From sequence record LR756508.1: a DNA stretch of 64,000 bases. One strand, written 5' to 3'. The translations under genes were made by a program, and so were the position numbers. The notes under the pieces were generated by a model. That model did not search any database. It was given only the letters and a program-made list of their open reading frames with translations, and was not told where the DNA came from. Below, in pieces: positions 1 to 64,000 of the stretch; within the stretch, counting starts at the first letter, position 1; the number at the start of each line of letters is the position of its first letter.

Positions 1-984
1 ATAGAAAGCAGGCTGTCCGAGTCTTCAAGAAAAACAGTTCCTAGTGGCTGGAGAGTCATCAATGAAGTTATTGATGGAGGACTAGGACCTGGTGAGCTTG
101 GTGTCGTCGTGGCACCGAGTGGCGCGGGAAAATCGTGGACGTTGTGCCACTTAGGTTTATCTGCAGTTAAGCAGGGATTTAACGTTTTGCATTATACTTT
201 GGAGCTTGATGAAGATCAAACTGGCCTCCGCTACGATTCAATTCTGAGCGGATATTCTCCAACCGAGGTAAGAGAGCACAAAGAAGAACTGATGGAAGTG
301 ATAGAAGGTTTAAATGGAAACCTAAACATTAAGCAGTTCCCAACAAAGTCTGCTTCCGTGCAAACTTTAAGTTCTCACTTTGAGAAAGTTCAAGCTATCG
401 AGGGAAGGCCAGATGTAATTTTAGTTGACTATGCAGACCTGCTTTCAACTATTACAAAGAAAAATAAAAACAGCGAAAACACTTACCTGCAGATGGGGAA
501 CATTTATACGCAGATCCGAAAAATGGCTGGCGAACTTCAAGTTCCAGTCTGGACCGTTTCACAGTCGAGAAGAGATTCTATCGATAAAGAAGTCATCCAA
601 GCGGACATGATAGCTGACTCTTATAAAAAGATTATGATCTCCGATGTGGTTCTTTCACTCTCTAGAACCAAGTCGGATAAGTTATCGAACACAGCGAGAT
701 TTCACTTCATTAAGAACCGTTTTGGTCAAGATGGCTTAACCTTCCCTTCGATTATGGATACAGAGAGTGGCACAATTGAGGTTTACGATCCCGAAAGCCA
801 GTATGGAGCGGAGGTCAAAGATAAAATGAGCAAGTCAGAGGGACAAGCCGAGATGGAGGCCCTCCGAGACCAGTATAATGATTATAAGAAAAGGACCAAT
901 GGCGAAGCAGATTCCCCTTCGACCTCGGTCGAAGATCTTTTAGAGAGCAAAAAAGAAGAAAAGAAAACAAACATTTCTGTTTAA
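1..984 (+). CDS. Replicative DNA helicase, DnaB/T4 gp41-like (5' partial; frame is open from base 1)
   Basis: Frame 1 reads ...GGLGPGELGVVVAPSGAGKS (Walker A), then VILVDYADLL (Walker B), VWTVSQSRR and FIKNRFG (Arg finger). Confidence 0.9.
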   Translation: MESRLSESSRKTVPSGWRVINEVIDGGLGPGELGVVVAPSGAGKSWTLCHLGLSAVKQGFNVLHYTLELDEDQTGLRYDSILSGYSPTEVREHKEELMEVIEGLNGNLNIKQFPTKSASVQTLSSHFEKVQAIEGRPDVILVDYADLLSTITKKNKNSENTYLQMGNIYTQIRKMAGELQVPVWTVSQSRRDSIDKEVIQADMIADSYKKIMISDVVLSLSRTKSDKLSNTARFHFIKNRFGQDGLTFPSIMDTESGTIEVYDPESQYGAEVKDKMSKSEGQAEMEALRDQYNDYKKRTNGEADSPSTSVEDLLESKKEEKKTNISV

Positions 985-1029
985 CTTTCGAGTCTAATTT
1001 TTTGAACTTTTAAACCAGGAGCTAATAGA

Positions 1030-3585
1030 ATGAGTGATAGAGTAACGGAGTATTTTAATGGGTCATTTTTGCCGTCTGACGTCTGGAAAGAAAAGTACCA
1101 GCTTACCACAATAGACGGTGAACCGAAGGAGGAAACTCCCGAGGACATGCACAGGAGAATGGCCGAGCATTTTGGAAGAATTGAGGAAAGTTATAGGTCC
1201 GAGCGCACGTCGGTTTTGAAAAATAAACCCGAATTGCTTAGCAAGTATGGAAGGAGTAGGGATGAACTCTATGAAGATAAAGTTTTTGAGTTGTTCGATG
1301 AATTTGAGTATATTGTTCCTCAGGGGTCAATTATGTCCATGCTCGGGAATCCGTATCAAACCGGATCTCTGAGCAACTGTATTGTTCTTGACGATGTGAA
1401 GGATTCCTACGGTGCGATAATGTATGCTGATCAACAGCTTGCACAGCTTTTCAAGAGACGCTGCGGAGCCGGAATTGATGTATCGCGATTACGACCAGAA
1501 GGCGCTGGCGTCCGAAATGCCGCCAGAAGTTCAACTGGCGCTGTGAGCTTTATGCACAGGTTCAGTGACACAACAAATGAGGTTGCTCAGGATGGAAGAA
1601 GGGGGGCATTGATGCTAACGCTGGACTGCCGTCACCCGGACATGACTCGATTTGTAGAGGAAAAAGATGATCCGACAACCATGACCGGAGCGAATATCTC
1701 TGCTAAGTGGACCGATGATTTTCTTGAAGCTGTAGAAAATGATGAAAGTTATACGCTTCGGTTCCCCGTAGATGTTTCTCCCGATGAAGCTGATATTACC
1801 AAAGAGGTGAATGCACGAGAGCTCTTTAAGACTGCATCCGAAAATGCCCATATTCATGGCGGAGATCCAGGATGTCTGTATATTGGCCGAATGGAAAATT
1901 ATTCTACTGGCTGTGGATACCCTGATGTTCGCATCGTCTCAACTAACCCCTGCGGAGAAATCCCTATGTCTGAAGATGCTTGCAGATTGATTGCAATGAA
2001 CTTCATGTCAGTTGTTGAAGAACCCTTCACTGATGACGCCAGTATAGACTTTGATCTGCTTTACAAAATTTCTTATGAACAGCAAAGGCTTCTTGATAAC
2101 CTTGTGGACCTTGAAGTTGAAGCGATTGACAAGATTATTGAGAAAGTAAAGAATGATCCTGAAGATGACAAGTATAAGAGAGTTGAGATTGAAACATGGG
2201 AATCTCTGAAGGAAAGCTGCGAAAAATACAGAAGAACCGGCGGTGGATTCACGGCTCTCGGCGACATGCTTGCAGCTTTAGGCATTGAGTACGGCTCCGA
2301 AAAGTGCGACGAGGTTCTCCACGAGGTAATGAGTACAAAGCTCGAAGGCGAGTGGGATGCTTCCACCGACCTCGCCATAGAGCGTGGAACCTTCCCCGAA
2401 TGGGACTCCCAGTACGACGATACCGAGTTCTTCGATATGCTCGAAGAGGAATTTCCAGACATCTACGAGAGAAACATGGAGTATGGGAGGCGAAACATCT
2501 CCCTTTCCACTGTCGCTCCAACTGGAAGCGTTAGCCTTATGTCTAAGATTGGAGAAGACTTTGGAACAACAAGTGGTATTGAACCACTTTTCTCGACAGA
2601 GAAAAATAAAGCTTGGCACATTCGGAACAAGAGGGCCGATGGAAGCGAGGACTACGATTACGTAGACGAGGAAGGAAACAAGTGGAAGCAGTACCCAGTG
2701 TTCCATAATGGCTTTCGAATCTGGATGGAAGAAAATGGATACGAAAGTCCAACTGAAAAACCCGAGGAAGAGTTAAAAGAAATCTTCAAAGAAAGTCCTT
2801 ATGTCACTTCCGCTGGGCTTCACTGGAAAGACCGTCTTCGGACGCAGGGGATAGTACAACGTTTTACAACACATAGTATCAGCTCAACAGTCAACCTCCC
2901 AGAAGACGCCGAAGCTGAGGAGACCTACAAGATCTATAAAAATGGCAGAAAATATGGCCTCAAAGGTGCCACGATTTTCCGAAATGGATCAAAACGTGGG
3001 GTCCTTGAAGGTGAAGACGGCGGAGGAAGCTCGGAAGAAGACGAGATTACCTACAACGACGCTCCAGAGAGGCCCGAAGTATTGGAGGCAGATATTCATC
3101 AAGTTCGGTACAACGGCGAACCTTGGAAGATTCTGGTCGGAAGGCTTGAGGGCAAGCCTTACGAGGTCTTTGCTATAAAGACTGGAAAAGACACTGGAAT
3201 TAGAGTTCGGTTCACTGACTCGGATGACAACAAAATCGAGGAAGGTCTTATTCGAAAAACTGATAGTGGAGTTTATGACTTTGAGGCGAAAGACGGGAAA
3301 GTGGTTATTGAGGACATCGCCGAGTATGCTCCAGATGATAAAGTCCGAGTTGATACTCGCCTTCTTTCCCTTAACCTCCGCCACGGAGTGAAGCCAGAGT
3401 ATCTTGTCAGTCAACTTGAAAAGGCAGACGGAAGCGTCGTGTCGTTTGGCAGGGCTATTTTGAAGGCTCTTCGCTGCTACTTGGACGTTGATCCCGACGA
3501 CAAGTGTCCAGAATGTGGAGAAGAAAGTCTGGCTTTCGTTGAGAGCTGCTTGAAATGTAAGAACTGCTCATATAGCCGATGTTAA
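1030..3585 (+). CDS. nrdJ: Class II (adenosylcobalamin-dependent) ribonucleotide reductase with C-terminal TSCPD-like domain and Zn ribbon
   Basis: SLSNC, TNPCGEI catalytic motif, TVAPTGSVS, ISSTVNLP, KGATIFRNGS; C-terminal CPECG..CLKCKNCSYSRC; no nrdB nearby. Confidence 0.9.
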   Translation: MSDRVTEYFNGSFLPSDVWKEKYQLTTIDGEPKEETPEDMHRRMAEHFGRIEESYRSERTSVLKNKPELLSKYGRSRDELYEDKVFELFDEFEYIVPQGSIMSMLGNPYQTGSLSNCIVLDDVKDSYGAIMYADQQLAQLFKRRCGAGIDVSRLRPEGAGVRNAARSSTGAVSFMHRFSDTTNEVAQDGRRGALMLTLDCRHPDMTRFVEEKDDPTTMTGANISAKWTDDFLEAVENDESYTLRFPVDVSPDEADITKEVNARELFKTASENAHIHGGDPGCLYIGRMENYSTGCGYPDVRIVSTNPCGEIPMSEDACRLIAMNFMSVVEEPFTDDASIDFDLLYKISYEQQRLLDNLVDLEVEAIDKIIEKVKNDPEDDKYKRVEIETWESLKESCEKYRRTGGGFTALGDMLAALGIEYGSEKCDEVLHEVMSTKLEGEWDASTDLAIERGTFPEWDSQYDDTEFFDMLEEEFPDIYERNMEYGRRNISLSTVAPTGSVSLMSKIGEDFGTTSGIEPLFSTEKNKAWHIRNKRADGSEDYDYVDEEGNKWKQYPVFHNGFRIWMEENGYESPTEKPEEELKEIFKESPYVTSAGLHWKDRLRTQGIVQRFTTHSISSTVNLPEDAEAEETYKIYKNGRKYGLKGATIFRNGSKRGVLEGEDGGGSSEEDEITYNDAPERPEVLEADIHQVRYNGEPWKILVGRLEGKPYEVFAIKTGKDTGIRVRFTDSDDNKIEEGLIRKTDSGVYDFEAKDGKVVIEDIAEYAPDDKVRVDTRLLSLNLRHGVKPEYLVSQLEKADGSVVSFGRAILKALRCYLDVDPDDKCPECGEESLAFVESCLKCKNCSYSRC

Positions 3586-3606
3586 CTTCACCTTTTTCTC
3601 GGATCT

Positions 3607-3614
3607 TATAAATA
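3607..3614 (+). promoter_or_regulatory. TATAAATA, identical to the T4-type late promoter consensus
   Basis: Exact octamer in the nrdJ-endonuclease intergenic gap. I noticed only one copy and the genome is AT-rich, so it may be chance. Confidence 0.25.
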
Positions 3615-3688
3615 CGTGATGTGCTTATTGGTGAACAATCAACCAATTAGAAGTTTTTTAGAACGCACCACTATTATTTAGATATTTT

Positions 3689-5002
3689 ATGACATACGCT
3701 CTTTATGAAAAAGAAAAAGGTACTCCTCGTTATGTGGGAGAAACCACTTCTAATTTAAGAAAAAAGTTAGGAGTTTTAAAATATAGTGCTAAACAAGAGA
3801 ATAACTGGAATAGTCCTCTAGTAAGATGGATAAATGCGAATGAAATTGAAATCTTACTGCTTGAAGATGATGGACAGAAAGAGTGGTGGGTAGAGTATTT
3901 AAAATATTTAGGTTGTAATCTACTGAACAATACAACTGGATGTGAGGATGGAAACGGAGACAAAAAATGTGAGATCTGTGGAGCTGGATTTACAAAAAAT
4001 CAAGTTCAAGGTGGAGTGTTTACTTCACATATCAAAACTAAGCACGGAATGTCAAAACAAGAATACGTGATTGAAACTAAATACGATGGAGAGCCCCCAA
4101 AGTGTGAGTGTGGCTTATGTGATGAAACGCCTAGGTTTCACCGGGGAGAATTTAAAACATGGGCCAGCCGAAAACACATGAGTCATGAATGGAGAAAACA
4201 AAAGTATATAGAAAAATTTGGGTATCCAAAATGTGGTTATGAGGAGTGTGAAAACAAAGTAGAATTTAGAAGGGGTGAGCCCCACAAATATTGTTCCAAT
4301 ACATGTTCTGGAAAAGATAATGGAGGATTTGCTCAACCTGAAATCCAAGAAAAAATTAAACGTGTATGTAAAGAAAAATATGGTGTTAAAAACCCTAGCG
4401 AGCTCGAAGAAGTAAAAAAGAAAACTGGTGCTAAAAACCTTGGGAATAACCCGTGGGCGGCTATGTCAGAAAGCACAAGAAAAGAAACCAAACAGAAGAT
4501 AAGCGAGTGGAGTAAAAAAATGTGGGAAGAAAACAAAGATGAAATGAAGAAGAAGATATCTAAAGCACATTCCGATATATCTGAAAAAAAGTCAAGAATA
4601 GCGAAAAAACTTCGACAAAACGAAGAATATGTAAAAAATTTGACTTCTTCTATCGCTGAAACTCTGGGTTCAAAAGAAAAGTCAAAACCTCATAAAAAGT
4701 TTTGTGATAAACTTAATCTCAAAGAAAAGGGTTATAAGTCTGAGCAGCAGGTAGGATCTTATATTGTTGATGAATTAAATGAAGAAAACAACAAGATTAT
4801 TGAAGTTTTTGGAGATTATGTTCACGCTAATCCTGAAAAATTTGATCCCGAAGATGTAATAAAACTCCCTGGTAACACTTATAAAGCAAAAGAAAAATGG
4901 GAGCACGATAGGAAGAAAATTGACTGGTTAGAAAAACAAGGTTATGAGGTAGTAATTTTATGGAGTAGCGACGAAATAAGTGAGGCGAGAGAAAAATTAT
5001 GA
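3689..5002 (+). CDS. Free-standing putative homing endonuclease (GIY-YIG-like N-terminus, Zn fingers, C-terminal Vsr/DUF559-like nuclease)
   Basis: YALYEKEKGTPRYVGET; CEICG..HIKTKH, CECGLC, YCSNTC; YIVDELNEENNKIIEVFGDYVHANP; K-rich. Confidence 0.7.
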   Translation: MTYALYEKEKGTPRYVGETTSNLRKKLGVLKYSAKQENNWNSPLVRWINANEIEILLLEDDGQKEWWVEYLKYLGCNLLNNTTGCEDGNGDKKCEICGAGFTKNQVQGGVFTSHIKTKHGMSKQEYVIETKYDGEPPKCECGLCDETPRFHRGEFKTWASRKHMSHEWRKQKYIEKFGYPKCGYEECENKVEFRRGEPHKYCSNTCSGKDNGGFAQPEIQEKIKRVCKEKYGVKNPSELEEVKKKTGAKNLGNNPWAAMSESTRKETKQKISEWSKKMWEENKDEMKKKISKAHSDISEKKSRIAKKLRQNEEYVKNLTSSIAETLGSKEKSKPHKKFCDKLNLKEKGYKSEQQVGSYIVDELNEENNKIIEVFGDYVHANPEKFDPEDVIKLPGNTYKAKEKWEHDRKKIDWLEKQGYEVVILWSSDEISEAREKL

Positions 5003-5181
5003 AATCGCCTTGCATCAATGTTTGTGAACTAGACGAGGATAATATTTGCCAAGGATGTGGAAGAAGCTTAGAGCACATCCTTAACTGGACAAATTATACA
5101 GAAAAAGAACGAGAAGAAATAATAACAAGATTAAACAAAAAAATTGATAACAATGAGAAAAAGAAAAGAAACTATAAATAG
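4999..5181 (+). CDS. DUF1289-family small Cys-rich protein
   Basis: MKSPCINVCELDEDNICQGCGRSLEHILNW matches the family pattern SPC..vC......C.GC.Rt..EI..W. Confidence 0.8.
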   Translation: MKSPCINVCELDEDNICQGCGRSLEHILNWTNYTEKEREEIITRLNKKIDNNEKKKRNYK

Positions 5182-5443
5182 AGAAGTTGTGGAAGCCGAA
5201 AACGGATTTAAGATTATAAAAGAGCGCACTGGACATACTATTAAGGAAGATGGAGAGAAGATGGGGTCTGGAGCTAAAATGAACTCAGTTTCTAAAATTA
5301 TCACTCCGAACGGCGAAGAGCTTGAAAATATGAAAGAGGTATTTGACTGGCTGGCTGGAAACCATGAGTATAATCAAAAAATCTCTGCTGACTTTAAGCC
5401 GCATAAATCAAAAACTTCAAAAAGAGTTGGTAGGCAAAACTAA
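5144..5443 (+). CDS. Hypothetical protein (start may be 5153)
   Basis: ORF fills the gap in a tightly packed + strand run. Confidence 0.55.
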   Translation: MITMRKRKETINREVVEAENGFKIIKERTGHTIKEDGEKMGSGAKMNSVSKIITPNGEELENMKEVFDWLAGNHEYNQKISADFKPHKSKTSKRVGRQN

Positions 5444-5730
5444 TGGATATAAAAGAGGTTGCAGAAAAGCATTCAGAATGGGTAAATAAACAAGACTGGC
5501 AAAAAACAACAGTTCTTGAAAAACTTGCCTTAATAGGAAGTGAAGTGGGGGAGGCTGTAAATGAATGCAGGGGCAACACTCCCACTGAGGATTTTCCACA
5601 CGAAATAGCTGATATTGTTCTTCGCGTCTTTCATCTTGCCGAGACCGAAAATATTGATATCGAAAAAGCTCTAAAAAGAAAGATAACAAAAAATAAAGAG
5701 AAAGACATAGATGAAAGCAAATTGAAGTAA
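5443..5730 (+). CDS. MazG-like NTP pyrophosphohydrolase
   Basis: LEKLALIGSEVGEAVNECR...EIADIVLRVFHLA (EExxE...ExxD pattern). Confidence 0.8.
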   Translation: MDIKEVAEKHSEWVNKQDWQKTTVLEKLALIGSEVGEAVNECRGNTPTEDFPHEIADIVLRVFHLAETENIDIEKALKRKITKNKEKDIDESKLK

Positions 5731-5828
5731 CCCATACGAAACTTTCTATGTAAATAATTTCTTCTATTTAAATGTAGAAAATTTAAACAAATCTTGTTAC
5801 TCTTCACAAAATTAACAAAAGAAAAGCC

Positions 5829-6554
5829 ATGAGTGATTACGATCATCCCGTTTACGAAAGGCCCAGAGATGGTAGAGTTCTGAATCCTTCCACCGAAAAT
5901 TGGGTTAAGCAAAGTTATGCACAAAAAATTGGTATTTTGAAAGATGCCAAACGAAAAACTGCAGAGTTCTATCGTGAAAAAGAAGAAGAAGGAAGGAAAG
6001 CCGCAGAAAAAGCGGCAGAACGAATTTCGCAAGCCGAAGATTCTGAAGATAGAGAAAATCTAAATTCCCAGGTAGAACCTGACGAAGAAGGCAAAGAGAA
6101 CTTAGATGAGACAGCGCGTGTTCAATACGACGAAACTGGCCAGGAGCACAGGGTCGACCACGGAGATTCTGCTGAAGAGAAATCTCCTGATGAGGCGCTA
6201 GAAAATATAATGAATGATATTGATAGTGGAGGTGACTTTGATGGAGAAGAGTTCGTGGATACCGATGCCGCTGAACCAGACATGGACGCTTCACCTCAGC
6301 CTGGAGCTGGTGAAGAAGTTGAGGACTACGAGCCTGAAAATGTGGATATTCCAACCTTTCCTGGTGGAATCTATTCCACAAAAGCTCAAAAAGAGAAGCA
6401 GAAAAAGCAAGAAATCAAAGACCTGACAGATGACAGTGATCCCTCCAAAAGATCGGATACTGAAAAAGCTGGAAAAAATAAAAGGTATGAGCACACCGAT
6501 AGTGGTGGAATCCGAGTCATTTATGAAGATGAAGAAGACTCCGATAAAAACTAA
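5829..6554 (+). CDS. Acidic low-complexity hypothetical protein
   Basis: 241 aa, very D/E-rich, probably disordered after a short N-terminal domain (VLNPSTENWVK). Confidence 0.7.
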   Translation: MSDYDHPVYERPRDGRVLNPSTENWVKQSYAQKIGILKDAKRKTAEFYREKEEEGRKAAEKAAERISQAEDSEDRENLNSQVEPDEEGKENLDETARVQYDETGQEHRVDHGDSAEEKSPDEALENIMNDIDSGGDFDGEEFVDTDAAEPDMDASPQPGAGEEVEDYEPENVDIPTFPGGIYSTKAQKEKQKKQEIKDLTDDSDPSKRSDTEKAGKNKRYEHTDSGGIRVIYEDEEDSDKN

Positions 6555-6592
6555 CAAAAACTGGTTTCCATTAAAAAAATCCAAAGTCATAG

Positions 6593-7030
6593 ATGACTAC
6601 CGAAGGTTCTATTGGAATTAAAAAACTTGATAGAGACGCTAAACTTGTCGAAAAGGCAAATCAAGGAGATTTAGGCTACGATATTTTCGCTAATGAAAAC
6701 GTGGCCATTAATCCCGGAAAATCTGAATTGATTGACACTGGAGTTGCACTTCAGCCTCCTCAAGGTTGGGGGTTTTTTATTAAAGACCGTAGCTCGTATG
6801 CTTCTTCGAAAAACTTGGAGACTGCGGCTGGCGTAATAGATCAAGGCTATCGGGGTGAAGTAAAGGTTCTAATTAGAAATTACGAAAATAGGCCCCACCG
6901 AGTTTTAAGAGGCGACAAAATTGCTCAATTGGTTCCTATTTCCGCTACCAGTTTTGATATTCAAGAAGTTAGTCAGTTCAATGAAACTCAAAGAGGAGCC
7001 GATGGATTTGGCTCAACTGGCGAAAAATAA
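6593..7030 (+). CDS. dut: Trimeric dUTPase
   Basis: GDLGYDI, IKDRSS, AGVIDQGYRGEV, GDKIAQLV, RGADGFGSTG (motifs 1-5). Confidence 0.95.
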   Translation: MTTEGSIGIKKLDRDAKLVEKANQGDLGYDIFANENVAINPGKSELIDTGVALQPPQGWGFFIKDRSSYASSKNLETAAGVIDQGYRGEVKVLIRNYENRPHRVLRGDKIAQLVPISATSFDIQEVSQFNETQRGADGFGSTGEK

Positions 7031-7041
7031 AGAGAACTTTG

Positions 7042-7854
7042 ATGAGATTTAAAAAGCTTTTGGAAGAAAAAAATCAAGGAAAGCTGTTCGAAAAGCTGCA
7101 TGAGGAGTTGAACTCGGGAAAGTGGATCGTGCGTGAAACAAAGCTTTACAGAGGAACCGATAGGCCAACCAAAAAAATGAAAGTAAAAGACGTGAGGAGT
7201 AGGTCTGGTAGGGAGCCAAAAGACACTGATAACATTGTTGATGAGCTAATTCACCTCTTTTACGACAAGTGTTTTTCGGAGTATCCGAATCGAAGGGAAA
7301 GCGTTTTCGCATCAACCTCCGCTGGAAGCGCCGAATTTTATGGGAAACCTCATCTCGCCTTCCCTCATAAAAATGCCAAAATAAGTGGCAGAAACGCCGA
7401 TCCACACAACGTTTTTGAAGCTCTATCTAGTAAAATAAAAAGAATTAAAAAAATTTGGCTTAAAAACAAGGAACGGATAAACAAAGTTATAGGAGAATTT
7501 CCAAAAAAAGACGCCGATAAAATTCGAGATCTATTTTTTCTTCTTTCTGGTTATGACCTGAGCTTAATTCAAAATGAAAGTATTACATGTCCTGAAAAAC
7601 TGGTTAAGTATACCGACCAGCTCCATAAAAAATATGAAGACTTTAGTCCACAGAGCTTGCCTTTTAAAAAGTTTCTCGGTCTTTTAGACGGAGTTGTGTA
7701 CTCGATCAATAGATATTTCGAAAATTTGGAGCTTGGATATCCGAAACCAGACGGCTTTTATGGCGAAATAATGATTGATGGAAAGTACCTGCAAGTTGAA
7801 AAAAACGTGTTTGATGAGTATTATGCTAACTTTGATCATAACCTGGACTGGTAA
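7042..7854 (+). CDS. ADP-ribosyltransferase-like paralog 1 with N-terminal leader
   Basis: MRFKKLLEE; LYRG; SVFASTS..AEFYG; GEIMI. Confidence 0.6.
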   Translation: MRFKKLLEEKNQGKLFEKLHEELNSGKWIVRETKLYRGTDRPTKKMKVKDVRSRSGREPKDTDNIVDELIHLFYDKCFSEYPNRRESVFASTSAGSAEFYGKPHLAFPHKNAKISGRNADPHNVFEALSSKIKRIKKIWLKNKERINKVIGEFPKKDADKIRDLFFLLSGYDLSLIQNESITCPEKLVKYTDQLHKKYEDFSPQSLPFKKFLGLLDGVVYSINRYFENLELGYPKPDGFYGEIMIDGKYLQVEKNVFDEYYANFDHNLDW

Positions 7855-7885
7855 TCCTCTGCGTATATTTCAAATCTGACGCTAA

Positions 7886-8734
7886 ATGAAACTTAAGAGA
7901 GTTCTTCAAAGCTTATTATCAGAATCCAGAACTAAAAGGTTGGAAGGAGTTTATGGGGCTGAAGACCTTTACAACAGGAAAGATTTCTCCTCCTATAGTT
8001 TTGCGAATAGTCAGATTTTTCGGGGAATAGAAGGTGGGCCTGGTTATGGATATATTGATCCATCCAATTTTAAAAGAGAGTCTGCCCACACAAAGAACTA
8101 TTATACTCTAATAATCGATAATTCTGATAATTGGAGTGAATATCCAGACAGATCAAAAAGTATAGTCTGCACTACTGGTCAACGTGCAGCCAGTAACTAT
8201 GGAAATACCTACCTTGTAGTTCCTGAAGGATCTCCAAAAGTTGGTATTGCCCCTGCCAGAGACATCTGGTTTTCTTTTGACCGAAAGTTGAGAGAAATTA
8301 ACTTATCGACACTTTCGGTGCTTAACGAAGTAATCCACGACCTGTCTCTTGTTATTTTAGACGAGAGTCCTCCAGAAAAAAATTACCAAAAGTTTAAGAG
8401 TTTCATTCAAAAACTGGGGAAGGTAGGAGAAGAAAACGGAGAATTTGAGCACATAGCTAAAAATGACACTTCCAAAAACTCAGAGACGTACATGAAAACA
8501 GCAGGCTCTTTCTGTAGGGCCTATATTAAACAGGAAAGGTCTCTATATCAATTTCTAGAGTATATTCTTGATCCGAATGAAAACGCATTTGAAGTTAAAA
8601 AGTATACAAATCCTTTTGAGGTAGAAAAAAATCTAGAAGTTTGGATGACTAGCCCCGCCTTGCTAATCCGCAAAGACAAGTGGGACGAGTTTTTTCAAAA
8701 AGTCATTGGAATGGATACCCCCTTCAAAAAGTAA
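7886..8734 (+). CDS. ADP-ribosyltransferase-like paralog 2 with N-terminal leader
   Basis: MKLKRVLQSLLSE; IFRG; YPDRSKSIVCTTG..ASNYG; LEVWM. Confidence 0.6.
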   Translation: MKLKRVLQSLLSESRTKRLEGVYGAEDLYNRKDFSSYSFANSQIFRGIEGGPGYGYIDPSNFKRESAHTKNYYTLIIDNSDNWSEYPDRSKSIVCTTGQRAASNYGNTYLVVPEGSPKVGIAPARDIWFSFDRKLREINLSTLSVLNEVIHDLSLVILDESPPEKNYQKFKSFIQKLGKVGEENGEFEHIAKNDTSKNSETYMKTAGSFCRAYIKQERSLYQFLEYILDPNENAFEVKKYTNPFEVEKNLEVWMTSPALLIRKDKWDEFFQKVIGMDTPFKK

Positions 8735-8742
8735 ATGGTTTC

Positions 8743-9819
8743 ATGGGTGATAAACTTGAAAATGCAACTTTTCTTTGTGGAGATGCAGAGGACAAGTTGT
8801 CAGAGTTACAATCTAATTCTGTTCAAGTTTGTATTACATCTCCACCTTACTGGGGACTGCGAGATTATGGCGAAAGAGATCAACTTGGCTTAGAAGACTC
8901 TCCCCATGAATACGTTAAAAACTTAACTCAAGTATTTCGTGAAGTGAAGAGGGTACTACATCCATCAGGCACTTTCTGGCTTAATATCGGAGATAGCTAC
9001 AATGGAAGCGGTGGAACAGGCACCAAGCCGAATTTAAGACCAAACCAGAAAGAGCACGGGGCACCAGCAACAAGATTTGATGGGCTAAAACCAAAAGACA
9101 AGACGCTAGTTCCATCGAGAGTAGCCCTGGCCTTACAAGAGGATGGATGGTGGGTGAGGCAAGAAATAATCTTCGCCAAAGGCATTAGTTTCTGCGAAGA
9201 TTATAGTGGGACGTGTATGCCAGAGTCAGTATCTGACCGCTGTTCAACCTCTCACGAAAAGTTTTACCACCTGTCGAAATCTAAAAACTACTTTTATGAT
9301 ATAGATGCTGTAAGAGAGTCCTATCAAAGCAAAAAAAGAGATATTGATAGAGCACACGTAACAGGAAGAGGGAAGCAGGACTATTCAACGGCTTTCTTAG
9401 GCTCAGATCAAAGAGATAAAAGTGGGGGATATCCCTTCACAAATGGAGGCAGAAATTTAAGAAGCGTTTGGACTATAAACCCTTCGCAGTTCAAAGGTGC
9501 TCATTTTGCCGTGTTTCCTTTAGATCTTGTTGAACCGCCAGTAAAAGCTGGAAGTCCTTCTGGTGGCGTCTGCACCGAGTGCAAAATTCCCTACAGAAAA
9601 GTAGACGGCAAGTGGGCAAAAAGATGTGATTGCGAAACGGATGAGACAGAGCCTGCTACTATTTTAGATCCTTTCATGGGAGCAGGAACAACTGGAATTG
9701 CAGCCTTAAAACATGGAAGAAGGTTTGTCGGAATAGATATAAACGATGAATACATCGAAATGGCAAAAAACCGAATACGAAAACATGAAGAGGTTCCGTT
9801 AAGTCACGACTGGTGGTAG
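8743..9819 (+). CDS. Beta-class N4-C/N6-A DNA methyltransferase
   Basis: CITSPPYWGLRDY (motif IV), HFAVFPLDLV, ILDPFMGAGTTG (motif I). ATG 8743 is a more plausible start than 8680. Confidence 0.9.
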   Translation: MGDKLENATFLCGDAEDKLSELQSNSVQVCITSPPYWGLRDYGERDQLGLEDSPHEYVKNLTQVFREVKRVLHPSGTFWLNIGDSYNGSGGTGTKPNLRPNQKEHGAPATRFDGLKPKDKTLVPSRVALALQEDGWWVRQEIIFAKGISFCEDYSGTCMPESVSDRCSTSHEKFYHLSKSKNYFYDIDAVRESYQSKKRDIDRAHVTGRGKQDYSTAFLGSDQRDKSGGYPFTNGGRNLRSVWTINPSQFKGAHFAVFPLDLVEPPVKAGSPSGGVCTECKIPYRKVDGKWAKRCDCETDETEPATILDPFMGAGTTGIAALKHGRRFVGIDINDEYIEMAKNRIRKHEEVPLSHDWW

Positions 9820-9836
9820 AAACGAGATAAAGTGAA

Positions 9837-10688
9837 ATGAGGCTAAAGAAAATATTAAAAGAAAAGGTTGAAGATCAAGAAGCTCAAGAGCTTTTTAATG
9901 AGCTTGATGAATATCTTTTGACCGAAAACAAACTTTACCGAGGAATGAGAACTAATGTAGATACTTATATCCAGCGAACAGTAAGAGAGGGAAGGGTTCC
10001 TAATGCCACTACCAAAGCCGCTGACGTCTTTCTCAACACGTTACTTTCCAACCTTTTTCCAAGGCACCCAAAAAGAAGTAAATCTACCTTTGGAACTCCG
10101 AGTAAATCTTTCGCCACCAGCTTTGGAACCACTATCAATATGATCGTTCCAAAAAAGGATGCCAAAGTAAAGTTTTATGAAAGCGACACGTGGCCGAGAT
10201 ACACGTCCTCAATTGGAAATGAAATAAATGCTGGAACTCGAAAACTCAATAAACTCAGCGTCTCATTGGAAAACCAAACTCTTGGAAGAAAGTTTGAGAA
10301 ACTAAGAGAAAATTACAATAAAGAAATTGTTGATTTCATATATGGAGTATGGGAGATGAAAAGCTATGGAGACTCTGGAATTTTTGAAGATGTGATAAGT
10401 CAGTTTTCAAAACTCTCGACGCTATATGGAAATCTGAAATCTTTCTTCGAAACACAAAACGCCGAAGAAAACATAGAAGAAGAGATAATCTTTGCAGCAA
10501 AAAAATATTTACATGCTCTGAACACATTTAAAGAGTATGTGTCCAACGGACACGACGAGTACCACACAAATACTCGCGAAGTTATCGTGGAAGGAGATCA
10601 TCTCATTATTAATCCAAATTGGTTTGATAAGCACTTCGAGTGGTCCAAAGGTAATATTCAATTTAAACCAAAAACAAATGGAGAGTAG
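9837..10688 (+). CDS. ADP-ribosyltransferase-like paralog 3 with N-terminal leader
   Basis: MRLKKILKE; LYRG; HPKRSKSTFGTPS..ATSFG; REVIV. Confidence 0.6.
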   Translation: MRLKKILKEKVEDQEAQELFNELDEYLLTENKLYRGMRTNVDTYIQRTVREGRVPNATTKAADVFLNTLLSNLFPRHPKRSKSTFGTPSKSFATSFGTTINMIVPKKDAKVKFYESDTWPRYTSSIGNEINAGTRKLNKLSVSLENQTLGRKFEKLRENYNKEIVDFIYGVWEMKSYGDSGIFEDVISQFSKLSTLYGNLKSFFETQNAEENIEEEIIFAAKKYLHALNTFKEYVSNGHDEYHTNTREVIVEGDHLIINPNWFDKHFEWSKGNIQFKPKTNGE

Positions 10689-10828
10689 TGGTAATCAGTG
10701 ACTTAAATGTTTGAGTCAGATAGATTCGATATTAAACATGTTTAAATACCTTAGATCAATTAAATAAGGCCACAATAGATGTTATATAGGACAGCATGAG
10801 TGAGTTTTTTCACTATATGAGATAATAT

Positions 10829-11347
10829 ATGGCATCTGAAGACAACAGAAAGTTTGAGTATGGATGTGTGATGGCCAACCTCAAAATTCCATACTGGAAT
10901 TCATTTACAAACAGGATCGAAGAGCAGGACTTATATTATAAGCCTGACGATGATAGTTTTGGCCGGGAAGAAGATCCTCACGTCACTATCTTGTTTGGCC
11001 TGCACGAGCACATTCCCGATTCTTATATCGCCAAGGCTTGCAGTAAAATCAAGCCAATTCCAATTCAACTTAGAAGCATCTCAACATTTACCGATAACGA
11101 AGATTTCGATGTCCTAAAGTTTGACGTGAAGTCTTCATATTTGCACTTTTTAAACGAGGCGTTCAAAAAATTTCCATATACTTCTTCATATCCCTCTTAC
11201 AATCCACATCTCACAGTAGCCTACTTAAAAAAGGAAAAGGCTGAAAAATATTTCTGGCTATTCAACGAAATGCCAACTCAAGAGTTTTTGAGTGAAGAGA
11301 TTGTGTACTCGAAAACTTCCGGAGAAAAGCTTCGTTTCGATCTCTAA
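10829..11347 (+). CDS. 2H phosphoesterase (2'-5' RNA ligase/Acb1-like fold)
   Basis: Two HxT motifs: PHVTILFG and PHLTVAY. Confidence 0.8.
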   Translation: MASEDNRKFEYGCVMANLKIPYWNSFTNRIEEQDLYYKPDDDSFGREEDPHVTILFGLHEHIPDSYIAKACSKIKPIPIQLRSISTFTDNEDFDVLKFDVKSSYLHFLNEAFKKFPYTSSYPSYNPHLTVAYLKKEKAEKYFWLFNEMPTQEFLSEEIVYSKTSGEKLRFDL

Positions 11348-11362
11348 AGTCTATCCTGGTCG

Positions 11363-14300
11363 ATGTATAAAAACATCTATATCGAAGATCGCTATACCGA
11401 TCAACCTACCGTTCATATATGGGATTCTCAGAAAGGTCACATTGAGTTCGAATATAATAAAAAAATGTACGTCCGGTCACCCGATGGCGATTATACATCT
11501 CTTTATGGAGACCCTCTAGCAGAAGTTCCAGCCTCAAAAATCGATTATAATACGAAACAAAGGCTGCAGGATCGGTACGGGGAAGGTGAAGCTATATTTC
11601 AATCAGATCTTCAACTTGAAACTCAAATCTTATCGGAGGTCTACAGGGACGCAGAAGAGCCAAGTGAAGATGTAGAGACCCTCTTTTTCGATATTGAGGT
11701 TTCTATGGAGGGAGAACTCCCAAAGATTAGCACTGCGAATAACCCCATCACTTCAATTGCCTACACAGTCCGATCTACAGGCGAATCTAAAGTCTTAATC
11801 TGGGACCCCGAAAACGAAACAGAAAACTTCGAGCAGGAGGGAGTAGAGGTCATACCTTTTGAGGGGGAAGACCAGCTTCTTTATTCTTTTGTTGAAGAAT
11901 GGAGAGATATTGATCCTGATATAATTTCGGGATATAATGTCGATGGTTTTGATGTCCCTTATCTTTACAGGAGAATCAGTAAGGTAATTAACAACGACTT
12001 TGCAGATCGCTTGTCTCCGATTGAAGAAGTAGATTTTCGAAAAAATCGTGGAGAACGTGGCGAAGGTCGGTTTTTTATTGCTGGCGTCAGCTCTCTCGAT
12101 TACTACTCGCTTTATAAAAACTTTACTTTTACTGAGCTCGACTCATATTCTCTCGATAATGTGTCTAAAGAGGAATTAGATCGGGGGAAGGTGGAGTATA
12201 TGGGAAAAGAAATTGAGACCGAGGATGGAGAAACGGTTGTAATCGAAGATCTTGATGATTTGAAAGAATACGACCCTGAAGCCTTCGTTCGATATAATAT
12301 CGAAGATGCATGGCTTGTTAGAGACTTAGACGATAAATTTGACTTCATTGAACTGGCCAGAAAAATTTGTCACTTAGGGCACGTTCCCTATGAGGACATT
12401 TATATGAGTTCAAGATATATCGACGGCGCGTTTATCACGAGGCTTAATAAACGTGGAATTATTGCACCAAACGTTCACAGAATTGAGGATTTTGAATTGG
12501 ATGGATTTCATTCGGTTGGATCAAAAGAGATTAAGCTAAAAAATGAAATCCATCCTGACATTCCAAGAAAAGGAACAATTGGAATCCGAGTTTCCTCAGC
12601 CACGAAGAAAAAGGTAGATTATGATCGGATCGAGAAAGATAAGTTTATTTTAGAAGAACCAGTTGATTTTGAGGTTTTTGAAGATTATTCGATTGGACTT
12701 GAGTTCGAAGGTGCTTACGTAAAAGAACCTGATCCTGGCCTTTACGAATGGATTTACGATCTGGACTTAACCTCCATGTATCCTTCTATTATTATGTCCT
12801 TGAATATTTCTCCCGAAACGTTGGTTGGAAAAATTTATGACTGGAGCGCTGAAGGGTTTATTAAAGGTGAAAAAGAAACGTATAAAGTTTGGATTTTTGA
12901 TGAAGAAGAGTTTTCGGAATTTACTAATTCCGAGTTGGAGAAATTTCTGGAAGAAGGAGAATTTAGTGTAGCCGCAAATGGAGCTTTTTATAGAAATGAT
13001 AAGAAAGGTATTATCCCTGAGGTTCTTGAAGAGTGGTTTACGCTTCGGCAAGAATACAAGTCTACCAGAAACGAGTGGCGTGAAAAAGAAGGAGAAAAGG
13101 CTGAAGAAAAAGCTGAATACTACGATAAACTCCAACACGTCCATAAAATTTTGATTAACTGTTTCACTCCAGGTCATGAAATCGTAACGAAAGATGGAGT
13201 CAAAAATATTGAAGACGTAGAAGAAGGAGATTTTGTTTATTCAGTAGATCCCGAAACTGGCAACGTTCAGTATAAACCAGTTTCAAGAACCTACAGGCAA
13301 GAAAATTATGACGGAAATGTTGTTAACTTCCAGAATTCTTTCGTAGATTTCTCGGTTACGCCAAACCACGATATGGTTTATGGAGGTGACGAGATCTATA
13401 AAGAAAAAGCAGGAAACTGCCTAAATGATTCTGACGAGAGGCGAATGTGGTCACATGGAGCCCTAAGAAAAGACTCGCCAGTTCACGTCAGCCTCAAAAA
13501 TTTCTGTGATCGTTTGGGTGTCGATTACGAATATGACGTTCAAAAAGGCGTAATCAAAAGTTCAGGTACCCAGTCAACCTGGGTTAAAAATACATACCTG
13601 CTTCCTAACTTTCTAAAACTCTGTGGGCAGTATGTGTTTGGAGCGCAGTCTGAACCTGATGGCACCGATAGTGAATCTTACTCTATAGCTACGGAAAACA
13701 ATAAAAAGATTGAGGTCGAAAACACTATACTCCACAAGATACTCAAAGAAGATTTTGGAGAAGAAGCTCAAGATAAAAGAATTCCAGGTTGGATTTGGGA
13801 GTTGGATGGAGTCATTCTAAAAAACCTCTTGGAAACGATCTTTTCTGATGTGGAAAATAGAGACAGCTACCAGTATAAAACTGACCATGAAGAATTCGCG
13901 CAGGATGTAGTAAGACTGGCTTACCATTGTGGCTACAGGGCCGTTGTTGAGAGTCCTGCTAATGAAAATATTAGCTATTATGAAGTGTCAATTTACGAGG
14001 AAGATGGAGAAGTTCCTCCCATTTTAAAAGATAAGGACAGGGAATTAGAAGAGTATGATGGTCCTATCGTTTGTGTTGAGGTGGAAGACAATCATACGGT
14101 CCTGGCAGGAAAAAATGGTAAGTTCAACTTGATTGGCCAGTCGGTTTATGGTATTATGGGGTTGCCAAATTTTCGATTCTACAATGTATATAATGCGTCC
14201 GCCACTACACTTACTGGACAAGCAATTATCAAGTACACACAGAGAATGGGAGATCATTATTATAATAAAAAAATTGGAAAAGACGTTGAGTTTGAAGATG

Positions 14301-14416
14301 AATCTGAGATGAACATTGACTTTAATGAAACCTATTTAGTAATGCGAGATGGGATGAAGATGAAAGTGAAAGGAAAAGAACTTCAAGAGGAAGACGAGCT
14401 TGTAATTGAAGACTAA
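11363..14416 (+). CDS. polB: Family B DNA polymerase, N-terminal part (3'-5' exonuclease, motifs A and B), intein-containing
   Basis: FFDIEV, YNVDGFDVPYL, YNIEDA, DLDLTSMYPSII, KILIN|intein|SVYG. The ORF stops before motif C. Confidence 0.92.
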   Translation: MYKNIYIEDRYTDQPTVHIWDSQKGHIEFEYNKKMYVRSPDGDYTSLYGDPLAEVPASKIDYNTKQRLQDRYGEGEAIFQSDLQLETQILSEVYRDAEEPSEDVETLFFDIEVSMEGELPKISTANNPITSIAYTVRSTGESKVLIWDPENETENFEQEGVEVIPFEGEDQLLYSFVEEWRDIDPDIISGYNVDGFDVPYLYRRISKVINNDFADRLSPIEEVDFRKNRGERGEGRFFIAGVSSLDYYSLYKNFTFTELDSYSLDNVSKEELDRGKVEYMGKEIETEDGETVVIEDLDDLKEYDPEAFVRYNIEDAWLVRDLDDKFDFIELARKICHLGHVPYEDIYMSSRYIDGAFITRLNKRGIIAPNVHRIEDFELDGFHSVGSKEIKLKNEIHPDIPRKGTIGIRVSSATKKKVDYDRIEKDKFILEEPVDFEVFEDYSIGLEFEGAYVKEPDPGLYEWIYDLDLTSMYPSIIMSLNISPETLVGKIYDWSAEGFIKGEKETYKVWIFDEEEFSEFTNSELEKFLEEGEFSVAANGAFYRNDKKGIIPEVLEEWFTLRQEYKSTRNEWREKEGEKAEEKAEYYDKLQHVHKILINCFTPGHEIVTKDGVKNIEDVEEGDFVYSVDPETGNVQYKPVSRTYRQENYDGNVVNFQNSFVDFSVTPNHDMVYGGDEIYKEKAGNCLNDSDERRMWSHGALRKDSPVHVSLKNFCDRLGVDYEYDVQKGVIKSSGTQSTWVKNTYLLPNFLKLCGQYVFGAQSEPDGTDSESYSIATENNKKIEVENTILHKILKEDFGEEAQDKRIPGWIWELDGVILKNLLETIFSDVENRDSYQYKTDHEEFAQDVVRLAYHCGYRAVVESPANENISYYEVSIYEEDGEVPPILKDKDRELEEYDGPIVCVEVEDNHTVLAGKNGKFNLIGQSVYGIMGLPNFRFYNVYNASATTLTGQAIIKYTQRMGDHYYNKKIGKDVEFEDESEMNIDFNETYLVMRDGMKMKVKGKELQEEDELVIED
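13160..14140 (+). mobile_element. Intein 1 in PolB motif B (327 aa, Cys1, ends Gly-Gln, +1 Ser)
   Basis: KILIN|CFTPGHEIVTKDG...VTPNH...VCVEVEDNHTVLAGKNGKFNLIGQ|SVYG; eroded LAGLIDADG-like centre. Confidence 0.88.
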
Positions 14417-14474
14417 AAAAACCAACTACTAAAGTTTTCAGTTCATGGTGGTTTTTAACTTTTAGAGATGAGAA

Positions 14475-15287
14475 ATGAAACTAAAAAAAGTATATGAAAA
14501 CTTAATTTCCGAGGGAAGAACCGAAAAGCTTTCAAAGAAAAAGCTAATTGACATATACAATGAAAAAGTGGGGATTGAGCCTCACAAACTACCTTCCATT
14601 TATCGTGGAAAGAAGTCCAAAATGAAATATGGGTTCGTAGAACCAAGAAAATTTGAAAGAAGTTCTGCATATACCCTGAACTATTACACTCTCATTATTG
14701 ATAATAGTAAGCCCTGGAGTGATTATCCCGAGAGGTCGAAGTCTTTAGTCTGCACCACATCAAAAACGAAAGCTTCCGACTATGGAAGTGTGTATCGCGT
14801 TTTTCCGTTCCCAGGTGCTGAGATTGGAATAACACCAGAGAGTGATATCTGGGATTCTTTTTCTCAATTAGAAAACCAAGTTGATATTGATGATCTTCAA
14901 CACTTCAACTATACACTTAGAAAATTAGGCGAGTCATGCATTGGAAGAAAAACAAGTGATGAAAGTTGGAGTAAGTTTAAAAAAGACTTGAGCCAAATCG
15001 CTAACTGTGACAGTTTTAGTCAGTTGTATCAGACCGGAGAATATCCGCCAGAAATTGATCAATTCATAACTCCTTTTAAATTAAACATAAAAAGACTGGC
15101 TGACTACTTTTTTCCAAACTACACATCTTTTGTAGAAATGTTCGAAAATTTGCTTCATCCCGATAAAAACAATTTTGAGAAGAAGAAATTTGATTCGAAC
15201 GTTACTCTTCCTAAAGATATAGAAGCTTGGACTGATTCCCCTACTTTACTGGTTCGCGATGGCCATTTTCCTAAAGAGCTGGTTTAA
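14475..15287 (+). CDS. ADP-ribosyltransferase-like paralog 4 with N-terminal leader
   Basis: MKLKKVYENLISE; IYRG; YPERSKSLVCTTS..ASDYG; IEAWT. Confidence 0.6.
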   Translation: MKLKKVYENLISEGRTEKLSKKKLIDIYNEKVGIEPHKLPSIYRGKKSKMKYGFVEPRKFERSSAYTLNYYTLIIDNSKPWSDYPERSKSLVCTTSKTKASDYGSVYRVFPFPGAEIGITPESDIWDSFSQLENQVDIDDLQHFNYTLRKLGESCIGRKTSDESWSKFKKDLSQIANCDSFSQLYQTGEYPPEIDQFITPFKLNIKRLADYFFPNYTSFVEMFENLLHPDKNNFEKKKFDSNVTLPKDIEAWTDSPTLLVRDGHFPKELV

Positions 15288-15329
15288 ATTTGTTTGTTGT
15301 TAAAACTTTAATCTTAAAGAGAACATGAA

Positions 15330-16085
15330 ATGAAGCTAAAAAATCTGTTGTCCGAAGACTTAAGAGGCCAAAAATTAAGTTTAGAAAAAACAAAAGAGTT
15401 ATACCGTGAAAACTGTCAGGAGCACGGTTTTAACAACACTCAGATCTATCGAGGCGTTTCTGGACAACCCAAGCTCTATTTCTTAAATCCATCGAGAAAT
15501 AAACGAAGTTCTCCTTCGAGCGATGGTTATTACAGCCTCATCATGGATAACTCTGGATTTTGGAGTGGATATCCAAAGAGAAGTAAAAGTATTATCTGCT
15601 CGACTAGTCAGTCTTATGCTTCGAGTTTTGGAACGCTATATTTAGTTATTCCTTACGACAATTCTAATTTTGGGGTTTGTCCAAATGATGACATTTGGAG
15701 GTCATTTGACTTCTCTGAGTTTGAAGAAATTGATGACTTAATGAATTTTGACAATCATTTGAACAAAATTTCTGAAAAAATTTTGAATGAGAAATTGAAC
15801 AGTACCAATTTCAATAAATTCAAAGGTCAAATAATAGAAATAGGCAGGAAGATCGTAAATAATAAAGGATTGTCTTCAACATCTTTTCTATTAGAGAAGT
15901 ATTTGAATAGCACTGCAGACGACCTGCTTTTTTATATTGAGCGGCTTCTTGATCCCGAAAAAAATGGATTCAAGACTAAAGAATATACTTCAAAGTTTAA
16001 TCTTTTTGGAAACAGGGAAGTATGGTCCGATGGAGAGTTTCTGTTGATCCAGCATGATCTAATTGATTCTTTTAAGAAAAAATAG
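15330..16085 (+). CDS. ADP-ribosyltransferase-like paralog 5 with N-terminal leader
   Basis: MKLKNLLSE; IYRG; YPKRSKSIICSTS..ASSFG; REVWS. Confidence 0.6.
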   Translation: MKLKNLLSEDLRGQKLSLEKTKELYRENCQEHGFNNTQIYRGVSGQPKLYFLNPSRNKRSSPSSDGYYSLIMDNSGFWSGYPKRSKSIICSTSQSYASSFGTLYLVIPYDNSNFGVCPNDDIWRSFDFSEFEEIDDLMNFDNHLNKISEKILNEKLNSTNFNKFKGQIIEIGRKIVNNKGLSSTSFLLEKYLNSTADDLLFYIERLLDPEKNGFKTKEYTSKFNLFGNREVWSDGEFLLIQHDLIDSFKKK

Positions 16086-16090
16086 AAAAA

Positions 16091-16486
16091 ATGGTTATGG
16101 AGCACAAAAACTTGATACAAAAAGCGAGGAAAGCGAGAGAAAAAGCGTTTTGTCCATATAGCGAGTATCCAGTTGGAGCCGCTGTAGAGACTAATGAGGA
16201 CGTTTTTACTGGAGCTAACATCGAGGTTTCAGGACGTTCTACTTCGGTCCATGCTGAAATGCTTGCTTTTTTTCAAGCCGTTTATAACGGAGCGGAAGAA
16301 TTTCATAAAATGGCAGTTTCGCCGAAAAATCAGAGCGGAGAAGCGATTTGTGGGCTATGTCAACACACTGTTGCTCAGTTCACAGATGAACTGCTCATAA
16401 TTGAGGACTGTGGAGAAGAAGACCCTGAAACTTACAGATTATCCGAATTGATAGGACCTGCATATAGCCCCTCAACGAGGCATTAA
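16091..16486 (+). CDS. cdd: Cytidine deaminase
   Basis: AFCPYSEYPVGAA, GANIE, VHAE and CGLC zinc motifs. Confidence 0.88.
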   Translation: MVMEHKNLIQKARKAREKAFCPYSEYPVGAAVETNEDVFTGANIEVSGRSTSVHAEMLAFFQAVYNGAEEFHKMAVSPKNQSGEAICGLCQHTVAQFTDELLIIEDCGEEDPETYRLSELIGPAYSPSTRH

Positions 16487-16544
16487 GAAATGTATCACTT
16501 TTAAAAGAAGCATAAAATTACTGAATTCGAAATAGTGAAAGAGT

Positions 16545-17345
16545 GTGAGATTTAAAGACTTACTTCAGGAAGTTTCGGCTCCTTCAATTGAAAGTTTATC
16601 GGCTCAAGACTTTGCGGAGATTTATGCCGAGGCTTGGTATAGAAATTGGAGGCGAGAAGTAAAAAGGCTTGGAGATGATTATCCAAAAGTAAAAAATATT
16701 AGCCACCTGTTTGATCAGCTTGAAAATGAAGTTCATGCAGCAGCCATCCAAAGTGGCCACATAGGTTTTCTTTACGAATGTCTTAAGAATGGACGAATAA
16801 CAAAGAAGATAGCCTCTGGCCAGAGTGGCTTTGATAGTCCTGGAAAAAGAGAACCAGAAGTTGAGTTTAGAGGTGAAAAGTGCGCCTCTTACCAAGGAGG
16901 GTGTTACTATAATGCCTTGGATTTCATGAACAGAACTGAAAGAGATGACGTAGAACTGGCCTATGGACTAATGGTTGGTGAAAGGTTTTTAGAAGGAGTA
17001 TACAAGTCAATCGAGTCTTCGCTCGATTCTAATAATAGTAATTTGAATACAGGACTAACAGAGCACTCTTTTGTGCTGGTAAATGGAAATAAGATATTTG
17101 ATCCTACCCTCCCCCACTCCGAGTTAAAGAGTGAAACTTATGCTTACGAAACTGTTCCTTCTTCGGTTTGGAGAAAGTTTCCACATGATTTTGAAGACAA
17201 AAACTATTCAGCCAACGAATTTGCCGACTATATTGAGGTCGAGTTAGAAAATCATGTGGGTAGAGCTGGAATTAAAAAAAGGATCGAAGAGTATCACGAA
17301 AACTTCACTTCTCAAAAAAAACATTTTTCCTATAGCCAATCTTAA
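16545..17345 (+). CDS. Putative transglutaminase/papain-like (Cys-His-Asp) enzyme with N-terminal leader
   Basis: GTG start, MRFKDLLQE; GGCYYNA ... EHSFVL ... IFDPT in triad order. Confidence 0.5.
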   Translation: MRFKDLLQEVSAPSIESLSAQDFAEIYAEAWYRNWRREVKRLGDDYPKVKNISHLFDQLENEVHAAAIQSGHIGFLYECLKNGRITKKIASGQSGFDSPGKREPEVEFRGEKCASYQGGCYYNALDFMNRTERDDVELAYGLMVGERFLEGVYKSIESSLDSNNSNLNTGLTEHSFVLVNGNKIFDPTLPHSELKSETYAYETVPSSVWRKFPHDFEDKNYSANEFADYIEVELENHVGRAGIKKRIEEYHENFTSQKKHFSYSQS

Positions 17346-17421
17346 AGCGAATTTGACCGAACTTTTTAGTCAATTTTCTTACCTATTTCTGCATTTCTTC
17401 TCTTAATAATCAGTCTTCTGT

Positions 17422-19287
17422 ATGAAAACAAAGAAAATTAAAAATATTCCCGAATCAAAACTGAATCAGGACGGAGAAAAAGAATATTGCGTATACACCG
17501 ATTCCTGCCCCGGTTTTGAGCCTATAGTTGTTAAAAGTAAAGAAAGTGGGTTGATTGACGTAAGACTCATATCAGACCTTGAAAACCGTTGGCAGGAGTA
17601 TCTTGTTTGGAGCGATGAAGGTTTTGTAAGAATTAATAATTTTATTAAAAAACCGCTTCGAAAAAACCTCTTCACTGTCAGGACGCAAAGAGGTGTTGTT
17701 CATGTCACTGAGGACCATAGCCTAATCAAATCTTCGGGAGATCCAATAAAACCAAATAAAGTTGAAGTAGGAAACACGGAGCTTTTACACAAAAAAATCG
17801 GCAATTTTGAGCGGAAGACTGAATTTTCAAAAAAACGTGCTTGGTTTTTCGGATTTTTTACTGCAGTAGAAAATAGTAGATGCTCTAATTCCAAAGAAGA
17901 AAATAAAAAGTTAGATGAGGCTTTAAAACAAAAAATTAATGTATCAGCAGAAACCAAAAGGATAGTAGAGTCCGAAAGTTTCACAAAATCTCCTGTATAT
18001 CCAAGATCAGGTTTTGGAAGAGACTTTCCCTCTGGATCTGTAAATCTGTGTTATACAGAAGACAAAAAACTGAAAGTTCCGCCTCAAATTTTAAATGCCA
18101 AAAGAAGTGAAACTATCGAAGCATTTTTGGAAGGCTACAGTGATGGCGACGATCAGATTAATCGAAATTCTTCTAAAAGAAGGTACTGGTTTGATTCTCC
18201 CGTGTTAGCCCAAGGAATTAACCTTTTATTTAATAAATTAGATCAATTAATGGAGGTTGATTATCTAAGAAGTGATGAAAAAGAAAGTATTGGGTTAAGC
18301 AGCCAGGATTCTTGGAAAGAAGAATCAGAAAAAGTAGAGCAAATTGAAGAGTTTGAATACAAGGGAGATTATGTTTACGACTTGGAAACCGAAAACCATC
18401 ATTTTGCCTGTGGAGTAGGCTCCATTGTTGTCCATAACACCGACTCGGTGTTTTATCCAGCAGAGCCGATTGTTGAAAAGCAGATGCCGAATGTAGACAC
18501 CGAAGATGAAGAGGGTATGACCGATGCAATTTTAGAGATTGCAGATGAGGTCGAGGATTATCTTAACGCCTGCTATAACCATTTCGCTAGAGAATTAGCT
18601 CACATTCCTGAAGATAAAAAGCACTGGTTTGAAATTAAACAGGAGCTTGTAGCCAAGTCTGGCCTTTGGGTTCGGAAAAAAAGATATGCCCAGTGGATTA
18701 TCAACGACGAAGGTGATCCAACAGACGAGTTGGACGTGAAAGGGCTTGATATTATCCGCTCCGATTTCCCTACTGCCTTTCGAGAGCTTCTAGAAGATGT
18801 TATTGTTTCGATCCTTAAAGGCTCGGATAAAAAAGAAATAGACAAAAAGGTTCTCGATTTCCGAGAGAATCTTAAAAATTTGAATCTTGAGGACGTGGCG
18901 AGGCCAACTAAAGTAGGAGACCTTGAAGACTACCATACCGATGATTTTGGAAGAACTCAAAAAGGTACTCCCGCTCACTTTGCCGGAGCGTTAAATTACA
19001 ACGACTTGATCAGGCACTTTGGACTTGAAAAAGAAGTTTCTCCTATCAAAAGCGGATCAAAGATCAAGTGGGTTTATTTAAATAAAAACAATCTTGGCTT
19101 CGAGAAGATGGCTTTCAAAGGTCAAGGAAATCCTAAGAAGATAATAGAGTTTTTAAAAGACAATACTGACTTCGTAAAACTTTACGAAAAAAGCCTCAAG
19201 AGTAAAGTTGAAGCTGTTTATGAAGCTATGGACTGGAACTTTCCATCCGAAAACAAACGGCAGGCTCAGAAGTTTTTCAGCATGTGA
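17422..19287 (+). CDS. polB: Family B DNA polymerase, C-terminal part (motif C, thumb), intein-containing
   Basis: YCVYTD|intein|TDSVF gives YTDTDS after splicing; KKRYA, VKGLDIIRSD; C-terminal QAQKFFSM clamp-binding-like tail. Confidence 0.92.
   Translation: MKTKKIKNIPESKLNQDGEKEYCVYTDSCPGFEPIVVKSKESGLIDVRLISDLENRWQEYLVWSDEGFVRINNFIKKPLRKNLFTVRTQRGVVHVTEDHSLIKSSGDPIKPNKVEVGNTELLHKKIGNFERKTEFSKKRAWFFGFFTAVENSRCSNSKEENKKLDEALKQKINVSAETKRIVESESFTKSPVYPRSGFGRDFPSGSVNLCYTEDKKLKVPPQILNAKRSETIEAFLEGYSDGDDQINRNSSKRRYWFDSPVLAQGINLLFNKLDQLMEVDYLRSDEKESIGLSSQDSWKEESEKVEQIEEFEYKGDYVYDLETENHHFACGVGSIVVHNTDSVFYPAEPIVEKQMPNVDTEDEEGMTDAILEIADEVEDYLNACYNHFARELAHIPEDKKHWFEIKQELVAKSGLWVRKKRYAQWIINDEGDPTDELDVKGLDIIRSDFPTAFRELLEDVIVSILKGSDKKEIDKKVLDFRENLKNLNLEDVARPTKVGDLEDYHTDDFGRTQKGTPAHFAGALNYNDLIRHFGLEKEVSPIKSGSKIKWVYLNKNNLGFEKMAFKGQGNPKKIIEFLKDNTDFVKLYEKSLKSKVEAVYEAMDWNFPSENKRQAQKFFSM
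17503..18438 (+). mobile_element. Intein 2 in PolB motif C (312 aa, Ser1, His-Asn end, +1 Thr)
   Basis: YTD|SCPGFEPIVV...VTEDHSL...AFLEGYSDGD...VYDLETENHHF..IVVHN|TDS. Confidence 0.92.
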
Positions 19288-19404
19288 ATATCGATTTAAA
19301 TGAACAGTTTCACGGCATTATAATAAGTGCTGCCTATACTTATAATTGAATATTGAATGCGGATAAGGTTAACTTAGCTATTTTAATCAAATCAGTTACA
19401 AAAA

Positions 19405-20193
19405 ATGGTTGATACAGTTGTCGAAGAACCTGAAGTAGAAAATGAAAATGAGACTGTCGAAAACGAACAAATTTCAAAAGACAGGCTCACATCTCATATT
19501 GATCGTTATTATCTTGGAGGAAATGTCGAGCACGTCAAGCTTCAAATCCAAGATGGCACTCTAAACTGCAATTTCATCTCAAATGATCAGAGCCTTGTAG
19601 GGAAGTTTGAGGTCGAAGACATGCCTCTCGAAGACTGCGAGCTTGGAATTTACGATACGGCAAAGCTTCGGAAGCTCATTAAAATCCTTGAAGACGAGAT
19701 TGACATTGAGGTCGAGTACGCTGCCGAAAAAGCCAAGGCCCTTCATATGAGAGATAACTTCAAGGAAGTTGATTTCCAGCTTGGAGAGCTTTCTATTATT
19801 CCAGATGCCCCATCTCTTAAGCAGATCCCTGACTTTGAAACTGTTGTAACGCTTGATAACCAGTTTATTTCCGATTTTATTGATGCTGAGAGGGCTTTGA
19901 AAGATTCTTCAACCTTTGCAGTTCAATCGGAAGGAAGTGACGTTGAAGTTATTCTTGGGTACTCTCAAAGAGGGAATACCAATAAGGTGTTCTTAAATCC
20001 TACTACCGAGCGCTTCGAGGAGATGGATCCGACAATGTTTGATTCGTCTGTGTTCTCCGAAATCCTTTCGGCAAATGACGATGCTGAAGAAATGAGTTGG
20101 GAAGTTTCTTCCCAAGGACTTTCACGAATTTCATTTTCTGGTGGCGACTTTGATCTCACGTATTACTTCGTCGCAAAGTCAGAAGCCGTGTAA
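19405..20193 (+). CDS. DNA polymerase sliding clamp (gp45/PCNA-like)
   Basis: 262 aa acidic protein between polB and the clamp loader; LGIYDTAKLRKLIKIL and C-terminal LTYYFVAK resemble phage clamps. Confidence 0.75.
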   Translation: MVDTVVEEPEVENENETVENEQISKDRLTSHIDRYYLGGNVEHVKLQIQDGTLNCNFISNDQSLVGKFEVEDMPLEDCELGIYDTAKLRKLIKILEDEIDIEVEYAAEKAKALHMRDNFKEVDFQLGELSIIPDAPSLKQIPDFETVVTLDNQFISDFIDAERALKDSSTFAVQSEGSDVEVILGYSQRGNTNKVFLNPTTERFEEMDPTMFDSSVFSEILSANDDAEEMSWEVSSQGLSRISFSGGDFDLTYYFVAKSEAV

Positions 20194-20234
20194 TTAAGTG
20201 TATTCTTATAGGAATAAAACCAAACACTACTTTT

Positions 20235-20666
20235 ATGGAAAGACAAAAAGTTTTAGATAAAATTGCTGAGTTGAGTAATCAAATTCATAAAGAGACTCTA
20301 CGTGGAGGCGCAGAGCTAGTTCTATTAAGCGAACGAGCATATGATTCGATTGAAGACGACATTGAAAACAGTATGCTTGACAACAGTCTTCACGTCATTC
20401 AACCAGGTGAGTGGGGTGATCCAGACGGTATCCCTGATTCTCCATGTGATATTCGTGCGATCTATTTTGGTGGAATGGTAGATATAAAACAGATTGGAGA
20501 TAATGTTAATCTAAGTTATGGTGATGATCTAGATGCTGCTGTTAAGGACCAGACAAAAAATGTAGAGAGTGGCGACCCAGATATGATGGATATACCTGAT
20601 ATCGATCTTGGATACACTGATGAACCCGTTGAAGACGTTTCAGAAGAATATACTTTTAAATCATAA
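20235..20666 (+). CDS. Hypothetical acidic protein
   Basis: 143 aa ORF in the operon. Confidence 0.6.
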   Translation: MERQKVLDKIAELSNQIHKETLRGGAELVLLSERAYDSIEDDIENSMLDNSLHVIQPGEWGDPDGIPDSPCDIRAIYFGGMVDIKQIGDNVNLSYGDDLDAAVKDQTKNVESGDPDMMDIPDIDLGYTDEPVEDVSEEYTFKS

Positions 20667-20677
20667 AATTAGATCAA

Positions 20678-22072
20678 ATGTCTGGATTCTTTGGAAAAGA
20701 CAGGGAGATGGAAATATGGGCAGAAAAATATCGTCCCGAGACGCTTGAAGACTATGTCGGAAATGATCATATTAAAGATAAAGTAGAGCGTTATATTGAG
20801 GAAGATGATATCCCTCATCTACTTTTTCATTCTAAAAAACCAGGTACAGGTAAATGCTTAGGTTATTCTGAAATGGTTGATGTAAAAATTGGAGCTGTTA
20901 ATTCCAATGAAAGAGAACTTAGACTTCCAGTAGGAAGACTTTTTGAGCTTCTTGGAATTGACAATAATAAATACGATAAGTTTCAAGAGGTTGGTTGGGA
21001 TGTTTCAATTAAAGATTCGGGTGGAGAGTATGTTAGTATAAACTCGCTTGTAAAAAAGAAAGGAAACGTTTTTTCTTATGAGTTTAAAGATGGCACGACT
21101 ATTACTTGTGATGAAAATCATCTCGTAAAAAACTGGAAGACTGGAGATTTCCAATGCATTTGTAATGTTCAGTTTGTCGAAACTGTTACAGGGAAAAAAG
21201 AAATTGTCGATAAGAAATTTGAGGGGTATAAAGATGTTTATGATTTTTCCTTGAATCATCCTCATGAATACGTGACCTCATCCGGAATTGTTTGTCATAA
21301 TACGTCACTGGCTAAAATTATTGTAAATAATATCGACTGCCAGTATATGTATATCAACGCATCTGATGAAAATAGCGTTGATACGATGAGAAATAAAATC
21401 AAGCAATATGCCAGTAATGTTGCTATTAACAACTTGAATGTCATAATTTTGGATGAGAGCGACATGCTTTCACCCCAATCACAGGCGGCACTCAGGCGAA
21501 TTATGGAAGATTTCGCTCAAACCACCCGCTTTATCCTCGCTTGCAACTTCGTGTCTAAGATAGTGGAGCCAGTAGTTTCGCGGACGCAGTCTTTTAAGGT
21601 TCTCCCCCCAAAAAAGTCTGAGGTAGCTAAAAAACTGGTAGGTATTTTACAAAATGAGGGAATTAAATTTGAAAAAAGTCAGGTTGGATTAATAGTAAAT
21701 CAGTATTATCCAGACATTCGGAAAGTATTTAACAATGCCCAGCAGAATACCATTGACGAAGAGCTTGTGGTGCATGAAGAAGACATGATTGAGTCTTCTT
21801 ATAAGTTTAAACTTCTTGAACTATTAAAAGATAGCTCAAAAAACCAAAACGATCTTTTCCAAGAAATTAGGGAGCTTACTGCAAGTGCTCCAATTGACTC
21901 ATACTCTGACGTGTATCGGTTCTTGTTCGATAAAGCCGACGAGTATGCCGAAGGGCATGTTGCTGAAGTCTACCTCCAGCTTGCCGAGTCTCTTTTCGAA
22001 GACTCAATGACAACTGATCCTGAAATTACTTTCTCTGCCTGCATCATTCAAATTATTGATATCATTCGTTAA
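20678..22072 (+). CDS. Clamp loader AAA+ subunit (gp44/RFC-small-like), intein-containing
   Basis: WAEKYRP, PGTGK|intein|TSLAK, INASDE, ILDESD, RFILACN, SRTQ. Confidence 0.92.
   Translation: MSGFFGKDREMEIWAEKYRPETLEDYVGNDHIKDKVERYIEEDDIPHLLFHSKKPGTGKCLGYSEMVDVKIGAVNSNERELRLPVGRLFELLGIDNNKYDKFQEVGWDVSIKDSGGEYVSINSLVKKKGNVFSYEFKDGTTITCDENHLVKNWKTGDFQCICNVQFVETVTGKKEIVDKKFEGYKDVYDFSLNHPHEYVTSSGIVCHNTSLAKIIVNNIDCQYMYINASDENSVDTMRNKIKQYASNVAINNLNVIILDESDMLSPQSQAALRRIMEDFAQTTRFILACNFVSKIVEPVVSRTQSFKVLPPKKSEVAKKLVGILQNEGIKFEKSQVGLIVNQYYPDIRKVFNNAQQNTIDEELVVHEEDMIESSYKFKLLELLKDSSKNQNDLFQEIRELTASAPIDSYSDVYRFLFDKADEYAEGHVAEVYLQLAESLFEDSMTTDPEITFSACIIQIIDIIR
20855..21301 (+). mobile_element. Mini-intein in the clamp-loader Walker A motif (149 aa)
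   Basis: GTGK|CLGYSEMV...TCDENH...VYDFSLNHPHEYVTSSGIVCHN|T. Confidence 0.92.
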
Positions 22073-22079
22073 CACGTGA

Positions 22080-23423
22080 CGTTCAAGAATGCCTCCGTCT
22101 TGGGAGGTGAATTGAACCACTTTAAGCTTCAAAATATATGCATAAGGTAAGAAAATTAAATATCGAAGATCCCGAGCTTGAAGAGCAGCTTAACGAGCTT
22201 GCGTCAGCTTCTGCAGACCTGTGGAACACGATTTGCACCTGGCACTGGCGGACGGTCGACCGCCAGGGCCACTGGCTCAGTCAGGGTGCGATGATGAGGT
22301 GGCACTGCAATGGCCATCCGTACTTTCATAGCCAGACGGCCCAGGCAGTCGCTGACCAGTTCTACAGCTCACTCAAAAGCTGGAGAGCCAGAGATCGAAA
22401 AGGCAAGCCACCTTTGGATCGTGAGAAAGAGTGGAACAAGATCTGCTGGAATTTCCAAGCCATCAAGCTTCGAAGCGATGGCCAACTAAGATTGTCGAAT
22501 GGACTTGGTAACGATCCAGTTCTGATTGACTGGCCTGTCAATGAAGAACCAGTATTTGTTGAGATCGGCTGGAATCAACGCTTTGAAGTCAGAGCTACAT
22601 ATGAAACCAAAACTGAAGATCGGACAACTGGAAACAAAATAGCTGGCGTCGACTTGGGCGAAAAGCACTTGGCAGCAGTTGCGACTGGTAGCGATAGCTT
22701 TCTTTTGAATGGAGGAAGGCTACGAGCAATAAGAAAATACCAAAACCAGACGAAAGCACGGCTACAAGAAAAAATCAGTAGAAAAGAGAGAGGATCTAGA
22801 CGCTGGAAAAGGCTTGTTAAAAGTAAGAACCAGCAGTTGGAGCATTTGGATAACAAGATCACGGACATCCTGCACAAGCTTTCCCGAAAACTGATCGACA
22901 TGTGCCTCGAACGCGATGTGTCGACAGTGGTGATCGGGAAGTTGAAGGGAATCCGAGATCATATCGATCACGGTCGATATCTAAACCAAAGGCTCCACCA
23001 GTGGGCGCATGGGACTTTTGGCGACTACATCGAGTATAAAGCGAAAGATAATGGCATTGAGGTCAAGTATGTTGAAGAAGCCTATACGTCCCAGACTTGT
23101 CCTCGATGTGGAGCGGCAGATGAGTCTCATAAGAATGGACGTAACTTTGAGTGCTTGAATTGCAGTTATGAAGCCCACAGAGATTCGGTTGGAGCCTGGA
23201 ACATAAGGAAGAAGTATGTCAGCGAGGATGCGGATCGAAGCGTATCTAGCTGTCTACCTGGAGCGATGGCGTCTCCCTCGGGAGTGCGGCACGAGCCGCA
23301 CCTCCCGTGTAGCTCGCGGAGCAAAGATCCCTGCTTGCCAAATCCTTGTTAGGAACGCGAGAAAGATTGTTTTCACTGTAATTTGAACAAGAATCCCCTC
23401 GCTTTAGCGAGGAGAGACGTCAA
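22080..23423 (+). mobile_element. IS200/IS605-family (IS1341-type, tnpB only) insertion sequence
   Basis: Left hairpin AAGAATGCCTCCGTCTTGGGAGG near 22086; right end AAGAATCCCCTCGCTTTAGCGAGGAGAGACGTCAA ends at 23423; higher GC than flanks; left boundary approximate. Confidence 0.8.
22138..23352 (+). CDS. tnpB: TnpB RNA-guided endonuclease
   Basis: AGVDLGEKHLA, LHKLSRKLI, YTSQTCPRCG, FECLNC, HRDSVGAWNI. Confidence 0.92.
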   Translation: MHKVRKLNIEDPELEEQLNELASASADLWNTICTWHWRTVDRQGHWLSQGAMMRWHCNGHPYFHSQTAQAVADQFYSSLKSWRARDRKGKPPLDREKEWNKICWNFQAIKLRSDGQLRLSNGLGNDPVLIDWPVNEEPVFVEIGWNQRFEVRATYETKTEDRTTGNKIAGVDLGEKHLAAVATGSDSFLLNGGRLRAIRKYQNQTKARLQEKISRKERGSRRWKRLVKSKNQQLEHLDNKITDILHKLSRKLIDMCLERDVSTVVIGKLKGIRDHIDHGRYLNQRLHQWAHGTFGDYIEYKAKDNGIEVKYVEEAYTSQTCPRCGAADESHKNGRNFECLNCSYEAHRDSVGAWNIRKKYVSEDADRSVSSCLPGAMASPSGVRHEPHLPCSSRSKDPCLPNPC

Positions 23424-23443
23424 TATGGCGATGTGGAAAAGAG
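23230..23443 (+). ncRNA. Predicted TnpB omega/reRNA (tnpB 3' end to IS right end, plus about 20 nt guide)
   Basis: Inferred from the known TnpB architecture; 5' boundary is a guess. Confidence 0.45.
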
Positions 23444-24369
23444 ATGATAAGCCTTCTACAGTTTTTGACCTTTTTACAGGCGAAGAAAGCGACGAGTACC
23501 AACGTCAATCTTTTACCCAATGGTCAAGAGATGGACAAAATTTTATTCCGACAAGACAAACCCAAAACCAACTTCCAGCGGGATATTATGAGATTGGCCA
23601 CAACCAAAAGCACGGCGTTTTCTTAGAAAAGGTTCCCGTAAACACTGAGGAGCTTGTCCGTTTTCCCGACAGCACATTTGATAACGTAATTCAAGAAATT
23701 AAAACGTTTTGGGACAGGGAGGAAATTTTCCGAGAGTACGGCATACCGTTCAAAAGAGGAATTCTCCTATATGGGGAGCCAGGAACTGGCAAGAGTTGTC
23801 TTGTCAAGCTTATAATGAGCGACGTAATTACGAGAGGTGGGATCGTTTTGAATTTTGAGCACCCTGAAACGTTTAAAATGGGAGTTCGGGCACTGCGAGA
23901 GGTTCATCCCGATAAACCCATTGTTGTCGTTATGGAAGACGTTGATTCAATTCTTGAAAACACTTCTAGAACCGAAGTTTTAAATATTTTGGATGGAGTG
24001 ACAAAAACAGACAAAATTGTCTTCCTGGCAACAACGAATTATCCCGAAAAACTCGAAGAAAGGATTACAAACAGGCCCTCTCGGTTTGATAAAAGGTACG
24101 AAATTGATATGCTCGGGGAGGAGTCAAGAAAGATGTATTTTGATTTTCTTTTCGATAAAGTGCCTGAGGAGGAGGTAGAAAAAGAAGGATATGACGTCGA
24201 GAAGTGGGCAAAAGATACGAAAGAACTTACAATTTCACATCTCAATGAGCTTTTCGTGGCAGTTGTGATTCTAGGGGACGATTACGATGAAACTCTTAAT
24301 ACTTTAAAAGAAATGGACAATAAACTATCTACCACTCCGAAGGGAAATGGAGTTGGGTTTTCACAGTAA
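23425..24369 (+). CDS. AAA+ ATPase (BCS1-like); start corrected to lie outside the IS
   Basis: ILLYGEPGTGKS, VMEDVD, LATTNYPEKL, RPSRFD. The track start at 23383 falls inside the IS right end. Confidence 0.88.
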   Translation: MAMWKRDDKPSTVFDLFTGEESDEYQRQSFTQWSRDGQNFIPTRQTQNQLPAGYYEIGHNQKHGVFLEKVPVNTEELVRFPDSTFDNVIQEIKTFWDREEIFREYGIPFKRGILLYGEPGTGKSCLVKLIMSDVITRGGIVLNFEHPETFKMGVRALREVHPDKPIVVVMEDVDSILENTSRTEVLNILDGVTKTDKIVFLATTNYPEKLEERITNRPSRFDKRYEIDMLGEESRKMYFDFLFDKVPEEEVEKEGYDVEKWAKDTKELTISHLNELFVAVVILGDDYDETLNTLKEMDNKLSTTPKGNGVGFSQ

Positions 24370-24392
24370 TATAAACTAAAAACTTAAATATT

Positions 24393-24653
24393 ATGGATTT
24401 GAAAGGACAATCATCAGGGCTTAATCCACAACCTTCCGGTGGTGGGAAACCCAATATCGATTTTGACGACTTGATTGATGTGACGTGTAACGAATGCGAT
24501 AACCATACATTCGAGCAGGTTCGAGTAATCAAGAAGCTCTCAAAGCTTATGTCGCCAAAAGGAGAAGAAGGAATTGTTCCAATTCCAGTGTTCAAGTGCG
24601 ACGAGTGTGGGAATATCAACGACGAGTTTTTGGACTTTAGCAAAAACGAGTAG
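24393..24653 (+). CDS. Small Zn-ribbon protein
   Basis: CNECDN ... CDECGN. Confidence 0.7.
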   Translation: MDLKGQSSGLNPQPSGGGKPNIDFDDLIDVTCNECDNHTFEQVRVIKKLSKLMSPKGEEGIVPIPVFKCDECGNINDEFLDFSKNE

Positions 24654-24655
24654 GT

Positions 24656-25471
24656 ATGAGGAAGGTTGAAACCATCAACCAGTGGGAAGGTTCCGAGCAC
24701 CTTTCCGACGGAGAAGTAAAAGAGTTCTACGACTCTCATATCGAGTGGCTTCAAAACCAGTCTTTCAGTGAGCTTCCAATACACAGGAAGTATTGGATTG
24801 AAGCTACGGAAGTAAAAAACGAAGACAATTGGAACTTTCAAAGGTGTGAGATTCGCACTCCGCACCGTAGAAGCGGAGAGATGATGCTTGAACAAAGTGT
24901 CAAAATTGGAGTTTACAACCGAAACTATCACAGCTTCGCCGAAGGCACGTTTCATCCGTTCCATAAAAACGGGCAAGATTACGCCTTGTATTCTCCAGAT
25001 TATACTTCTACACGGATAATGAAATTGCCTGAGTGTGAGGACATAGGCGGAGAGAAACCAAACAAAACTGGCTTCTGTCCTGTCGAGTATTTTGTTCCAT
25101 GTAATAAGCGGAATTCCGATAAGTATAAAACTTTCAATGTGGACTTTGGTTTTGTTAAAGGTTGCGTTTGGGGCGATGATTCCTCGATGAACGTCCAGTA
25201 TATTGATCTAACGAATGCAGAAGAGGGGGAAATCGAGCGAAAACCTGAAAAATTGGGATATCACGAGCTTCCAGAGAACGTCCCACTAAAAAAAGCGGTA
25301 GACTTAGGCCACTATAACGACGATCCAGATTTTACGGAGTGGGAGAATCAGATTTCTATTGCTAGTTATCGGTCTTTTAAAGTCGACGCCGATCTAAATT
25401 TTCACTTTCAACGCGATGGCCTCTCGGCTGAGAAAAAAGAAGAGGACAAAGAATTCGTTGAATTTAACTAA
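24656..25471 (+). CDS. Hypothetical protein
   Basis: 271 aa ORF with codon style like its neighbours. Confidence 0.7.
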   Translation: MRKVETINQWEGSEHLSDGEVKEFYDSHIEWLQNQSFSELPIHRKYWIEATEVKNEDNWNFQRCEIRTPHRRSGEMMLEQSVKIGVYNRNYHSFAEGTFHPFHKNGQDYALYSPDYTSTRIMKLPECEDIGGEKPNKTGFCPVEYFVPCNKRNSDKYKTFNVDFGFVKGCVWGDDSSMNVQYIDLTNAEEGEIERKPEKLGYHELPENVPLKKAVDLGHYNDDPDFTEWENQISIASYRSFKVDADLNFHFQRDGLSAEKKEEDKEFVEFN

Positions 25472-25482
25472 GAGAAAAAAAC

Positions 25483-25683
25483 ATGCCTTTGTATTGCTAC
25501 TTTTGTCCAGAATGCGAAAGACAAGAAGAACTGCGCTTAGAATTTGATCACGACACTCCAACCTGCAGCGAGAGTCACGAAGAAGTAGCAATGAAAAGAG
25601 ATTTTGGAAAAGAAGGGATGCCTGGGATTCATTTTAAAGGAGAAGGAGAAAATACTGGATTCCATTCTGTTGATTACGATTGA
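25483..25683 (+). CDS. FmdB-family zinc-ribbon protein
   Basis: MPLYCYFCPEC...TC...IHFKG..GF...DY pattern. Confidence 0.75.
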   Translation: MPLYCYFCPECERQEELRLEFDHDTPTCSESHEEVAMKRDFGKEGMPGIHFKGEGENTGFHSVDYD

Positions 25684-26045
25684 ATGTTCAAAACTTGCAT
25701 TTTATGCCTGATTTAGCAAAACAATTAGCTTGTGATCCAGACTGGCCCGCTCCCAAACGAAATCCAGTATTTTACTCAATGAGCCAGTGGGAGAGGGTTC
25801 AACGTCTCTCTAGTTCCAACTGGCCAGATTTAAACTGGTCAAACGAGTGGGTTGCTTTTTTCGAGGAAGAGGATTTTGACCGTCAGATTGCCGTCGACGC
25901 TCGAAGTGGAAAGCTCCAGAAAGCATTTGGATTAAATGAAATGGATTCGATTGAAGAGATTGAAACCAAGCCAAGAGCTAAAGCTTACCTGCGTTCAATA
26001 AAAGATCGCCATCAGGGAAACGAGGGCCTCCAGCCACTTCCTTGA
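25680..26045 (+). CDS. Hypothetical protein
   Basis: ORF overlaps the upstream stop; start may be 25702. Confidence 0.55.
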   Translation: MNVQNLHFMPDLAKQLACDPDWPAPKRNPVFYSMSQWERVQRLSSSNWPDLNWSNEWVAFFEEEDFDRQIAVDARSGKLQKAFGLNEMDSIEEIETKPRAKAYLRSIKDRHQGNEGLQPLP

Positions 26046-26126
26046 TATATTTTTAAAATTGTTAAACTTAAAACGGACCTGTTTTCAGACGCGTGGCTTC
26101 TCCCCTCAAAAAAAATTAAACAACCA

Positions 26127-26483
26127 ATGAACGAGTCAAAAGAAGAACTTACACAACAAATTCTTAATGAGGGGGAAGACGTCGATTTTAGCCAAAAAGA
26201 GTTTAAATTGTCCGAAGAAGAGGTGGGGAAGATTGAGAGCATTGGAAAAGAAAACTTTGATTACTGCGTTACTGCTCTGCTTTATGAACGAAATTCTGAT
26301 CACGAATTTGAACTTAATGAGGAAGAAAACAAAATAGCAATCGATGATTTCATTGAGCTTGAGTTTAACCCTGAAGTTTGGCTTACTCAAAACGATACTC
26401 AAAAAGAGGCAATCGCAAATGCAGTAGGATACATTTCAACTGTGTTTGTTAATAATATTGAAAATTTTCAAGAAGAGGAATAA
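26127..26483 (+). CDS. Hypothetical acidic protein
   Basis: 118 aa E-rich ORF. Confidence 0.6.
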   Translation: MNESKEELTQQILNEGEDVDFSQKEFKLSEEEVGKIESIGKENFDYCVTALLYERNSDHEFELNEEENKIAIDDFIELEFNPEVWLTQNDTQKEAIANAVGYISTVFVNNIENFQEEE

Positions 26484-26525
26484 GTATAGTGTATTCACAT
26501 CTTAGCTAATATCGCGTGTTTTTTT

Positions 26526-26990
26526 ATGGGTGATGACGATGAAAAAGGACTTTTTGATCACTTAAATGTCGTAAAGCAGGATAAAGATCCAGACTACTGG
26601 GGTCGCCTGTCTGATAGTGAAAAGAAAGACTGGTCGACTTTTATGATCGAACGTTTCCTTTCCTGCAATCCTGCGTTTACCCCCATAATATCGGAATTAA
26701 AACCATACACTCAGGAAATGGAGGATCGACATGTGTATCGACTCTATGCTGAAATACTCCCATATGATGGGGAATATTGGGAATATGTAAGCAATAAGAA
26801 TAAAGAAAAGTATCCCGATTGGATTGTTGAAACATTGTCCGATTACTATAAGATTTCTTGTGAGGAAGCAAGGGAGTATATTGATGTGTTTCTTTCAAAG
26901 GGTGAAGAAGGAAAAGAAAAAATCAAGTCAATTCTTGGAAAGTATGGGATTGAAGACGATAAACTCAAAAATGTATCGAAAATCGGATAA
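26526..26990 (+). CDS. Clamp loader small subunit (gp62-like)
   Basis: LFDHLN..K, FMIERFLS, LYAEILP and C-terminal helical pattern typical of gp62-like proteins; gp44-like gene is upstream. Confidence 0.65.
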   Translation: MGDDDEKGLFDHLNVVKQDKDPDYWGRLSDSEKKDWSTFMIERFLSCNPAFTPIISELKPYTQEMEDRHVYRLYAEILPYDGEYWEYVSNKNKEKYPDWIVETLSDYYKISCEEAREYIDVFLSKGEEGKEKIKSILGKYGIEDDKLKNVSKIG

Positions 26991-27033
26991 CTGTTCATTT
27001 TGAAATCAACTGTAAAGTTAAGGATTTAAGAAT

Positions 27034-27294
27034 ATGGAGAATAGATTTCAGTTTACAAAAAAATTTCTTTCAGAGGTCCAAGATCAAGTCGGAATGTTTT
27101 CGACCATTTCACTTTCTTATGGTCCTCAAGGCTATTCGATGATTGTTAGTTTCCACGAAAATGAGGATATTGGTGAGGATGAAGTTTTGCACGTAAAATT
27201 TGACGATTCAGATTTTCAAGACGACAGGGTTTACGAGGAATCAATTATCGAGCAGATCGAAGATTATGTTAATGAAAATATTCAACAAACGTAA
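27034..27294 (+). CDS. Hypothetical acidic protein
   Basis: 86 aa ORF. Confidence 0.55.
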   Translation: MENRFQFTKKFLSEVQDQVGMFSTISLSYGPQGYSMIVSFHENEDIGEDEVLHVKFDDSDFQDDRVYEESIIEQIEDYVNENIQQT

Positions 27295-27301
27295 AACGGT
27301 T

Positions 27302-27712
27302 ATGGAAAAAACGGAAGAAGAAATTCTTAACGAGATTTCCAATCTCAGTGAGAAATTGGATGTTGATTTCTCGATGAACCCCCAAACCACGTTGGAAGAG
27401 TTTCAGAGTCGAGTTGACGCCTTACTTAACTACGCAAGAGAAACAAGAGAAGAAAAAAACCCTGCGTATTCAGGTGATAACGATTACCATGAAAACTTTA
27501 AAACTGCAGCTAAGTTTTTAGATGTTCGTCCAATTACAGTTGCTGCAATTTATTATTGGAAGCACGTTTCGGCTATACTGAGTTATGCTAAAGATAAAGA
27601 TATCGAGCAGGCAGAATCTTTAGAGTCAAGGTTTGTAGACTGCTTAAATTACTCCTTCATCATGTATAGCTTGTATAAAGAAGAACAAGAATTTCAAAAC
27701 AAAACTGATTAG
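27302..27712 (+). CDS. MazG/dUTPase-like all-alpha protein (DUF1599/nucleotide-modification-associated-like)
   Basis: EKNPAYSG..YHENF...KH...ESLESRFVDCLNY; ATG 27302 preferred as start. Confidence 0.5.
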   Translation: MEKTEEEILNEISNLSEKLDVDFSMNPQTTLEEFQSRVDALLNYARETREEKNPAYSGDNDYHENFKTAAKFLDVRPITVAAIYYWKHVSAILSYAKDKDIEQAESLESRFVDCLNYSFIMYSLYKEEQEFQNKTD

Positions 27713-27716
27713 GTTT

Positions 27717-28040
27717 ATGAACTTTCCAAGACAGGTTAGCAAAAAAGAGGTGGTTCCAGCACTTCGAAAGTTTTATAAGAGCGTAGACGAAAACATCCGA
27801 CAAACTTACGAAGAGTTTGATGGAAATGTGTCAGGAAACATGGAAGAGATTGATTTTAACCAAGGAAAATTTCAGGCTGTAATCCGAGACATCCGTAACG
27901 GTAACGATCAAGTAACCGTAGAATTTTATGATGTTGAAATTATTCCTGGAGCCACGCCACGAATGAGAAAACAAGTAAATAGCTTTCAGCTTAATTTTCG
28001 TTATGGCAAGTGGTTTCGTGAAGAAAATGTCGTAAACTGA
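27717..28040 (+). CDS. Hypothetical protein
   Basis: 107 aa ORF. Confidence 0.55.
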   Translation: MNFPRQVSKKEVVPALRKFYKSVDENIRQTYEEFDGNVSGNMEEIDFNQGKFQAVIRDIRNGNDQVTVEFYDVEIIPGATPRMRKQVNSFQLNFRYGKWFREENVVN

Positions 28041-28041
28041 G

Positions 28042-28335
28042 ATGGACTTAAAAAAGTTCTATGAAAGGTATAACGAGTTTGAAAACCAAGCTTTTATCCT
28101 TTTCAAAGAAAAGGTTAAAAAAGATAATCCCGATGAAAGTTTTTCTTTTAAGCTCTCTTCATCTCGCTTAGAAGAAGATCACTTCTTTCTTAACATCCTT
28201 GAAAAACACGTTTTTTCATCAGTTGGGAGTTTTGAGAAGTTTGAGGTCAAAGTCCCCTTCAACTGTATAGAGCGGGATAGTCTTGAAGAAGTTGAATACA
28301 AACGTAAAGTCGCATCTGGCCTAGGTCTGTTTTGA
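28042..28335 (+). CDS. Hypothetical protein
   Basis: 97 aa ORF. Confidence 0.55.
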   Translation: MDLKKFYERYNEFENQAFILFKEKVKKDNPDESFSFKLSSSRLEEDHFFLNILEKHVFSSVGSFEKFEVKVPFNCIERDSLEEVEYKRKVASGLGLF

Positions 28336-29157
28336 ATGTCTAAAAGCAAAAGGACTTCTGATAAATTTTATACGAAAAAAGAAGTAGCCAGGGACCTAAT
28401 CTCTGAGGTTCCACTTGAAAAGTTTGAAAATATAATTGAACCTTCAGCGGGAACTGGTTCTTTTTCCTCTAAAATCGACGGCTGCATAGCCATCGACACC
28501 GATCCCCAGTCTAAAGAGATAAAAAAACAAGATTTTTTTGACTTTGAGTTTCATGGAGATCCTTCTAACACAATAGTGCTCGGCAACCCACCTTTTGGTA
28601 GGCAGGGCAGTAAAGCCCTCTCATTTATAAGAAAAGCTTCAGAAATCGCCGATGCCATAGGATTTATTTTGCCTAAGTCTTTTAAAAAAGATTCAATGAA
28701 AAGGAAGGTTCCCGACCATTTCCACGTCCAAAAAGAAATTGACCTTCCAGAAAAAAGTTTTGTTTACAGAGGCGAAGACCATGAGGTTCCTGTCGTGTTT
28801 CAACTCTGGATCAGAGAGGACGTGCCGAGGTTGAAGTATGGAGAGAACGAGCCCCTCGGCTATACCTTTTTAAAAACCCCCAAATATGCAGATTTCACAG
28901 TTCGAAGGGTTGGGGTGCATGCTGGTGAGGCCAGCCTTACTTCTCTCGATAAATCCCCACAAAGCCACTATTTTTTGCGCTTAGACAAACGAATAAAGTC
29001 AAAGAGGGCAAAAATTGTCAAGAGTCTTAACCAAACCGAGTTTCCATCCGCAGAAGATACTTCTGGCCCAAATTCAATTTCAAAAGGTGAGTTTATCTGC
29101 AAGTTAAATCCTATTATTGAGGAAATGTCTGATCTAAGTGAACTTAGATTTTGGTAA
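28336..29157 (+). CDS. N6-adenine DNA methyltransferase (motif I before motif IV)
   Basis: DKFYTK, IIEPSAGTGSF, VLGNPPFG, FILPKSF. Confidence 0.88.
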   Translation: MSKSKRTSDKFYTKKEVARDLISEVPLEKFENIIEPSAGTGSFSSKIDGCIAIDTDPQSKEIKKQDFFDFEFHGDPSNTIVLGNPPFGRQGSKALSFIRKASEIADAIGFILPKSFKKDSMKRKVPDHFHVQKEIDLPEKSFVYRGEDHEVPVVFQLWIREDVPRLKYGENEPLGYTFLKTPKYADFTVRRVGVHAGEASLTSLDKSPQSHYFLRLDKRIKSKRAKIVKSLNQTEFPSAEDTSGPNSISKGEFICKLNPIIEEMSDLSELRFW

Positions 29158-29186
29158 GCGAGCTATTAGCATCAAAAATATAACTC

Positions 29187-30020
29187 ATGAAGTTTGATAA
29201 CTGCGTTGGAAATCCTCCTTACAATTATCCAAAAATTGGCGGAAAATCAAGCGGAAATGTGTTGTGGCCCGATTTTGTGAAGCGAGGCATCGACAACCAA
29301 CTTTCAAGTCGTGGCTCACTTACTTTCGTCCATCCATCAATTTGGAGAAAACCTGTTGATAGAAACAGCGACGTTCGGCTATGGAATAAGCTTTCCAATA
29401 ATCTAGTTTACTTGAATATAAACGACTCCAAAACAGGTCAAAAAGTTTTTGGGGCCAACACGAAGTTCGATTGGTACGTTTGGAAAGATGGTTATAGCGG
29501 ACTGGCTACTGTAAACGATGAAAATGGAAACAAAATCGAGATTAACTTATCGGAGTGGAGCTTTCTTCCTAACTCTCATTTTAAGTTAATTCAAACGTTA
29601 ATTGCTGGTTCCAACGACAAAAAACAAAAGGTCATATTTGATTCTTCCTACCATGCTTCCCGAACGTTCGTGACCGACAAAAAAGATCTCGCCCACTGTT
29701 ATCCTGTCGTTCATTCTACTGCAGGAGGACGAAATATCAAATATTCGGATCGTCAAGACCGGGGCCATTTTGGAATTCCAAAGCTAATTATTGGAGAAAG
29801 TGGAATCGGTGATCCAATTCTCGATGTGAAAGGTGAATATGGAATGACACAGGGGGCAATGGGCCTTCAAATCGGGAGTGAAAAGGAAGGTGAAAAAATG
29901 CTTGAGGTACTTCAGTCCGAAAAAATGTCCAAGATATTAAATGCCTGCCAGTGGAGTGGGTTTAGAATTGATGCGAGGCTTTTCCATCAGTTTAAAAAAG
30001 ACTGGTATGATAGCCTGTAG
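29187..30020 (+). CDS. N6-adenine MTase C-terminal half (motif IV plus TRD; no motif I)
   Basis: Starts MKFDNCVGNPPY; LWPDFV, FVHPSIW; no FxGxG-type SAM motif. Confidence 0.75.
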   Translation: MKFDNCVGNPPYNYPKIGGKSSGNVLWPDFVKRGIDNQLSSRGSLTFVHPSIWRKPVDRNSDVRLWNKLSNNLVYLNINDSKTGQKVFGANTKFDWYVWKDGYSGLATVNDENGNKIEINLSEWSFLPNSHFKLIQTLIAGSNDKKQKVIFDSSYHASRTFVTDKKDLAHCYPVVHSTAGGRNIKYSDRQDRGHFGIPKLIIGESGIGDPILDVKGEYGMTQGAMGLQIGSEKEGEKMLEVLQSEKMSKILNACQWSGFRIDARLFHQFKKDWYDSL

Positions 30021-30188
30021 TTCATTTTTATTTTCTTTTCTTTTTGCCGTTTCTAAACATATGCAGCGTAAGAATAAAATACCTAAGACTGCATTTCAGA
30101 TAAAAAAATAGTCGGAAGACGGGGATAGGAAAATAAGTTTGATCAGCATTATAACTTTTCTGCATTTTAATTACTTGCTTCGCTAATC

Positions 30189-30959
30189 ATGGAAACGGTT
30201 AATAAGAGAATAAAACTTGGAGAAGATGATATCGAGAGATTCATGGAGGAGTTTAAAAAAAGAGTCGAAGATTTTCATTCCACCCTTCGGGTTTCTCCAA
30301 TAGGCGAACATTTCGAAGACCTGGTTCACCAGGCATTTGTCCGAGCTGAAATTCCTGGAGTGAGATGGGATGGGCTCGATCACAAATCTGGAGCAGATTT
30401 GTTTTTCGACCAGGAGCTTTCACTTCCATTCGATTGGGCAGAAAAGCCCCTCAAAGCTCCTTCCGTAAAAACAAACGTGAAGAGGCAGCAAGACCCCATT
30501 CGCTCAGACATATCTGGAGAGAGGCTTGGAAATATGATGATGGGAGAAGATAAAGATACGGCTTTAAAAGAGGTCTTAAATCTGTTAGCGAATAAAGTGA
30601 ACTATAACTACTACATCCTCCTTACGAGGCGAACCCAGCGAGGAAAAGATTATAACCGAAAGGCTTTAAGAGGAGAAGGTTTTGAAGAATACGAAGTTTT
30701 CCTCATTCCTGCTTCCTACTTCCACCAATTCCTGTATCCAGTTAGTAAGTGGACTCACACCTCAAAAAAGTGGAAAAGAAAGATAGAGAAAGGTTTCAAC
30801 CTGGTTATCACGAAAAGTATGGCGCATCAATATTGGATACAGGGAGTGCCGTACAATGACATTAAAAAATACTCTCTGGGTTCTGTGGAAATCTCACATA
30901 CTTCTATTCTTGATGAACGGTATCCTGCTGAAGATATTGCCAAAAGAAAAGTGCAATAA
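30189..30959 (+). CDS. Putative PD-(D/E)xK restriction-endonuclease-like protein
   Basis: GEHFEDLV...DHKSGADLF...PSVK; lies between MTase halves. Confidence 0.4.
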   Translation: METVNKRIKLGEDDIERFMEEFKKRVEDFHSTLRVSPIGEHFEDLVHQAFVRAEIPGVRWDGLDHKSGADLFFDQELSLPFDWAEKPLKAPSVKTNVKRQQDPIRSDISGERLGNMMMGEDKDTALKEVLNLLANKVNYNYYILLTRRTQRGKDYNRKALRGEGFEEYEVFLIPASYFHQFLYPVSKWTHTSKKWKRKIEKGFNLVITKSMAHQYWIQGVPYNDIKKYSLGSVEISHTSILDERYPAEDIAKRKVQ

Positions 30960-30994
30960 TCAATATCAGCGTAAAATCTCAAAAAACGGTTATT

Positions 30995-31570
30995 ATGAGA
31001 GATCCATATAAAATATTAGAAAACGCTCGGAAAAAGATGGAAGATTATGTGGTGAGCCAACAATCAAGAGATCAGCATGCTGAGGTACATACGCCCTTCG
31101 GACTGATTTCTAACATGCTTTCGCAAATTCCAGAAGAAGAGTGGGATTCGCCTGAAAAAACTTGGTACGATTCATCTGCAGGGATTGCTAATTTCACCGT
31201 TGTTGTAGCAGAAAAGCTTATGGAATCTCTAAAAGATGAATTTTCAGATTCAAAAGAAAGGTACCGTCATATAATGGAAAAACAGATCTACATGGCCGAG
31301 CTTCAAATAAAAAATGTAGTAAAAGCCGGAGAATTATTAAACCCATCTGGAGAACTCAATCTCAACATCAAATGTGTTGATTCCTTGGAGCTTCAAACTG
31401 AATACATGGAACCATCTGACTGGAACCAGCACAGGTTTCGGACGCACTACAAAACAAGCGATTTCTTTAATTATGAACCAAAACCAGAAGAGTTTGAGAA
31501 ACTAGAAAAAGTAAAAGAACTTACCGATAACGAAGAAATTATCGAGAACTTTGAGAAAGGATATAAATAG
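30995..31570 (+). CDS. N6-adenine MTase N-terminal half (motifs X, I-III; no motif IV)
   Basis: AEVHTP, WYDSSAGIANF, QIYMAEL, NIKCVDSL; no NPPY. Confidence 0.72.
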   Translation: MRDPYKILENARKKMEDYVVSQQSRDQHAEVHTPFGLISNMLSQIPEEEWDSPEKTWYDSSAGIANFTVVVAEKLMESLKDEFSDSKERYRHIMEKQIYMAELQIKNVVKAGELLNPSGELNLNIKCVDSLELQTEYMEPSDWNQHRFRTHYKTSDFFNYEPKPEEFEKLEKVKELTDNEEIIENFEKGYK

Positions 31571-31600
31571 ATTTTCTAAAAGGTTTTATTTTTTTAAGAC

Positions 31601-34600
31601 ATGAGCGATTTTCGAAAACAGCTCACTGATTTCCCAATTCAGACCGTAAACATTGGAGACTTCAATCCAAGTGAAGATCAAGTCCGAGACGACGATCATC
31701 TCCTTCTTTATATTACTGAGGTTGAAGGTCCTGATGGAAAGACACATTTTAAGTTCGGCACCACAGAACGTACAAACAGAAGTGGTGAGGTTCGGGGAAA
31801 TTATGCCCGAGAATTATTTCAAGATCGGCTTAATGGGTATTCTACTGAATTACTTCCTAGAAGAACTCTTAGCGGTCTATTCATTCTTCCTCGTTACTAT
31901 AAAGGTGTCCGCTGGACCGACACTAGAATTGGAAATAAGATCTTTAAGGGTCTTCTTGGACTTCAAGAATCTAACAGGTTTCCGCATGCCACCGAGATTG
32001 TAACTAATACGACTATCGAAGAGCTTAAAGATACATTAGTTGAGCAGTTCGGAGGGAGTAAGAAAAAAAGTATTTACAACGATGGGGGATTTCACGATTA
32101 CCAGAAACAAGTTATTGAAAATATATATGGGGCGGTCAAAAAGAGAGTAGAGAATGGGAATAGCGAATCGCTTGATATTTTAGAATACCTGGCCGCACGG
32201 TTTGGAAAAAACCGAACCTTCCTAAAAACAATCAAAGACCTCTGGCAAGATTTCGGCTACGGAGCTTTTATCATTTCTCCATACTGGCTTTCGGTTCATA
32301 ACGGATTTGAACAGTTGATTCGAGAATACCGAGAGTTTGATGACTTTGTTTTTATAGATGCCAGGCCAGATGGCGACAAGAAGTGGGAGGATCGGCTTGA
32401 ATGGGCTTATAAAAACGACGACGTATTTCCCGTTGTTGCCGTAAGCTTGGTGAAAGGTGAAGATTCAAAAAGTGACATTCAAAAAATTACCTACGTTCCT
32501 AAAGATGAGCGTATAACACTAATCGATGAGGCGGATTACGGTGCTCATACTGAAAATAGCGGGAAACTAATAGACTATATTGAAGGCACTGAGCACGCCT
32601 ATAGCTGGGGTCCGAAGCCCGGAGATTCAGTTGCACTTAACATGAAAACAACGGGTTCTGGCCTGGAAAAAATGGCGAAGTATGACATAGATTGGGATAA
32701 AGTTAAATCGATTCCATATCTTGAGCTTGTTCGCCAGAAGAATAATGGGAATCAAAGCCTGCAACACGTCGTTGATCCAATTCTTCGTAGTTGGAATGCT
32801 GAGGATACGCTCGCTGATGAATTGAAGCGGCATTTCCCCCAAGAACAAATCCCATCACTCTACCAGCTTGCACAAAAAGCAGATCAAAACGAACACATCT
32901 GGAGGAAAATTTTTCGAGTCGTTTTCTCTGACTATCCTGACGGAGAATACGGCCCTGCTTCGGGTATGAATGTGGTCAATGAGGCCGTAGAGTCTATTTC
33001 AAACTTCAACAAAGCAAAAGATGGCCTGGGAGTCATGGCGAAAATGCCGTCTGTGAGTAAAGAAAGTCTACTTGCGATAGAAAAGGCAGCCGAAGAGGCA
33101 CTTGACGATTGGGCTGTAATGACCCTCTGTGGGCGAGTTTATGATGAAAACTCAAATGTCGTCTATGAAGGGACAACCAACGTTGAAGCAGAAGATAAGG
33201 TCAAGGGATTTTTGAAAGAAGAGTATGATCCCAAAAAACACGAGCGTGGCGTGCTTATCTTGACTATGGGCATGGGGTTTCGGAGCTTCACGGTTCCTGA
33301 CATTTCAGTCGTTGCTAATTTTTCAGACGGCGGGGAAGCCTCGACAATTGTGCAGGCCGCAAGTAGAGCTTTTTCCCCAAGATACATCAAGTATTTAAGC
33401 GAGGGAGACGAAAAGCAGTTAAAAGAAAAAAATGAGGCGATGTTCGCCGATTACGGCTTCGATCAGTCAAAAACAAAAGATGCCATTACGAAGTTTCTAG
33501 CGCAAAATCTTTTCGCCGAACGGGATTCGGATCGCTCCGACGGCGAATCGATTGGAGAGACGTGGAGACGGATTTATCCTTCGGTGGACGTGATGAAATA
33601 CATGGGAGAAAACCGGAGATTTGGAGAATTAGAACCGAGCAATCTTCTAAGTGAGATTACCGATACAAAGAAGTTTAGCGAAAGAGGCGCTTATAACACG
33701 AACACAAATCCTGCGTACAGATTTGACTCAATTCGAAGAATTTTCGGAAAAGCCAAAAGTCTTGATATATCCAAACATTTTGATGGAAATGTCAATATCG
33801 ATGCTGGAAGTTCAAGCGTAGGTGATCAGAACACTGAAAACCCTGGCGATGATGAAAATGATCTTGACAGCGAAGAACTTGCAGAAAAATCTGCACTTCT
33901 TCGAGGAATGGGATTCACTCTACCTATTTTTGCAGGCGATGAAAACTCAATTTTTGATGCCATCGATAAAATTAAAATGGAAGAAGAACTTCGCGAAGAT
34001 TGGATTAGCCTTTGTGGGATAACCCCTGAAGAGTATAAAAAGCTTCTTCTTCCCACAGAGAACGGAAATACGGTAATGCCTGTTGATGAAATAAGTCTGG
34101 TTTTTCATACCAGAAAAGATACACCTGAAAAAGCGTTGAGGGGAGTTCTAAAGGCAAACCGGCTTTTTGAAATTCCAGACGAAATGATAGAGGAAATGTT
34201 GATTTATGAAGACATTTCTCCCACCGATAAAATTGCTATCATTGACGCTGCAGGACCTAAACTGCTTAAAGAACTTCCAGCGTACTGCAGTGATGAAAAT
34301 ATTATGGTTTTCACTCGATTTCACCTCTTAAAACGACATATTAAAAAAGAATTTCCAAATATCCACGTCAAAGTTGTAGATGTTAAAGATGATGAAAGTA
34401 TTGATGATGCCTACAAAAGAAAAATGAACGAAACTGACATGGACTTCGATTCTGCTATTGGAAATCCACCTTATCATAAAGATGACGATGGACATGGTGC
34501 TTCTTCTACTACAGTTTACGATGATTTCGTAAAACTATCCCAAAGGCTAGCAGAAAAAACTTGTCTTGTAGTTCCTGCTCGCTGGTTCATAGGGGGAAAG

Positions 34601-35368
34601 GGACTCTCGGACTTTCGTAACTGGATGCTTCAAAGAGATGATATAGAAAGTATTCAGTATTGGAATAAAGATAACAATCCTTTCAAAAATACTAAAATTT
34701 CTGGAGGCGTCTGCGTAATATACACAAACAAGAATAAGGATTCTGATAAGGTTCTGCTTAATGGAACTGAAATTAAATTGGACCGATATGACATCATTGT
34801 CTCGGATACCGAGTCGTATCCAATCATCGATTCTGTCCGTGAAAACTCAGACCGTTTTTTGAATGAAATATATGTTCCCTCATCCTTTTCTGGAATTAGT
34901 CCGAGTGATGATGAGTTGTGTGATTCTAAAAAAACCGATAGACACATTCCCTGCTATACTTTTCAACAGGGTGGTTTCAAGCGCTGGGTAGACTTTAAAG
35001 AAACAAAAAATATGAGGAGGGGGGGAGATCAACTTCACGTTCTTACCGTCGAAGCGAATGGAGATGAAACCGATGGGTTCGGAAATACTTTTATCGCTAA
35101 AAGAAACGAAACATTTAGTAAAACCTACATCGGGTTTGAAGTTAGCTCACTGAGAAAGGCGGTGAGTCTTCGGACTTATCTAAACACTAAGTTTGCGAAC
35201 CATATGCTTCGCCTCAGAAAAATTAGCCAGCATATTTCAAGAAAAACTACAAAGTGGGTTCCTATTCCATCTCTTGACCGAATTTGGACAGATGAAGAAC
35301 TAAGAAAGGGGGGGTTTTTTGGTCTTTCAGGTGATCAATGGGACTATATTTTGGAAACTGGTTCTTGA
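31601..35368 (+). CDS. Nuclease-SF2 helicase-N6 MTase-TRD fusion (Type ISP/IIG-like)
   Basis: N-terminal LLYITE..FKFGTT (GIY-YIG/T5orf172-like); ARFGKN, LIDEADYG, QAASR; FDSAIGNPPY, VVPARW, Eco57I-like TRD tail. Confidence 0.7.
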   Translation: MSDFRKQLTDFPIQTVNIGDFNPSEDQVRDDDHLLLYITEVEGPDGKTHFKFGTTERTNRSGEVRGNYARELFQDRLNGYSTELLPRRTLSGLFILPRYYKGVRWTDTRIGNKIFKGLLGLQESNRFPHATEIVTNTTIEELKDTLVEQFGGSKKKSIYNDGGFHDYQKQVIENIYGAVKKRVENGNSESLDILEYLAARFGKNRTFLKTIKDLWQDFGYGAFIISPYWLSVHNGFEQLIREYREFDDFVFIDARPDGDKKWEDRLEWAYKNDDVFPVVAVSLVKGEDSKSDIQKITYVPKDERITLIDEADYGAHTENSGKLIDYIEGTEHAYSWGPKPGDSVALNMKTTGSGLEKMAKYDIDWDKVKSIPYLELVRQKNNGNQSLQHVVDPILRSWNAEDTLADELKRHFPQEQIPSLYQLAQKADQNEHIWRKIFRVVFSDYPDGEYGPASGMNVVNEAVESISNFNKAKDGLGVMAKMPSVSKESLLAIEKAAEEALDDWAVMTLCGRVYDENSNVVYEGTTNVEAEDKVKGFLKEEYDPKKHERGVLILTMGMGFRSFTVPDISVVANFSDGGEASTIVQAASRAFSPRYIKYLSEGDEKQLKEKNEAMFADYGFDQSKTKDAITKFLAQNLFAERDSDRSDGESIGETWRRIYPSVDVMKYMGENRRFGELEPSNLLSEITDTKKFSERGAYNTNTNPAYRFDSIRRIFGKAKSLDISKHFDGNVNIDAGSSSVGDQNTENPGDDENDLDSEELAEKSALLRGMGFTLPIFAGDENSIFDAIDKIKMEEELREDWISLCGITPEEYKKLLLPTENGNTVMPVDEISLVFHTRKDTPEKALRGVLKANRLFEIPDEMIEEMLIYEDISPTDKIAIIDAAGPKLLKELPAYCSDENIMVFTRFHLLKRHIKKEFPNIHVKVVDVKDDESIDDAYKRKMNETDMDFDSAIGNPPYHKDDDGHGASSTTVYDDFVKLSQRLAEKTCLVVPARWFIGGKGLSDFRNWMLQRDDIESIQYWNKDNNPFKNTKISGGVCVIYTNKNKDSDKVLLNGTEIKLDRYDIIVSDTESYPIIDSVRENSDRFLNEIYVPSSFSGISPSDDELCDSKKTDRHIPCYTFQQGGFKRWVDFKETKNMRRGGDQLHVLTVEANGDETDGFGNTFIAKRNETFSKTYIGFEVSSLRKAVSLRTYLNTKFANHMLRLRKISQHISRKTTKWVPIPSLDRIWTDEELRKGGFFGLSGDQWDYILETGS

Positions 35369-35435
35369 ACTTTGAGCTTTGACCACTTCTTTTTAGTATT
35401 AAAGACTTTGTTCTGGTAAAAATATCATATTTTAA

Positions 35436-37289
35436 ATGGTTAATGTTGAGCAGGGAGATGTAAAAGAGGTTTTATCAGGTAAAGAAGAGCACACTTTTGA
35501 TTCGGTTGTTACCGATCCTCCTTATGAGCTTGGTTTCATGGGGAAAAAATGGGATGATAGTGGCATAGCGTTTGATAGGAAGATGTGGTCGGAGGTTTAC
35601 AGGACCATGAAACCCGGCGCTTGGGTCTGCGCTTTTTCTGGCACACGGACCCACCACAGAATGATGGAGGCCATGGATGACGTGGGGTTTGACATGTATG
35701 GCATTTTGATGTGGGTTTACGGGTGTTTGAGTGAGGACACTGAGATATTAACAGAAGACGGGTGGAAGGATCTATACGAATATGATAGCGAAAAGGTGGC
35801 TTGCTGGGATAGTAATAAAAATGAAATACGGCTGTCTTCTATCCATAATAAGTTTGTTTATGAGCACGGTGGGGACATGATCCGCCTCCAAAACTGCTAT
35901 ACAGATCAGCTTCTCACTCCCAATCATCGCGTCTATTATAGAAAAGAACACAAAAACAAAAAAGACCAGTTAAGTAAACAATTTAAGTCAAAAGACTGGC
36001 GTATTGAGCAAGCTCAAAATCTAATAAATGGAGAAACTTTAAACCTTCCGTTATCTTCCTATCATGATGGTGAAGGTATCGGTGGAACACAATATGCTCA
36101 GCTATCAGCCTATTTTTATGCCAGCGGTAAAATTGATGAGGAAAGTAGTAGGGTGAGAATCGTCCAAAACTCTGAAAATCGAGAGCATATAAACCGCCTT
36201 GATAATCTTTTAGAAAAATTAAGAATTAATTTTGAAAAAAAGAAGGGTAAAAATCAACATGAAATTATTTGGCTTATTAAAAAGTCAGAAAATTTGAAAA
36301 AGAGTTTTAATGAAAAAACTCCAGGGTGGAACCTATTATGGAACATGACATTAGAAGAAAAGGAGGTATTTCTTGAAACTACAGTAAATTTAAACGAAAA
36401 TATAACACAGAATCTACATCAAAAAGAACGGAAGAACTGGTTCCAGGCATTATTACACTGTATTGGAAAAGAAGGTATTAACGTTGGAGAAAACGACTTT
36501 CAGTTGAATCTCCATTCGAATTCAACCACTCAAGTTGAGCCTAATAAACAAAGGCGAGTTAAAAATTATAGTGGAAAAGTCTGGTGCGTTGAAACTTCCA
36601 CAGGTGCTTTTATGGCGAGAAGAAACGGAAAAGTGTTTATTACGGGAAACAGTGGGTTTCCAAAAAACCATGACGTTTCCAAAGCTATTGACAAAGAGCT
36701 TGGAAAATACGACGAGCGTGAAGTAGTTGGAAAAAAGTCAACCAAAATCCATTTAGAAAATTTAGGCGATGCTGGATACGGTGAAGAATGGGAAGTAACA
36801 GAGCCATACACCGACGAGGCAAAAAAGTGGGAAGGATGGGGAACTGCTTTAAAGCCTGCCTATGAACCGATAGCACTGGCTAGAAAAAAAGGTGATAGAG
36901 TTAATCCTGATCTCTCGAAGGGTTCCAGATTTTTCTACTGTCCCAAGGCAAAAAGATCAGAGCGAAATATTGGGTGCGAAGACAATGAGCATCCTACGGT
37001 GAAACCTATAGAACTCATTTCTTATCTGGTCCGGTTAATCACTCCTCAAGATGGGAAGGTCCTAGATCCTTTTGTTGGAAGTGGCTCCACTGCTATAAGC
37101 GCAGTATTAGAAAACCGTAGTGGACTCGGGATTGAGTTAGATGAAGAAAGCCACTCCCTCGCTTCTAAAAGAGTAGAGTACGTTAAGAACAACCTGATAC
37201 AAGTCTATGACCAAATTTATAACGATCCTAGTAACAACATAACTAAAAAACAAGCCTCGACAATCGAGCACGGCTTCTGGAGCGAGTGA
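35436..37289 (+). CDS. Beta-class DNA methyltransferase A (intein-containing)
   Basis: VVTDPPYELGFMG, HPTVKP, VLDPFVGSGST. Confidence 0.92.
   Translation: MVNVEQGDVKEVLSGKEEHTFDSVVTDPPYELGFMGKKWDDSGIAFDRKMWSEVYRTMKPGAWVCAFSGTRTHHRMMEAMDDVGFDMYGILMWVYGCLSEDTEILTEDGWKDLYEYDSEKVACWDSNKNEIRLSSIHNKFVYEHGGDMIRLQNCYTDQLLTPNHRVYYRKEHKNKKDQLSKQFKSKDWRIEQAQNLINGETLNLPLSSYHDGEGIGGTQYAQLSAYFYASGKIDEESSRVRIVQNSENREHINRLDNLLEKLRINFEKKKGKNQHEIIWLIKKSENLKKSFNEKTPGWNLLWNMTLEEKEVFLETTVNLNENITQNLHQKERKNWFQALLHCIGKEGINVGENDFQLNLHSNSTTQVEPNKQRRVKNYSGKVWCVETSTGAFMARRNGKVFITGNSGFPKNHDVSKAIDKELGKYDEREVVGKKSTKIHLENLGDAGYGEEWEVTEPYTDEAKKWEGWGTALKPAYEPIALARKKGDRVNPDLSKGSRFFYCPKAKRSERNIGCEDNEHPTVKPIELISYLVRLITPQDGKVLDPFVGSGSTAISAVLENRSGLGIELDEESHSLASKRVEYVKNNLIQVYDQIYNDPSNNITKKQASTIEHGFWSE
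35724..36650 (+). mobile_element. Intein in MTase A (309 aa, Cys1, Gly-Asn end, +1 Ser)
   Basis: WVYG|CLSEDTEILTEDGW...LTPNH...VWCVETSTGAFMARRNGKVFITGN|SGFPK; degenerate LAGLIDADG-like centre (SAYFYASG). Confidence 0.92.
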
Positions 37290-37336
37290 AATGCCATTTC
37301 AATTCTCCACACTCTGAATACAGTTTTCGTTTTCTG

Positions 37337-38626
37337 ATGCAAAAAATTCTTCAGGGTAATTCAAAACAAATACTGAAGGATATTGAGAAAGAGTCCGTCC
37401 ACTCCGTCGTAACTGATCCTCCTTATGAGCTAGGGTTTATGGATCGAGATTGGGATGAAAGCGGAATTGCCTTCGATGAAAACTTTTGGATACAGGCGAA
37501 AAGAGTTTTGAAACCTGGTGGTTACGTGCTATCTTTCGGTGGATCACGAACTCACCATAGACTTATGGTAGCTATCGAAAATGCTGGCTTCGAGATCAAA
37601 GGGTGCTGTATGTGGTTATATAATACAGGATTTCCGAAATCTCACGACGTTTCCCGTGGAATAGACAAAGAATTGGATATGGAGGATAAACGGGAGGTTA
37701 TAGCCACTGAAGAAAGGTATAACGAGCCTTCGGGCCTCGTGAAAGCTGGTCGGGGACCTGAGGCAAGAGAAAAAATTACTCGCGAGATTACAGCTCCCGC
37801 ATCTCAAGAGGCAAAAAAATGGGAAGACTGGGGAACCGCCTTGAAGCCTGCCTACGAGCCAATCGTTATGGCACGAAAACCACTTTCTGAAGACACTATA
37901 GCCGAGAATATTTTAAAGCACTCGGTGGGTGCTATTAATATTGATGGCTGCAGGTTGCCCACCTCCGACGATACGCAGCGGAAAGTTGGAGACAGGCAGA
38001 CTGGTACTTACGATGAAGTCGGTGGAATGTTTGAGAAAGGAAAATACGAAGGAATGAAAGCTGGTGGGCATGAAGACGGAAGATGGCCTACTAACCTGAT
38101 GTTAAACAATAGGGCTACGGTGCTTTTAGACAGACAAGGAGGAAAAACAAAAAGTAAGGTAAGAGAACCGACGGGTGGTAGCCAGTCTTCCAACCGAGTG
38201 GCTATGGGAGAAATAACAACTCCAGATACATCAAAACGGGGGTATAACGACTCAGGTGGAATATCAAGATACTTCTACTCCCCTAAGCCGCACTCGAAGG
38301 AGAAAAATATCGGGTGTGAAGACAACTATCACCCAACTGTGAAGCCAATCGAGTTTATAAGCTATTTAATTCGTCTGGTTACGCCAGAAGACGGAAAAGT
38401 AATGGACCCCTTTCTTGGAAGTGGAACAGGGGCAATAGCTGCACTCTTAGAGGACAAAGATTTTATTGGAATTGAACTAAATGAAGAAAAAGCTGAATTG
38501 TCCAAGAAGCGAGTTGAACATGTAAAAAATAATTTAGAAGATGTAAAAAGACAAATTTTTGGAGACCCAAGTAATGAAATAACAAATAAAGAAAAGTCTA
38601 CAATTGATCATGAATTCTGGGGATAG
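37337..38626 (+). CDS. Beta-class DNA methyltransferase B
   Basis: VVTDPPYELG, HPTVKP, VMDPFLGSGTG; ATG 37337 preferred as start. Confidence 0.92.
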   Translation: MQKILQGNSKQILKDIEKESVHSVVTDPPYELGFMDRDWDESGIAFDENFWIQAKRVLKPGGYVLSFGGSRTHHRLMVAIENAGFEIKGCCMWLYNTGFPKSHDVSRGIDKELDMEDKREVIATEERYNEPSGLVKAGRGPEAREKITREITAPASQEAKKWEDWGTALKPAYEPIVMARKPLSEDTIAENILKHSVGAINIDGCRLPTSDDTQRKVGDRQTGTYDEVGGMFEKGKYEGMKAGGHEDGRWPTNLMLNNRATVLLDRQGGKTKSKVREPTGGSQSSNRVAMGEITTPDTSKRGYNDSGGISRYFYSPKPHSKEKNIGCEDNYHPTVKPIEFISYLIRLVTPEDGKVMDPFLGSGTGAIAALLEDKDFIGIELNEEKAELSKKRVEHVKNNLEDVKRQIFGDPSNEITNKEKSTIDHEFWG

Positions 38627-39602
38627 GGTGAAGTTTACCTCAAAGAAAATTGAAGACCACCTTGTCCATACTTGCATCACTGAGTCCAACGAAACTTCAG
38701 TGGAAACATGGAAAAAAGTTAAAAAATCTTTAAAACCTGGAGGTCACCTGGCAGCGGTTTCCGATAAAAAGACTCATTATAAAGTCACCGCTTCTATCGA
38801 GGACGCTGGTTTCGAGGTTCGTGATACAATTGTTTTTCTTATTCAGTCGGACAGTTTTGAAAGGTTTGAAACTTCCTATAAAGCAGTAACCCTGGCTCGA
38901 AAACCTTTGTCTGAAGATAACACCGCTCAAAACACATTAAAACACGGAACATCTGCCATTAATATTGGCGAGTGTAGAATAGAGTATAATGGTCCGGTTA
39001 AAAGAAGCTTTCGAAAATCTGATGGCACGGGATCAAATGATGCTACCTTCTGGCCTGAAGGAATCCGAAGTTCGAATAGACCTGCCACTCCTACCGAAGA
39101 AGGGAGGTGGCCTACAAATCTTTTGTTGGATTATAAAACCTGTCCGAAGCTTGACTATCAAAGTGGCGTATTATCGAGTGGTGAAAATGCAGTGAGAACC
39201 CAAAACGCATCCGATTCTTATCATGGAGGAGATACTGGCGCGTTTTCTGAAGGTGCAGTAATGACCACTTATGGGGATTCTGGTGGAGCTTCCAGGTATT
39301 TTAATACCCCGAAAGACTTCAATGAAGAGTTTGAAAATAGCGAGTTGACCGGCCTCATGTGCTTTCTTATAAGACTCCTTACTCCTGAAGAAGGATTGAT
39401 ATTTGATCCTTTTTTGTCAACTGGCTCGATTGGAGTAGCTGCGGTTCTCGAAGAAAAAATGTTTATCGGAAAAGGCACTTCTCGTACCGATATTGAGTAT
39501 GCCGCTCAAAATGCTGGCCACCTAAAAGAAAAGTACATGTCCAAAGAAAAGAAAGAAAGCGACTTGGAAGACACAATCAAGCACAACTTCTGGGAAAAAT
39601 AG
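38604..39602 (+). CDS. Degenerate beta-class MTase paralog C (catalytic DPPY lost)
   Basis: HTCITESNE replaces HSVVTDPPY; LKPGGHL, LARKPLSE, AINIG, EGRWPTNL kept; IFDPFLSTGS; no HPTVKP. Confidence 0.75.
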   Translation: MIMNSGDRVKFTSKKIEDHLVHTCITESNETSVETWKKVKKSLKPGGHLAAVSDKKTHYKVTASIEDAGFEVRDTIVFLIQSDSFERFETSYKAVTLARKPLSEDNTAQNTLKHGTSAINIGECRIEYNGPVKRSFRKSDGTGSNDATFWPEGIRSSNRPATPTEEGRWPTNLLLDYKTCPKLDYQSGVLSSGENAVRTQNASDSYHGGDTGAFSEGAVMTTYGDSGGASRYFNTPKDFNEEFENSELTGLMCFLIRLLTPEEGLIFDPFLSTGSIGVAAVLEEKMFIGKGTSRTDIEYAAQNAGHLKEKYMSKEKKESDLEDTIKHNFWEK

Positions 39603-39608
39603 AAAAAT

Positions 39609-40763
39609 ATGAACTCAAAAACGTCTCTACATCTTGCCGATTCCAAAAAGAAGCTATTGAAATTCGACCAGAATAGTTTTCACTCCTGCGTGTGTGATCC
39701 GCCCTATGAGCTTGGAATCATGAACAAAAGCTGGGACGAAAGCGGCATCGCTTTTGATAGCGAATATTGGAGTAGAGTTTATCGGGTTTTAAAACCTGGC
39801 GCTCACCTACTTGCTTTTGGTGGTAACAGAACTCATCACAGGCTTATAGTTGCAATTGAAGACGCTGGTTTTGAAATTAGAGATTGCCTCATGTGGGTTT
39901 ATTCGAATGGTCTCAGCAATTCTCATGACGTTTCAAAAGCTATTGATAAGCACCACGGAAAAAGCGAAGAGCGTGAAGTTGTAGACACTTACACGAAAAC
40001 CGAGTCGTATACAAAAGAATATTCTGGAGAGGCAAGGGGCGAAACCCCCTGGGGGCAGGCAGTGATTGAAGTTACAGCTCCCGCTACCCAGGACGCAGAG
40101 AAGTGGAATGGATATGGAACCAAGCTGAAACCAGCTTACGAGCCGATTGTTCTTGCCCGAAAACCGATCTCAGAAAAAAATATAGCGAAAAATGTATTGA
40201 GGCATTCTGCTGGAGCCATAAACATTGGCGACTGCAAAATTGGAAACGAGAGGCTTCCTGCAGTTGATCGTGGCAATTCGAAAAATACTGATTTCCAAAG
40301 CGGTGGCGATACGCCAAAGCGTGAAGGGAGGTGGCCTACAAACTTTATTATAGATGAGGAGGTAGCAGGCGAGTTGGACTGGCAGAGTAGAGACCGAAAT
40401 GCTTCTCGCTTTTTCTATTCGCCTAAAGCTCAACAGGACGAAAGAAACATTGGTACTGCAGAAAATAACCATTCTACTGTAAAGCCTATTGAGCTTATGG
40501 CGTATCTTGTTAGGCTTGTTACTCCTCCTGAAGGTGAAGTTTTAGACCCATTTATGGGAAGTGGGAGCACTGGAGTAGCTGCGATTTTGGAAAACGTGGA
40601 CTTCACGGGCATTGAACTCCGAGAGGAAAGTTTTGAAATAGCAGAAGACCGAATTCAGTATACAAAAAGAAATTACGTAAAAGTGAGAGATCTTATTTTT
40701 GATGATCCTCATAACGAAGAAACAAACAAAGAAAAGTCTGCCATGAATCACGGGTTCTGGTAA
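39609..40763 (+). CDS. Beta-class DNA methyltransferase D
   Basis: VCDPPYELG, HSTVKP, VLDPFMGSGSTG. Confidence 0.92.
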   Translation: MNSKTSLHLADSKKKLLKFDQNSFHSCVCDPPYELGIMNKSWDESGIAFDSEYWSRVYRVLKPGAHLLAFGGNRTHHRLIVAIEDAGFEIRDCLMWVYSNGLSNSHDVSKAIDKHHGKSEEREVVDTYTKTESYTKEYSGEARGETPWGQAVIEVTAPATQDAEKWNGYGTKLKPAYEPIVLARKPISEKNIAKNVLRHSAGAINIGDCKIGNERLPAVDRGNSKNTDFQSGGDTPKREGRWPTNFIIDEEVAGELDWQSRDRNASRFFYSPKAQQDERNIGTAENNHSTVKPIELMAYLVRLVTPPEGEVLDPFMGSGSTGVAAILENVDFTGIELREESFEIAEDRIQYTKRNYVKVRDLIFDDPHNEETNKEKSAMNHGFW

Positions 40764-40809
40764 TTTTCATATCATTGTATTTTAGATTTGATAATATCTT
40801 GTTATAACC

Positions 40810-41295
40810 ATGAAAATGATAGCAGCGGCTGATGAAGAGGGGGGTATTGGAAAGGACGGAGAAATTCCCTGGCATCGCCCGCAAGACCTTCGTTTTTTTA
40901 AGTTTAAAACTCTCCACAAAAACATCGTCATGGGAAGGAAAACTTTTGAAAATATAGGCATTCTTCCCAACCGAAAGATGTATATCTTGTCAAAAGAAAA
41001 AAATGGATATGTTGAAGGCTCCAACCGAATGGCCAGGTTCGTTCGGATTGAGCAGCTTTTCCTCGAAGCATTCAATTCTCAAAACGAACTGTATAACTGC
41101 GGAGGAGGTCAAGTTTATGATTTATTTCTTGAACGGATCGAGGAAGCTTTCATAACCAGGGTAGCTGGCTCTTACGACTGCGATACATTTCTTCCTGACC
41201 TGCATAGCGAATTAGAAAAAATTGGCGAGTTTGATTTAAGCGGAGACTTGACTGTTGAGAGATGGATTTCTTCAAATAGAAAACTCAAAGCATGA
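40810..41295 (+). CDS. folA: Dihydrofolate reductase
   Basis: IAAADEEGGIGKDGEIPW, VMGRKTF, CGGGQVY, CDTFLP. Confidence 0.92.
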   Translation: MKMIAAADEEGGIGKDGEIPWHRPQDLRFFKFKTLHKNIVMGRKTFENIGILPNRKMYILSKEKNGYVEGSNRMARFVRIEQLFLEAFNSQNELYNCGGGQVYDLFLERIEEAFITRVAGSYDCDTFLPDLHSELEKIGEFDLSGDLTVERWISSNRKLKA

Positions 41296-42365
41296 CAAAT
41301 CCGATAAACGACGCAAAGAATTTTGATCTGAGCGTCGAAGATTACTTTATAATGCTAAGCCATACTATCGAAGAGACCTCAACAAATAATAGGCACAGGG
41401 TCATAAAAAACTTTGAGCCTAGCTTTGATCTTCTTAGAAAGATCGACCCCGAAGACTTAGACCAGCATGGAGGAAAAGATGTGGCTGTGGTTTATATGGT
41501 CTGGGACAACTTTGCTTATGTAAAGTATGCCCTGCTCTCTATCATGTCAAACTATGTTCACACTGACCTTATTGATTTTCCATTGAAAGTAATTTTTGGC
41601 GGAGACTTAGCAGAGTTTGAAAACGTACTGCGACCTGTTTTTGAGGCGTTTGGGGCTGAAGTTATTATTGATCAAGATTACAAATTCAAATACACGCTTC
41701 CTAACCATTTTTCTGATCATAGGTTTATCTTTAACGTCGATGCGGACATTTTCTTCTTTGGAGGACGGAATGACATTTACAAGAGCATTTTCAACTATTA
41801 TCGAGGAAGAAAAAAAGTGAAAGCTCTTCGAGAGCCTTATATTGTTTGTAGCGAAGAACTCGACTGGTCCTCTAAAAAACGATTCTTTCATCCTTTGGAA
41901 GCTGTTCCCCCTGATACATTTGATCTTGATAGCAAATACGATAAGTCGGGTTTTATTAACTTCTGGATGAACTGCGAATTTTTGGACTTAACCCGCAGGG
42001 AAGTTTTCAACCGGATGAGGGGAAGCTGGATGTGGAACATCTTTTCCGCGTTCGAGCCCAATATGTTTCGCAGGTTTGGAGAATGGGACGACTATTCGAA
42101 GTATTGTAAAGAAGACCTGGAGATTTGGGATGACGAATTTGTCTATGAGCTTTGGAACTGGGATAACAATATTCCTCAAGTTTACCTTGACTCTTTTCGT
42201 AAAATCAGAAATGCGAGGTCGGACCTAAGTTTTCTTGATGAAGATAAGGAAGAAAAACGGACGGGGATCACTCACCCCGTTAATGCGTATAAAGAAATTG
42301 ACAGGATCAAAGTAAGAAGTTTCTTTGATCACATTCAAATGGAGTTTCAACAAAAACTGCTTTAG
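41292..42365 (+). CDS. Putative GT-A fold glycosyltransferase
   Basis: FNVDADIFF (DxD); YVKYALLSI resembles GT8-type N-termini. Confidence 0.45.
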   Translation: MTNPINDAKNFDLSVEDYFIMLSHTIEETSTNNRHRVIKNFEPSFDLLRKIDPEDLDQHGGKDVAVVYMVWDNFAYVKYALLSIMSNYVHTDLIDFPLKVIFGGDLAEFENVLRPVFEAFGAEVIIDQDYKFKYTLPNHFSDHRFIFNVDADIFFFGGRNDIYKSIFNYYRGRKKVKALREPYIVCSEELDWSSKKRFFHPLEAVPPDTFDLDSKYDKSGFINFWMNCEFLDLTRREVFNRMRGSWMWNIFSAFEPNMFRRFGEWDDYSKYCKEDLEIWDDEFVYELWNWDNNIPQVYLDSFRKIRNARSDLSFLDEDKEEKRTGITHPVNAYKEIDRIKVRSFFDHIQMEFQQKLL

Positions 42366-42367
42366 TT

Positions 42368-43021
42368 ATGCCCCAATCCGATCTCGATGAAGCCGTTGAA
42401 GCTGGAAAAGAAAAGGCTCTCGATAGAGAAGCAGATGTTTTAATCTATGAAAATGAAGGAAGTAATATCAGAAACGATTTTACTATTACGCTTTCACGAT
42501 GGGGAATGCCTAAAGAATTCCCCGAGCTAGATAGGACATATAAAGTCGTAGCAGAGATCTTTTTCGAAGACGGAAATTCTCGTGTTTCTTTCGCTCCCTC
42601 GGTTGATAATGAAGGCAATTCTTCTAGCGAGTTCTGCGAGGGTAGAGAGGTTCTCGTTGTGTTTGAAGGAGGAGACACTGAAAAAACAAAAATCGAAAAA
42701 CTCTCTAAACGGCAGGTTAAAACTGAAAACGGCATGAAGTTCAAACGCTCAGATCTAACGGCTGGCTGGGGAACCGAGCCCTCAAAACTTGAGCTTGAAA
42801 CCCAGAGTAATGAAAGTTCAATTTCTGATAACGATCTTGATTGGATCGAGAAAGGTGATGAAGTCCTTACCTCAGAAGAAAAGGTGGTTGAAGTAACTGC
42901 CGTAACATCAAGGCAGATTAAGACTTCCGAAGACAACTACCGAAAAAGCGATGGAAAGGTTTGGGGAGGAGGGGAAAAGGAACTTGCTAAAAAATTAACT
43001 CAGAGTATTGAAAATTCATGA
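42368..43021 (+). CDS. Hypothetical protein with a duplicated small beta domain
   Basis: IEKLSKRQVKTENGMKFKRSD versus VTAVTSRQIKTSEDNYRKSD. Confidence 0.65.
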   Translation: MPQSDLDEAVEAGKEKALDREADVLIYENEGSNIRNDFTITLSRWGMPKEFPELDRTYKVVAEIFFEDGNSRVSFAPSVDNEGNSSSEFCEGREVLVVFEGGDTEKTKIEKLSKRQVKTENGMKFKRSDLTAGWGTEPSKLELETQSNESSISDNDLDWIEKGDEVLTSEEKVVEVTAVTSRQIKTSEDNYRKSDGKVWGGGEKELAKKLTQSIENS

Positions 43022-43812
43022 CCGTAGATACATATTTCATCTTTGCAATGGGCAGGTCGGGAGGATCTTCGCTCCAGCATGCCATAACTGCGGCTATAAA
43101 TAAAAAAAATCCATCTACTGGAGAACCGTTCAAAACTGGAATCTATCACGAAGTCTTAAAAAAATCAAGATATCCTGAAAAAACTCTGCTTAAACAGGTT
43201 GAATTTATAAAACGAAATTTCTGTGGATTAAAGATTAATTTACATCATTTCTCATTTATCCCTGAAGAAAAATTTGGGAGGTTTGATGATAGCAAGCAGT
43301 TTTTCCGTCCCATTTTTAACAGTTTTGACCACATAATTTTGAATGAAAGAAAAAATCTTTTGAAAAAAGTAATATCAGAGCGCCAAGCTGTAAAGCTAGA
43401 CAGCTGGGAGGTAAATTCATTAGAAGACCGAGTGAAATTGATTGAAAGCTCGAAGACTTGGACTGAAGATTTAGAGGCAGTTGAAAATCACTTAAAACGA
43501 AAAGAAGATCTCTGGAACTTTTGTACAGACTTGCTTTCTGATTCTGAAATAAGTGTTTATAATGCAGATTATGAAGACGTGTATGTAGATACGACAGTTG
43601 ATGAGAGAATAGATAAAGTAAAAGACATTGTTAACTGGCTCGGGTATGCGTTTGATGACGAACACACTGGGACAATCGAGCACTTAATGAGCCCAAAAAG
43701 AAAAGTGTCTTCCAAACGGCTCTATTCTCTTATCGATAATATTCATGATATTAATGAAAGGTTTGGACCCAAATACGGATATCTATTCGAAGAGCATAAT
43801 AATGATAATTAA
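43018..43812 (+). CDS. Sulfotransferase-like (Stf0-type) protein 1
   Basis: IFAMGRSGGSSL (5'-PSB-like), ERKNLLKKVIS (3'-PB-like), YED. Confidence 0.7.
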   Translation: MTVDTYFIFAMGRSGGSSLQHAITAAINKKNPSTGEPFKTGIYHEVLKKSRYPEKTLLKQVEFIKRNFCGLKINLHHFSFIPEEKFGRFDDSKQFFRPIFNSFDHIILNERKNLLKKVISERQAVKLDSWEVNSLEDRVKLIESSKTWTEDLEAVENHLKRKEDLWNFCTDLLSDSEISVYNADYEDVYVDTTVDERIDKVKDIVNWLGYAFDDEHTGTIEHLMSPKRKVSSKRLYSLIDNIHDINERFGPKYGYLFEEHNNDN

Positions 43813-43826
43813 ACTAAAGCAACAAA

Positions 43827-44039
43827 ATGAGCGATACAAAAGGTACTGCAAACAAAGTTATTGATCTGGTTCTCGAAGGACTTGTGACTGACAGCAAAGA
43901 GAAGAAACAGATTGCACTCGAAAACATCCTTTATGAGTTTCTGGAGAAAGATCGAGAAAAGTTTGAGCGTCTTCACGAGCACATGCAGTGGCGAACTCCA
44001 CATGACATTGAGGATGGAAATGAGGCAGAAGAAGAGTAG
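43827..44039 (+). CDS. Hypothetical protein
   Basis: 70 aa acidic ORF. Confidence 0.55.
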   Translation: MSDTKGTANKVIDLVLEGLVTDSKEKKQIALENILYEFLEKDREKFERLHEHMQWRTPHDIEDGNEAEEE

Positions 44040-44288
44040 AAGTAAATCGTGAATTGCCCAAGACTCAGTCAGAGCTAAAAGTGGAAAATCATACTGGTGG
44101 CATGGCAGAAAAAAACTGCTGCATCTATTTGATCTGATGCTTTTTCTTTTGTAAGTAAGGTTTCATTTCGAAAGTAGCCTACCATTTTAGAGTCACTGCA
44201 TGTTTCCGGTAAGAATATTAGCCAGAACTTTTTCAAATCGTAGCTGAGTTCCTCGTTTTCTGAGGAGAAAAGTTTAAGTAGATTTGAT

Positions 44289-44795
44289 ATGAACTCGCAG
44301 CTTTGTGTTTTTTGCGTCTGGAAGCTAGGTCCACTCATATCGTTTTTGGACTTTTTAAGAAACTTGGACCATGATATTGTTCGTATATACCTCGATAAAA
44401 GGTATTTGACATCTAAAAACAATCCAGCATATGATCCGAGGCAGCATGATTACTTAGAAGAGGAGATTATACCAGAGTATGACGTCAAATTTCATGGTGA
44501 GCCTTTTGACGATTTGCATAGCCTTCCTGGTATTATTTTTAATGATCGCGAATTCTTAAAAAATGAACCTGACTTTTTTTTCGCACGAAGACACAAGCAG
44601 ATGAAGGTTCATTTGATTGAGGGATTAAACATTGATCACCGCAAACTGCTTATTCATGAAATTGGTTATTATCCCTGGGATAAGACTTTTCATTTTGGCC
44701 GAGGGGGAGTTTTTCCTGAATCTCGACTTTACAGGATGACTGAAAATGACCTAAAGGACTATCCTATCTATGGAAAAAATACAAGAAGGGATTGA
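44289..44795 (+). CDS. KpsS/KpsC-like capsular polysaccharide protein, N-terminal part
   Basis: LLIHEIGYYP..TFHFGRGGV resembles the E.G..p....ld..Gv segment of this family. Confidence 0.45.
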   Translation: MNSQLCVFCVWKLGPLISFLDFLRNLDHDIVRIYLDKRYLTSKNNPAYDPRQHDYLEEEIIPEYDVKFHGEPFDDLHSLPGIIFNDREFLKNEPDFFFARRHKQMKVHLIEGLNIDHRKLLIHEIGYYPWDKTFHFGRGGVFPESRLYRMTENDLKDYPIYGKNTRRD

Positions 44796-45390
44796 AGACC
44801 TAAAACAGGAGGAAAGTAAAGACATTTCTATATTTGGCAGACCTTTTGTTTATGTCCCACTTCAAACCACCGACGAGTTCAAGAGAAATGCGTACTCGTG
44901 TTATGAACAAAACAATCAAAAGTTTATAGAGTTCGTTGATAAGATAGTTCCTAATAAATACGCCTTACTCGTAAAAGAGCATCCTGGCATGCCGCCTGAA
45001 AAACATGTTCGGTATGATACCCTTTCTGAGAGGTGTCTTAATATTTCTGGTCTGAACTTTTCGGTTTATGACCTTATTAACGAGTCTGAGTTTGTCATTG
45101 CAATCAACACTACTACTGTCGTAGAAGCAATAGCGATGGGAAAAAAAGTCTTTTCTTATGGCGATGAAATTTTCTGTAACAAAGGACTAACCCATCACAA
45201 GATTTATGATTTCGAAAAATTTAGACGTGCCATTGAATCTACTCTCCGAAATCTAAAAAGAAATGATATCAATAAGAAATTCATTTCAGCGGTCATAGAT
45301 CGCTCCATAATAGGCAAAAGGGCAGATGATCCTTCGTACGTAAAAAACCACTTCTGGAACTCTGAACTTCAAATCTCCGAAAAAAGTTAA
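44770..45390 (+). CDS. KpsS/KpsC-like capsular polysaccharide protein, C-terminal part
   Basis: YVPLQ, LVKEHP, VIAINTTTVVEAIAMGKKVFSYG. Confidence 0.65.
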   Translation: MEKIQEGIEDLKQEESKDISIFGRPFVYVPLQTTDEFKRNAYSCYEQNNQKFIEFVDKIVPNKYALLVKEHPGMPPEKHVRYDTLSERCLNISGLNFSVYDLINESEFVIAINTTTVVEAIAMGKKVFSYGDEIFCNKGLTHHKIYDFEKFRRAIESTLRNLKRNDINKKFISAVIDRSIIGKRADDPSYVKNHFWNSELQISEKS

Positions 45391-45421
45391 AAATCTGCCT
45401 TAACAAAAGATCACATCTGAT

Positions 45422-45703
45422 TTGAGCGAGAACATGGAGAAAAATGGTAAAAATTCCTGGAAAGTATACATCGTTCGGTGCTCCGATGATAGCTTGTATA
45501 CGGGAGTAACAAAGGATTTAGATAGGCGAGTGAATGAACACAACTCTGGCAGTGGAGCTAAATATACCAGATCTCGCACTCCCGTTAAACTCGTCTGGTC
45601 AGAAAGTAAATCATCTCGGTCCAAAGCTCAGAAGCGAGAGCACGAAATTAAGTCCCTTTCAAGAGACAAAAAACTTCAATTAATAGATGTCAGATCTGGA
45701 TAA
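45422..45703 (+). CDS. GIY-YIG nuclease (UPF0213-like)
   Basis: VYIVRCSDDSLYTGVTKDLDRRVNEHNSGSGAKYTRSR. Confidence 0.9.
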   Translation: MSENMEKNGKNSWKVYIVRCSDDSLYTGVTKDLDRRVNEHNSGSGAKYTRSRTPVKLVWSESKSSRSKAQKREHEIKSLSRDKKLQLIDVRSG

Positions 45704-46742
45704 TTTTTTCGATACTGAAGAGCCTGCGTCTAAAAGCGAAAAAGATAATAAAAAAGACACCCGGAACAGGAAAATATCTTGGAGCCAATTTAAGACGTAT
45801 GAAGAATGTCCTAAGAAGTGGCAGTTAAAGTATAAAGAAGGACATCATATTCCTTCCTCTTCGATTCATACAATTTTCGGTGCTGCAGTTCATGAGGCGA
45901 TACAAAGTTATCTTAACGTTTTATATCATAAGTCCGTGGGCGAAGCAGAAAACCTTGATCTTCGTTCAATTCTAATCGAAAAAATGAAGGAAGAATATAA
46001 AAAAGCTCGGGATGAGTTCGAAGAAAGCGAGTACATTGACGGAGACGAACTGCCTGCTTCTCAGATCGAGATGAAAAAGTTTTTGATGGATGGGGAGAAG
46101 ATGATCAAATCTTTCCTGGCTAATAGAACTAATTATTTTAATACGAAGACAACTGATCTAGTTGGAATAGAGCTCCAGGTAAATCATTCTCTTAAAGAAA
46201 ACGTCGATTATGTTGGATATTTGGACGTGGTTTTAAAAGAGCGTGGAAAAGAAAAGTATAAAGTAATTGACATAAAAACAAGCAAGGAAGGCTGGGATAA
46301 ATGGAAGAAAAAAGATAAAATGCGTGTTAACCAAGTCGTTTCTTATAAATCCTACTATTCGGAGGTTCTCGGCACCGACCCATCAAACATTGACGTCGAG
46401 TACATAATACTAAAGAGGATCTTAAAAGAAAACAAATATCATAAGCAAAATAGGATTCAAACATTTTCTCCTCCAAGTGGAAGCATCACTCAAAGCAAAG
46501 TCCGAGAGCAAATCAACGAGTTTGTTGAAGACTGTTATAATGAAGACGGAAGTAGAAAAGATAAAGAATATGATCCTGATCCTGAAAAATTTACCTGCTG
46601 CTGGTGTGAGTTTTCTAAGCAGTTTGATGGAAAATATCCTGTTTGTGATCAAGGTGGTGAAAGATTTGGTGTTGATGATAATGAAAAATATCCATCTGGT
46701 ATGAAAGGTTATATTGACAACAAATACGTAGAAGATAATTAA
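45687..46742 (+). CDS. PD-(D/E)xK RecB/Cas4-like exonuclease 1
   Basis: ECPKKW, GYLDVV, IDIKTS, CCWC..C terminal Cys cluster. Confidence 0.82.
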   Translation: MSDLDNFFDTEEPASKSEKDNKKDTRNRKISWSQFKTYEECPKKWQLKYKEGHHIPSSSIHTIFGAAVHEAIQSYLNVLYHKSVGEAENLDLRSILIEKMKEEYKKARDEFEESEYIDGDELPASQIEMKKFLMDGEKMIKSFLANRTNYFNTKTTDLVGIELQVNHSLKENVDYVGYLDVVLKERGKEKYKVIDIKTSKEGWDKWKKKDKMRVNQVVSYKSYYSEVLGTDPSNIDVEYIILKRILKENKYHKQNRIQTFSPPSGSITQSKVREQINEFVEDCYNEDGSRKDKEYDPDPEKFTCCWCEFSKQFDGKYPVCDQGGERFGVDDNEKYPSGMKGYIDNKYVEDN

Positions 46743-46756
46743 AACAGAAATTTGCT

Positions 46757-47257
46757 ATGTCTAAATTCACTAAAAATAAACTCCAAAAGTTATATGTTGA
46801 AGAAAACAGATCGGCCAGTTACATTGCTAAAGCTTTTGGTTATAAAAGCACATCTTCAGTCTACTTTTATCTTAATAAGTGGAATATTCAGAAGAGTCAA
46901 CAAAAAATAAATGAGACTAAACTTAAAACACAATTCTCTAATTTAATTAAAAACGAAGTTGGATCCTTCGAAAATTTTAAAGAAGTCGTAGATAATGCTG
47001 AGACAAAAAGAGAGGTAAATCAACATCTTCACATTGAAGACTGTTCTGAAATGCTCGACTTTTTTGACTTAGAGGTTGTTCCTAAAAGAGAGCAGATAAA
47101 GAATGAAGCTACTCTTAAAAATCTTTATATCGAGAAAGATCTCAATCAAGAGCAAATAGCTGAACGATACAATTGTTCGTCAAGCTCTGTCGCATCCTGG
47201 CTGAAGAAATACGGAATTGAAAAACCTCATAATCTTAAATGGAACTTGGTCAAATAG
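46757..47257 (+). CDS. HTH-repeat protein; probable 5' part of a frameshifted endonuclease
   Basis: Two LxxLY.E...S...IA HTH-like repeats. Confidence 0.6.
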   Translation: MSKFTKNKLQKLYVEENRSASYIAKAFGYKSTSSVYFYLNKWNIQKSQQKINETKLKTQFSNLIKNEVGSFENFKEVVDNAETKREVNQHLHIEDCSEMLDFFDLEVVPKREQIKNEATLKNLYIEKDLNQEQIAERYNCSSSSVASWLKKYGIEKPHNLKWNLVK

Positions 47258-47864
47258 GGAAGCTTCACATCCTCATTCTGATGGTTTTAATCATTCTGAA
47301 AAAACAAAAAAGAAAATGGAGGAATATAATGTTTCTAAGGAATTCCTCCAATACTATTATCACAAGTTAAATTTTACGAGCAGAGAGATCGCCAAAATTA
47401 TCGGCTGTTGTAAAACAACAATTGTTAACAAGCTCGGAAAATTTAACATTGAGAAAAAAACTCGACAGGATTATGATCAAAGTGGAAAAAATAACGGCTT
47501 TTACAATAAAAGTCATACAAAAAAGTCTAAAAGAAAAATGAGAAAAAACTATATTGAAGAATTGGAAGAAAAACACGGAGAGGTCATTGTTCCAAATTAT
47601 AATCCTAAGGCTTGTAAATTGATTGATAATTACGCCGAAAAACATGGCTATGAATTCCAACATGCGGAAAATGGCGAAGAGTATTTTGTAGAAGAATTAG
47701 GATACTGGGTTGACGGGTATGATGAAGACAAAAATACTGTAATTGAGGTATATGAGTCTCACCATTTTAAAAACGGAGAATTGAGAAAAGAAGATAAAAA
47801 GAGGGAAAAAGAAATTAAAAGTAATCTGAACTGCGAGTTCATTTCTCTGAAATCTTTTGAGTAA
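47217..47864 (+). CDS. NUMOD3/HTH-containing putative homing endonuclease, 3' part
   Basis: HSEKTKKKM, HTKKSKRKM, GYWVDGYDEDKNTVIEVYESHH. Confidence 0.65.
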   Translation: MKNLIILNGTWSNREASHPHSDGFNHSEKTKKKMEEYNVSKEFLQYYYHKLNFTSREIAKIIGCCKTTIVNKLGKFNIEKKTRQDYDQSGKNNGFYNKSHTKKSKRKMRKNYIEELEEKHGEVIVPNYNPKACKLIDNYAEKHGYEFQHAENGEEYFVEELGYWVDGYDEDKNTVIEVYESHHFKNGELRKEDKKREKEIKSNLNCEFISLKSFE

Positions 47865-47881
47865 AAGATAGATAAAATTTA

Positions 47882-48184
47882 ATGAGTTCGTGTAATCAAA
47901 CAAAAAGAAAATCGATGACCCTAAAGGACATGTTCGAAAAACTGATTTTTGGAAAATATGAAACAAAAAAAGAGCTTCTTGATTTAGCAGAAAAGGTTGA
48001 AAATAAGAACTTCGAAGAGCTGGACTCGGAAGTCGAGAGCCTTATGGAAACCACCGTTGCATTTGTAGAAGATGAAAAAGAAGAGCAGTTTCTCCAAACG
48101 TTCTCAAAAATTATTAGGCTCGGCGCGAAAGGAAAGGTAAACGAGCTTGAAATGATCGAGGACATGTATAATCGCAAAAATTAA
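47882..48184 (+). CDS. Hypothetical protein
   Basis: 100 aa ORF. Confidence 0.55.
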   Translation: MSSCNQTKRKSMTLKDMFEKLIFGKYETKKELLDLAEKVENKNFEELDSEVESLMETTVAFVEDEKEEQFLQTFSKIIRLGAKGKVNELEMIEDMYNRKN

Positions 48185-48190
48185 AGTGTT

Positions 48191-48469
48191 ATGCTTATTG
48201 AGTCGAAAGAAGACTTTAAAACTCGCTTAGTCGAAGACTTAAGCGAGGAGGGGTATGCCGTTGAGTTCGGTGAAACCGAGATTAAAGAAGATCCAGCCAC
48301 TGCCGTTCCTGTTGAGTTTCAAAAAGCTAAAGTTTTAGATGGTGAAGGCAGTGAGGTTAGTTTTCGCCTGAACACTAATAACTTTCAAGTTGATGGTGAG
48401 CACTACAATAACTTAATCGAAAGTTTTTTGGAGCAGGTCGAGGAAAAATTTAAAACTGAGGACGAATGA
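48191..48469 (+). CDS. Hypothetical acidic protein
   Basis: 92 aa ORF. Confidence 0.55.
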   Translation: MLIESKEDFKTRLVEDLSEEGYAVEFGETEIKEDPATAVPVEFQKAKVLDGEGSEVSFRLNTNNFQVDGEHYNNLIESFLEQVEEKFKTEDE

Positions 48470-49176
48470 GATCATATTTTAAACTTGCTAATGAACTTCT
48501 GCCTATCAATGAAGACGTCAAGCAGAACAGAGAGTATAGAGAATTTGCTCGGAAGATTTATCAAAAGTTAAAGTCTGCCTTAGAAGACGGTAAAAATAAC
48601 ATATTAAACAAAGCCAAAAATGGTTATTTTGTCGACGGAAATGTAATAGGGCACAGCGCCTTTATATTTTACTTTGCTCCTAAAGGCCACACAAGTGGGT
48701 ACAAGAAGCACGAGGACTACCACATGATTAAAATTCCTGTTCTTCCCGAAGACGGATCTCCTGAAAATATTGAGTTTCGCCTCCATGAAATGAAAAAAAC
48801 TATTGTTCACGAGATCATTCATGCTTTAGATAATATGAGATTTGATAAAGACATGGAGGATTTCTACTCAAGTGAAGACCTGGGAACAAAAGAGTACTTC
48901 AACAAACCCAATGAACTGAATGCCTACTACCAAGGAGCTGTAAATGAGCTTGAGGAGTTTATCGAAGACATGTCTCTTCACGAGTTTGAAGCGTATCAAG
49001 ACTTCTTCGAGGACTTCCAGAGCTTTAAAGACTGGACATTTGAGCTGTTTTTTGAAGAGAAGTTTTTAGAAGCGATCACCAGAAAGAATAAAAGAAAAAT
49101 TGAGAAAAGACTTAGCAAGTATTATCAAAAAATCGAAAAAGAAGGCAAATTAAGCAAAAATCGTTATGAGCAGTAA
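48466..49176 (+). CDS. Zincin-like metalloprotease paralog 1
   Basis: IVHEIIHALD ... YFNKPNELNAY. Confidence 0.65.
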   Translation: MRSYFKLANELLPINEDVKQNREYREFARKIYQKLKSALEDGKNNILNKAKNGYFVDGNVIGHSAFIFYFAPKGHTSGYKKHEDYHMIKIPVLPEDGSPENIEFRLHEMKKTIVHEIIHALDNMRFDKDMEDFYSSEDLGTKEYFNKPNELNAYYQGAVNELEEFIEDMSLHEFEAYQDFFEDFQSFKDWTFELFFEEKFLEAITRKNKRKIEKRLSKYYQKIEKEGKLSKNRYEQ

Positions 49177-49438
49177 ATATGAACTAAAAGAAGGGACTGA
49201 AGTTCGGGTTCCAAATCTTATTTTTGAAGACAAAGATTCAAGTGACGTAGAGGACGTCATGTTTTTTGAAGTAAGAATTGACCGAACTGAAAAGAACTAT
49301 GTTTACCTCTCGACGCTTGGAGATAATAACCATTACGATGGAGAACGATTCCCTCGCGATCTTGTTCAAGCTTGGCAGTATAAACCTTACTTTAATGTGG
49401 GTTCGTATGAAGAAAAGGATGTCGAGCAGAAAGTTTGA
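49166..49438 (+). CDS. Hypothetical protein
   Basis: 90 aa ORF. Confidence 0.55.
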   Translation: MSSKYELKEGTEVRVPNLIFEDKDSSDVEDVMFFEVRIDRTEKNYVYLSTLGDNNHYDGERFPRDLVQAWQYKPYFNVGSYEEKDVEQKV

Positions 49439-49443
49439 ATTTG

Positions 49444-50262
49444 ATGCTTTTCAAAGACCTCCTTACTGAATCTAAGGGCAGTAAATTTCGATCATTGATA
49501 AAACTCCTGAAGAAAGACGGGTGGATTCTCCAAAAACCATTTTTGTATCGAGGAAGAAAAGGTGAGCCTGAGTTTGCCTATGAGGTTCGAGAAAAAAGAG
49601 AAGAGCGAGAGCCGAAAGACACTGCCATAAAAACAAACAATATAGTTAGCTGCCTGCACGATGTTTTTCTGCCAGAATTTCCTCACAGGGGGCGCTCGGT
49701 TTTCGCAACTTACGACCGAACAGTTACAAGGGATTACGGTTCGTATGACATGCTTGTAGTTCCTCATAAGACCGCTAAAATCTCCTGGTCGGAAGCAGAT
49801 GCCTGGTGGTCGTTTTTCAAAGAAATGGAGTCAATGATTGATTCACTTTCAACAAAAAATCCTGTAGAATGTTTGAACCGGAGCAAAGATAAATCCGAAC
49901 ATCACCGGATGGTTTTTGATTTAATCAAGGCACTCGTGAAAGCATCTACTGCCAAAAGCTGCTCGGAACTAAAAAAATACAAAGAAGAATACGGAAACCC
50001 GTTCGTGAACTCTACGGCGTTTATGACTCTTCGGAATAAACTTGAAAATGAACCGAGCACTTGTTTTTTAAATTCTCAAAAAGTGGTTTCAAATCTTGAA
50101 AAGTATTACAGAAACCTCCACCTCGGATATCCAAACAATAAAGAAAGTTTTTATGAAACTGCGATAGAAGGAAGATATATTTATATTAATTTGAAGACGT
50201 TTCTTGATCATCATAAAGAAAAGTTTGAAAGAGAGTTTGGATTTGTTTTTGAAGGCAGATAA
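49444..50262 (+). CDS. ADP-ribosyltransferase-like paralog 6 with N-terminal leader
   Basis: MLFKDLLTE; LYRG; REPKDT; FPHRGRSVFATY..DYG; YETAI. Confidence 0.6.
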   Translation: MLFKDLLTESKGSKFRSLIKLLKKDGWILQKPFLYRGRKGEPEFAYEVREKREEREPKDTAIKTNNIVSCLHDVFLPEFPHRGRSVFATYDRTVTRDYGSYDMLVVPHKTAKISWSEADAWWSFFKEMESMIDSLSTKNPVECLNRSKDKSEHHRMVFDLIKALVKASTAKSCSELKKYKEEYGNPFVNSTAFMTLRNKLENEPSTCFLNSQKVVSNLEKYYRNLHLGYPNNKESFYETAIEGRYIYINLKTFLDHHKEKFEREFGFVFEGR

Positions 50263-50271
50263 AGATTTGCT

Positions 50272-51021
50272 ATGAAACTATCGAACCTACTATTTGAAGA
50301 TGCAGAGCTAGATCGTGAGTTTCGAAAGAAAGCCCGAAAAATTTATGAAGATTTACTATCTTACCTGGAAGACGAGGGAGAAAACATCTCTTTTCAACAA
50401 GGAATAGGTTTATCGGTTTCTTTAGATGAGTTTACTGATCCTGTGCGAGAAAAAAATCCCTTAAAAGTAGTCTGGCTTCCATCGAAATCTCGTTTTGGGG
50501 ACGCCTCGTATTTTAAAAAAGGAAGTGGGGTAATGAGAAGTCCTTACCTTGCCTTGAGGGGACTAGATAAAAGCGACTTAAACCTTCCACCTGACGAGAG
50601 GAAAGAAAAACTTATTAGGGACTTAAAAAGCAACTCCGACGTGTTTATCCACGAACTTATTCACTACTTTGATGATCTCAGGTCTGATAAAGACCTACAA
50701 AACGTGCTTTCTTTTGATAAGAGCGACTACGACACTGAAGACTATTATTCTGATCCTGTTGAGGTTAATGCCTTTTTTCAAGCTGCCGTTTCAGAACTGG
50801 AAGATTTTATTGAAGAGGAAGGCCATTTTAAGTTCATGATGGAAACCTGTTGGAAAGAGGACTTTAAAAAGTTCAACGAATGGATGTTTGAAAATGTAAT
50901 TCCAGATGAACTTGAAGAAAATATTTCGAAAGACCAGAAAAAAAGGCTCGTAAACAGGCTTTATGGGTTTTGGGAGCAGCTTGAAGAACGCCACGAAAAA
51001 TTGAAAAACAATGAAACTTAA
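50272..51021 (+). CDS. Zincin-like metalloprotease paralog 2 with N-terminal leader
   Basis: MKLSNLLFE; FIHELIHYFD ... YYSDPVEVNAF. Confidence 0.65.
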   Translation: MKLSNLLFEDAELDREFRKKARKIYEDLLSYLEDEGENISFQQGIGLSVSLDEFTDPVREKNPLKVVWLPSKSRFGDASYFKKGSGVMRSPYLALRGLDKSDLNLPPDERKEKLIRDLKSNSDVFIHELIHYFDDLRSDKDLQNVLSFDKSDYDTEDYYSDPVEVNAFFQAAVSELEDFIEEEGHFKFMMETCWKEDFKKFNEWMFENVIPDELEENISKDQKKRLVNRLYGFWEQLEERHEKLKNNET

Positions 51022-51862
51022 AGATTTACTTTTTGAACAGTCAAATCCAAAAGAGTTAGCTGAAAAATTTATTAAAAAGGTCGAAAGTGGCGAATGGACC
51101 ATCCCCCAGAAGAAAGGAATCGACCTGTGGCGTGGAACGAATAGAGAGGTAATGGTTGGGGTAAAAGAGGAGTATACCAAAAACAGGAAGCCGATGAACA
51201 CCTCTGCCGACACTCAACAAATGTTGGATATAGTTGCTAGAAGGCAGATGGCCGAATGGCCGCTTCGAACTTTTTCACGGTTTGCTTCTACACGTCTTAG
51301 TTTCGTCCAGTCTTATGGCACGCCTCATTATGTATTCCCCCGTAAAAATTCGAAAATTGCTTCATTTGAAAGAGACGCCTTCATAACTTATTTTGGCAGG
51401 TATAACGAAAATCCCGAGCACTTTGTTAAAAAGTTTAGAAAGTTTTTTGATAAAACGGAGAAGGACTGGAATTATATCCAAGAAAAACTTGGAGAAGAGA
51501 TAGCGGATTTTCTTTCCGCTTATTTCTTAGCTGTTGATGGTGGCGATTTTAATCACTTCAAAAAACTAGCGAGTAAGTATGAAATTAGTAAACACGTTGA
51601 AGTGTTCGAGAGAGCTCATAATCTTCTAGCCGAAGGTGACGTAAAAATGAGCGTTTTTGGTTCAAGTCACCTCTATGATGCAGTTATTACGGGTAAGAAA
51701 TTAGTAGAAAACATATCTACCTATTTTGAAGAAGGAAAGCGGGGAATAGTAAAAGAATCGGAGGAGCTGATTATTCAAGGCGACCTGCTTCATCTTAAAA
51801 AGTCTTTCGCCGATGAATACCTCAAATTCGAAAACAATAGCTGGCAGATTGATATTTTTTAA
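51011..51862 (+). CDS. ADP-ribosyltransferase-like paralog 7 with N-terminal leader
   Basis: MKLKDLLFE; LWRG; WPLRTFSRFAST..SYG; SEELII. Confidence 0.6.
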   Translation: MKLKDLLFEQSNPKELAEKFIKKVESGEWTIPQKKGIDLWRGTNREVMVGVKEEYTKNRKPMNTSADTQQMLDIVARRQMAEWPLRTFSRFASTRLSFVQSYGTPHYVFPRKNSKIASFERDAFITYFGRYNENPEHFVKKFRKFFDKTEKDWNYIQEKLGEEIADFLSAYFLAVDGGDFNHFKKLASKYEISKHVEVFERAHNLLAEGDVKMSVFGSSHLYDAVITGKKLVENISTYFEEGKRGIVKESEELIIQGDLLHLKKSFADEYLKFENNSWQIDIF

Positions 51863-51868
51863 AGGGTT

Positions 51869-54220
51869 ATGATTGATCTTAAAACTGGCGATTGTCGGGA
51901 TATATTGAGCTCTTATCCCGAGGCTACCTTCCACTCCTGCGTTACAGATCCTCCTTATGAACTCGGTTTTATGGGGAAGAACTGGGATCAGAGCGGCGTT
52001 GCTTTCGATGTTGATACCTGGTCTGAAGTTTACCGAGTTTTGAAGCCTGGAGCACATCTTCTGGCTTTCTCGGGAACCCGAACTCATCACAGAATGATGG
52101 TTGCTATCGAGGACGCTGGATTTGAGCTAAGAGATACTCTCATGTGGGTTTCAGGATGTATCACTCCAGACACAGAAATTCTTACCAGTGAAGGATGGAA
52201 AAAACACAATCAACTTAAAATTGGAGAAAATGTAGTTTGTTATGACAAAGACACAGACTCTTATCAATACGGACCGATTCAGCAAAAATTGGAAAAACAT
52301 AACCAATCTACAGCCTTCCGAATTCGAGGAGATCGTACAGACCAAATCGTCAGTCCAGAACATTGCGTCATCGTTGAACGAGATGGAAATTTTGAATTTG
52401 AAAGAGCGTGGAGACTGGCACGGAAACAGGAAATATCCGTACCCATATTGGAAGATTTGCGAGCAGTGCGAAAAGATCTTTCCAGCTATGAGCAAAGAGC
52501 AGGCGAAACGCAACAAAACCTGCAACCCGAAATGCGCTCACGAACAAATATCAAAGAAGCGAACTGGAAACCTGATTCCTATGGAAAAGAGGGACGGCAC
52601 GGTTCAACTCAAATGCGAGGAATGCAGGAAAGAATTTTACAAATGGAGGAACAACATCTCGGAAGGAGAAAGGGGAGACTTTTGTTCCAAAAGTTGTTAC
52701 TTCAAGTGGATGGAGAAAAGCGAAGAGTTAACCGAACACATGCGAGAGATAAGGTTGGAAGGAAGACGAAGCGAAGAAAAAATGGAAAAGCTGAGAGAAA
52801 GGATGACAGGTTCTACAAATCCAAGTTGGAAGGGGGGTGTAACTTACAAAAATACAAAAGGAAACTACAAAAACACAATACTTGTTCAATGTCCCGAAGA
52901 GTTCAGCGAGATGGCAAGAAAGGCTGGCTATGTTCTCGAACATCGGCTCAAAGTCGCCCAAAAAATCGGTCGACCACTCAAGAGCGAAGAAGTGGTTCAT
53001 CACATCGATCAAGACCCGCAGAACAACAAAATCGAAAACCTAATGCTATTTCGAAACGACAAAGACCACAAACTCCACGAACATCACGGAGAACCTGCAC
53101 CGATTTGGCAACCATCGAGCCATTAGATTATGACGGAATGGTATGGTGTGTAAAAGTCCCAACGGGTGCGTTTGTCGCCCGAAGAAACGGAAAAATGTTT
53201 GTAACTGGAAACAGTGGATTCCCGAAGTCTTATAGCATAGACAAAGATATTGACAAAGAACTTGGCGTAGAAGATAAAAGAGAAGTCGTAGAAGAAAAAG
53301 AGTGGAGGGTCGGTGGAGGAAATGTCTTAAACTTAAGAGAAGGAGAAGCAGAAACGAAAACGCAGCAGATAAGTAGGCCAGCTTCAAAAGAGGCTAGAAA
53401 GTGGAACGAATGGACTACGTCTTTAAAACCTGCTTACGAACCCATTACTTTAGCTAGAAAACCGATTTCTGAGCAAAACGTCGCTAAAAACGTTCTGAAG
53501 CATGGAACTGGAGCAGTAAACGTGAAAGAAACGCGAATCGGAGACGAAAAGAGAGTTAACCCTCCAGCGAAGAACAAAGGGGGTGGAAATAGCCTTCACA
53601 TGAGCAAAGAAGGAATGCCCGACGACGCAGAGGGCAGGGCAACTGAGGGCAGGTGGCCTACTAACCTTATTTTGGATGAGCGGGCTTCTGTTTTATTAGA
53701 TAACCAGAGTGGAGACTTACATCCCCGTGGAAACACCACTCCCACGAAAAGAAAGAAAAGTGAAGGAATATGGGGAAACCACTCGCCTTCTTATGGAGTC
53801 GGCAAGTCTGGTAAGGTCGATTCGGGGAGCGAGGGGGGAGCGTCTAAATTTTTCTACTGCCCGAAAGTCCGTGGCTCAGAGAGAAACCTCGGTTGCGAAG
53901 ACGGAGAAAACGATCACCCAACGGTTAAGCCAATTGAGCTTATGGCTTATCTAATTCGGCTCGTTACTCCCGAAGACGGAAAAACGCTCGATCCGTTTGT
54001 TGGAAGTGGATCAACTGTTTTAGCTTCGATTTTAGAACAGAAAGACGCTACTGGAATTGATTTAGATGAGGAAAACATTCAACTTACAAGAAAGCGGGCT
54101 GACTACTTTCAAAAAAACTTCCAAGAAGTTTACGATTTTTTTTGCGACGATCCTGGAAACGAAATAACTCGACAGGAGAAATCAACAATTGATCATAGTT
54201 TTTGGAATCTTAGAAATTAG
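51869..54220 (+). CDS. Beta-class DNA methyltransferase E (intein-containing)
   Basis: CVTDPPYELGFMG, HPTVKP, TLDPFVGSGST. Confidence 0.92.
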   Translation: MIDLKTGDCRDILSSYPEATFHSCVTDPPYELGFMGKNWDQSGVAFDVDTWSEVYRVLKPGAHLLAFSGTRTHHRMMVAIEDAGFELRDTLMWVSGCITPDTEILTSEGWKKHNQLKIGENVVCYDKDTDSYQYGPIQQKLEKHNQSTAFRIRGDRTDQIVSPEHCVIVERDGNFEFERAWRLARKQEISVPILEDLRAVRKDLSSYEQRAGETQQNLQPEMRSRTNIKEANWKPDSYGKEGRHGSTQMRGMQERILQMEEQHLGRRKGRLLFQKLLLQVDGEKRRVNRTHARDKVGRKTKRRKNGKAERKDDRFYKSKLEGGCNLQKYKRKLQKHNTCSMSRRVQRDGKKGWLCSRTSAQSRPKNRSTTQERRSGSSHRSRPAEQQNRKPNAISKRQRPQTPRTSRRTCTDLATIEPLDYDGMVWCVKVPTGAFVARRNGKMFVTGNSGFPKSYSIDKDIDKELGVEDKREVVEEKEWRVGGGNVLNLREGEAETKTQQISRPASKEARKWNEWTTSLKPAYEPITLARKPISEQNVAKNVLKHGTGAVNVKETRIGDEKRVNPPAKNKGGGNSLHMSKEGMPDDAEGRATEGRWPTNLILDERASVLLDNQSGDLHPRGNTTPTKRKKSEGIWGNHSPSYGVGKSGKVDSGSEGGASKFFYCPKVRGSERNLGCEDGENDHPTVKPIELMAYLIRLVTPEDGKTLDPFVGSGSTVLASILEQKDATGIDLDEENIQLTRKRADYFQKNFQEVYDFFCDDPGNEITRQEKSTIDHSFWNLRN
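52157..53212 (+). mobile_element. Intein in MTase E (352 aa) carrying an out-of-frame HNH gene
   Basis: WVSG|CITPDTEILTSEGW...SPEH...VWCVKVPTGAFVARRNGKMFVTGN|SGFPK. Confidence 0.9.
52383..53126 (+). CDS. HNH homing endonuclease with Zn ribbons, nested in the +1 frame inside the intein
   Basis: CEQC, CNPKC, CEEC, FCSKSC, NPSWKGG, YVLEHR, VVHHIDQDPQNNKIENL. The frame is open from 52242; ATG 52383 is the likely start. Confidence 0.88.
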   Translation: MEILNLKERGDWHGNRKYPYPYWKICEQCEKIFPAMSKEQAKRNKTCNPKCAHEQISKKRTGNLIPMEKRDGTVQLKCEECRKEFYKWRNNISEGERGDFCSKSCYFKWMEKSEELTEHMREIRLEGRRSEEKMEKLRERMTGSTNPSWKGGVTYKNTKGNYKNTILVQCPEEFSEMARKAGYVLEHRLKVAQKIGRPLKSEEVVHHIDQDPQNNKIENLMLFRNDKDHKLHEHHGEPAPIWQPSSH

Positions 54221-54226
54221 TTTTTT

Positions 54227-54583
54227 ATGTCTGATCACGAAAGTGCTAATGAAGCTGTAGATGATCTTGTCCAGGAAATGGAAACTTATAATTTTGACAT
54301 TTCTCTGGGCGAAGAAAAAGAAGCTAGGGGGAATAATAAAGGTAGGGTCAAAGAGCTAATACACAATCCCTCTGAAAAAATTTTTCTTGTTCCACTTGAC
54401 ATTAAATTCTTTAACGAAGAGGTCGAAGGAGTTAAAGGGTTTGACGTCATGAAAGCTATGCTGTTTGAGAACTTGTGGCACCAGAAGCATAACAAGTGGC
54501 CCTGGGAGGAAGATGAAGATCCGAGAGATGAAGATCTTCTTCATGTCTACGAACAGAATCCTGATTTAACTGAAGAAAACTAA
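54227..54583 (+). CDS. Hypothetical acidic protein
   Basis: 118 aa ORF. Confidence 0.55.
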   Translation: MSDHESANEAVDDLVQEMETYNFDISLGEEKEARGNNKGRVKELIHNPSEKIFLVPLDIKFFNEEVEGVKGFDVMKAMLFENLWHQKHNKWPWEEDEDPRDEDLLHVYEQNPDLTEEN

Positions 54584-54640
54584 TTCCTCTTCCTGTTTTG
54601 TAGAAAAACGAATTAGGTGAAATCAAATATAATAGTTTAA

Positions 54641-55456
54641 ATGAGTAAACTTGATAAAAAGTATACTGAACTATTGAGGGACATTCTAGAAAACGGGGTT
54701 GATGATAATGATCGAACTGGGACGGGAACTCGGAAGGTGACTGGGAGGCAGGTGAGATTCGAAGTCGATGCAAATAATTTTCCAATTGTCACAAAGAAAA
54801 GAATTGTTTGGAACAGCTTGTGGACTGAGCTCGTTTGGTTTATTCAGGGAAGAACTAATACTGATTTCCTTCACGAACACGGTGTTCATATCTGGGACCA
54901 GTGGGCAAACGAAAATGGAGAACTTGGACCCGGAGTTTATGGTAAAATGTGGAGAGACTGGAACGGGACCGATCAACTCCAACAGGTGGTTAACGGGCTC
55001 CGTGAAAATCCAAGCTCACGTCGGCATCTGGTCTCTGCTTGGAACGTGGATAAGATCCCAAAAACCAATCTTCCGCCTTGTCACTACGCTTTTCAGTTTG
55101 TGAGTAAACCCTCACAAAGTAAAGAGACTCGCAGACTTGATGTAATTGTTTCACAGCGTTCAGCAGATTCGTTCATTGGTGCTGTTTGGAATTGGACCTC
55201 CTATGCCACTCTACTTATTCTTATTTCAAAACTCGCAGGTCATAAACCTGGAGAAGTAATTTGGAATGGGGGTGATGTACACCTCTATCAAAACCACTTT
55301 AAACAGGCAAAAAAAATGATTGAGATGGATAAGATATATGAACCACCTCAGCTTGAAGTAGATAATATAAATTCTCTTGAAGATATACAACACTCAACAG
55401 TTGAGTTGAAAAATTATGAGTGTGGGCCGTTTATTCAAGCGCCAGTGGCCGCTTAA
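54641..55456 (+). CDS. thyA: Thymidylate synthase
   Basis: DRTGTGT, ELVWFIQG, YGKMWR, LPPCH, QRSAD, GDVHLYQNH. Confidence 0.95.
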   Translation: MSKLDKKYTELLRDILENGVDDNDRTGTGTRKVTGRQVRFEVDANNFPIVTKKRIVWNSLWTELVWFIQGRTNTDFLHEHGVHIWDQWANENGELGPGVYGKMWRDWNGTDQLQQVVNGLRENPSSRRHLVSAWNVDKIPKTNLPPCHYAFQFVSKPSQSKETRRLDVIVSQRSADSFIGAVWNWTSYATLLILISKLAGHKPGEVIWNGGDVHLYQNHFKQAKKMIEMDKIYEPPQLEVDNINSLEDIQHSTVELKNYECGPFIQAPVAA

Positions 55457-55689
55457 ATAACATGTACCACCAGTGCTTCTACTCCGATAAAGAAATCAGG
55501 TATCTTCAGAAAAAATATGAGAAGCTGGGAGAAAAAAAGAGAATTCGTTTCAATGATGAAATCAGTTCTCCAAACTATAATTCAATCGCGATAGAAACAT
55601 TGTCATTGGATTTCTCGGTTAGCCTGAAGCCAGACAAAAGGTTCAATGGAGACCTTAAAAAATTAAATTCACTAATCAAAAATAGTTGA
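55456..55689 (+). CDS. Hypothetical protein
   Basis: ORF from ATG near 55462 filling the gap; start uncertain. Confidence 0.4.
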   Translation, partial: NNMYHQCFYSDKEIRYLQKKYEKLGEKKRIRFNDEISSPNYNSIAIETLSLDFSVSLKPDKRFNGDLKKLNSLIKNS

Positions 55690-56700
55690 ATGTCTTTAGA
55701 GGACAAAATTGAAAATCTTAAAGGTCGGTTGTATGGAGAGTTGGATGAGTCCACAGAGAGGCTTAAAGAAGTCCTCGATGCAGAAGAGGATGACAGTTTT
55801 CCATACAAAAAAATGGTATCTGCGTCCATGTTCGAGAGATTTTCCGAGTGCCCGAAACAATGGGAATTAAGATATAAAGATAAAAACTACGAACCTGAGG
55901 ACAACGAAAATACCATTTATGGCGACTCCATTCACAGGCTTGTAGAAAATTATATGGAAGCCGATAACAAAAGTGAGTATGGTAGCGAAGAAAAGGTCGA
56001 GGATAAAGTAAAAAATGCAGTCAAAACAAGCGCCGAAGACGTGAAAAAAAGGTTTGATGCAGATGCTTCCGATAACAGAGATTACCCTTTTACCCCTCAA
56101 GTATTGGATCAAATGGTCCAAGACGCCTGCAAATCCTTTGGGCAGTACATTAAATTTGCAGATCAGTTTTTCGCAGACTCTTTGGAACTTGTTTCGGTAG
56201 AAGAGGAGTTTAAAGGCGATACATTTCACAACTTAGAATTTCGTGGGAAGGTCGATCTGGTTTTTTACGATAGCGAAAAAGACCAGTTTTATATTATTGA
56301 CATCAAGTCTTCTAATTCAAGTTGGAAAACCCAAGATATCAACTTCCTGGCAAAAAAGGTCCAACTTTTAAGCTATAAATTTTATTTCTGCAAGGAACTA
56401 AACATTCCGTTTGAAAAGGTTAAGACCGCATTTGTCGTTCTAAACAGAAAAGGCGATGCGGATGGCGACTTTGCTCATATCGAGTCCATTTCAATCGATT
56501 CATCTGTTAAAAAGTTAAAATGGACAATCAAACAGTGGCAAAAATTCTTAAACAAAACTACATATGAAAAAGGTTATTTTAGAGATAGAGATTATAAAAA
56601 GAATCCTTCCGAAAAAAACTGTAGGCGCTGCCCTTATTCCACTCAATTTAATGGAAACGGAATGTGCGATCAAAAAGGAAGGAGGTGGGACAAGTCATGA
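55690..56700 (+). CDS. PD-(D/E)xK RecB/Cas4-like exonuclease 2
   Basis: ECPKQW, GKVDLV, IDIKSS, CRRC..C. Confidence 0.82.
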   Translation: MSLEDKIENLKGRLYGELDESTERLKEVLDAEEDDSFPYKKMVSASMFERFSECPKQWELRYKDKNYEPEDNENTIYGDSIHRLVENYMEADNKSEYGSEEKVEDKVKNAVKTSAEDVKKRFDADASDNRDYPFTPQVLDQMVQDACKSFGQYIKFADQFFADSLELVSVEEEFKGDTFHNLEFRGKVDLVFYDSEKDQFYIIDIKSSNSSWKTQDINFLAKKVQLLSYKFYFCKELNIPFEKVKTAFVVLNRKGDADGDFAHIESISIDSSVKKLKWTIKQWQKFLNKTTYEKGYFRDRDYKKNPSEKNCRRCPYSTQFNGNGMCDQKGRRWDKS

Positions 56701-56969
56701 AAGATATTAGATATTTTCTTAATACATTTACAAGCATATCTTATTACTCTAGCGACTGTCCACTCCCTAAACTTCCAAATATCATCCGAATGAACTCTCA
56801 GGTTGTTATTCACAAAGATAATAATTCTGAAAAATTTGATCTTGAAAAATGTCGGTTCTACTATGAGTTCCAAAGTTTGACGAGAAAAGAGCTTAAATAC
56901 TTTCTTACCTGCATGGAACCTGAAATATCTAAAAACCATCTGGAAAGAGAAAGAAAAATAGTGGCTTAA
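56697..56969 (+). CDS. Hypothetical protein
   Basis: MKDIRYFL..., ATGA overlap with the upstream stop. Confidence 0.5.
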   Translation: MKDIRYFLNTFTSISYYSSDCPLPKLPNIIRMNSQVVIHKDNNSEKFDLEKCRFYYEFQSLTRKELKYFLTCMEPEISKNHLERERKIVA

Positions 56970-57428
56970 ATGAAAGATTCGAAAAAAGAACACTTAAAGG
57001 CCGGTGACGAAAATGTAAGAGTGGGGGTGGTAGGTTCTCGCGAGTATTCAAAAGTGTGGAAAGTCAAAAAAGCCTTAAGAACTTGGAAAGAAAAATTCGG
57101 CGATAGGCTTGTAGTAGTTTCTGGTGGAGCTTATCGTGGAGCAGATAGAATAGTTAAGGATCTACTACAAAATGATGCCGAGGTAGAGAACATTGATTAT
57201 GAGGAATTCCCCCCCCGCCATCAGAATTATAACGAATACTGTCTTTTTTCAAAAGAAGAGTATGGAAAAGAATATGATACGGGACATTATTTTGAAAGAA
57301 ATGAAGAAGTAGCTTATCGTTCTGATTATATTTTTGCTTTTATTCCAGAAGGAGTTGAAGCCAGTGGAACGAAGGATACTATAGAAAAAGCGAAAGAGTT
57401 TGATAAAAAAGTCAAAATCATAAATTGA
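56970..57428 (+). CDS. SLOG-superfamily (YspA/DprA-like) protein
   Basis: VGVVGSRE, VVSGGA.GAD, ERNEEV, SGTKDTI. Confidence 0.75.
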   Translation: MKDSKKEHLKAGDENVRVGVVGSREYSKVWKVKKALRTWKEKFGDRLVVVSGGAYRGADRIVKDLLQNDAEVENIDYEEFPPRHQNYNEYCLFSKEEYGKEYDTGHYFERNEEVAYRSDYIFAFIPEGVEASGTKDTIEKAKEFDKKVKIIN

Positions 57429-57431
57429 CAT

Positions 57432-58748
57432 ATGGAAAAAGAGAATGTTTTATTTGTAACTGATCACCCTGCACTGTCTTCAGGTGTGGGGAAAAAATCA
57501 AAAGAAATTATCGGAAGCTCTTTAAATGAAATCAACTGGACCTGCTTGGGAGGAAACAGCAATCCAAGAAAAAGAAGTATAAGAACATACGGGGAAGATT
57601 TTTTTGAGGATCCGAATGGATCTGGAAGCGTAAGCGTATTTCCGCATAGGCAGTATGGAAATTATTCTCTTTTTTCGCGTCTTGTAGAAAAAAATAATAT
57701 AGATAAAGCTTTATTTTTTGGCGATCCCAACAATTTTTACTGGCTCAGGGAAAATAAGTCTGAGATTCAAATTCCTCTTTACTACTACCACGTCTGGGAT
57801 AATCTTCCTGTTCCTGAATTCAATAAAAGCTTTTACGAGTGTTTTGATTGGATCGGTGCCATTTCATTAACCACTTACTATATTTTAGAAGAAGTCTATT
57901 CTGGAAATTATAGCTACGTCCCCCATGGCGCAGACGAAAACACATTTTATCCTATTACCGAAAATCTTTCTCGCGTTATCGAGTGGAAGGGAAGAAAAAC
58001 TACGGAGTATCAAATCATTAAAGAAATAAAAGAAGACTGGCTCGGGGATAAAGACTTTATTATTTTTTGGTGTAACCGAAATCTTCAGAGAAAAAATGCT
58101 GCGGATGTAATCAGATCTTTCCAGCAGTTTACAGAAGAGTTTCCGAAAACAAGAAAAGATGATTTTGCCCTGCTTATGAAAACTGATCATGAAGACAGGG
58201 AAGGTCCAAACCTTGCTGCAGTCGCTGACGCCATCGCCAATGATTGTGATATTCGCATTTTACCCGAACACATTTCTGATCGACGGTTAAACTGGTATTA
58301 TAACCTAGCTGATGTCACCCTCAACATCTCTAATCGCGAGGGTTGGGGACTTACGAGCCATGAATCTCTCTTATCTGGCACCCCAATTCTCGTAAATAAG
58401 ACTGGCGGCCTGCTTGATCAATGTGGATTTGAAAGAGAGAATGGAAAGTTTATAGACCCCAAGTCCGAAGAACTTCAGAGGTACGTAAACAAAGAAATAT
58501 CAAATTCAGGAAAATGGGCTAACACAGTAACACCTAAAGTTCAAACGTTAAGTGGCACTCAGACGGAGCCTTATATTTATGATGACTACGTCTCTATTGA
58601 GGAGGTGGTAAACCAGCTTAAAGATATATTTATGAAAGGAAAAAAGGCTCGAAAAAGAGCTGGAATGAAGGGGAGGACTTACGCCATGGAACATCTTTCT
58701 CTTGAAGAAATGACTGAAGGCGTCAAAAAAGGTATTCTAAATAATTGA
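57432..58748 (+). CDS. GT-B (GT4-like) glycosyltransferase
   Basis: FWCNRNLQRKN, YNLADV..SNREGWGL..HESLLSGTPI. Confidence 0.88.
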   Translation: MEKENVLFVTDHPALSSGVGKKSKEIIGSSLNEINWTCLGGNSNPRKRSIRTYGEDFFEDPNGSGSVSVFPHRQYGNYSLFSRLVEKNNIDKALFFGDPNNFYWLRENKSEIQIPLYYYHVWDNLPVPEFNKSFYECFDWIGAISLTTYYILEEVYSGNYSYVPHGADENTFYPITENLSRVIEWKGRKTTEYQIIKEIKEDWLGDKDFIIFWCNRNLQRKNAADVIRSFQQFTEEFPKTRKDDFALLMKTDHEDREGPNLAAVADAIANDCDIRILPEHISDRRLNWYYNLADVTLNISNREGWGLTSHESLLSGTPILVNKTGGLLDQCGFERENGKFIDPKSEELQRYVNKEISNSGKWANTVTPKVQTLSGTQTEPYIYDDYVSIEEVVNQLKDIFMKGKKARKRAGMKGRTYAMEHLSLEEMTEGVKKGILNN

Positions 58749-58801
58749 AAAGGTTGTCAAGATGTGAATATTCTAAAATTCTATAATTGTCTTGAGACCA
58801 G

Positions 58802-59587
58802 ATGGACAAAAGAGTACTGCTGTTTAACCACGGACGTTGTGGTTCAAAAAGTATTCAGTTTATTCTCTCTAAAGTTTTGACTGAGGCAGATAATGATATA
58901 AAAGCTGGTAAGGGTGGCAAGCAGTACTTCGATTTCTCTCATTATCCAGGAAACATTTTGAACCTGCTCGAAGGCGGCATAATTGAAACGCTGGACAGGT
59001 TTTATCAAGAAAATGATGAAGCCTCTATATTTCGACATCGGTTTCAAGACCCTTGTGAAATCCTCTCCTATGACACCGATGAGCCTGTAATAAAGTTTAT
59101 CAATGAGTCTGTAATTGACTATTTCAGTAAAAAGGGATATGTAATATTCCTAGAAAGAAAAAATCTTTTGAAAGTAGCAATTTCATATTTTATTTCAAAC
59201 AACTTTAATATTTCAGATTCACCTCCAGGCAGCGTAAAAGGTTTTGAAACGAAAGAAGCACACTTTGGAAAAATTCGGAATAGATGCGAAAGATTAAAGA
59301 GAGAAATGGAGTATTTTAAAAGTTATATTGAAGAAAAAGACACCTCGATGTATAACTTGTATTACCAAGACTTCTTTTTGAATTCAAAAAAGAAAACATA
59401 CAGGAAGGTGAAACACATTTTAAACTTCTTAGGATGTGAGCCTGAACTTAACTCAATACAAAAGAAAATAATAAACAAGAACACCCGAAAGAGTGAAAAG
59501 GTGAACAGTAAAAAAACGTATCGGCTAATTGAAAATCTTGATGAATTAAACTTTAAGCTGGGCGAAAAATATGGCTACTTAGTGTAA
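58802..59587 (+). CDS. Sulfotransferase-like (Stf0-type) protein 2
   Basis: LFNHGRCGSKSI, ERKNLLKVAISY, YQD; C-terminus GEKYGYL matches paralog 1 (GPKYGYL). Confidence 0.68.
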   Translation: MDKRVLLFNHGRCGSKSIQFILSKVLTEADNDIKAGKGGKQYFDFSHYPGNILNLLEGGIIETLDRFYQENDEASIFRHRFQDPCEILSYDTDEPVIKFINESVIDYFSKKGYVIFLERKNLLKVAISYFISNNFNISDSPPGSVKGFETKEAHFGKIRNRCERLKREMEYFKSYIEEKDTSMYNLYYQDFFLNSKKKTYRKVKHILNFLGCEPELNSIQKKIINKNTRKSEKVNSKKTYRLIENLDELNFKLGEKYGYLV

Positions 59588-59633
59588 TTTAAGCAGAATG
59601 GTTTCCGATAAAATCTAAAAATAGTTAAAAGAT

Positions 59634-60053
59634 ATGAGCGAGTTATATGAAGAAAATACAGAGGAAATGAGTCTAAAAGAAAAAGAAATTCTTCTTGTCC
59701 GTATGGAAGACAGTTATACTGCCGCAGAAGTCACGCAGATCATAAACGAAATTGACCAGAATATAAATGGCGAAGATGAAGAATTTACAACTCCAGTTTT
59801 GTTTCTTGATAAATCTGTTGAAGTTGAAAAGTTAAGCATCAACAGGTTAGAGCAGATCCTTGAACAAGCGAAATCTATTTTTGAAGATGGTAAACCTAAA
59901 CAAGAAGAAGTAGAGTTTGAAAATGAAGAGCTGGAAGGCGTTGAAGTAGAAGAAGAAGAGGATCAAGTAAAGGTTGATGATATACCAGAAGAACTTGAAG
60001 AGCTGGTTCCGAAAGAGGTAAGAGATCAACATCAAGATGAAGAAACGTCGTAA
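59634..60053 (+). CDS. Hypothetical highly acidic protein
   Basis: 139 aa, E-rich. Confidence 0.6.
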   Translation: MSELYEENTEEMSLKEKEILLVRMEDSYTAAEVTQIINEIDQNINGEDEEFTTPVLFLDKSVEVEKLSINRLEQILEQAKSIFEDGKPKQEEVEFENEELEGVEVEEEEDQVKVDDIPEELEELVPKEVRDQHQDEETS

Positions 60054-60059
60054 CTTCAT

Positions 60060-60701
60060 ATGTTGTACATGATTATCCCCGCAAGACAAGGCTCCAAAAG
60101 GTTCAAAAACAAGAACAGGAAGCTTCTTCCATATACGTTAAAAGAAATTCCCTCTGAAATTCATGAACGTACTGTTATAACCACCGACGATGAATATATT
60201 TGGAACCGAGTTTCAAATATGGACGTAAAGCTTCACGAGAGAAGCGAAAGATTGGCGGGCGATGAGGTTTCGATGAGAGAAGTTTTGATTAGCGTGGCGG
60301 AGGATTTTAACTTTGAGAAAACAGATACCTTCGTTATGCTTTATCTTACCTATCCTGGAAGAAATTATGAAGATATAAAAAGTGCCATAAACTTTTTTCA
60401 AGATCATAACGCCGATTCACTTCTCTGCAGGCAGCCAGCCAAATCCCACCCTTACCTTTGTATGTACGCGGAAGAAAATAATAAGGGATCTCAAATCATA
60501 GACCACGAGCTTTACAGGTATCAAGATTATCCAGAGGTTTTTGAACTTTCACATTACATAGCAATTCAAAAAGTTGGCGAGATTCCAAATCTAAACCCCA
60601 ACCTTTATAACGAGGATACTGTTTATTATCCTGTTGGTAACGTAATAGATGTTGATTACGAAGAAGATTTCGATAGATTTTTGAAGGAGAATGAAAAATG
60701 A
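60060..60701 (+). CDS. Acylneuraminate/nonulosonate cytidylyltransferase (NeuA-like)
   Basis: IIPARQGSKRFKNKN, ITTDD, LYLTYPGR, IDVDYEEDF. Confidence 0.85.
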   Translation: MLYMIIPARQGSKRFKNKNRKLLPYTLKEIPSEIHERTVITTDDEYIWNRVSNMDVKLHERSERLAGDEVSMREVLISVAEDFNFEKTDTFVMLYLTYPGRNYEDIKSAINFFQDHNADSLLCRQPAKSHPYLCMYAEENNKGSQIIDHELYRYQDYPEVFELSHYIAIQKVGEIPNLNPNLYNEDTVYYPVGNVIDVDYEEDFDRFLKENEK

Positions 60702-60710
60702 GAATAATCT

Positions 60711-61877
60711 ATTAAAAAAGCTTGTATTACTTACGACAAATACAGTAATCTCTCTAATCGTCAAAAGTCAAAACTCAAAAATTCTCCCAAGATTTTCTTC
60801 GTTGAAATTCAAAATACTAGCTCCTCAATAAAATTTAACGTAAATGGAGACCCAGAAGAATTTCAAGCGGATAATTTTGCCTATCAACACCGTTTTTGGA
60901 ACCAAAACGGAAATATAAAAGACTGGAATGGAGGTCTTCTTCATTTGAATAATAATGTATTCGCTTCTCTTTATTTTTGTTATGAAAGTCAGTGCAGAGA
61001 AATACTAATTGATGGCGCTATTTTCGAGCTTACCTCTGGCAATTTTGAAAAGAAAGTAGTATATCGCCTCTTAGAGCAGCTTAAAAATTTTATAGGATGT
61101 AATCTCCACTGCCTGAGAGGTGACTATGGCGAGGCTTTTAGCCTGCCAAGTTTCATTAATAGTATTAATGATGAAGAAAATTTTGTAGAATCGGGATTAA
61201 GCAAATTTAATAAATTTGAAAATCTAATTGAGGAGGTAATGCCGAGTTCTGTTTTTAATAACGTATATGTTCCTTACAATTTTGAAGATCTAGAGTCCAC
61301 AAGCATCGTTTGTAATTCTGAAGAGATGTTAGATTCTAAGAAGCGGGGAGACATTGAATCAAATGAATGCATTGTTCGTTTAAATAATGCTCCATGTCAA
61401 GGGTTTGAAAAAGACGTCGGTGAAAGAACCACATTTCGTTTCGTAAATGAAATGTTGTCCAAAGGAAAATTAATAAATGGCGATTATGACATTAGCAATT
61501 TAAATGAATTATCAGGAGAGAGGTTGATTTTTGATGTTCAGGATAAAGACCTGGAATTTGAATTACGAAAGAAGCTTGCCGCTCAAAATGAACTTTACTT
61601 TGTATCAGGGACATTAGCTGATGAAATGGATGGTTTGACTGAAGCTTACAATTTAAACAATCTTTCTTCTGGCTTGAAAACCACCCTTCTTTTCGTACTG
61701 TTATCGGAAAAAGTCCAGATTTTTGGAATGAATTTTTACTCGAATCTGGGCAGTTCACTTCATTACTGGGAAGAACTTCTAACAGATGAGGTAGATAAAA
61801 CCCACAATTGGGAAAAAGAAAAAGAAGTTTTTCAATTTCTCCAAGAAAATTTTGACGTGAGTCTTGATGAAAACTAA
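60711..61877 (+). CDS. GT29 sialyltransferase-like protein (frame open from 60708; start uncertain)
   Basis: Sialylmotif-L-like SIVCNS...IESNECIVRLNNAPCQGFEKDVGERTT; S-like LSSGL; VS-like HYWE..H...E. Confidence 0.75.
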   Translation: MKKACITYDKYSNLSNRQKSKLKNSPKIFFVEIQNTSSSIKFNVNGDPEEFQADNFAYQHRFWNQNGNIKDWNGGLLHLNNNVFASLYFCYESQCREILIDGAIFELTSGNFEKKVVYRLLEQLKNFIGCNLHCLRGDYGEAFSLPSFINSINDEENFVESGLSKFNKFENLIEEVMPSSVFNNVYVPYNFEDLESTSIVCNSEEMLDSKKRGDIESNECIVRLNNAPCQGFEKDVGERTTFRFVNEMLSKGKLINGDYDISNLNELSGERLIFDVQDKDLEFELRKKLAAQNELYFVSGTLADEMDGLTEAYNLNNLSSGLKTTLLFVLLSEKVQIFGMNFYSNLGSSLHYWEELLTDEVDKTHNWEKEKEVFQFLQENFDVSLDEN

Positions 61878-61886
61878 GAATTAAGA

Positions 61887-62546
61887 ATGAAAAATAAAGA
61901 AGATCCTGAAGTAAGAGATCGGATACACACCTTTAGTGATTTAAAAAAACATGGCAATTACCCTTTAGATCTTAGTTTTCCTTTTAAGAGAGAAGGATTA
62001 GAAAATTATATCAAAAACAGTGAAGACATACCTGGATCAGTAAGAAAAGCTTCAAGTGTTTTTTACGTTTCTGATCCGAAAGGTCTGTCCGATGACGACC
62101 TAATTAAATTTTCGAATTCTTACGATTTGATTTTGAGAGATGCGACGAAGACTTACAAATCTCTGACCTTTTATAAATTATCCAATGCCAACTTCTCGAT
62201 TATAAACTCTTATAGTAATCAATTAAAAGAGTTTGAATGGAAAACTACTAATTCTTTTTATCTTGGTGAAACTAAAAATCAAGACTTTGAACTTTCTTCT
62301 GAAGGCGTTGATAAGAACAGTATATTCATGACCAATGAAAAACTTGAGGACGTTATTAGAAACTTTAATAACGCTAATTCTTTAAGTCTCGAAAACACAA
62401 AATCAATTCCTACTGTAATTTTTCTTTTGAAGTGTTTTGACGTGGTTCATTGTTATGGACTTGAATACGGCTCTGTAGACGAAGATAATATATCGTTTGG
62501 GATGCATTTTGAAGGACTTATCACGCTTAAAAGTTTGTATCATTAA
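61887..62546 (+). CDS. Hypothetical protein, possibly a degenerate GT29-like domain
   Basis: NSYDLILR and FDVVHCYG weakly echo the sialylmotifs. Confidence 0.4.
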   Translation: MKNKEDPEVRDRIHTFSDLKKHGNYPLDLSFPFKREGLENYIKNSEDIPGSVRKASSVFYVSDPKGLSDDDLIKFSNSYDLILRDATKTYKSLTFYKLSNANFSIINSYSNQLKEFEWKTTNSFYLGETKNQDFELSSEGVDKNSIFMTNEKLEDVIRNFNNANSLSLENTKSIPTVIFLLKCFDVVHCYGLEYGSVDEDNISFGMHFEGLITLKSLYH

Positions 62547-63397
62547 TGAATATTTTACAATGGAAACAAACAACAATTGCCGAGGCTCCCGACGAGTTGA
62601 GCAAAGCTATAAACAAGTATACTGGTCACCACTCAAGCGTTCAAAAGAAGGGGGCAGTGCAGAGTAGGAATTATGATATTGTTCACTTTCACAACAAAAC
62701 TACAAAGGTTCATTCAAAAAACACTAAGAAGTGTATTCAATATCATAGTGAACCCCATAGAGTAAGATTAGGTCCGTCAAACATCTCTAATAAGTTTGTC
62801 ATAGCTCAATACCACGCTACACTTCCTGAATACTCCGACTGTACACCAGTCAGAAATTTAATTGATTTCAACTCTAAGCATTATAAGCAAAACCCTGTCG
62901 AAGATAAAATAAGAGTTTCTTTTTCTCCCTCTGCCTTAACAAATAATGGATACTGGTACGATAAAGGATATCGCCAAACGAAACGGGTTCTTGAAAGGCT
63001 AAAATCCGAACATTCATCTGAATTTGACTATAATATTATTTCTGGTGAGTCTCTGGAGGACTGCATAAGACAAAAACGGGAAAGTAATGTAGTTCTAGAC
63101 GAATGTTCCACTCCATCTTATCATCGAAGTGGATTAGAGGGCCTGGCTTTGGGAAAATATACAATCTGCTCGCTTCACTCTGAGGTTGAAGATGAGATGC
63201 TGAATGCCTCTGGAGCTGAAAAACATCCTTTTTTTGATGTGAACATCACGAATCTTTATTCTCACTTAAAAGGTTTAATTGATAAAGGCTCTTTTTTTGC
63301 TATTCAAAAGGGAAAGCAAAGTAGAGAGTGGATGGAAGAATACTGGTCTCCTTCTCAGATTGCCCAAAATTTTGTTAAGATGTATGAGGAGGTTTAA
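62546..63397 (+). CDS. Putative GT-B glycosyltransferase
   Basis: YDIVHFHN, VVLDEC..SYHRSGLEGLALGK. Confidence 0.6.
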   Translation: MNILQWKQTTIAEAPDELSKAINKYTGHHSSVQKKGAVQSRNYDIVHFHNKTTKVHSKNTKKCIQYHSEPHRVRLGPSNISNKFVIAQYHATLPEYSDCTPVRNLIDFNSKHYKQNPVEDKIRVSFSPSALTNNGYWYDKGYRQTKRVLERLKSEHSSEFDYNIISGESLEDCIRQKRESNVVLDECSTPSYHRSGLEGLALGKYTICSLHSEVEDEMLNASGAEKHPFFDVNITNLYSHLKGLIDKGSFFAIQKGKQSREWMEEYWSPSQIAQNFVKMYEEV

Positions 63398-63449
63398 TAC
63401 CTTAATTTTCAAAACAACATTTAGCTGAATATTCAAAAAGTGTTTCTAA

Positions 63450-64000
63450 ATGAGCATCATAAACCAGATTTTTGATCGGGTTTTTGTAATTAACCTGGAC
63501 AAAAGAAAAGACCGCCAGGAACATTTTAAAAAAGAACTCTCACGGTTTGGCATTTCTTATAACCGAGTATCAGCCGTTGATGGTGAAGATGAAGACGTTC
63601 CCGATATCGATGGATTAACTCCAGGAGAAGTTGGATGCATTTTAAGTCATAAAAAGGTTCTGGAGAGAATTATCGAGCAAAAGATTCAACTCCCTTTAAT
63701 CTTAGAAGACGATATAATTTTTGAAGATAATTTCAGTTCGAGATTTGAAAGACATTTCTCTCAGCTTCCTCAAGACTGGTCGATGTATTATCTGGCCGCA
63801 AATACTACTCAAGACCAGAATCTGACTTCTGTCTCCGAAAACATTGACAGAACTCACAAAGCACTTACTACACACAGCTATTCAATTAAACTTAAAAAAG
63901 CTGAAAAACTTTACAATATAATTGAAGATAACGCTTTCGAAAAACCAGTTGATAATGCCTATACGGATTTCCAAAAGGAAGAAAGGGTTTACGTTTCCAA
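63450..64000 (+). CDS. GT25-family glycosyltransferase (3' partial; not in the ORF track)
   Basis: MSIINQIFDRVFVINLDKRKDR...AVDG...GEVGCILSH...LILEDD. Confidence 0.85.
   Translation, partial: MSIINQIFDRVFVINLDKRKDRQEHFKKELSRFGISYNRVSAVDGEDEDVPDIDGLTPGEVGCILSHKKVLERIIEQKIQLPLILEDDIIFEDNFSSRFERHFSQLPQDWSMYYLAANTTQDQNLTSVSENIDRTHKALTTHSYSIKLKKAEKLYNIIEDNAFEKPVDNAYTDFQKEERVYVS

What the first reader, a model, noticed from the sequence alone, without database searches (positions are those of the whole stretch)
29187..31570. An N6-adenine MTase split into two separately encoded, order-swapped halves around a nuclease-like gene
Seen: 30995-31570 has only motifs X and I-III (EVHTP, DSSAGIANF, NIKCVDSL). 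29187-30020 begins exactly where such enzymes continue (MKFDNCVGNPPY plus TRD). The C-half lies upstream of the N-half, so this is not a simple frameshift. A PD-(D/E)xK-like ORF (30189-30959) sits between them. Known: two-polypeptide MTases are described mainly for m5C enzymes such as M.AquI. Inference: one SAM-binding subunit may pair with interchangeable catalytic/specificity subunits, including the MTase end of the 31601 fusion whose own motif I is eroded.
Basis: partly seen in the sequence, partly recalled or inferred. Interest (0 to 1): 0.65.

Follow-up and report, generated by a model that had tools for sequence, protein, structure and literature searches.

The report
Naturally split phage DNA adenine methylase
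A 484-kb phage from a salt-crust metagenome encodes the cofactor-binding half and the catalytic, DNA-reading half of one DNA adenine methyltransferase as two separate conserved genes on either side of a restriction-enzyme-like gene. Related phages put the same small cofactor half next to one or two different catalytic halves, which suggests a modular two-subunit methylase I found no description of for this enzyme class.

Summary
ORF 30995-31570 (191 aa) holds only motifs X and I-III of a gamma-class amino-methyltransferase. ORF 29187-30020 (277 aa) starts at the strand before NPPY and carries the rest of the enzyme plus a TaqI-like target-recognition domain. Together they tile one unsplit 450-aa relative, with the break between motifs III and IV.

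They are not pseudogenes. Relatives keep the lengths down to 47-55% identity, dN/dS is 0.06-0.11, and the C-half / middle ORF / N-half order holds in all related loci.

The 484-kb record has exactly one N-half-like sequence. It has two Eco57I-type catalytic modules (C-half and helicase fusion 31601-35368), neither with a recognisable SAM half.

The pattern extends beyond this clade:
- Dozens of clusters of stand-alone N-halves exist, mostly viral.
- Several loci have one N-half beside one or two C-halves that all begin at "M-K-F-D-x-x-x-G-N-P-P-Y".
- Stand-alone N-halves cluster in their tree, whereas C-halves are closest to different unsplit enzymes.

The middle ORF is weakly ThaI/SmaI-like.

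No physical complex or methylation was tested; the complex predictor was unavailable. My verdict is a probable two-subunit methylase and a new variant of a known kind. A shared SAM subunit is plausible but unproven.

The parts
29187..30020 (+). C-half subunit (277 aa). It begins at strand beta4 with NPPY (motif IV, nt 29211-29222) and continues through motifs V-VIII and a TaqI/BseCI/CamA-like target-recognition domain. It has no motifs X or I-III.
   Evidence: AF2 model pLDDT 91 aligned to M.TaqI 97-408 at Z 13.7. dN/dS 0.08-0.10.
30189..30959 (+). Middle ORF (256 aa), a candidate ThaI/SmaI-like PD-(D/E)xK endonuclease. Invariant residues are E40, E43, D44, D70 and S92-V-K94. It is found only in this huge-phage clade and is always between the two halves.
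   Evidence: No Pfam, PHROG, NCBIfam, PADLOC or PDB sequence hit. Conserved in all clade loci, 35% identical in L004. dN/dS 0.03-0.05. AF2 pLDDT 65. VIA best hit is ThaI 3ndh_B at Z 6.5, with many restriction enzymes below it. The ESM Atlas gives 0.95 and 0.94 to clusters partly labelled SmaI and ThaI.
30995..31570 (+). N-half subunit (191 aa). It carries motif X (nt 31082-31096), motif I (31169-31195), the motif II acid E102 and the motif III D129. A clade-conserved ~50-aa C-terminal tail (nt 31415-31567) is absent from unsplit relatives.
   Evidence: It is the only N-half-like sequence in the 484-kb record. dN/dS 0.06-0.11.
34439..35368 (+). Methyltransferase end (from M947-DFDSAIGNPPY) of the 1255-aa helicase fusion 31601-35368. 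This is a possible second client of the N-half. The ~100 residues before NPPY show no detectable homology to N-halves.
   Evidence: Pfam Eco57I E 3e-14 at residues 926-1026. No N-half HMM hit, whereas the L006 ortholog has one. hhalign probability ~1%. Its gene starts 30 nt after the N-half gene.

Best explanation
ORFs 30995-31570 and 29187-30020 encode the two halves of one gamma-class (TaqI / BseCI / CamA / Eco57I-type) DNA amino-methyltransferase, most likely N6-adenine. The enzyme has been split inside its Rossmann-like catalytic domain, between motif III (strand 3) and motif IV (strand 4, NPPY).

The small subunit supplies the AdoMet pocket: motif X, the motif I loop, the motif II acid and the motif III Asp. 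The large subunit supplies the NPPY catalytic loop, strands 4-7 and the DNA-recognition domain.

Inferred mechanism: the two polypeptides assemble non-covalently, with strand 1 pairing against strand 4 to rebuild the seven-stranded sheet. Only the heterodimer then binds cofactor next to the flipped base and methylates DNA. The clade-specific conserved tail of the small subunit probably clamps the partner.

The pair travels with a restriction-endonuclease-like gene as a three-gene cassette, probably a Type II R-M-like or homing module that the split methylase protects against.

The small subunit belongs to a phage-wide family of stand-alone SAM halves that sit beside diverse catalytic halves. 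It may therefore also serve the neighbouring helicase-methylase fusion, which has lost its own SAM half.

Shown: complementarity of sequence and fold, purifying selection, synteny, family-wide recurrence. Inferred: assembly, activity, sharing, role of the middle gene.
For: 1. Tiling. The N-half covers residues 32-164 and the C-half covers residues 170-443 of the unsplit relative P0021.

2. Fold. The C-half model (pLDDT 91) matches M.TaqI 97-408, BseCI 125-531 and CamA 157-532 over its whole length at Z 13-14.

3. Selection. N-half homologs are 182-194 aa down to 47% identity, and C-half homologs are 276-290 aa down to 55%. dN/dS is 0.06-0.11 with synonymous sites near saturation.

4. Synteny. 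The order C-half / Mid / N-half is kept in L004-L007, L009-L011 and L013-L014 (L012 is a short contig that begins inside the Mid gene), even where extra genes are inserted (L005, L006). It is also kept where the cassette sits inside a split DNA polB without the fusion next to it (L004).

5. Need. The whole 484-kb record has one N-half-like sequence and two Eco57I catalytic modules.

6. Recurrence.
- About 30 of the top 150 representative clusters in the 1.8-billion-protein search are stand-alone N-halves.
- The nearest Atlas clusters are short, 94-100% viral 'N-6 methylase' proteins.
- C-halves starting at M-K-F-D...NPPY lie next to N-halves in L025, L041 (two), L043, L047 (two), L094, L117 and L121.

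7. Modularity.
- The nearest kin of the window N-half are other split N-halves (155-100 bits, against 87 or fewer for any unsplit enzyme).
- The nearest kin of the C-half outside its clade are unsplit enzymes (219-172 bits, against 118 for L041 C1 and 34 bits or fewer for the L041 C2, L047 and L121 C-halves; the L043, L025 and L094 C-halves gave no hit).
- The split/fused label needs 5 changes on the N-domain tree, against a shuffled mean of 31.

8. Precedent. C5 methylases are known to work as two polypeptides and as complementing fragments (PMC3404938, PMC5944983).
Against:
- The window's motif I is DSSAGIANF, whereas most relatives have DPCxGIGNF, so AdoMet binding could be weakened in this copy.
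- In many other loci the gene next to a stand-alone N-half still has ~100-270 residues before NPPY, with motif X kept and the glycine loop lost (L015, L016, L034, L045, S-SKS1, ACG-2014f). Simple fold complementation does not explain those cases.
- Five stand-alone N-halves have no NPPY gene within 5 kb (L044, L048, L049, L124, L125).
- No natural single-chain C->N fusion was found that would act as a Rosetta stone.
- No RNA data are available.
Confidence: 0.66

Rival explanations
1. The two ORFs are decaying remnants of rearranged methyltransferase genes and have no function.
For: Phage genomes carry many MTase fragments. The window's motif I is slightly off consensus. Some stand-alone N-halves elsewhere have no visible partner.
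Against: dN/dS is 0.06-0.11 for both halves at near-saturated dS. Lengths are conserved to 47-55% identity. Catalytic and cofactor residues are invariant. Synteny is kept across all clade loci.
Confidence: 0.03
2. The N-half's real partner is the helicase-methylase fusion immediately downstream (31601-35368), which has lost its own SAM half. The upstream C-half ORF does something else, for example methylation-independent DNA binding, or it is served only incidentally.
For: - The N-half gene ends 30 nt before the fusion gene in the window and in L005-L007 and L009-L014.
- The fusion's pre-NPPY region has no detectable N-half homology.
- L041's second C-half is of the fusion's subtype (SRWFAGG) and follows an N-half.
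- ACG-2014f and L015 link N-halves to the module of nuclease-like protein, helicase and phrog_3689 MTase.
Against: - L004 keeps C-half, Mid and N-half together with no fusion in the 12 kb read.
- L006 and L007 keep the stand-alone N-half although their fusion has an intact N-half of its own.
- The C-half has no cofactor half at all, keeps NPPY, and is under purifying selection as strong as that on the N-half.
Confidence: 0.12
3. The middle ORF is a free-standing homing endonuclease or otherwise unrelated mobile gene that happens to lie between the halves. It is not a restriction partner of the split methylase, and the gene order has no functional meaning.
For: - The region is full of mobile elements: a GIY-YIG gene inserted in L005, inteins in polB and in the 35436 MTase, and the cassette inside a polB break in L004.
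- I-Ssp6803I, a PD-(D/E)xK homing enzyme, is among the weak fold hits at Z 4.1.
- Split N/C pairs elsewhere have no Mid homolog.
Against: Mid is present in every locus of the clade, always between the halves, and has the lowest dN/dS of the three (0.03-0.05). Typical homing genes are sporadic. The best fold and language-model leads are Type II restriction enzymes, ThaI and SmaI.
Confidence: 0.3
4. The halves act independently. The N-half is a small AdoMet-binding protein, for example a cofactor sponge or regulator, and the C-half is a DNA-binding protein without methyl transfer.
For: Stand-alone N-halves sometimes occur without an NPPY neighbour, or next to MTases that still have an N-region.
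Against: A three-strand half of a Rossmann sheet is unlikely to be stable or to bind AdoMet alone (inference from the class I MTase fold). NPPY and the surrounding catalytic residues are invariant in the C-halves. N and C genes co-occur and often overlap.
Confidence: 0.06

Closest known systems
M.AquI and M.EcoHK31I (natural two-polypeptide C5-cytosine DNA methyltransferases)
   Same: One DNA methyltransferase is made from two separately translated polypeptides encoded close together, and both are presumably needed (PMC3404938, PMC5944983).
   Different: Those are C5 enzymes. They are cut between motif VIII and the variable region or TRD (AquI), or carry only motif IX on the small subunit (EcoHK31I), so the cut falls between or beside domains. 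Here an NPPY amino-methyltransferase is cut inside the catalytic Rossmann domain, between motifs III and IV. The small subunit is the whole cofactor site. The halves are order-swapped around a third gene. The small subunit also forms a family of its own that sits beside diverse partners.
Monomeric gamma-class N6-adenine methyltransferases M.TaqI, M.BseCI and CamA (Pfam Eco57I PF07669 / N6_Mtase PF02384)
   Same: The motifs are the same (X, I-III on the N-half; NPPY, V-VIII and TRD on the C-half). The C-half model superposes on TaqI 97-408, BseCI 125-531 and CamA 157-532 at Z 13-14. The profile of the family hits CamA at E 1e-11.
   Different: Those are single chains. Here the first ~96 residues (TaqI numbering) are a separate gene product with an added conserved 50-aa tail.
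[quoted passage not shown]
   Same: The window's gene order (IV-VIII and TRD first, then X and I-III) copies the beta-class motif order. Halves existing as independent polypeptides are what the fission-and-fusion model predicts (PMC3320104). Proteins with two tandem N-halves (P0052, P0057, P0060) look like duplication intermediates.
   Different: No single-chain C->N fusion of this family was found. The sequences belong to the gamma Eco57I/N6_Mtase families, not to beta-class N6_N4_Mtase. Gene order varies among loci.
Engineered split methyltransferases (bisected M.HhaI, M.SssI, M.BspRI/M.BsuRI fragment complementation)
   Same: Inactive fragments of a monomeric DNA MTase reassemble into an active enzyme in the cell (PMC3404938, PMC2836561).
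   Different: Those are artificial C5 enzymes cut at other sites. This would be a natural adenine-type example that selection has maintained.
Type I R-M HsdM/HsdS and Type IIB/IIG systems (specificity on a separate or swappable module)
   Same: One module is reused with exchangeable DNA-recognition modules. The fusion's MTase end hits a Type IIG PADLOC model at E 2e-18.
   Different: In Type I systems the complete catalytic domain (SAM site plus NPPY) is on HsdM and only the TRDs are separate. Here the exchangeable unit carries the catalytic loop and the TRD, and the constant unit carries only the cofactor site.

Membership tests
Gamma-class DNA amino-methyltransferase (Eco57I/TaqI type) | Catalytic motif IV (N/D/S)PP(Y/F) at the end of strand 4 | tested here: met
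   NPPY at C-half residues 9-12. P10 is invariant and N9 and P11 nearly invariant across 28 relatives.
Gamma-class DNA amino-methyltransferase (Eco57I/TaqI type) | AdoMet-binding motifs X, I, II, III present | tested here: met
   They are present on the separate N-half: EVHTP, DSSAGIANF, E102, D129. E30, T33, D59 and G63 are invariant in 15 stand-alone N-halves and E102 is nearly invariant. The window's motif I is slightly off the relatives' DPCxGIGNF.
Gamma-class DNA amino-methyltransferase (Eco57I/TaqI type) | All motifs in the order X, I-VIII, TRD on one polypeptide | tested here: not met
   There are two ORFs 975 nt apart, with the C-part upstream and a third gene between them. Unsplit relatives such as P0021 do meet this feature.
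Gamma-class DNA amino-methyltransferase (Eco57I/TaqI type) | TaqI-like fold of strands 4-7 plus a C-terminal TRD | tested here: met
   The AF2 model (pLDDT 91) matches M.TaqI 97-408 at Z 13.7 (rmsd 3.9, 256 aligned), BseCI at Z 14.0 and CamA at Z 13.3.
Gamma-class DNA amino-methyltransferase (Eco57I/TaqI type) | AdoMet-dependent methylation of adenine N6 in a specific DNA sequence | not testable with these tools
   This needs expression and methylome sequencing.
Natural two-subunit DNA methyltransferases (M.AquI / M.EcoHK31I kind) | Two separately encoded polypeptides that together carry the full motif set | tested here: met
   The two ORFs tile onto P0021 with no overlap and a 5-residue gap.
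Natural two-subunit DNA methyltransferases (M.AquI / M.EcoHK31I kind) | C5-cytosine chemistry, with the break after motif VIII or within the variable region | tested here: not met
   This is an NPPY amino-MTase and the break lies between motifs III and IV. The AquI and EcoHK31I layout is taken from PMC3404938.
Natural two-subunit DNA methyltransferases (M.AquI / M.EcoHK31I kind) | Both subunits physically associate and are required for activity | not tested
There are no wet-lab data.
Beta-class permuted amino-methyltransferase | A single chain with the order IV-VIII, TRD, X, I-III, and membership of N6_N4_Mtase (PF01555) | tested here: not met
   The gene order mimics it, but these are separate genes and the hits are PF07669/PF02384-type, not PF01555. 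No C->N single-chain relative is among the top hits.
Type II restriction-modification cassette | A PD-(D/E)xK restriction endonuclease encoded next to its cognate methyltransferase | tested here: inconclusive
   Fold hits for Mid are ThaI at Z 6.5 and EcoRV, HhaI, NaeI, DpnI and others at Z 3-4.6, on a model with pLDDT 65. The Atlas gives 0.95 and 0.94 to clusters partly labelled SmaI and ThaI. Foldseek and all sequence libraries give nothing. A candidate D70...S92-x-K94 motif comes from inspection only.
Type II restriction-modification cassette | Endonuclease activity blocked by the cognate methylation | not testable with these tools
   This needs toxicity and rescue assays and cleavage assays.

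The most novel reading that the evidence does not exclude
Tailed phages carry a generic, trans-acting AdoMet-binding subunit: a half Rossmann fold with motifs X and I-III. It plugs into several different catalytic and target-recognition subunits that begin at strand 4 (NPPY). One cofactor subunit would then arm two or more methylases of different specificity in the same phage. In this window those would be the 277-aa C-half and the methylase end of the 1255-aa helicase fusion. New specificities would be acquired by swapping C-halves cut out of ordinary single-chain enzymes at a pre-existing internal Met.
Probability: 0.3. Interest if true: 0.8.

Novelty: new variant of a known kind. Interest (0 to 1): 0.64.

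Why it matters
Natural DNA methyltransferases made of two polypeptides are known as rare C5 curiosities. The held literature did not yield an amino-methyltransferase cut through its catalytic Rossmann domain.

If the halves assemble, three things follow:
- The AdoMet site and the catalytic/recognition half of a class I methyltransferase can evolve as separate, exchangeable genes.
- Living examples become available of the independent half-enzymes that the fission-and-fusion and permutation-by-duplication models of methyltransferase class evolution invoke.
- Annotation of many short phage 'N-6 methylase' or 'hypothetical' ORFs (phrog_4376 and relatives), and of N-terminally 'truncated' Eco57I-like ORFs, would change from fragments to subunits.

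It would also supply naturally optimised split adenine methylases for proximity-dependent or targeted methylation tools. Finally, it would affect methylome predictions for huge phages, in which several specificities might depend on one small gene.

Tried and rejected
- Middle ORF by sequence: no Pfam, PHROG, NCBIfam, PADLOC or PDB hit, also when every clade member was scanned. Foldseek against the PDB gave nothing with E below 0.3. Only the exhaustive VIA search and the Atlas gave leads.
- BLASTP of the middle ORF against cyanophage gp052 (Mrr-like) showed no similarity, so the two 'nuclease-like' neighbours are not homologous.
- Rosetta-stone search: I looked for single-chain C-half-then-N-half proteins among top hits where the N-half lies near the C-terminus. 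All were contig-truncated N->NPPY proteins or N-terminal extensions.
- hhalign of the fusion's 125 residues before NPPY against the N-half profile showed no homology.
- An early idea that C->N order is the rule (from IMG/VR loci) was dropped after L041, L043 and L047 showed N->C.
- I considered a reading in which C and N are joined by frameshifting or bypass. I rejected it for the window because a 771-nt conserved gene lies between them.
- PDB sequence search with the unsplit relative P0021 alone found nothing. The family profile was needed.
- The genome search 'own' failed because no genome is held. I searched the public record through a locus handle instead.
- Sequencing runs: only the probable source DNA run (halite metagenome) holds the stretch and there is no RNA run.
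- Bujnicki 2002 on MTase permutations is not held.
- Five literature searches found no natural split N6-adenine DNA methylase. This is absence in the held library, not proof.
Full report
SOURCE AND LAYOUT. The window is identical to positions ~248-312 kb of LR756508.1, an unannotated 484-kb 'uncultured phage' assembly. The only public run that holds the stretch is a halite metagenome. All genes around the finding lie on the + strand:
- 28336-29157: a complete small MTase (phrog_5172; motif I EPSAGTGSF, motif IV NPPF).
- 29187-30020: the 'C-half', 277 aa.
- 30189-30959: 'Mid', 256 aa.
- 30995-31570: the 'N-half', 191 aa.
- 31601-35368: a 1255-aa fusion whose last ~310 residues are an Eco57I-type MTase.
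- 35436-37289: an N6_N4 MTase interrupted by a LAGLIDADG intein.

No terminator-like site separates the three genes, and none of them has a Shine-Dalgarno sequence.

The N-half carries motif X (EVHTP), motif I (DSSAGIANF), the motif II acid (E102) and motif III (CVDSL), and nothing after that. It matches phrog_4376 and the methyltransferase family phrog_21201.

The C-half starts MKFDNCVGNPPY. It matches only the back part of its families: Eco57I positions 73-171 of 171 and phrog_3689 positions 66-315 of 348.

The clearest test is the unsplit 450-aa relative P0021. Its residues 32-164 align to N-half 1-140 (E 8e-15). Its residues 170-443 align to C-half 2-274 (41% identity, E 1e-72). The two ORFs therefore tile one enzyme, with the break in the short linker between motif III and motif IV.

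The AF2 model of the C-half is confident (pLDDT 91, pTM 0.85). It superposes over its whole length on M.BseCI 125-531 (Z 14.0), M.TaqI 97-408 (Z 13.7) and CamA 157-532 (Z 13.3). In TaqI numbering, the product lacks exactly the first ~96 residues, which form the cofactor site. This last point rests on established knowledge of M.TaqI, whose NPPY is at 105-108.

NOT PSEUDOGENES.
- The word search found N-half homologs of 182-194 aa from 90% down to 47% identity.
- C-half homologs of 276-290 aa run from 84% down to 55% identity. Below that level come unsplit enzymes of 395-477 aa.
- Contigs carrying these proteins keep the order C-half, Mid, N-half.
- Nei-Gojobori dN/dS is 0.08-0.10 for the C-half, 0.06-0.11 for the N-half and 0.03-0.05 for Mid, with dS near or beyond saturation.
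- Most N-half relatives have the canonical DPCxGIGNF. The window and its closest relative have DSSAGIANF, a mild departure.
- The N-half also has a ~50-residue C-terminal tail with many invariant aromatic and acidic positions. Unsplit relatives lack it. I read it as an assembly element, which is an inference.

THE CASSETTE MOVES AS A UNIT.
- In the most distant relative (L004) the three genes, preceded by a 64-codon ORF, sit between two pieces of a family-B DNA polymerase gene, and no helicase fusion is nearby.
- The window's own polB is broken at the same point but holds other genes there.
- In L005 a GIY-YIG homing gene and a small sigma70_r4-like ORF are inserted between Mid and the N-half.
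- In L006 and L007 an extra N6_N4 MTase is inserted between Mid and the N-half.

The halves stay linked through all of this.

WHAT THE MIDDLE GENE IS. Sequence libraries give nothing. Its AF2 model is mediocre (pLDDT 65, pTM 0.69) and Foldseek finds nothing.

The exhaustive VIA search puts the ThaI restriction endonuclease first (3ndh_B, Z 6.5, 152 residues aligned). Below it come EcoRV, HhaI, NaeI, I-Ssp6803I, DpnI, NlaIV, BcnI, HinP1I, BglI, MutH, Ecl18kI, Sau3AI, PvuII and Hjc, at Z 2.6-4.6. By the tool's own caution, Z below 8 is not proof.

Independently, the language-model Atlas places Mid at 0.95 and 0.94 next to clusters partly labelled SmaI and ThaI. Invariant residues (E40, E43, D44; D70; S92-V-K94) fit a PD...SxK variant of the nuclease motif. 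The comparison with Cfr10I-type sites is from memory and is only a lead.

I conclude that Mid is probably a restriction-type PD-(D/E)xK nuclease. Whether it is a restriction partner or a homing enzyme remains open.

THE GENOME NEEDS THE N-HALF. I searched the whole 484-kb record with the N-half profile and found one match, the 30995 ORF. A search with Pfam Eco57I found two, the C-half and the fusion.

The fusion's ~100 residues before NPPY are not hit by the N-half profile, and hhalign sees no homology. In contrast, the corresponding fusion in L006 and L007, and about 45 other long (roughly 950-1900 aa) fusion proteins in the metagenome loci, carry a clear N-half directly before the catalytic part. 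The replacement segment (…IDAAG…) is itself conserved among L005, L009, L011 and L013.

A FAMILY-WIDE PATTERN.
- The N-half family first appeared as small 'hypothetical' genes in cyanophages S-SKS1 and ACG-2014f.
- A profile search of 1.8 billion representatives gave 5326 hits. About 30 of the best 150 are short stand-alone proteins.
- The nearest Atlas clusters are 138-226-aa proteins, three of the four 94-100% viral and the nearest mostly bacterial (Rhodothermota).

Scans of IMG/VR and of JGI metagenomes, analysed with profiles of my own and supplemented by two contig look-ups, show the following arrangements:
(a) C-halves that begin within a few residues of NPPY, next to an N-half: L025 and L094 (C then N, overlapping or 5 nt apart), L043 (N, a 709-aa gene, C), L117 (convergent) and L121 (C, C, N).
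(b) One N-half followed by two C-halves that both start at NPPY: L041 and L047. The second C-half in L041 is of the fusion's subtype.
(c) N-halves directly after MTase genes that still have 100-270 residues before NPPY but have lost the glycine loop: L015, L016, L034, L045 and S-SKS1. ACG-2014f has the order N-half, Mrr-like gene, MTase, helicase.
(d) Five orphans without an NPPY gene within 5 kb.

Gene order is therefore variable, and the window's swapped order is one of several. The start M-K-F-D-x-x-x-G-N-P-P-Y recurs. The same Met is present internally in many unsplit relatives, which gives a ready-made start codon at the domain break (inference).

MODULARITY. By BLASTP the window's N-half is closer to other split N-halves than to the N-region of any unsplit enzyme. 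L041, L043 and L047 score 155, 101 and 100 bits, against 87 or fewer for unsplit enzymes.

The window's C-half behaves the opposite way. Outside its clade it is closest to unsplit enzymes (219-172 bits). It is far from the C-halves that accompany those related N-halves (118 bits for L041 C1, 34 bits or fewer for the L041 C2, L047 and L121 C-halves, and no reported hit for those of L043, L025 and L094).

On a tree of 114 N-domains the split/fused label needs 5 changes, against a shuffled mean of 31 (0 of 500 shuffles as low). Starred branches do not exclude a single origin. The tree is short and poorly resolved, and near-copies inflate the clustering.

This is the pattern expected if a stand-alone cofactor subunit persists while catalytic and specificity partners are replaced.

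MECHANISM. In class I methyltransferases the sheet order is 3-2-1-4-5-7-6, which is established knowledge. A cut between strands 3 and 4 therefore separates two sub-domains that meet along strands 1 and 4. The cofactor lies on the first sub-domain and the NPPY loop on the second.

I propose that the two products assemble along that seam and that only the heterodimer is active. C5 enzymes are known to tolerate natural and engineered bisection (PMC3404938, PMC5944983). Independent half-proteins are what the fission-and-fusion route to permuted classes predicts (PMC3320104).

The steps that are shown are sequence and fold complementarity, selection, linkage and recurrence. The steps that are inferred are assembly, activity, target base, sharing with the fusion, and the role of Mid.

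WHAT IS KNOWN. Five full-text searches found natural two-polypeptide DNA methylases only among C5 enzymes, and found engineered splits. I found no description of a natural amino-methyltransferase split between motifs III and IV, or of a shared cofactor subunit. The library is incomplete, so this is not proof of novelty. I rate the finding a new variant of a known kind.

LIMITS.
- The partners with a retained degenerate N-region are not explained by simple complementation.
- The nuclease assignment is weak.

Noticed in passing
window 11363-14416 and 17422-19287: The family-B DNA polymerase is encoded in two genes about 3 kb apart. The first carries a Hint/intein-like insert from about residue 598. 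The second begins with an intein-splicing-like region (residues 59-339) before the polymerase C-part. Four ORFs lie between them, including a dCMP deaminase at 16091-16486. In L004 the same break point holds the C-half/Mid/N-half cassette instead.
   Followed up: partly
window 35436-37289: An N6_N4-type (DPPY) DNA methyltransferase is interrupted by a LAGLIDADG-type intein or homing-endonuclease insert at about residues 100-400. With 28336-29157, the split pair and the fusion, the window holds at least four methylase systems within 9 kb.
   Followed up: no
L005:2080-3399: A GIY-YIG (LEM-3 type) homing gene and a sigma70_r4-like ORF are inserted just upstream of the N-half. That N-half (P0010) is a mosaic. 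By eye on the alignment, its first ~100 residues are only ~45% identical to the window's and its last ~90 residues ~88% identical, as expected from co-conversion next to a homing gene.
   Followed up: partly
L041:435-2247 and L047:1013-3249: One stand-alone N-half gene is followed by two consecutive C-half genes that each start at M-K-F-D...NPPY. In L047 the two are paralogs. In L041 they are of different subtypes, and the second resembles the window fusion's methylase end.
   Followed up: partly
P0052, P0057, P0060: These single proteins have two tandem N-half domains followed by one NPPY catalytic part. They are possible duplication intermediates of the kind the permutation-by-duplication model predicts.
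   Followed up: no
window 31601-35368; L015:2641-6405; L002:2929-6210: The same gene set appears in three forms. It consists of a nuclease-like domain, an SF2 helicase, a phrog_3689-type methylase without a glycine loop, and a stand-alone N-half. It is one fusion plus an N-half in the window, four separate genes in L015, and N-half/Mrr-like/MTase/helicase in cyanophage ACG-2014f. The layout recalls Type ISP/IIG enzymes and P1 DarB (resemblance from memory). I did not characterise the fusion's N-terminal ~150 residues.
   Followed up: partly
window 29150-29186, 30160-30188, 30960-30994, 31571-31600: None of the four genes has a Shine-Dalgarno sequence, and the upstream regions are A/T-rich. The source is a halite metagenome, and the closest cellular hit to the N-half is on a Salinibacter MAG contig (L124). 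The Atlas names Rhodothermota as the commonest phylum in the nearest cluster. This is consistent with a Salinibacter-like (Rhodothermota) host.
   Followed up: no
L001:1590-3327, L034:232-2266, L033:35-1112, L004:5196-7276: Where the N-half gene overlaps the gene before it, the overlaps are unusually long (17-35 nt). In the cases I checked by hand, the N-half frame is +1 relative to the upstream gene. I did not test whether this reflects translational coupling or chance.
   Followed up: no

What the first reader, a model, noticed from the sequence alone, without database searches (positions are those of the whole stretch)
52157..53212. Intein with its homing endonuclease encoded entirely in another reading frame (about 740-880 nt of dual coding)
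Seen: MTase E reads 783 codons without a stop and contains an intein (Cys at 52157 to Gly-Asn at 53212). Inside it, the +1 frame holds a complete HNH endonuclease (open 52242-53126, likely ATG 52383) with Zn ribbons and an HH..N..N core. The intein frame over that stretch is R/K/Q/G-rich and unlike any domain, as expected for a passenger frame kept free of stops so that splicing can restore the MTase. Known: inteins normally carry their endonuclease in frame. I recall similar nested-frame endonucleases being reported in actinobacteriophage methylase inteins, so it may not be unprecedented, but it is rare. Inference: an HNH gene invaded a mini-intein out of frame and is translated by internal initiation or frameshifting.
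Basis: partly seen in the sequence, partly recalled or inferred. Interest (0 to 1): 0.8.

Follow-up and report, generated by a model that had tools for sequence, protein, structure and literature searches.

The report
Methylase intein hiding an out-of-frame endonuclease
A phage DNA-methylase gene is interrupted by a self-removing protein insert (intein) whose DNA, read one base later, also encodes a complete HNH homing endonuclease; this is real and conserved in dozens of related phages, but it is a new example of an arrangement first described in 2025-2026.

Summary
MTase E (51869-54220) carries a 352-aa intein (52157-53212), and the +1 frame holds a 294-codon HNH ORF (52242-53126). Given the HNH protein, about 31 stops are expected in the methylase frame. 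None is seen (P about 1e-19).

It is not an error or a one-off. Seventy-one further loci carry the same intein at the same methylase site (W-x-Y-G|S-G-F-P-K). In all of them the HNH is in frame +1 and the intein frame has no stops. The most variable codon position switches from the intein wobble (codons 1-105) to the HNH wobble (106-315) and back (316-352). So the middle of the intein is only a stop-free tether.

ATG 52242, inside the N-terminal splicing domain, is the better candidate. That gives about 230 nt selected in both frames.

Free-standing relatives have 12 and 52 stops in the equivalent frame.

Out-of-frame endonucleases in inteins (cyanobacterial dnaX; actinophage EndoVII-like) and an out-of-frame HNH in a methylase without an intein (ShiLan domain) are already published. 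This is therefore a new member of a known kind. It is large and deeply diverged. Splicing, HNH translation and cleavage are inferred, not shown.

The parts
51869..54220 (+). MTase E precursor ORF (783 aa, N6/N4 DNA methyltransferase interrupted by an intein)
   Evidence: ORF listed. Pfam N6_N4_Mtase E 8e-27, split into two stretches. DPPY motif found.
51869..52156 (+). N-extein (aa 1-96), ends ...L-M-W-V-S-G
   Evidence: It is 62% identical to the N-extein of the paralogue at 35436.
52157..53212 (+). Intein, 352 aa: Cys1 ... Gly-Asn, followed by Ser+1
   Evidence: Boundaries. The same site and ends occur in 72 loci. A profile of the family hits solved inteins (6zgq E 1e-9). The model matches HINT folds (Foldseek E 2.5e-6).
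52157..52471 (+). Intein N-terminal splicing domain (intein aa 1-105; block B reads S-P-E-H)
   Evidence: pLDDT is 89-97 up to about model residue 110. Intein wobble is the most variable codon position in codons 1-105. Homologous to canonical inteins L005 and L164.
52472..53101 (+). Passenger stretch of the intein frame (intein aa 106-315): stop-free tether with no protein-level constraint
   Evidence: No Pfam hit. Low confidence: pLDDT is below 50 at model residues 145-154 and 193-312 and mostly 52-55 (one block 72) in between. The most variable position is intein codon position 1, which is HNH position 3. R+K content varies from 9 to 29% among relatives.
53102..53212 (+). Intein C-terminal splicing domain (blocks F and G: VWCVKVPTGAFVARRNGKMFVTGN)
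   Evidence: pLDDT 95-97. Amino acids are near-invariant while wobble entropy is 1.8-2.0 bits. It is 69-86% identical to the C-domain of canonical LAGLIDADG inteins.
53213..54217 (+). C-extein (aa 449-783), begins S-G-F-P-K; carries the SAM-binding FxGxG region
52242..53126 (+). HNH homing-endonuclease ORF in frame +1 (294 aa, stop TAG 53124-53126)
   Evidence: Homologues lie in frame +1 inside the intein in all 72 loci. Model mean pLDDT is 86.5.
52242..52244 (+). Most likely HNH start codon (ATG formed by intein codons Tyr29-Asp30, TAT GAC)
   Evidence: Conserved in all four closest relatives. An ATG sits at this or the adjacent column in 47 of 63 loci. Intein wobble differences are 0.14 in codons 29-100 against 0.41 elsewhere, P 4e-28.
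52383..52385 (+).
   Evidence: An ATG occurs at this column in 6 of 63 loci. It lies inside predicted helix 38-56, pLDDT above 90.
52458..52535 (+). Zinc ribbon 1 of the HNH protein (CxxC...CxxxC, aa 73-98)
   Evidence: The cysteines are conserved in alignment A4.
52614..52697 (+). Zinc ribbon 2 (aa 125-152)
   Evidence: Weak zf-FCS match.
52818..53081 (+). HNH catalytic core (NPSWKGG ... VVHHIDQD ... NNKIENL ... DHKLHE, aa 193-280)
   Evidence: Pfam HNH_3 covers aa 234-270. Invariant columns include H253, H254, N262, N266 and H276.
53010..53012 (+). CAA (Gln257) at a column that is His in at least 90% of relatives
   Evidence: CAT here would create TGA in the intein frame.

Best explanation
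MTase E is translated as a precursor. A class-1-like intein interrupts it in a conserved motif, W-x-(Y/S)-G | S-G-F-P-K. Only the first ~105 and last ~37 intein codons are protein-coding in the functional sense; they form the HINT splicing domain. The 210 codons between them are a stop-free, disordered tether.

The same DNA read one base later encodes a 294-aa HNH homing endonuclease. It has N-terminal helices, two zinc ribbons and an HNH_3 core. It starts at an ATG inside the N-terminal splicing domain, most likely 52242, and stops 86 nt before the intein ends.

Shown here:
- both frames are open far beyond chance;
- the arrangement (same site, same +1 frame) is conserved in 72 loci;
- selection acts on the intein frame at the two ends and on the HNH frame in the middle;
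- about 230 nt at the 5' overlap are constrained in both frames.

Inferred from what is known of inteins and HNH homing endonucleases:
- ribosomes in the methylase frame make a precursor that splices to an intact methylase (junction WVSG-SGFPK) and discards the intein with its tether;
- ribosomes that initiate internally make the HNH;
- the HNH cuts intein-less methylase alleles, so that repair copies in the whole intein-plus-HNH cassette.

Selection on the host keeps the intein frame open and able to splice. Selection on the element keeps the HNH.
For: Anatomy and statistics in the window.

The intein is genuine.
- A family profile hits the AceL NrdHF intein (E 1e-9) and the Spl DnaX mini-intein.
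- The AlphaFold model has pLDDT above 90 for both splicing segments and low confidence (about 35-72) between them. Its best Foldseek matches are all inteins or other HINT-fold autoprocessing domains.
- The N and C blocks are homologous to canonical in-frame LAGLIDADG inteins: L005, L004, mycobacteriophage Bobi/ShiLan, and window 35724-36650.

Conservation.
- 118 of the best 120 protein hits are methylases with this intein at this site. 114 show the passenger-frame shadow of the HNH motif. None carries an in-frame HNH_3 annotation.
- In 72 loci with DNA, the HNH is always in frame +1 and the intein frame has 0 stops. The HNH is intact in 70 of 72.
- Of 3654 HNH codons that precede an AA/AG/GA-initial codon, none ends in T, against 24.9% elsewhere. 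Synonymous shuffles predict 9.4 stops per locus.

Frame-specific selection: the phase of the most variable codon position switches at intein codons ~105 and ~316.

Dual constraint at the 5' overlap.
- Intein wobble entropy is 0.4-1.1 bits in codons 51-77, against about 1.9 in the C domain.
- In the close clade, wobble differences are 0.14 against 0.41, P 4e-28.
- HNH residues 21-60 are predicted as helices with pLDDT above 90.
- The same 'NIP...LLNE.E' segment is kept in the free-standing relative L176, whose intein-equivalent frame has decayed.

Start codon: an ATG in the open +1 frame occurs in 62 of 63 loci against 43.2 expected; 0 of 20000 simulations reach that.

Controls: free-standing relatives L176 and L177 have 52 and 12 stops in the intein-equivalent frame. 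The paralogous LAGLIDADG-type intein in this window has closed alternative frames.

Decay products expected from a homing cycle are present: L150 and L151 have an internally deleted HNH; L112 and L123 have a stop in the HNH while the intein frame stays open; L057 and L165 are mini-inteins.
Against: - No expression, splicing or cleavage data exist for any member.
- Pfam and NCBIfam intein models hit only below threshold (Hint_2 E 0.005; TIGR01445 E 0.065).
- The penultimate intein residue is Gly, not His. Block F carries Cys where class 1 inteins usually have Asp, and the closest solved relative was deposited as a class 3 intein. The splicing chemistry is therefore not settled.
- No Shine-Dalgarno sequence precedes ATG 52242. 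This is uninformative, because only 4 of 47 window genes have one. No sigma-70-like promoter lies upstream on the + strand.
- The window's HNH has Gln at a column that is His in at least 90% of relatives.
- Foldseek of the whole HNH model gave no significant PDB match; I-HmuI scored E 1, probability 0.41.
- Distances between splicing domains and between HNH sequences correlate only weakly (rho 0.21), so the two parts may recombine.
Confidence: 0.8

Rival explanations
1. Sequencing or assembly artefact: two compensating indels turned an ordinary in-frame HNH intein into an apparent out-of-frame one.
For: In-frame HNH inteins are reported in phages (cited in bioRxiv 10.1101/2025.01.02.630785). 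The window comes from a metagenome-assembled phage record.
Against: With indel errors, the intein frame across the HNH would hold about 31 stops; it holds none. The same +1 arrangement is found in 71 independent loci from different samples. None of the 120 best protein relatives has an in-frame HNH_3 domain.
Confidence: 0.01
2. The HNH is made by a programmed +1 ribosomal frameshift inside the N-terminal splicing domain. The product would be an N-extein / half-intein / HNH fusion, not an independently initiated protein.
For: The frame is invariably +1. Intein wobble positions are unusually conserved around codons 61-77, including a TTG-TTG pair kept in 46 and 55 of 64 loci. There is no Shine-Dalgarno sequence.
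Against: An ATG in the open +1 frame is strongly enriched, 62 of 63 against 43 expected. A frameshift would not need one. The invariant frame follows from common descent alone, because any indel that is not a multiple of three breaks one of the two frames. I did not recognise any known +1 slippery or stop-codon context. The free-standing descendants L176 and L177 begin with their own ATG. The conserved wobble stretch is explained by +1-frame protein coding (helices with pLDDT above 90).
Confidence: 0.08
3. In this particular phage the HNH ORF is a silent relic. Only the need to keep the methylase readable and the intein spliceable is under selection, so the element no longer homes.
For: The window copy has Gln at a conserved His column. 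Degenerate copies exist in the family: L112, L123, L150, L151. Methylase inteins persist without an HNH as mini-inteins: L057, L165.
Against: The window ORF is full-length, with all invariant family residues of the core present (H253, H254, N262, N266, H276). Across the family and in the window's own clade, variation concentrates on HNH third positions. That means purifying selection on the HNH protein up to the recent past. By my own alignment with the I-HmuI motif (from memory, not a tool result), the Gln lies at a non-catalytic position.
Confidence: 0.1
4. The insert does not splice. Like the ShiLan domain, it stays in the methylase as a tolerated surface insertion.
For: A close HNH relative sits in frame +1 directly in a methylase ORF with no intein (L172). 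The penultimate His is missing and curated intein models score below threshold.
Against: Cys1, the block B His, block F/G residues, the terminal Asn and the +1 Ser/Thr are invariant or nearly so across 63 diverged loci, while their wobble positions are saturated. That is the signature of selection for a working splicing domain. The fold is a confident HINT domain. The insert sits within a conserved motif, not in a variable loop.
Confidence: 0.05

Closest known systems
Cyanobacterial dnaX intein with a LAGLIDADG endonuclease in an overlapping +2 ORF (Phillips, DeSimone & Gogarten, bioRxiv 10.64898/2026.09.14.751524; first suggested by Gorbalenya 1998 as cited there)
   Same: The endonuclease gene lies between the N and C splicing domains in another frame of the same strand. 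The in-frame middle is disordered. Selection is frame-dependent. Mini-intein derivatives coexist.
   Different: The endonuclease family differs (LAGLIDADG, not HNH_3), as do the frame (+2, not +1), the host gene (dnaX, not a methylase) and the host organisms (cellular cyanobacteria, not phages). That paper reports Shine-Dalgarno motifs; this phage hardly uses them.
Actinobacteriophage inteins with an endonuclease VII-like gene in frame 3, or antisense LAGLIDADG / VSR-like genes (Gosselin, Arsenault & Gogarten, bioRxiv 10.1101/2025.01.02.630785)
   Same: Phage inteins whose homing endonuclease is a separate overlapping ORF. The authors propose the same model: a free-standing endonuclease entered the intein coding sequence.
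   Different: Their hosts are DNA polymerase, minor capsid, terminase and thymidylate synthase, not methylase. Their only HNH inteins are in frame. They state that the second ORFs typically lie outside the splicing domain. Here the HNH ORF overlaps the N-terminal splicing domain by about 77 codons under dual constraint.
[quoted passage not shown]
   Same: Same host gene family, and an HNH with zinc ribbons hidden in another frame while the methylase frame stays free of stops. ShiLan gp65 also carries a canonical intein at exactly the site used here.
   Different: The ShiLan domain has no splicing domains. It sits at a different site (after LKPSYEPV..KP), is in the third frame, and its HNH is only distantly related; it serves as outgroup in the tree. 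Here the HNH lies inside an intein that can remove the passenger peptide.
Fractured genes: split inteins with a free-standing endonuclease gene between the halves (Dassa et al., NAR 2009, PMC2677866)
   Same: An endonuclease ORF lies between the N and C intein halves. The closest solved relative of this intein (AceL NrdHF, 6zgq) is a split intein.
   Different: There the host gene is broken into two ORFs and splicing occurs in trans. Here one continuous 783-codon ORF is maintained.
Canonical in-frame LAGLIDADG inteins at the same methylase site (mycobacteriophages Bobi and ShiLan; window 35724-36650)
   Same: Identical insertion point (W-x-Y-G|S-G-F-P-K) and homologous N and C splicing blocks, up to 86% identity in the C block.
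   Different: Their endonuclease is read in the intein frame and their alternative frames are closed.

Membership tests
Intein (HINT protein-splicing element) | N-terminal nucleophile (Cys/Ser/Thr) as first residue | tested here: met
   Cys at 52157. Invariant in alignments A1 and A3.
Intein (HINT protein-splicing element) | Block B T/S-x-x-H motif | tested here: met
   S-P-E-H in the window, S-R-N-H in most relatives. His69 is invariant.
Intein (HINT protein-splicing element) | C-terminal Asn followed by Ser/Thr/Cys at +1 | tested here: met
   ...V-T-G-N | S-G-F-P-K. Asn is invariant, and +1 is Ser (Thr in one locus, L008) in all 72 loci.
Intein (HINT protein-splicing element) | Penultimate His (common, not universal) | tested here: not met
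   Gly in every member, including the canonical LAGLIDADG relatives.
Intein (HINT protein-splicing element) | HINT fold and sequence relationship to solved inteins | tested here: met
   Family profile against PDB: 6zgq E 1.1e-9, 7cfv E 0.006. Model against PDB: 16 intein or other HINT-fold matches at E <= 1e-3. Curated Pfam and NCBIfam models score only below threshold.
Intein (HINT protein-splicing element) | Insertion within a conserved host motif that is continuous in intein-less alleles | tested here: met
   L172 reads YLYG-SGFPKS uninterrupted. Window paralogues read WLYN-TGFPK and WVYS-NGLSN.
Intein (HINT protein-splicing element) | Splicing class (1 versus 3) | tested here: inconclusive
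   Cys1 fits class 1. The invariant block F Cys (VWC) and Thr at G:5 resemble the class 3 signature, but there is no Trp at B:12. The nearest structure was deposited as class 3. The class definitions are from my own knowledge.
Intein (HINT protein-splicing element) | Actual protein splicing | not testable with these tools
   Needs expression plus western blot or mass spectrometry.
HNH endonuclease (Pfam HNH_3, beta-beta-alpha-metal fold) | Match to the curated family model above its cut-off | tested here: met
   PF13392, 35.4 bits against a cut-off of 24.8. Twelve PHROG HNH families, best E 1e-17.
HNH endonuclease (Pfam HNH_3, beta-beta-alpha-metal fold) | Catalytic His, structural Asn and distal His/Asn present | tested here: met
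   H253, H254, N262, N266 and H276 are invariant columns and are present in the window. One non-core conserved His is Gln.
HNH endonuclease (Pfam HNH_3, beta-beta-alpha-metal fold) | Structural match to a solved HNH enzyme | tested here: inconclusive
   I-HmuI (1u3e) ranks second, but at E 1 and probability 0.41. The multi-domain model probably weakens the global search.
HNH endonuclease (Pfam HNH_3, beta-beta-alpha-metal fold) | Site-specific cleavage and homing | not testable with these tools
   Needs a cleavage assay on the intein-less allele.
Intein with homing endonuclease in an overlapping reading frame | Endonuclease ORF between the splicing domains, same DNA, different frame | tested here: met
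Intein with homing endonuclease in an overlapping reading frame | Intein frame free of stops beyond chance | tested here: met
   P about 1e-19 in the window. 0 of 3654 at-risk codons end in T across 61 loci.
Intein with homing endonuclease in an overlapping reading frame | Frame-dependent purifying selection | tested here: met
   The codon-position entropy phase switches at codons ~105 and ~316. The close clade shows the same.
ShiLan domain (intein-less out-of-frame HNH in a methylase) | No protein-splicing domains flank the HNH insertion | tested here: not met
   The window insert has confident N and C HINT segments. It is therefore not a ShiLan domain, although L172 is ShiLan-like.
Fractured gene / split intein with free-standing endonuclease | Host gene divided into two separate ORFs | tested here: not met
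   One continuous 783-codon ORF.
Group I / II intron carrying an endonuclease ORF | Match to an intron RNA family | tested here: not met
   Rfam scan of 51500-54500 at E <= 1 gave only a sub-threshold snoRNA match.

The most novel reading that the evidence does not exclude
The first ~55-75 residues of the HNH arose by overprinting on the intein's N-terminal splicing domain and became a folded, selected part of the endonuclease. About 230 nt would then encode two structured protein segments in two frames. This intein-plus-HNH pair would be an old, co-adapted two-gene homing element, and it would itself have seeded free-standing HNH genes. L176 still carries the overprinted 'NIP...LLNE.E' segment, and both free-standing copies branch inside the nested clade. 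It may also have seeded intein-less, ShiLan-like insertions in methylases (L172).
Probability: 0.45. Interest if true: 0.7.

Novelty: new member of a known kind. Interest (0 to 1): 0.55.

Why it matters
Inteins whose homing endonuclease is a separate, overlapping gene bear on how mobile inteins are assembled: a splicing domain first, with endonucleases arriving later. Until 2025 they were barely documented.

This case adds a third endonuclease type and frame (HNH_3, +1). It adds a new host gene, and a family large and diverged enough to measure selection in both frames: at least 72 loci with DNA, and 118 of the best 120 protein hits.

It also shows that gene callers and Pfam-based annotation miss the arrangement. 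The methylases are annotated with PF01555 only, or the gene is split.

It links the puzzling ShiLan-type insertions to an intein-borne relative.

It offers a natural example of long dual coding that could be tested with simple expression experiments.

Tried and rejected
- A viral-contig scan with the single HNH protein found no relatives. The scan with an intein alignment succeeded.
- Pfam and NCBIfam on the intein pieces gave only sub-threshold Hint/intein matches. Intein identity therefore rests on the profile-versus-PDB search, the fold, and homology to canonical inteins.
- Foldseek of the HNH model and the HNH profile against PDB sequences gave nothing significant beyond weak zinc-finger and I-HmuI matches.
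- Rfam found no intron-like RNA.
- The promoter and terminator scan was at background level.
- The Shine-Dalgarno search is uninformative, because the phage rarely uses one.
- Alignment A2 used wrong coordinates for four loci. It was replaced by A4.
- Three apparently free-standing HNH genes (P0152, P0132, P0134) turned out to be nested copies that gene callers had split. P0144 was not on record. True free-standing controls came from P0137 and P0145.
- The correlation between splicing-domain and HNH distances was weak (rho 0.21), so it is not used as evidence of strict co-inheritance.
- Pfam confirmed LAGLIDADG in only one of the same-site canonical inteins. The others rest on visible LAGLIDADG-like motifs and a sub-threshold hit.
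- I looked for remnants of the intein frame in free-standing L176 and saw none.


Full report
**1. What is in the window**

The window is part of LR756508.1, an unannotated 484-kb 'uncultured phage' record. MTase E lies at record positions 299869-302220.

ORF 51869-54220 reads 783 codons without a stop. Pfam finds an N6_N4 DNA methylase in two pieces separated by about 350 residues.

The insert begins with Cys at 52157 and ends Gly-Asn at 53212, followed by Ser-Gly-Phe-Pro-Lys.

Frame +1 is open from 52242 to the TAG at 53124-53126, giving 294 codons. It matches Pfam HNH_3 above the curated cut-off and a dozen PHROG HNH families.

The in-frame middle of the insert matches nothing. There are no N bases nearby.

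**2. Is the double open frame more than chance?**

HNH codon positions 1, 2 and 3 are methylase-frame positions 2, 3 and 1. A stop therefore appears in the methylase frame whenever an HNH codon ending in T precedes a codon starting with AA, AG or GA.

The HNH protein has 117 such junctions. With the window's codon usage, 30.9 +/- 4.2 stops are expected and none is found; the analytic estimate is P = 10^-18.7. T-ending codons are halved, 16% against 34%.

No other gene in the window has an alternative-frame opening longer than 117 codons.

**3. The insert is an intein**

Curated intein models hit only below threshold. The evidence therefore comes from elsewhere.

- Related viral contigs carry canonical inteins with an in-frame LAGLIDADG domain. 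Their N block (C-x-x-x-[DE]-T-E-I-L ... T-P-x-H) and C block (V-D-Y-D-G-M-V-W-C ... F-V-A-R-R-N-G-K-V-Y-V-T-G-N) align with the window's.
- A profile of 36 family members finds solved inteins by sequence: AceL NrdHF 6zgq at E 1e-9 and Spl DnaX at E 0.006.
- An AlphaFold model of the insert with five extein residues on each side has pLDDT 93-97 for the first ~105 and last ~40 intein residues, and low confidence (about 35-72) between them. Its 16 Foldseek matches at E <= 1e-3 are all inteins or other HINT-fold autoprocessing domains (Hedgehog, BIL).

Cys1, the block B His, the terminal Asn and the +1 Ser/Thr are present and invariant or nearly so in relatives.

Two features are atypical. The penultimate residue is Gly. 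Block F carries an invariant Cys, as in class 3 inteins, although Cys1 is also invariant. I leave the splicing class open.

**4. The arrangement is a conserved family**

A protein search with the intein region returned 689 hits. The best 120 all cover the whole 352 residues at 32-55% identity. Nearly all are annotated with PF01555 only, and none has an in-frame HNH_3 annotation.

Of those 120, 118 have the intein at the same methylase motif. In 114 the passenger frame shows the shadow of the HNH motif NP[AS]WKGG.

Scanning genome and viral contig collections with an intein alignment gave 160 loci.

- In 72 of them, counting the window, a homologue of the HNH (36-48% identity) lies inside the intein.
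- In all 72 it is in frame +1 and the site is W-x-Y-G | S-G-F-P-K.
- In all 72 the intein frame has no stop.
- In 70 of 72 the HNH frame is intact.

Four closer relatives (51-55% identity in the intein frame) fetched by exact protein look-up show the same arrangement.

Across 61 loci, none of 3654 at-risk HNH codons ends in T, against 24.9% of the other codons. This excludes a sequencing or assembly artefact.

**5. Which frame is under selection, and where**

I used codon-aware alignments of 63 distinct loci.

| Intein codons | Most variable position |
|---|---|
| 1-105 | intein position 3 |
| 106-315 | intein position 1 (= HNH position 3) |
| 316-352 | intein position 3 |

The C-terminal domain shows near-invariant amino acids on top of saturated wobble positions, 1.8-2.0 bits. 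That is strong purifying selection on splicing residues.

The middle is selected only as HNH. Its intein-frame translation varies freely (R+K content 9-29%) and is predicted with low confidence, much of it disordered. 'Dual coding' over the middle ~630 nt therefore means HNH coding plus stop avoidance.

**6. The 5' overlap is genuinely dual-coding, and the start is probably 52242**

Intein wobble positions are unusually conserved in codons ~51-77 and 96-101: 0.4-1.1 bits at four-fold sites, against about 1.9 in the C domain.

In the window's own clade of five, pairwise wobble differences are 0.14 in codons 29-100. They are 0.41 in codons 1-28 plus 325-352 (Fisher P 4e-28).

All four close relatives keep an ATG at the position of 52242. 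Across the family, ATGs cluster at that column or its neighbour (47 of 63), a few codons on, or at +1 codon 47.

At least one ATG in the open +1 frame upstream of the HNH body is present in 62 of 63 loci. Synonymous shuffling of the intein frame predicts 43.2, and 0 of 20000 simulations reach 62.

The AlphaFold model of the 294-aa protein has mean pLDDT 86.5. Residues 21-60, encoded on top of intein block B, form two helices with pLDDT above 90. Met48 (52383) lies inside the second helix.

The free-standing relative L176 keeps the same 'NIP...LLNE.E...KRVYPYWK.C' segment, although its intein-equivalent frame is full of stops. So that segment is selected as part of the HNH protein.

At the 3' end, the HNH tail overlaps the C-terminal splicing domain by about 25 nt.

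**7. Controls and relatives**

- Two truly free-standing homologues (L176 and L177, 46% and 39% identical) have 52 and 12 stops in the intein-equivalent frame. The open passenger frame is therefore not a by-product of HNH composition.
- In a tree of the HNH core, rooted with the ShiLan-type HNHs, both free-standing genes fall inside clades of intein-nested genes. L176 pairs with L090 at 100/87 support, and L177 lies inside a 100/88 clade. This suggests escapes from the nested state. The tree has only 104 columns, so I treat the result as suggestive.
- A third state exists in L172 and the P0150-P0152 clusters. A close HNH relative (41% identity, E 2e-34) sits in frame +1 directly in a methylase ORF, eight codons after an intact YLYG-SGFPKS site. 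There is no intein, and the methylase frame is again free of stops. This resembles the published ShiLan domain.
- ShiLan gp65 itself has a canonical LAGLIDADG-type intein at exactly the site used here, plus its more distant HNH in frame +2 further downstream.

**8. Decay products**

- L150 and L151 are shortened inteins with internally deleted HNH genes.
- L112 and L123 have one stop in the HNH while the intein frame stays open.
- L057 and L165 are mini-inteins at the same site.

This is what a homing cycle predicts. It also shows that the intein frame is maintained independently of the HNH.

**9. Mechanism**

The frame structure, its conservation and the selection pattern are shown here. The following steps are inferred from established knowledge of inteins and HNH homing endonucleases:

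- protein splicing restores the methylase (WVSG-SGFPK) and discards the tether;
- the HNH is translated by internal initiation;
- the HNH cuts intein-less alleles, so that repair copies in the whole cassette.

Initiation signals cannot be judged, because only 4 of 47 genes in the window have a Shine-Dalgarno-like motif. No sigma-70-like promoter precedes the ORF.

A +1 frameshift is not excluded, but the enrichment of ATGs makes it unnecessary.

The window's HNH has Gln (CAA, 53010-53012) at a column that is His in at least 90% of relatives. CAT there would create TGA in the intein frame. By my own alignment with the I-HmuI motif, this position is not catalytic, but the window copy's activity is unproven.

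**10. Comparison with the literature**

- The ShiLan domain paper describes an out-of-frame HNH in mycobacteriophage methylases without any intein (PMC11855218).
- A 2025 preprint reports actinophage inteins with an EndoVII-like gene in frame 3 and with antisense LAGLIDADG or VSR-like genes. The hosts are polymerase, capsid, terminase and thymidylate synthase. Its only HNH inteins are in frame.
- A 2026 preprint shows a +2-frame LAGLIDADG gene in the cyanobacterial dnaX intein, with frame-dependent selection.
- Fractured genes place a free-standing endonuclease between split-intein halves (PMC2677866).

I found no report of an HNH in an alternative frame of an intein, or of this methylase-intein family. 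The library searched is limited to open-access papers and bioRxiv.

The principle is therefore known. This is a new member: another endonuclease type, frame and host gene. Its distinctive points are the size and depth of the family, the long doubly constrained overlap with the splicing domain, and the link to ShiLan-like and free-standing relatives.

**11. Verdict**

Novelty is modest and interest moderate.

Noticed in passing
window 35436-37289 (intein 35724-36650): A paralogous N6/N4 methylase (617 aa) in the same window carries a second intein at the same motif (MWVYG|C...FITGN|SGFPKN). It is 309 aa, of the Bobi/ShiLan type, with an in-frame LAGLIDADG-like middle (sub-threshold Pfam LAGLIDADG_3, E 0.002). 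Its alternative frames are closed. One phage genome thus holds both intein types at homologous sites.
   Followed up: partly
window 37286-38626 and 39609-40763: Two more paralogous methylases (46-47% identical to the MTase E exteins) lack an intein. They have altered residues at the insertion point: WLYN-TGFPK and WVYS-NGLSN. They may be resistant target sites.
   Followed up: partly
L172 1-800 (JGI 3300068289 contig; proteins P0150-P0152): A close relative of the HNH (41% identity) is nested in frame +1 directly in a methylase ORF, eight codons after an intact YLYG-SGFPKS site. It has no intein, and the methylase frame has no stops over 160 codons. This is a ShiLan-domain-like state of the same HNH lineage.
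   Followed up: partly
L165 2501-4400 (IMG/VR contig, 257 kb): A 140-aa mini-intein sits at the methylase site. The methylase ORF then stops right after KPSWEPFLVGRKP, and a ShiLan-type HNH ORF follows in frame +1. The position matches the ShiLan insertion site, but here the gene is split.
   Followed up: partly
L176 118-1203 and L177 417-1097: These are truly free-standing relatives of the HNH. L176 has an added N-terminal HTH-like region and an extra zinc ribbon, yet keeps the segment that overlaps the intein in nested copies. Both branch inside nested clades in the HNH tree.
   Followed up: partly
L173 and L174: The same +1 architecture occurs in two contigs with very acidic proteins. Gene callers split the methylase and called the HNH as a separate gene, so automated annotation hides the arrangement.
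   Followed up: yes
window 52223-52244: GGAG at 52223-52226, then a two-codon ATG-TAG mini-ORF in the +1 frame at 52230-52235, lie just upstream of the probable HNH start at 52242. Whether this matters for initiation is unknown.
   Followed up: no
family alignment, intein codons 72-73 (window 52371-52376): A TTG-TTG pair in the +1 frame is kept in 46 and 55 of 64 loci. It is formed by T at the wobble positions of the intein's Leu-Val codons in C-L-V-E-R. It is explained here as part of the HNH 'LLNE' helix, but an initiation or recoding role is not excluded.
   Followed up: partly
whole window: Only 4 of 47 genes have a Shine-Dalgarno-like motif 3-12 nt upstream. This suggests a host that does not rely on Shine-Dalgarno pairing. 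The window holds at least five DNA methylase genes with DPPY or NPPY motifs: 29187, 31601, 35436, 39609 and 51869.
   Followed up: no
L010-L085, L147, L158 (about 65 loci): Related canonical inteins of about 320 aa, and mini-inteins of about 148 aa, are inserted at a conserved R-V-G-F-Q | T-P-F-T-N motif of a large protein (about 700-1900 aa). They occur in many bacterial and archaeal MAGs. I did not identify the host protein.
   Followed up: no
window 52770-52821: Sub-threshold Rfam match to the archaeal C/D-box sR17 (23.5 bits against a gathering score of 36). I take it as chance.
   Followed up: no
L170 994-1236: A small GIY-YIG ORF lies just upstream of the closest relative's intein-bearing methylase. 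It is absent from the otherwise similar contig L169.
   Followed up: no
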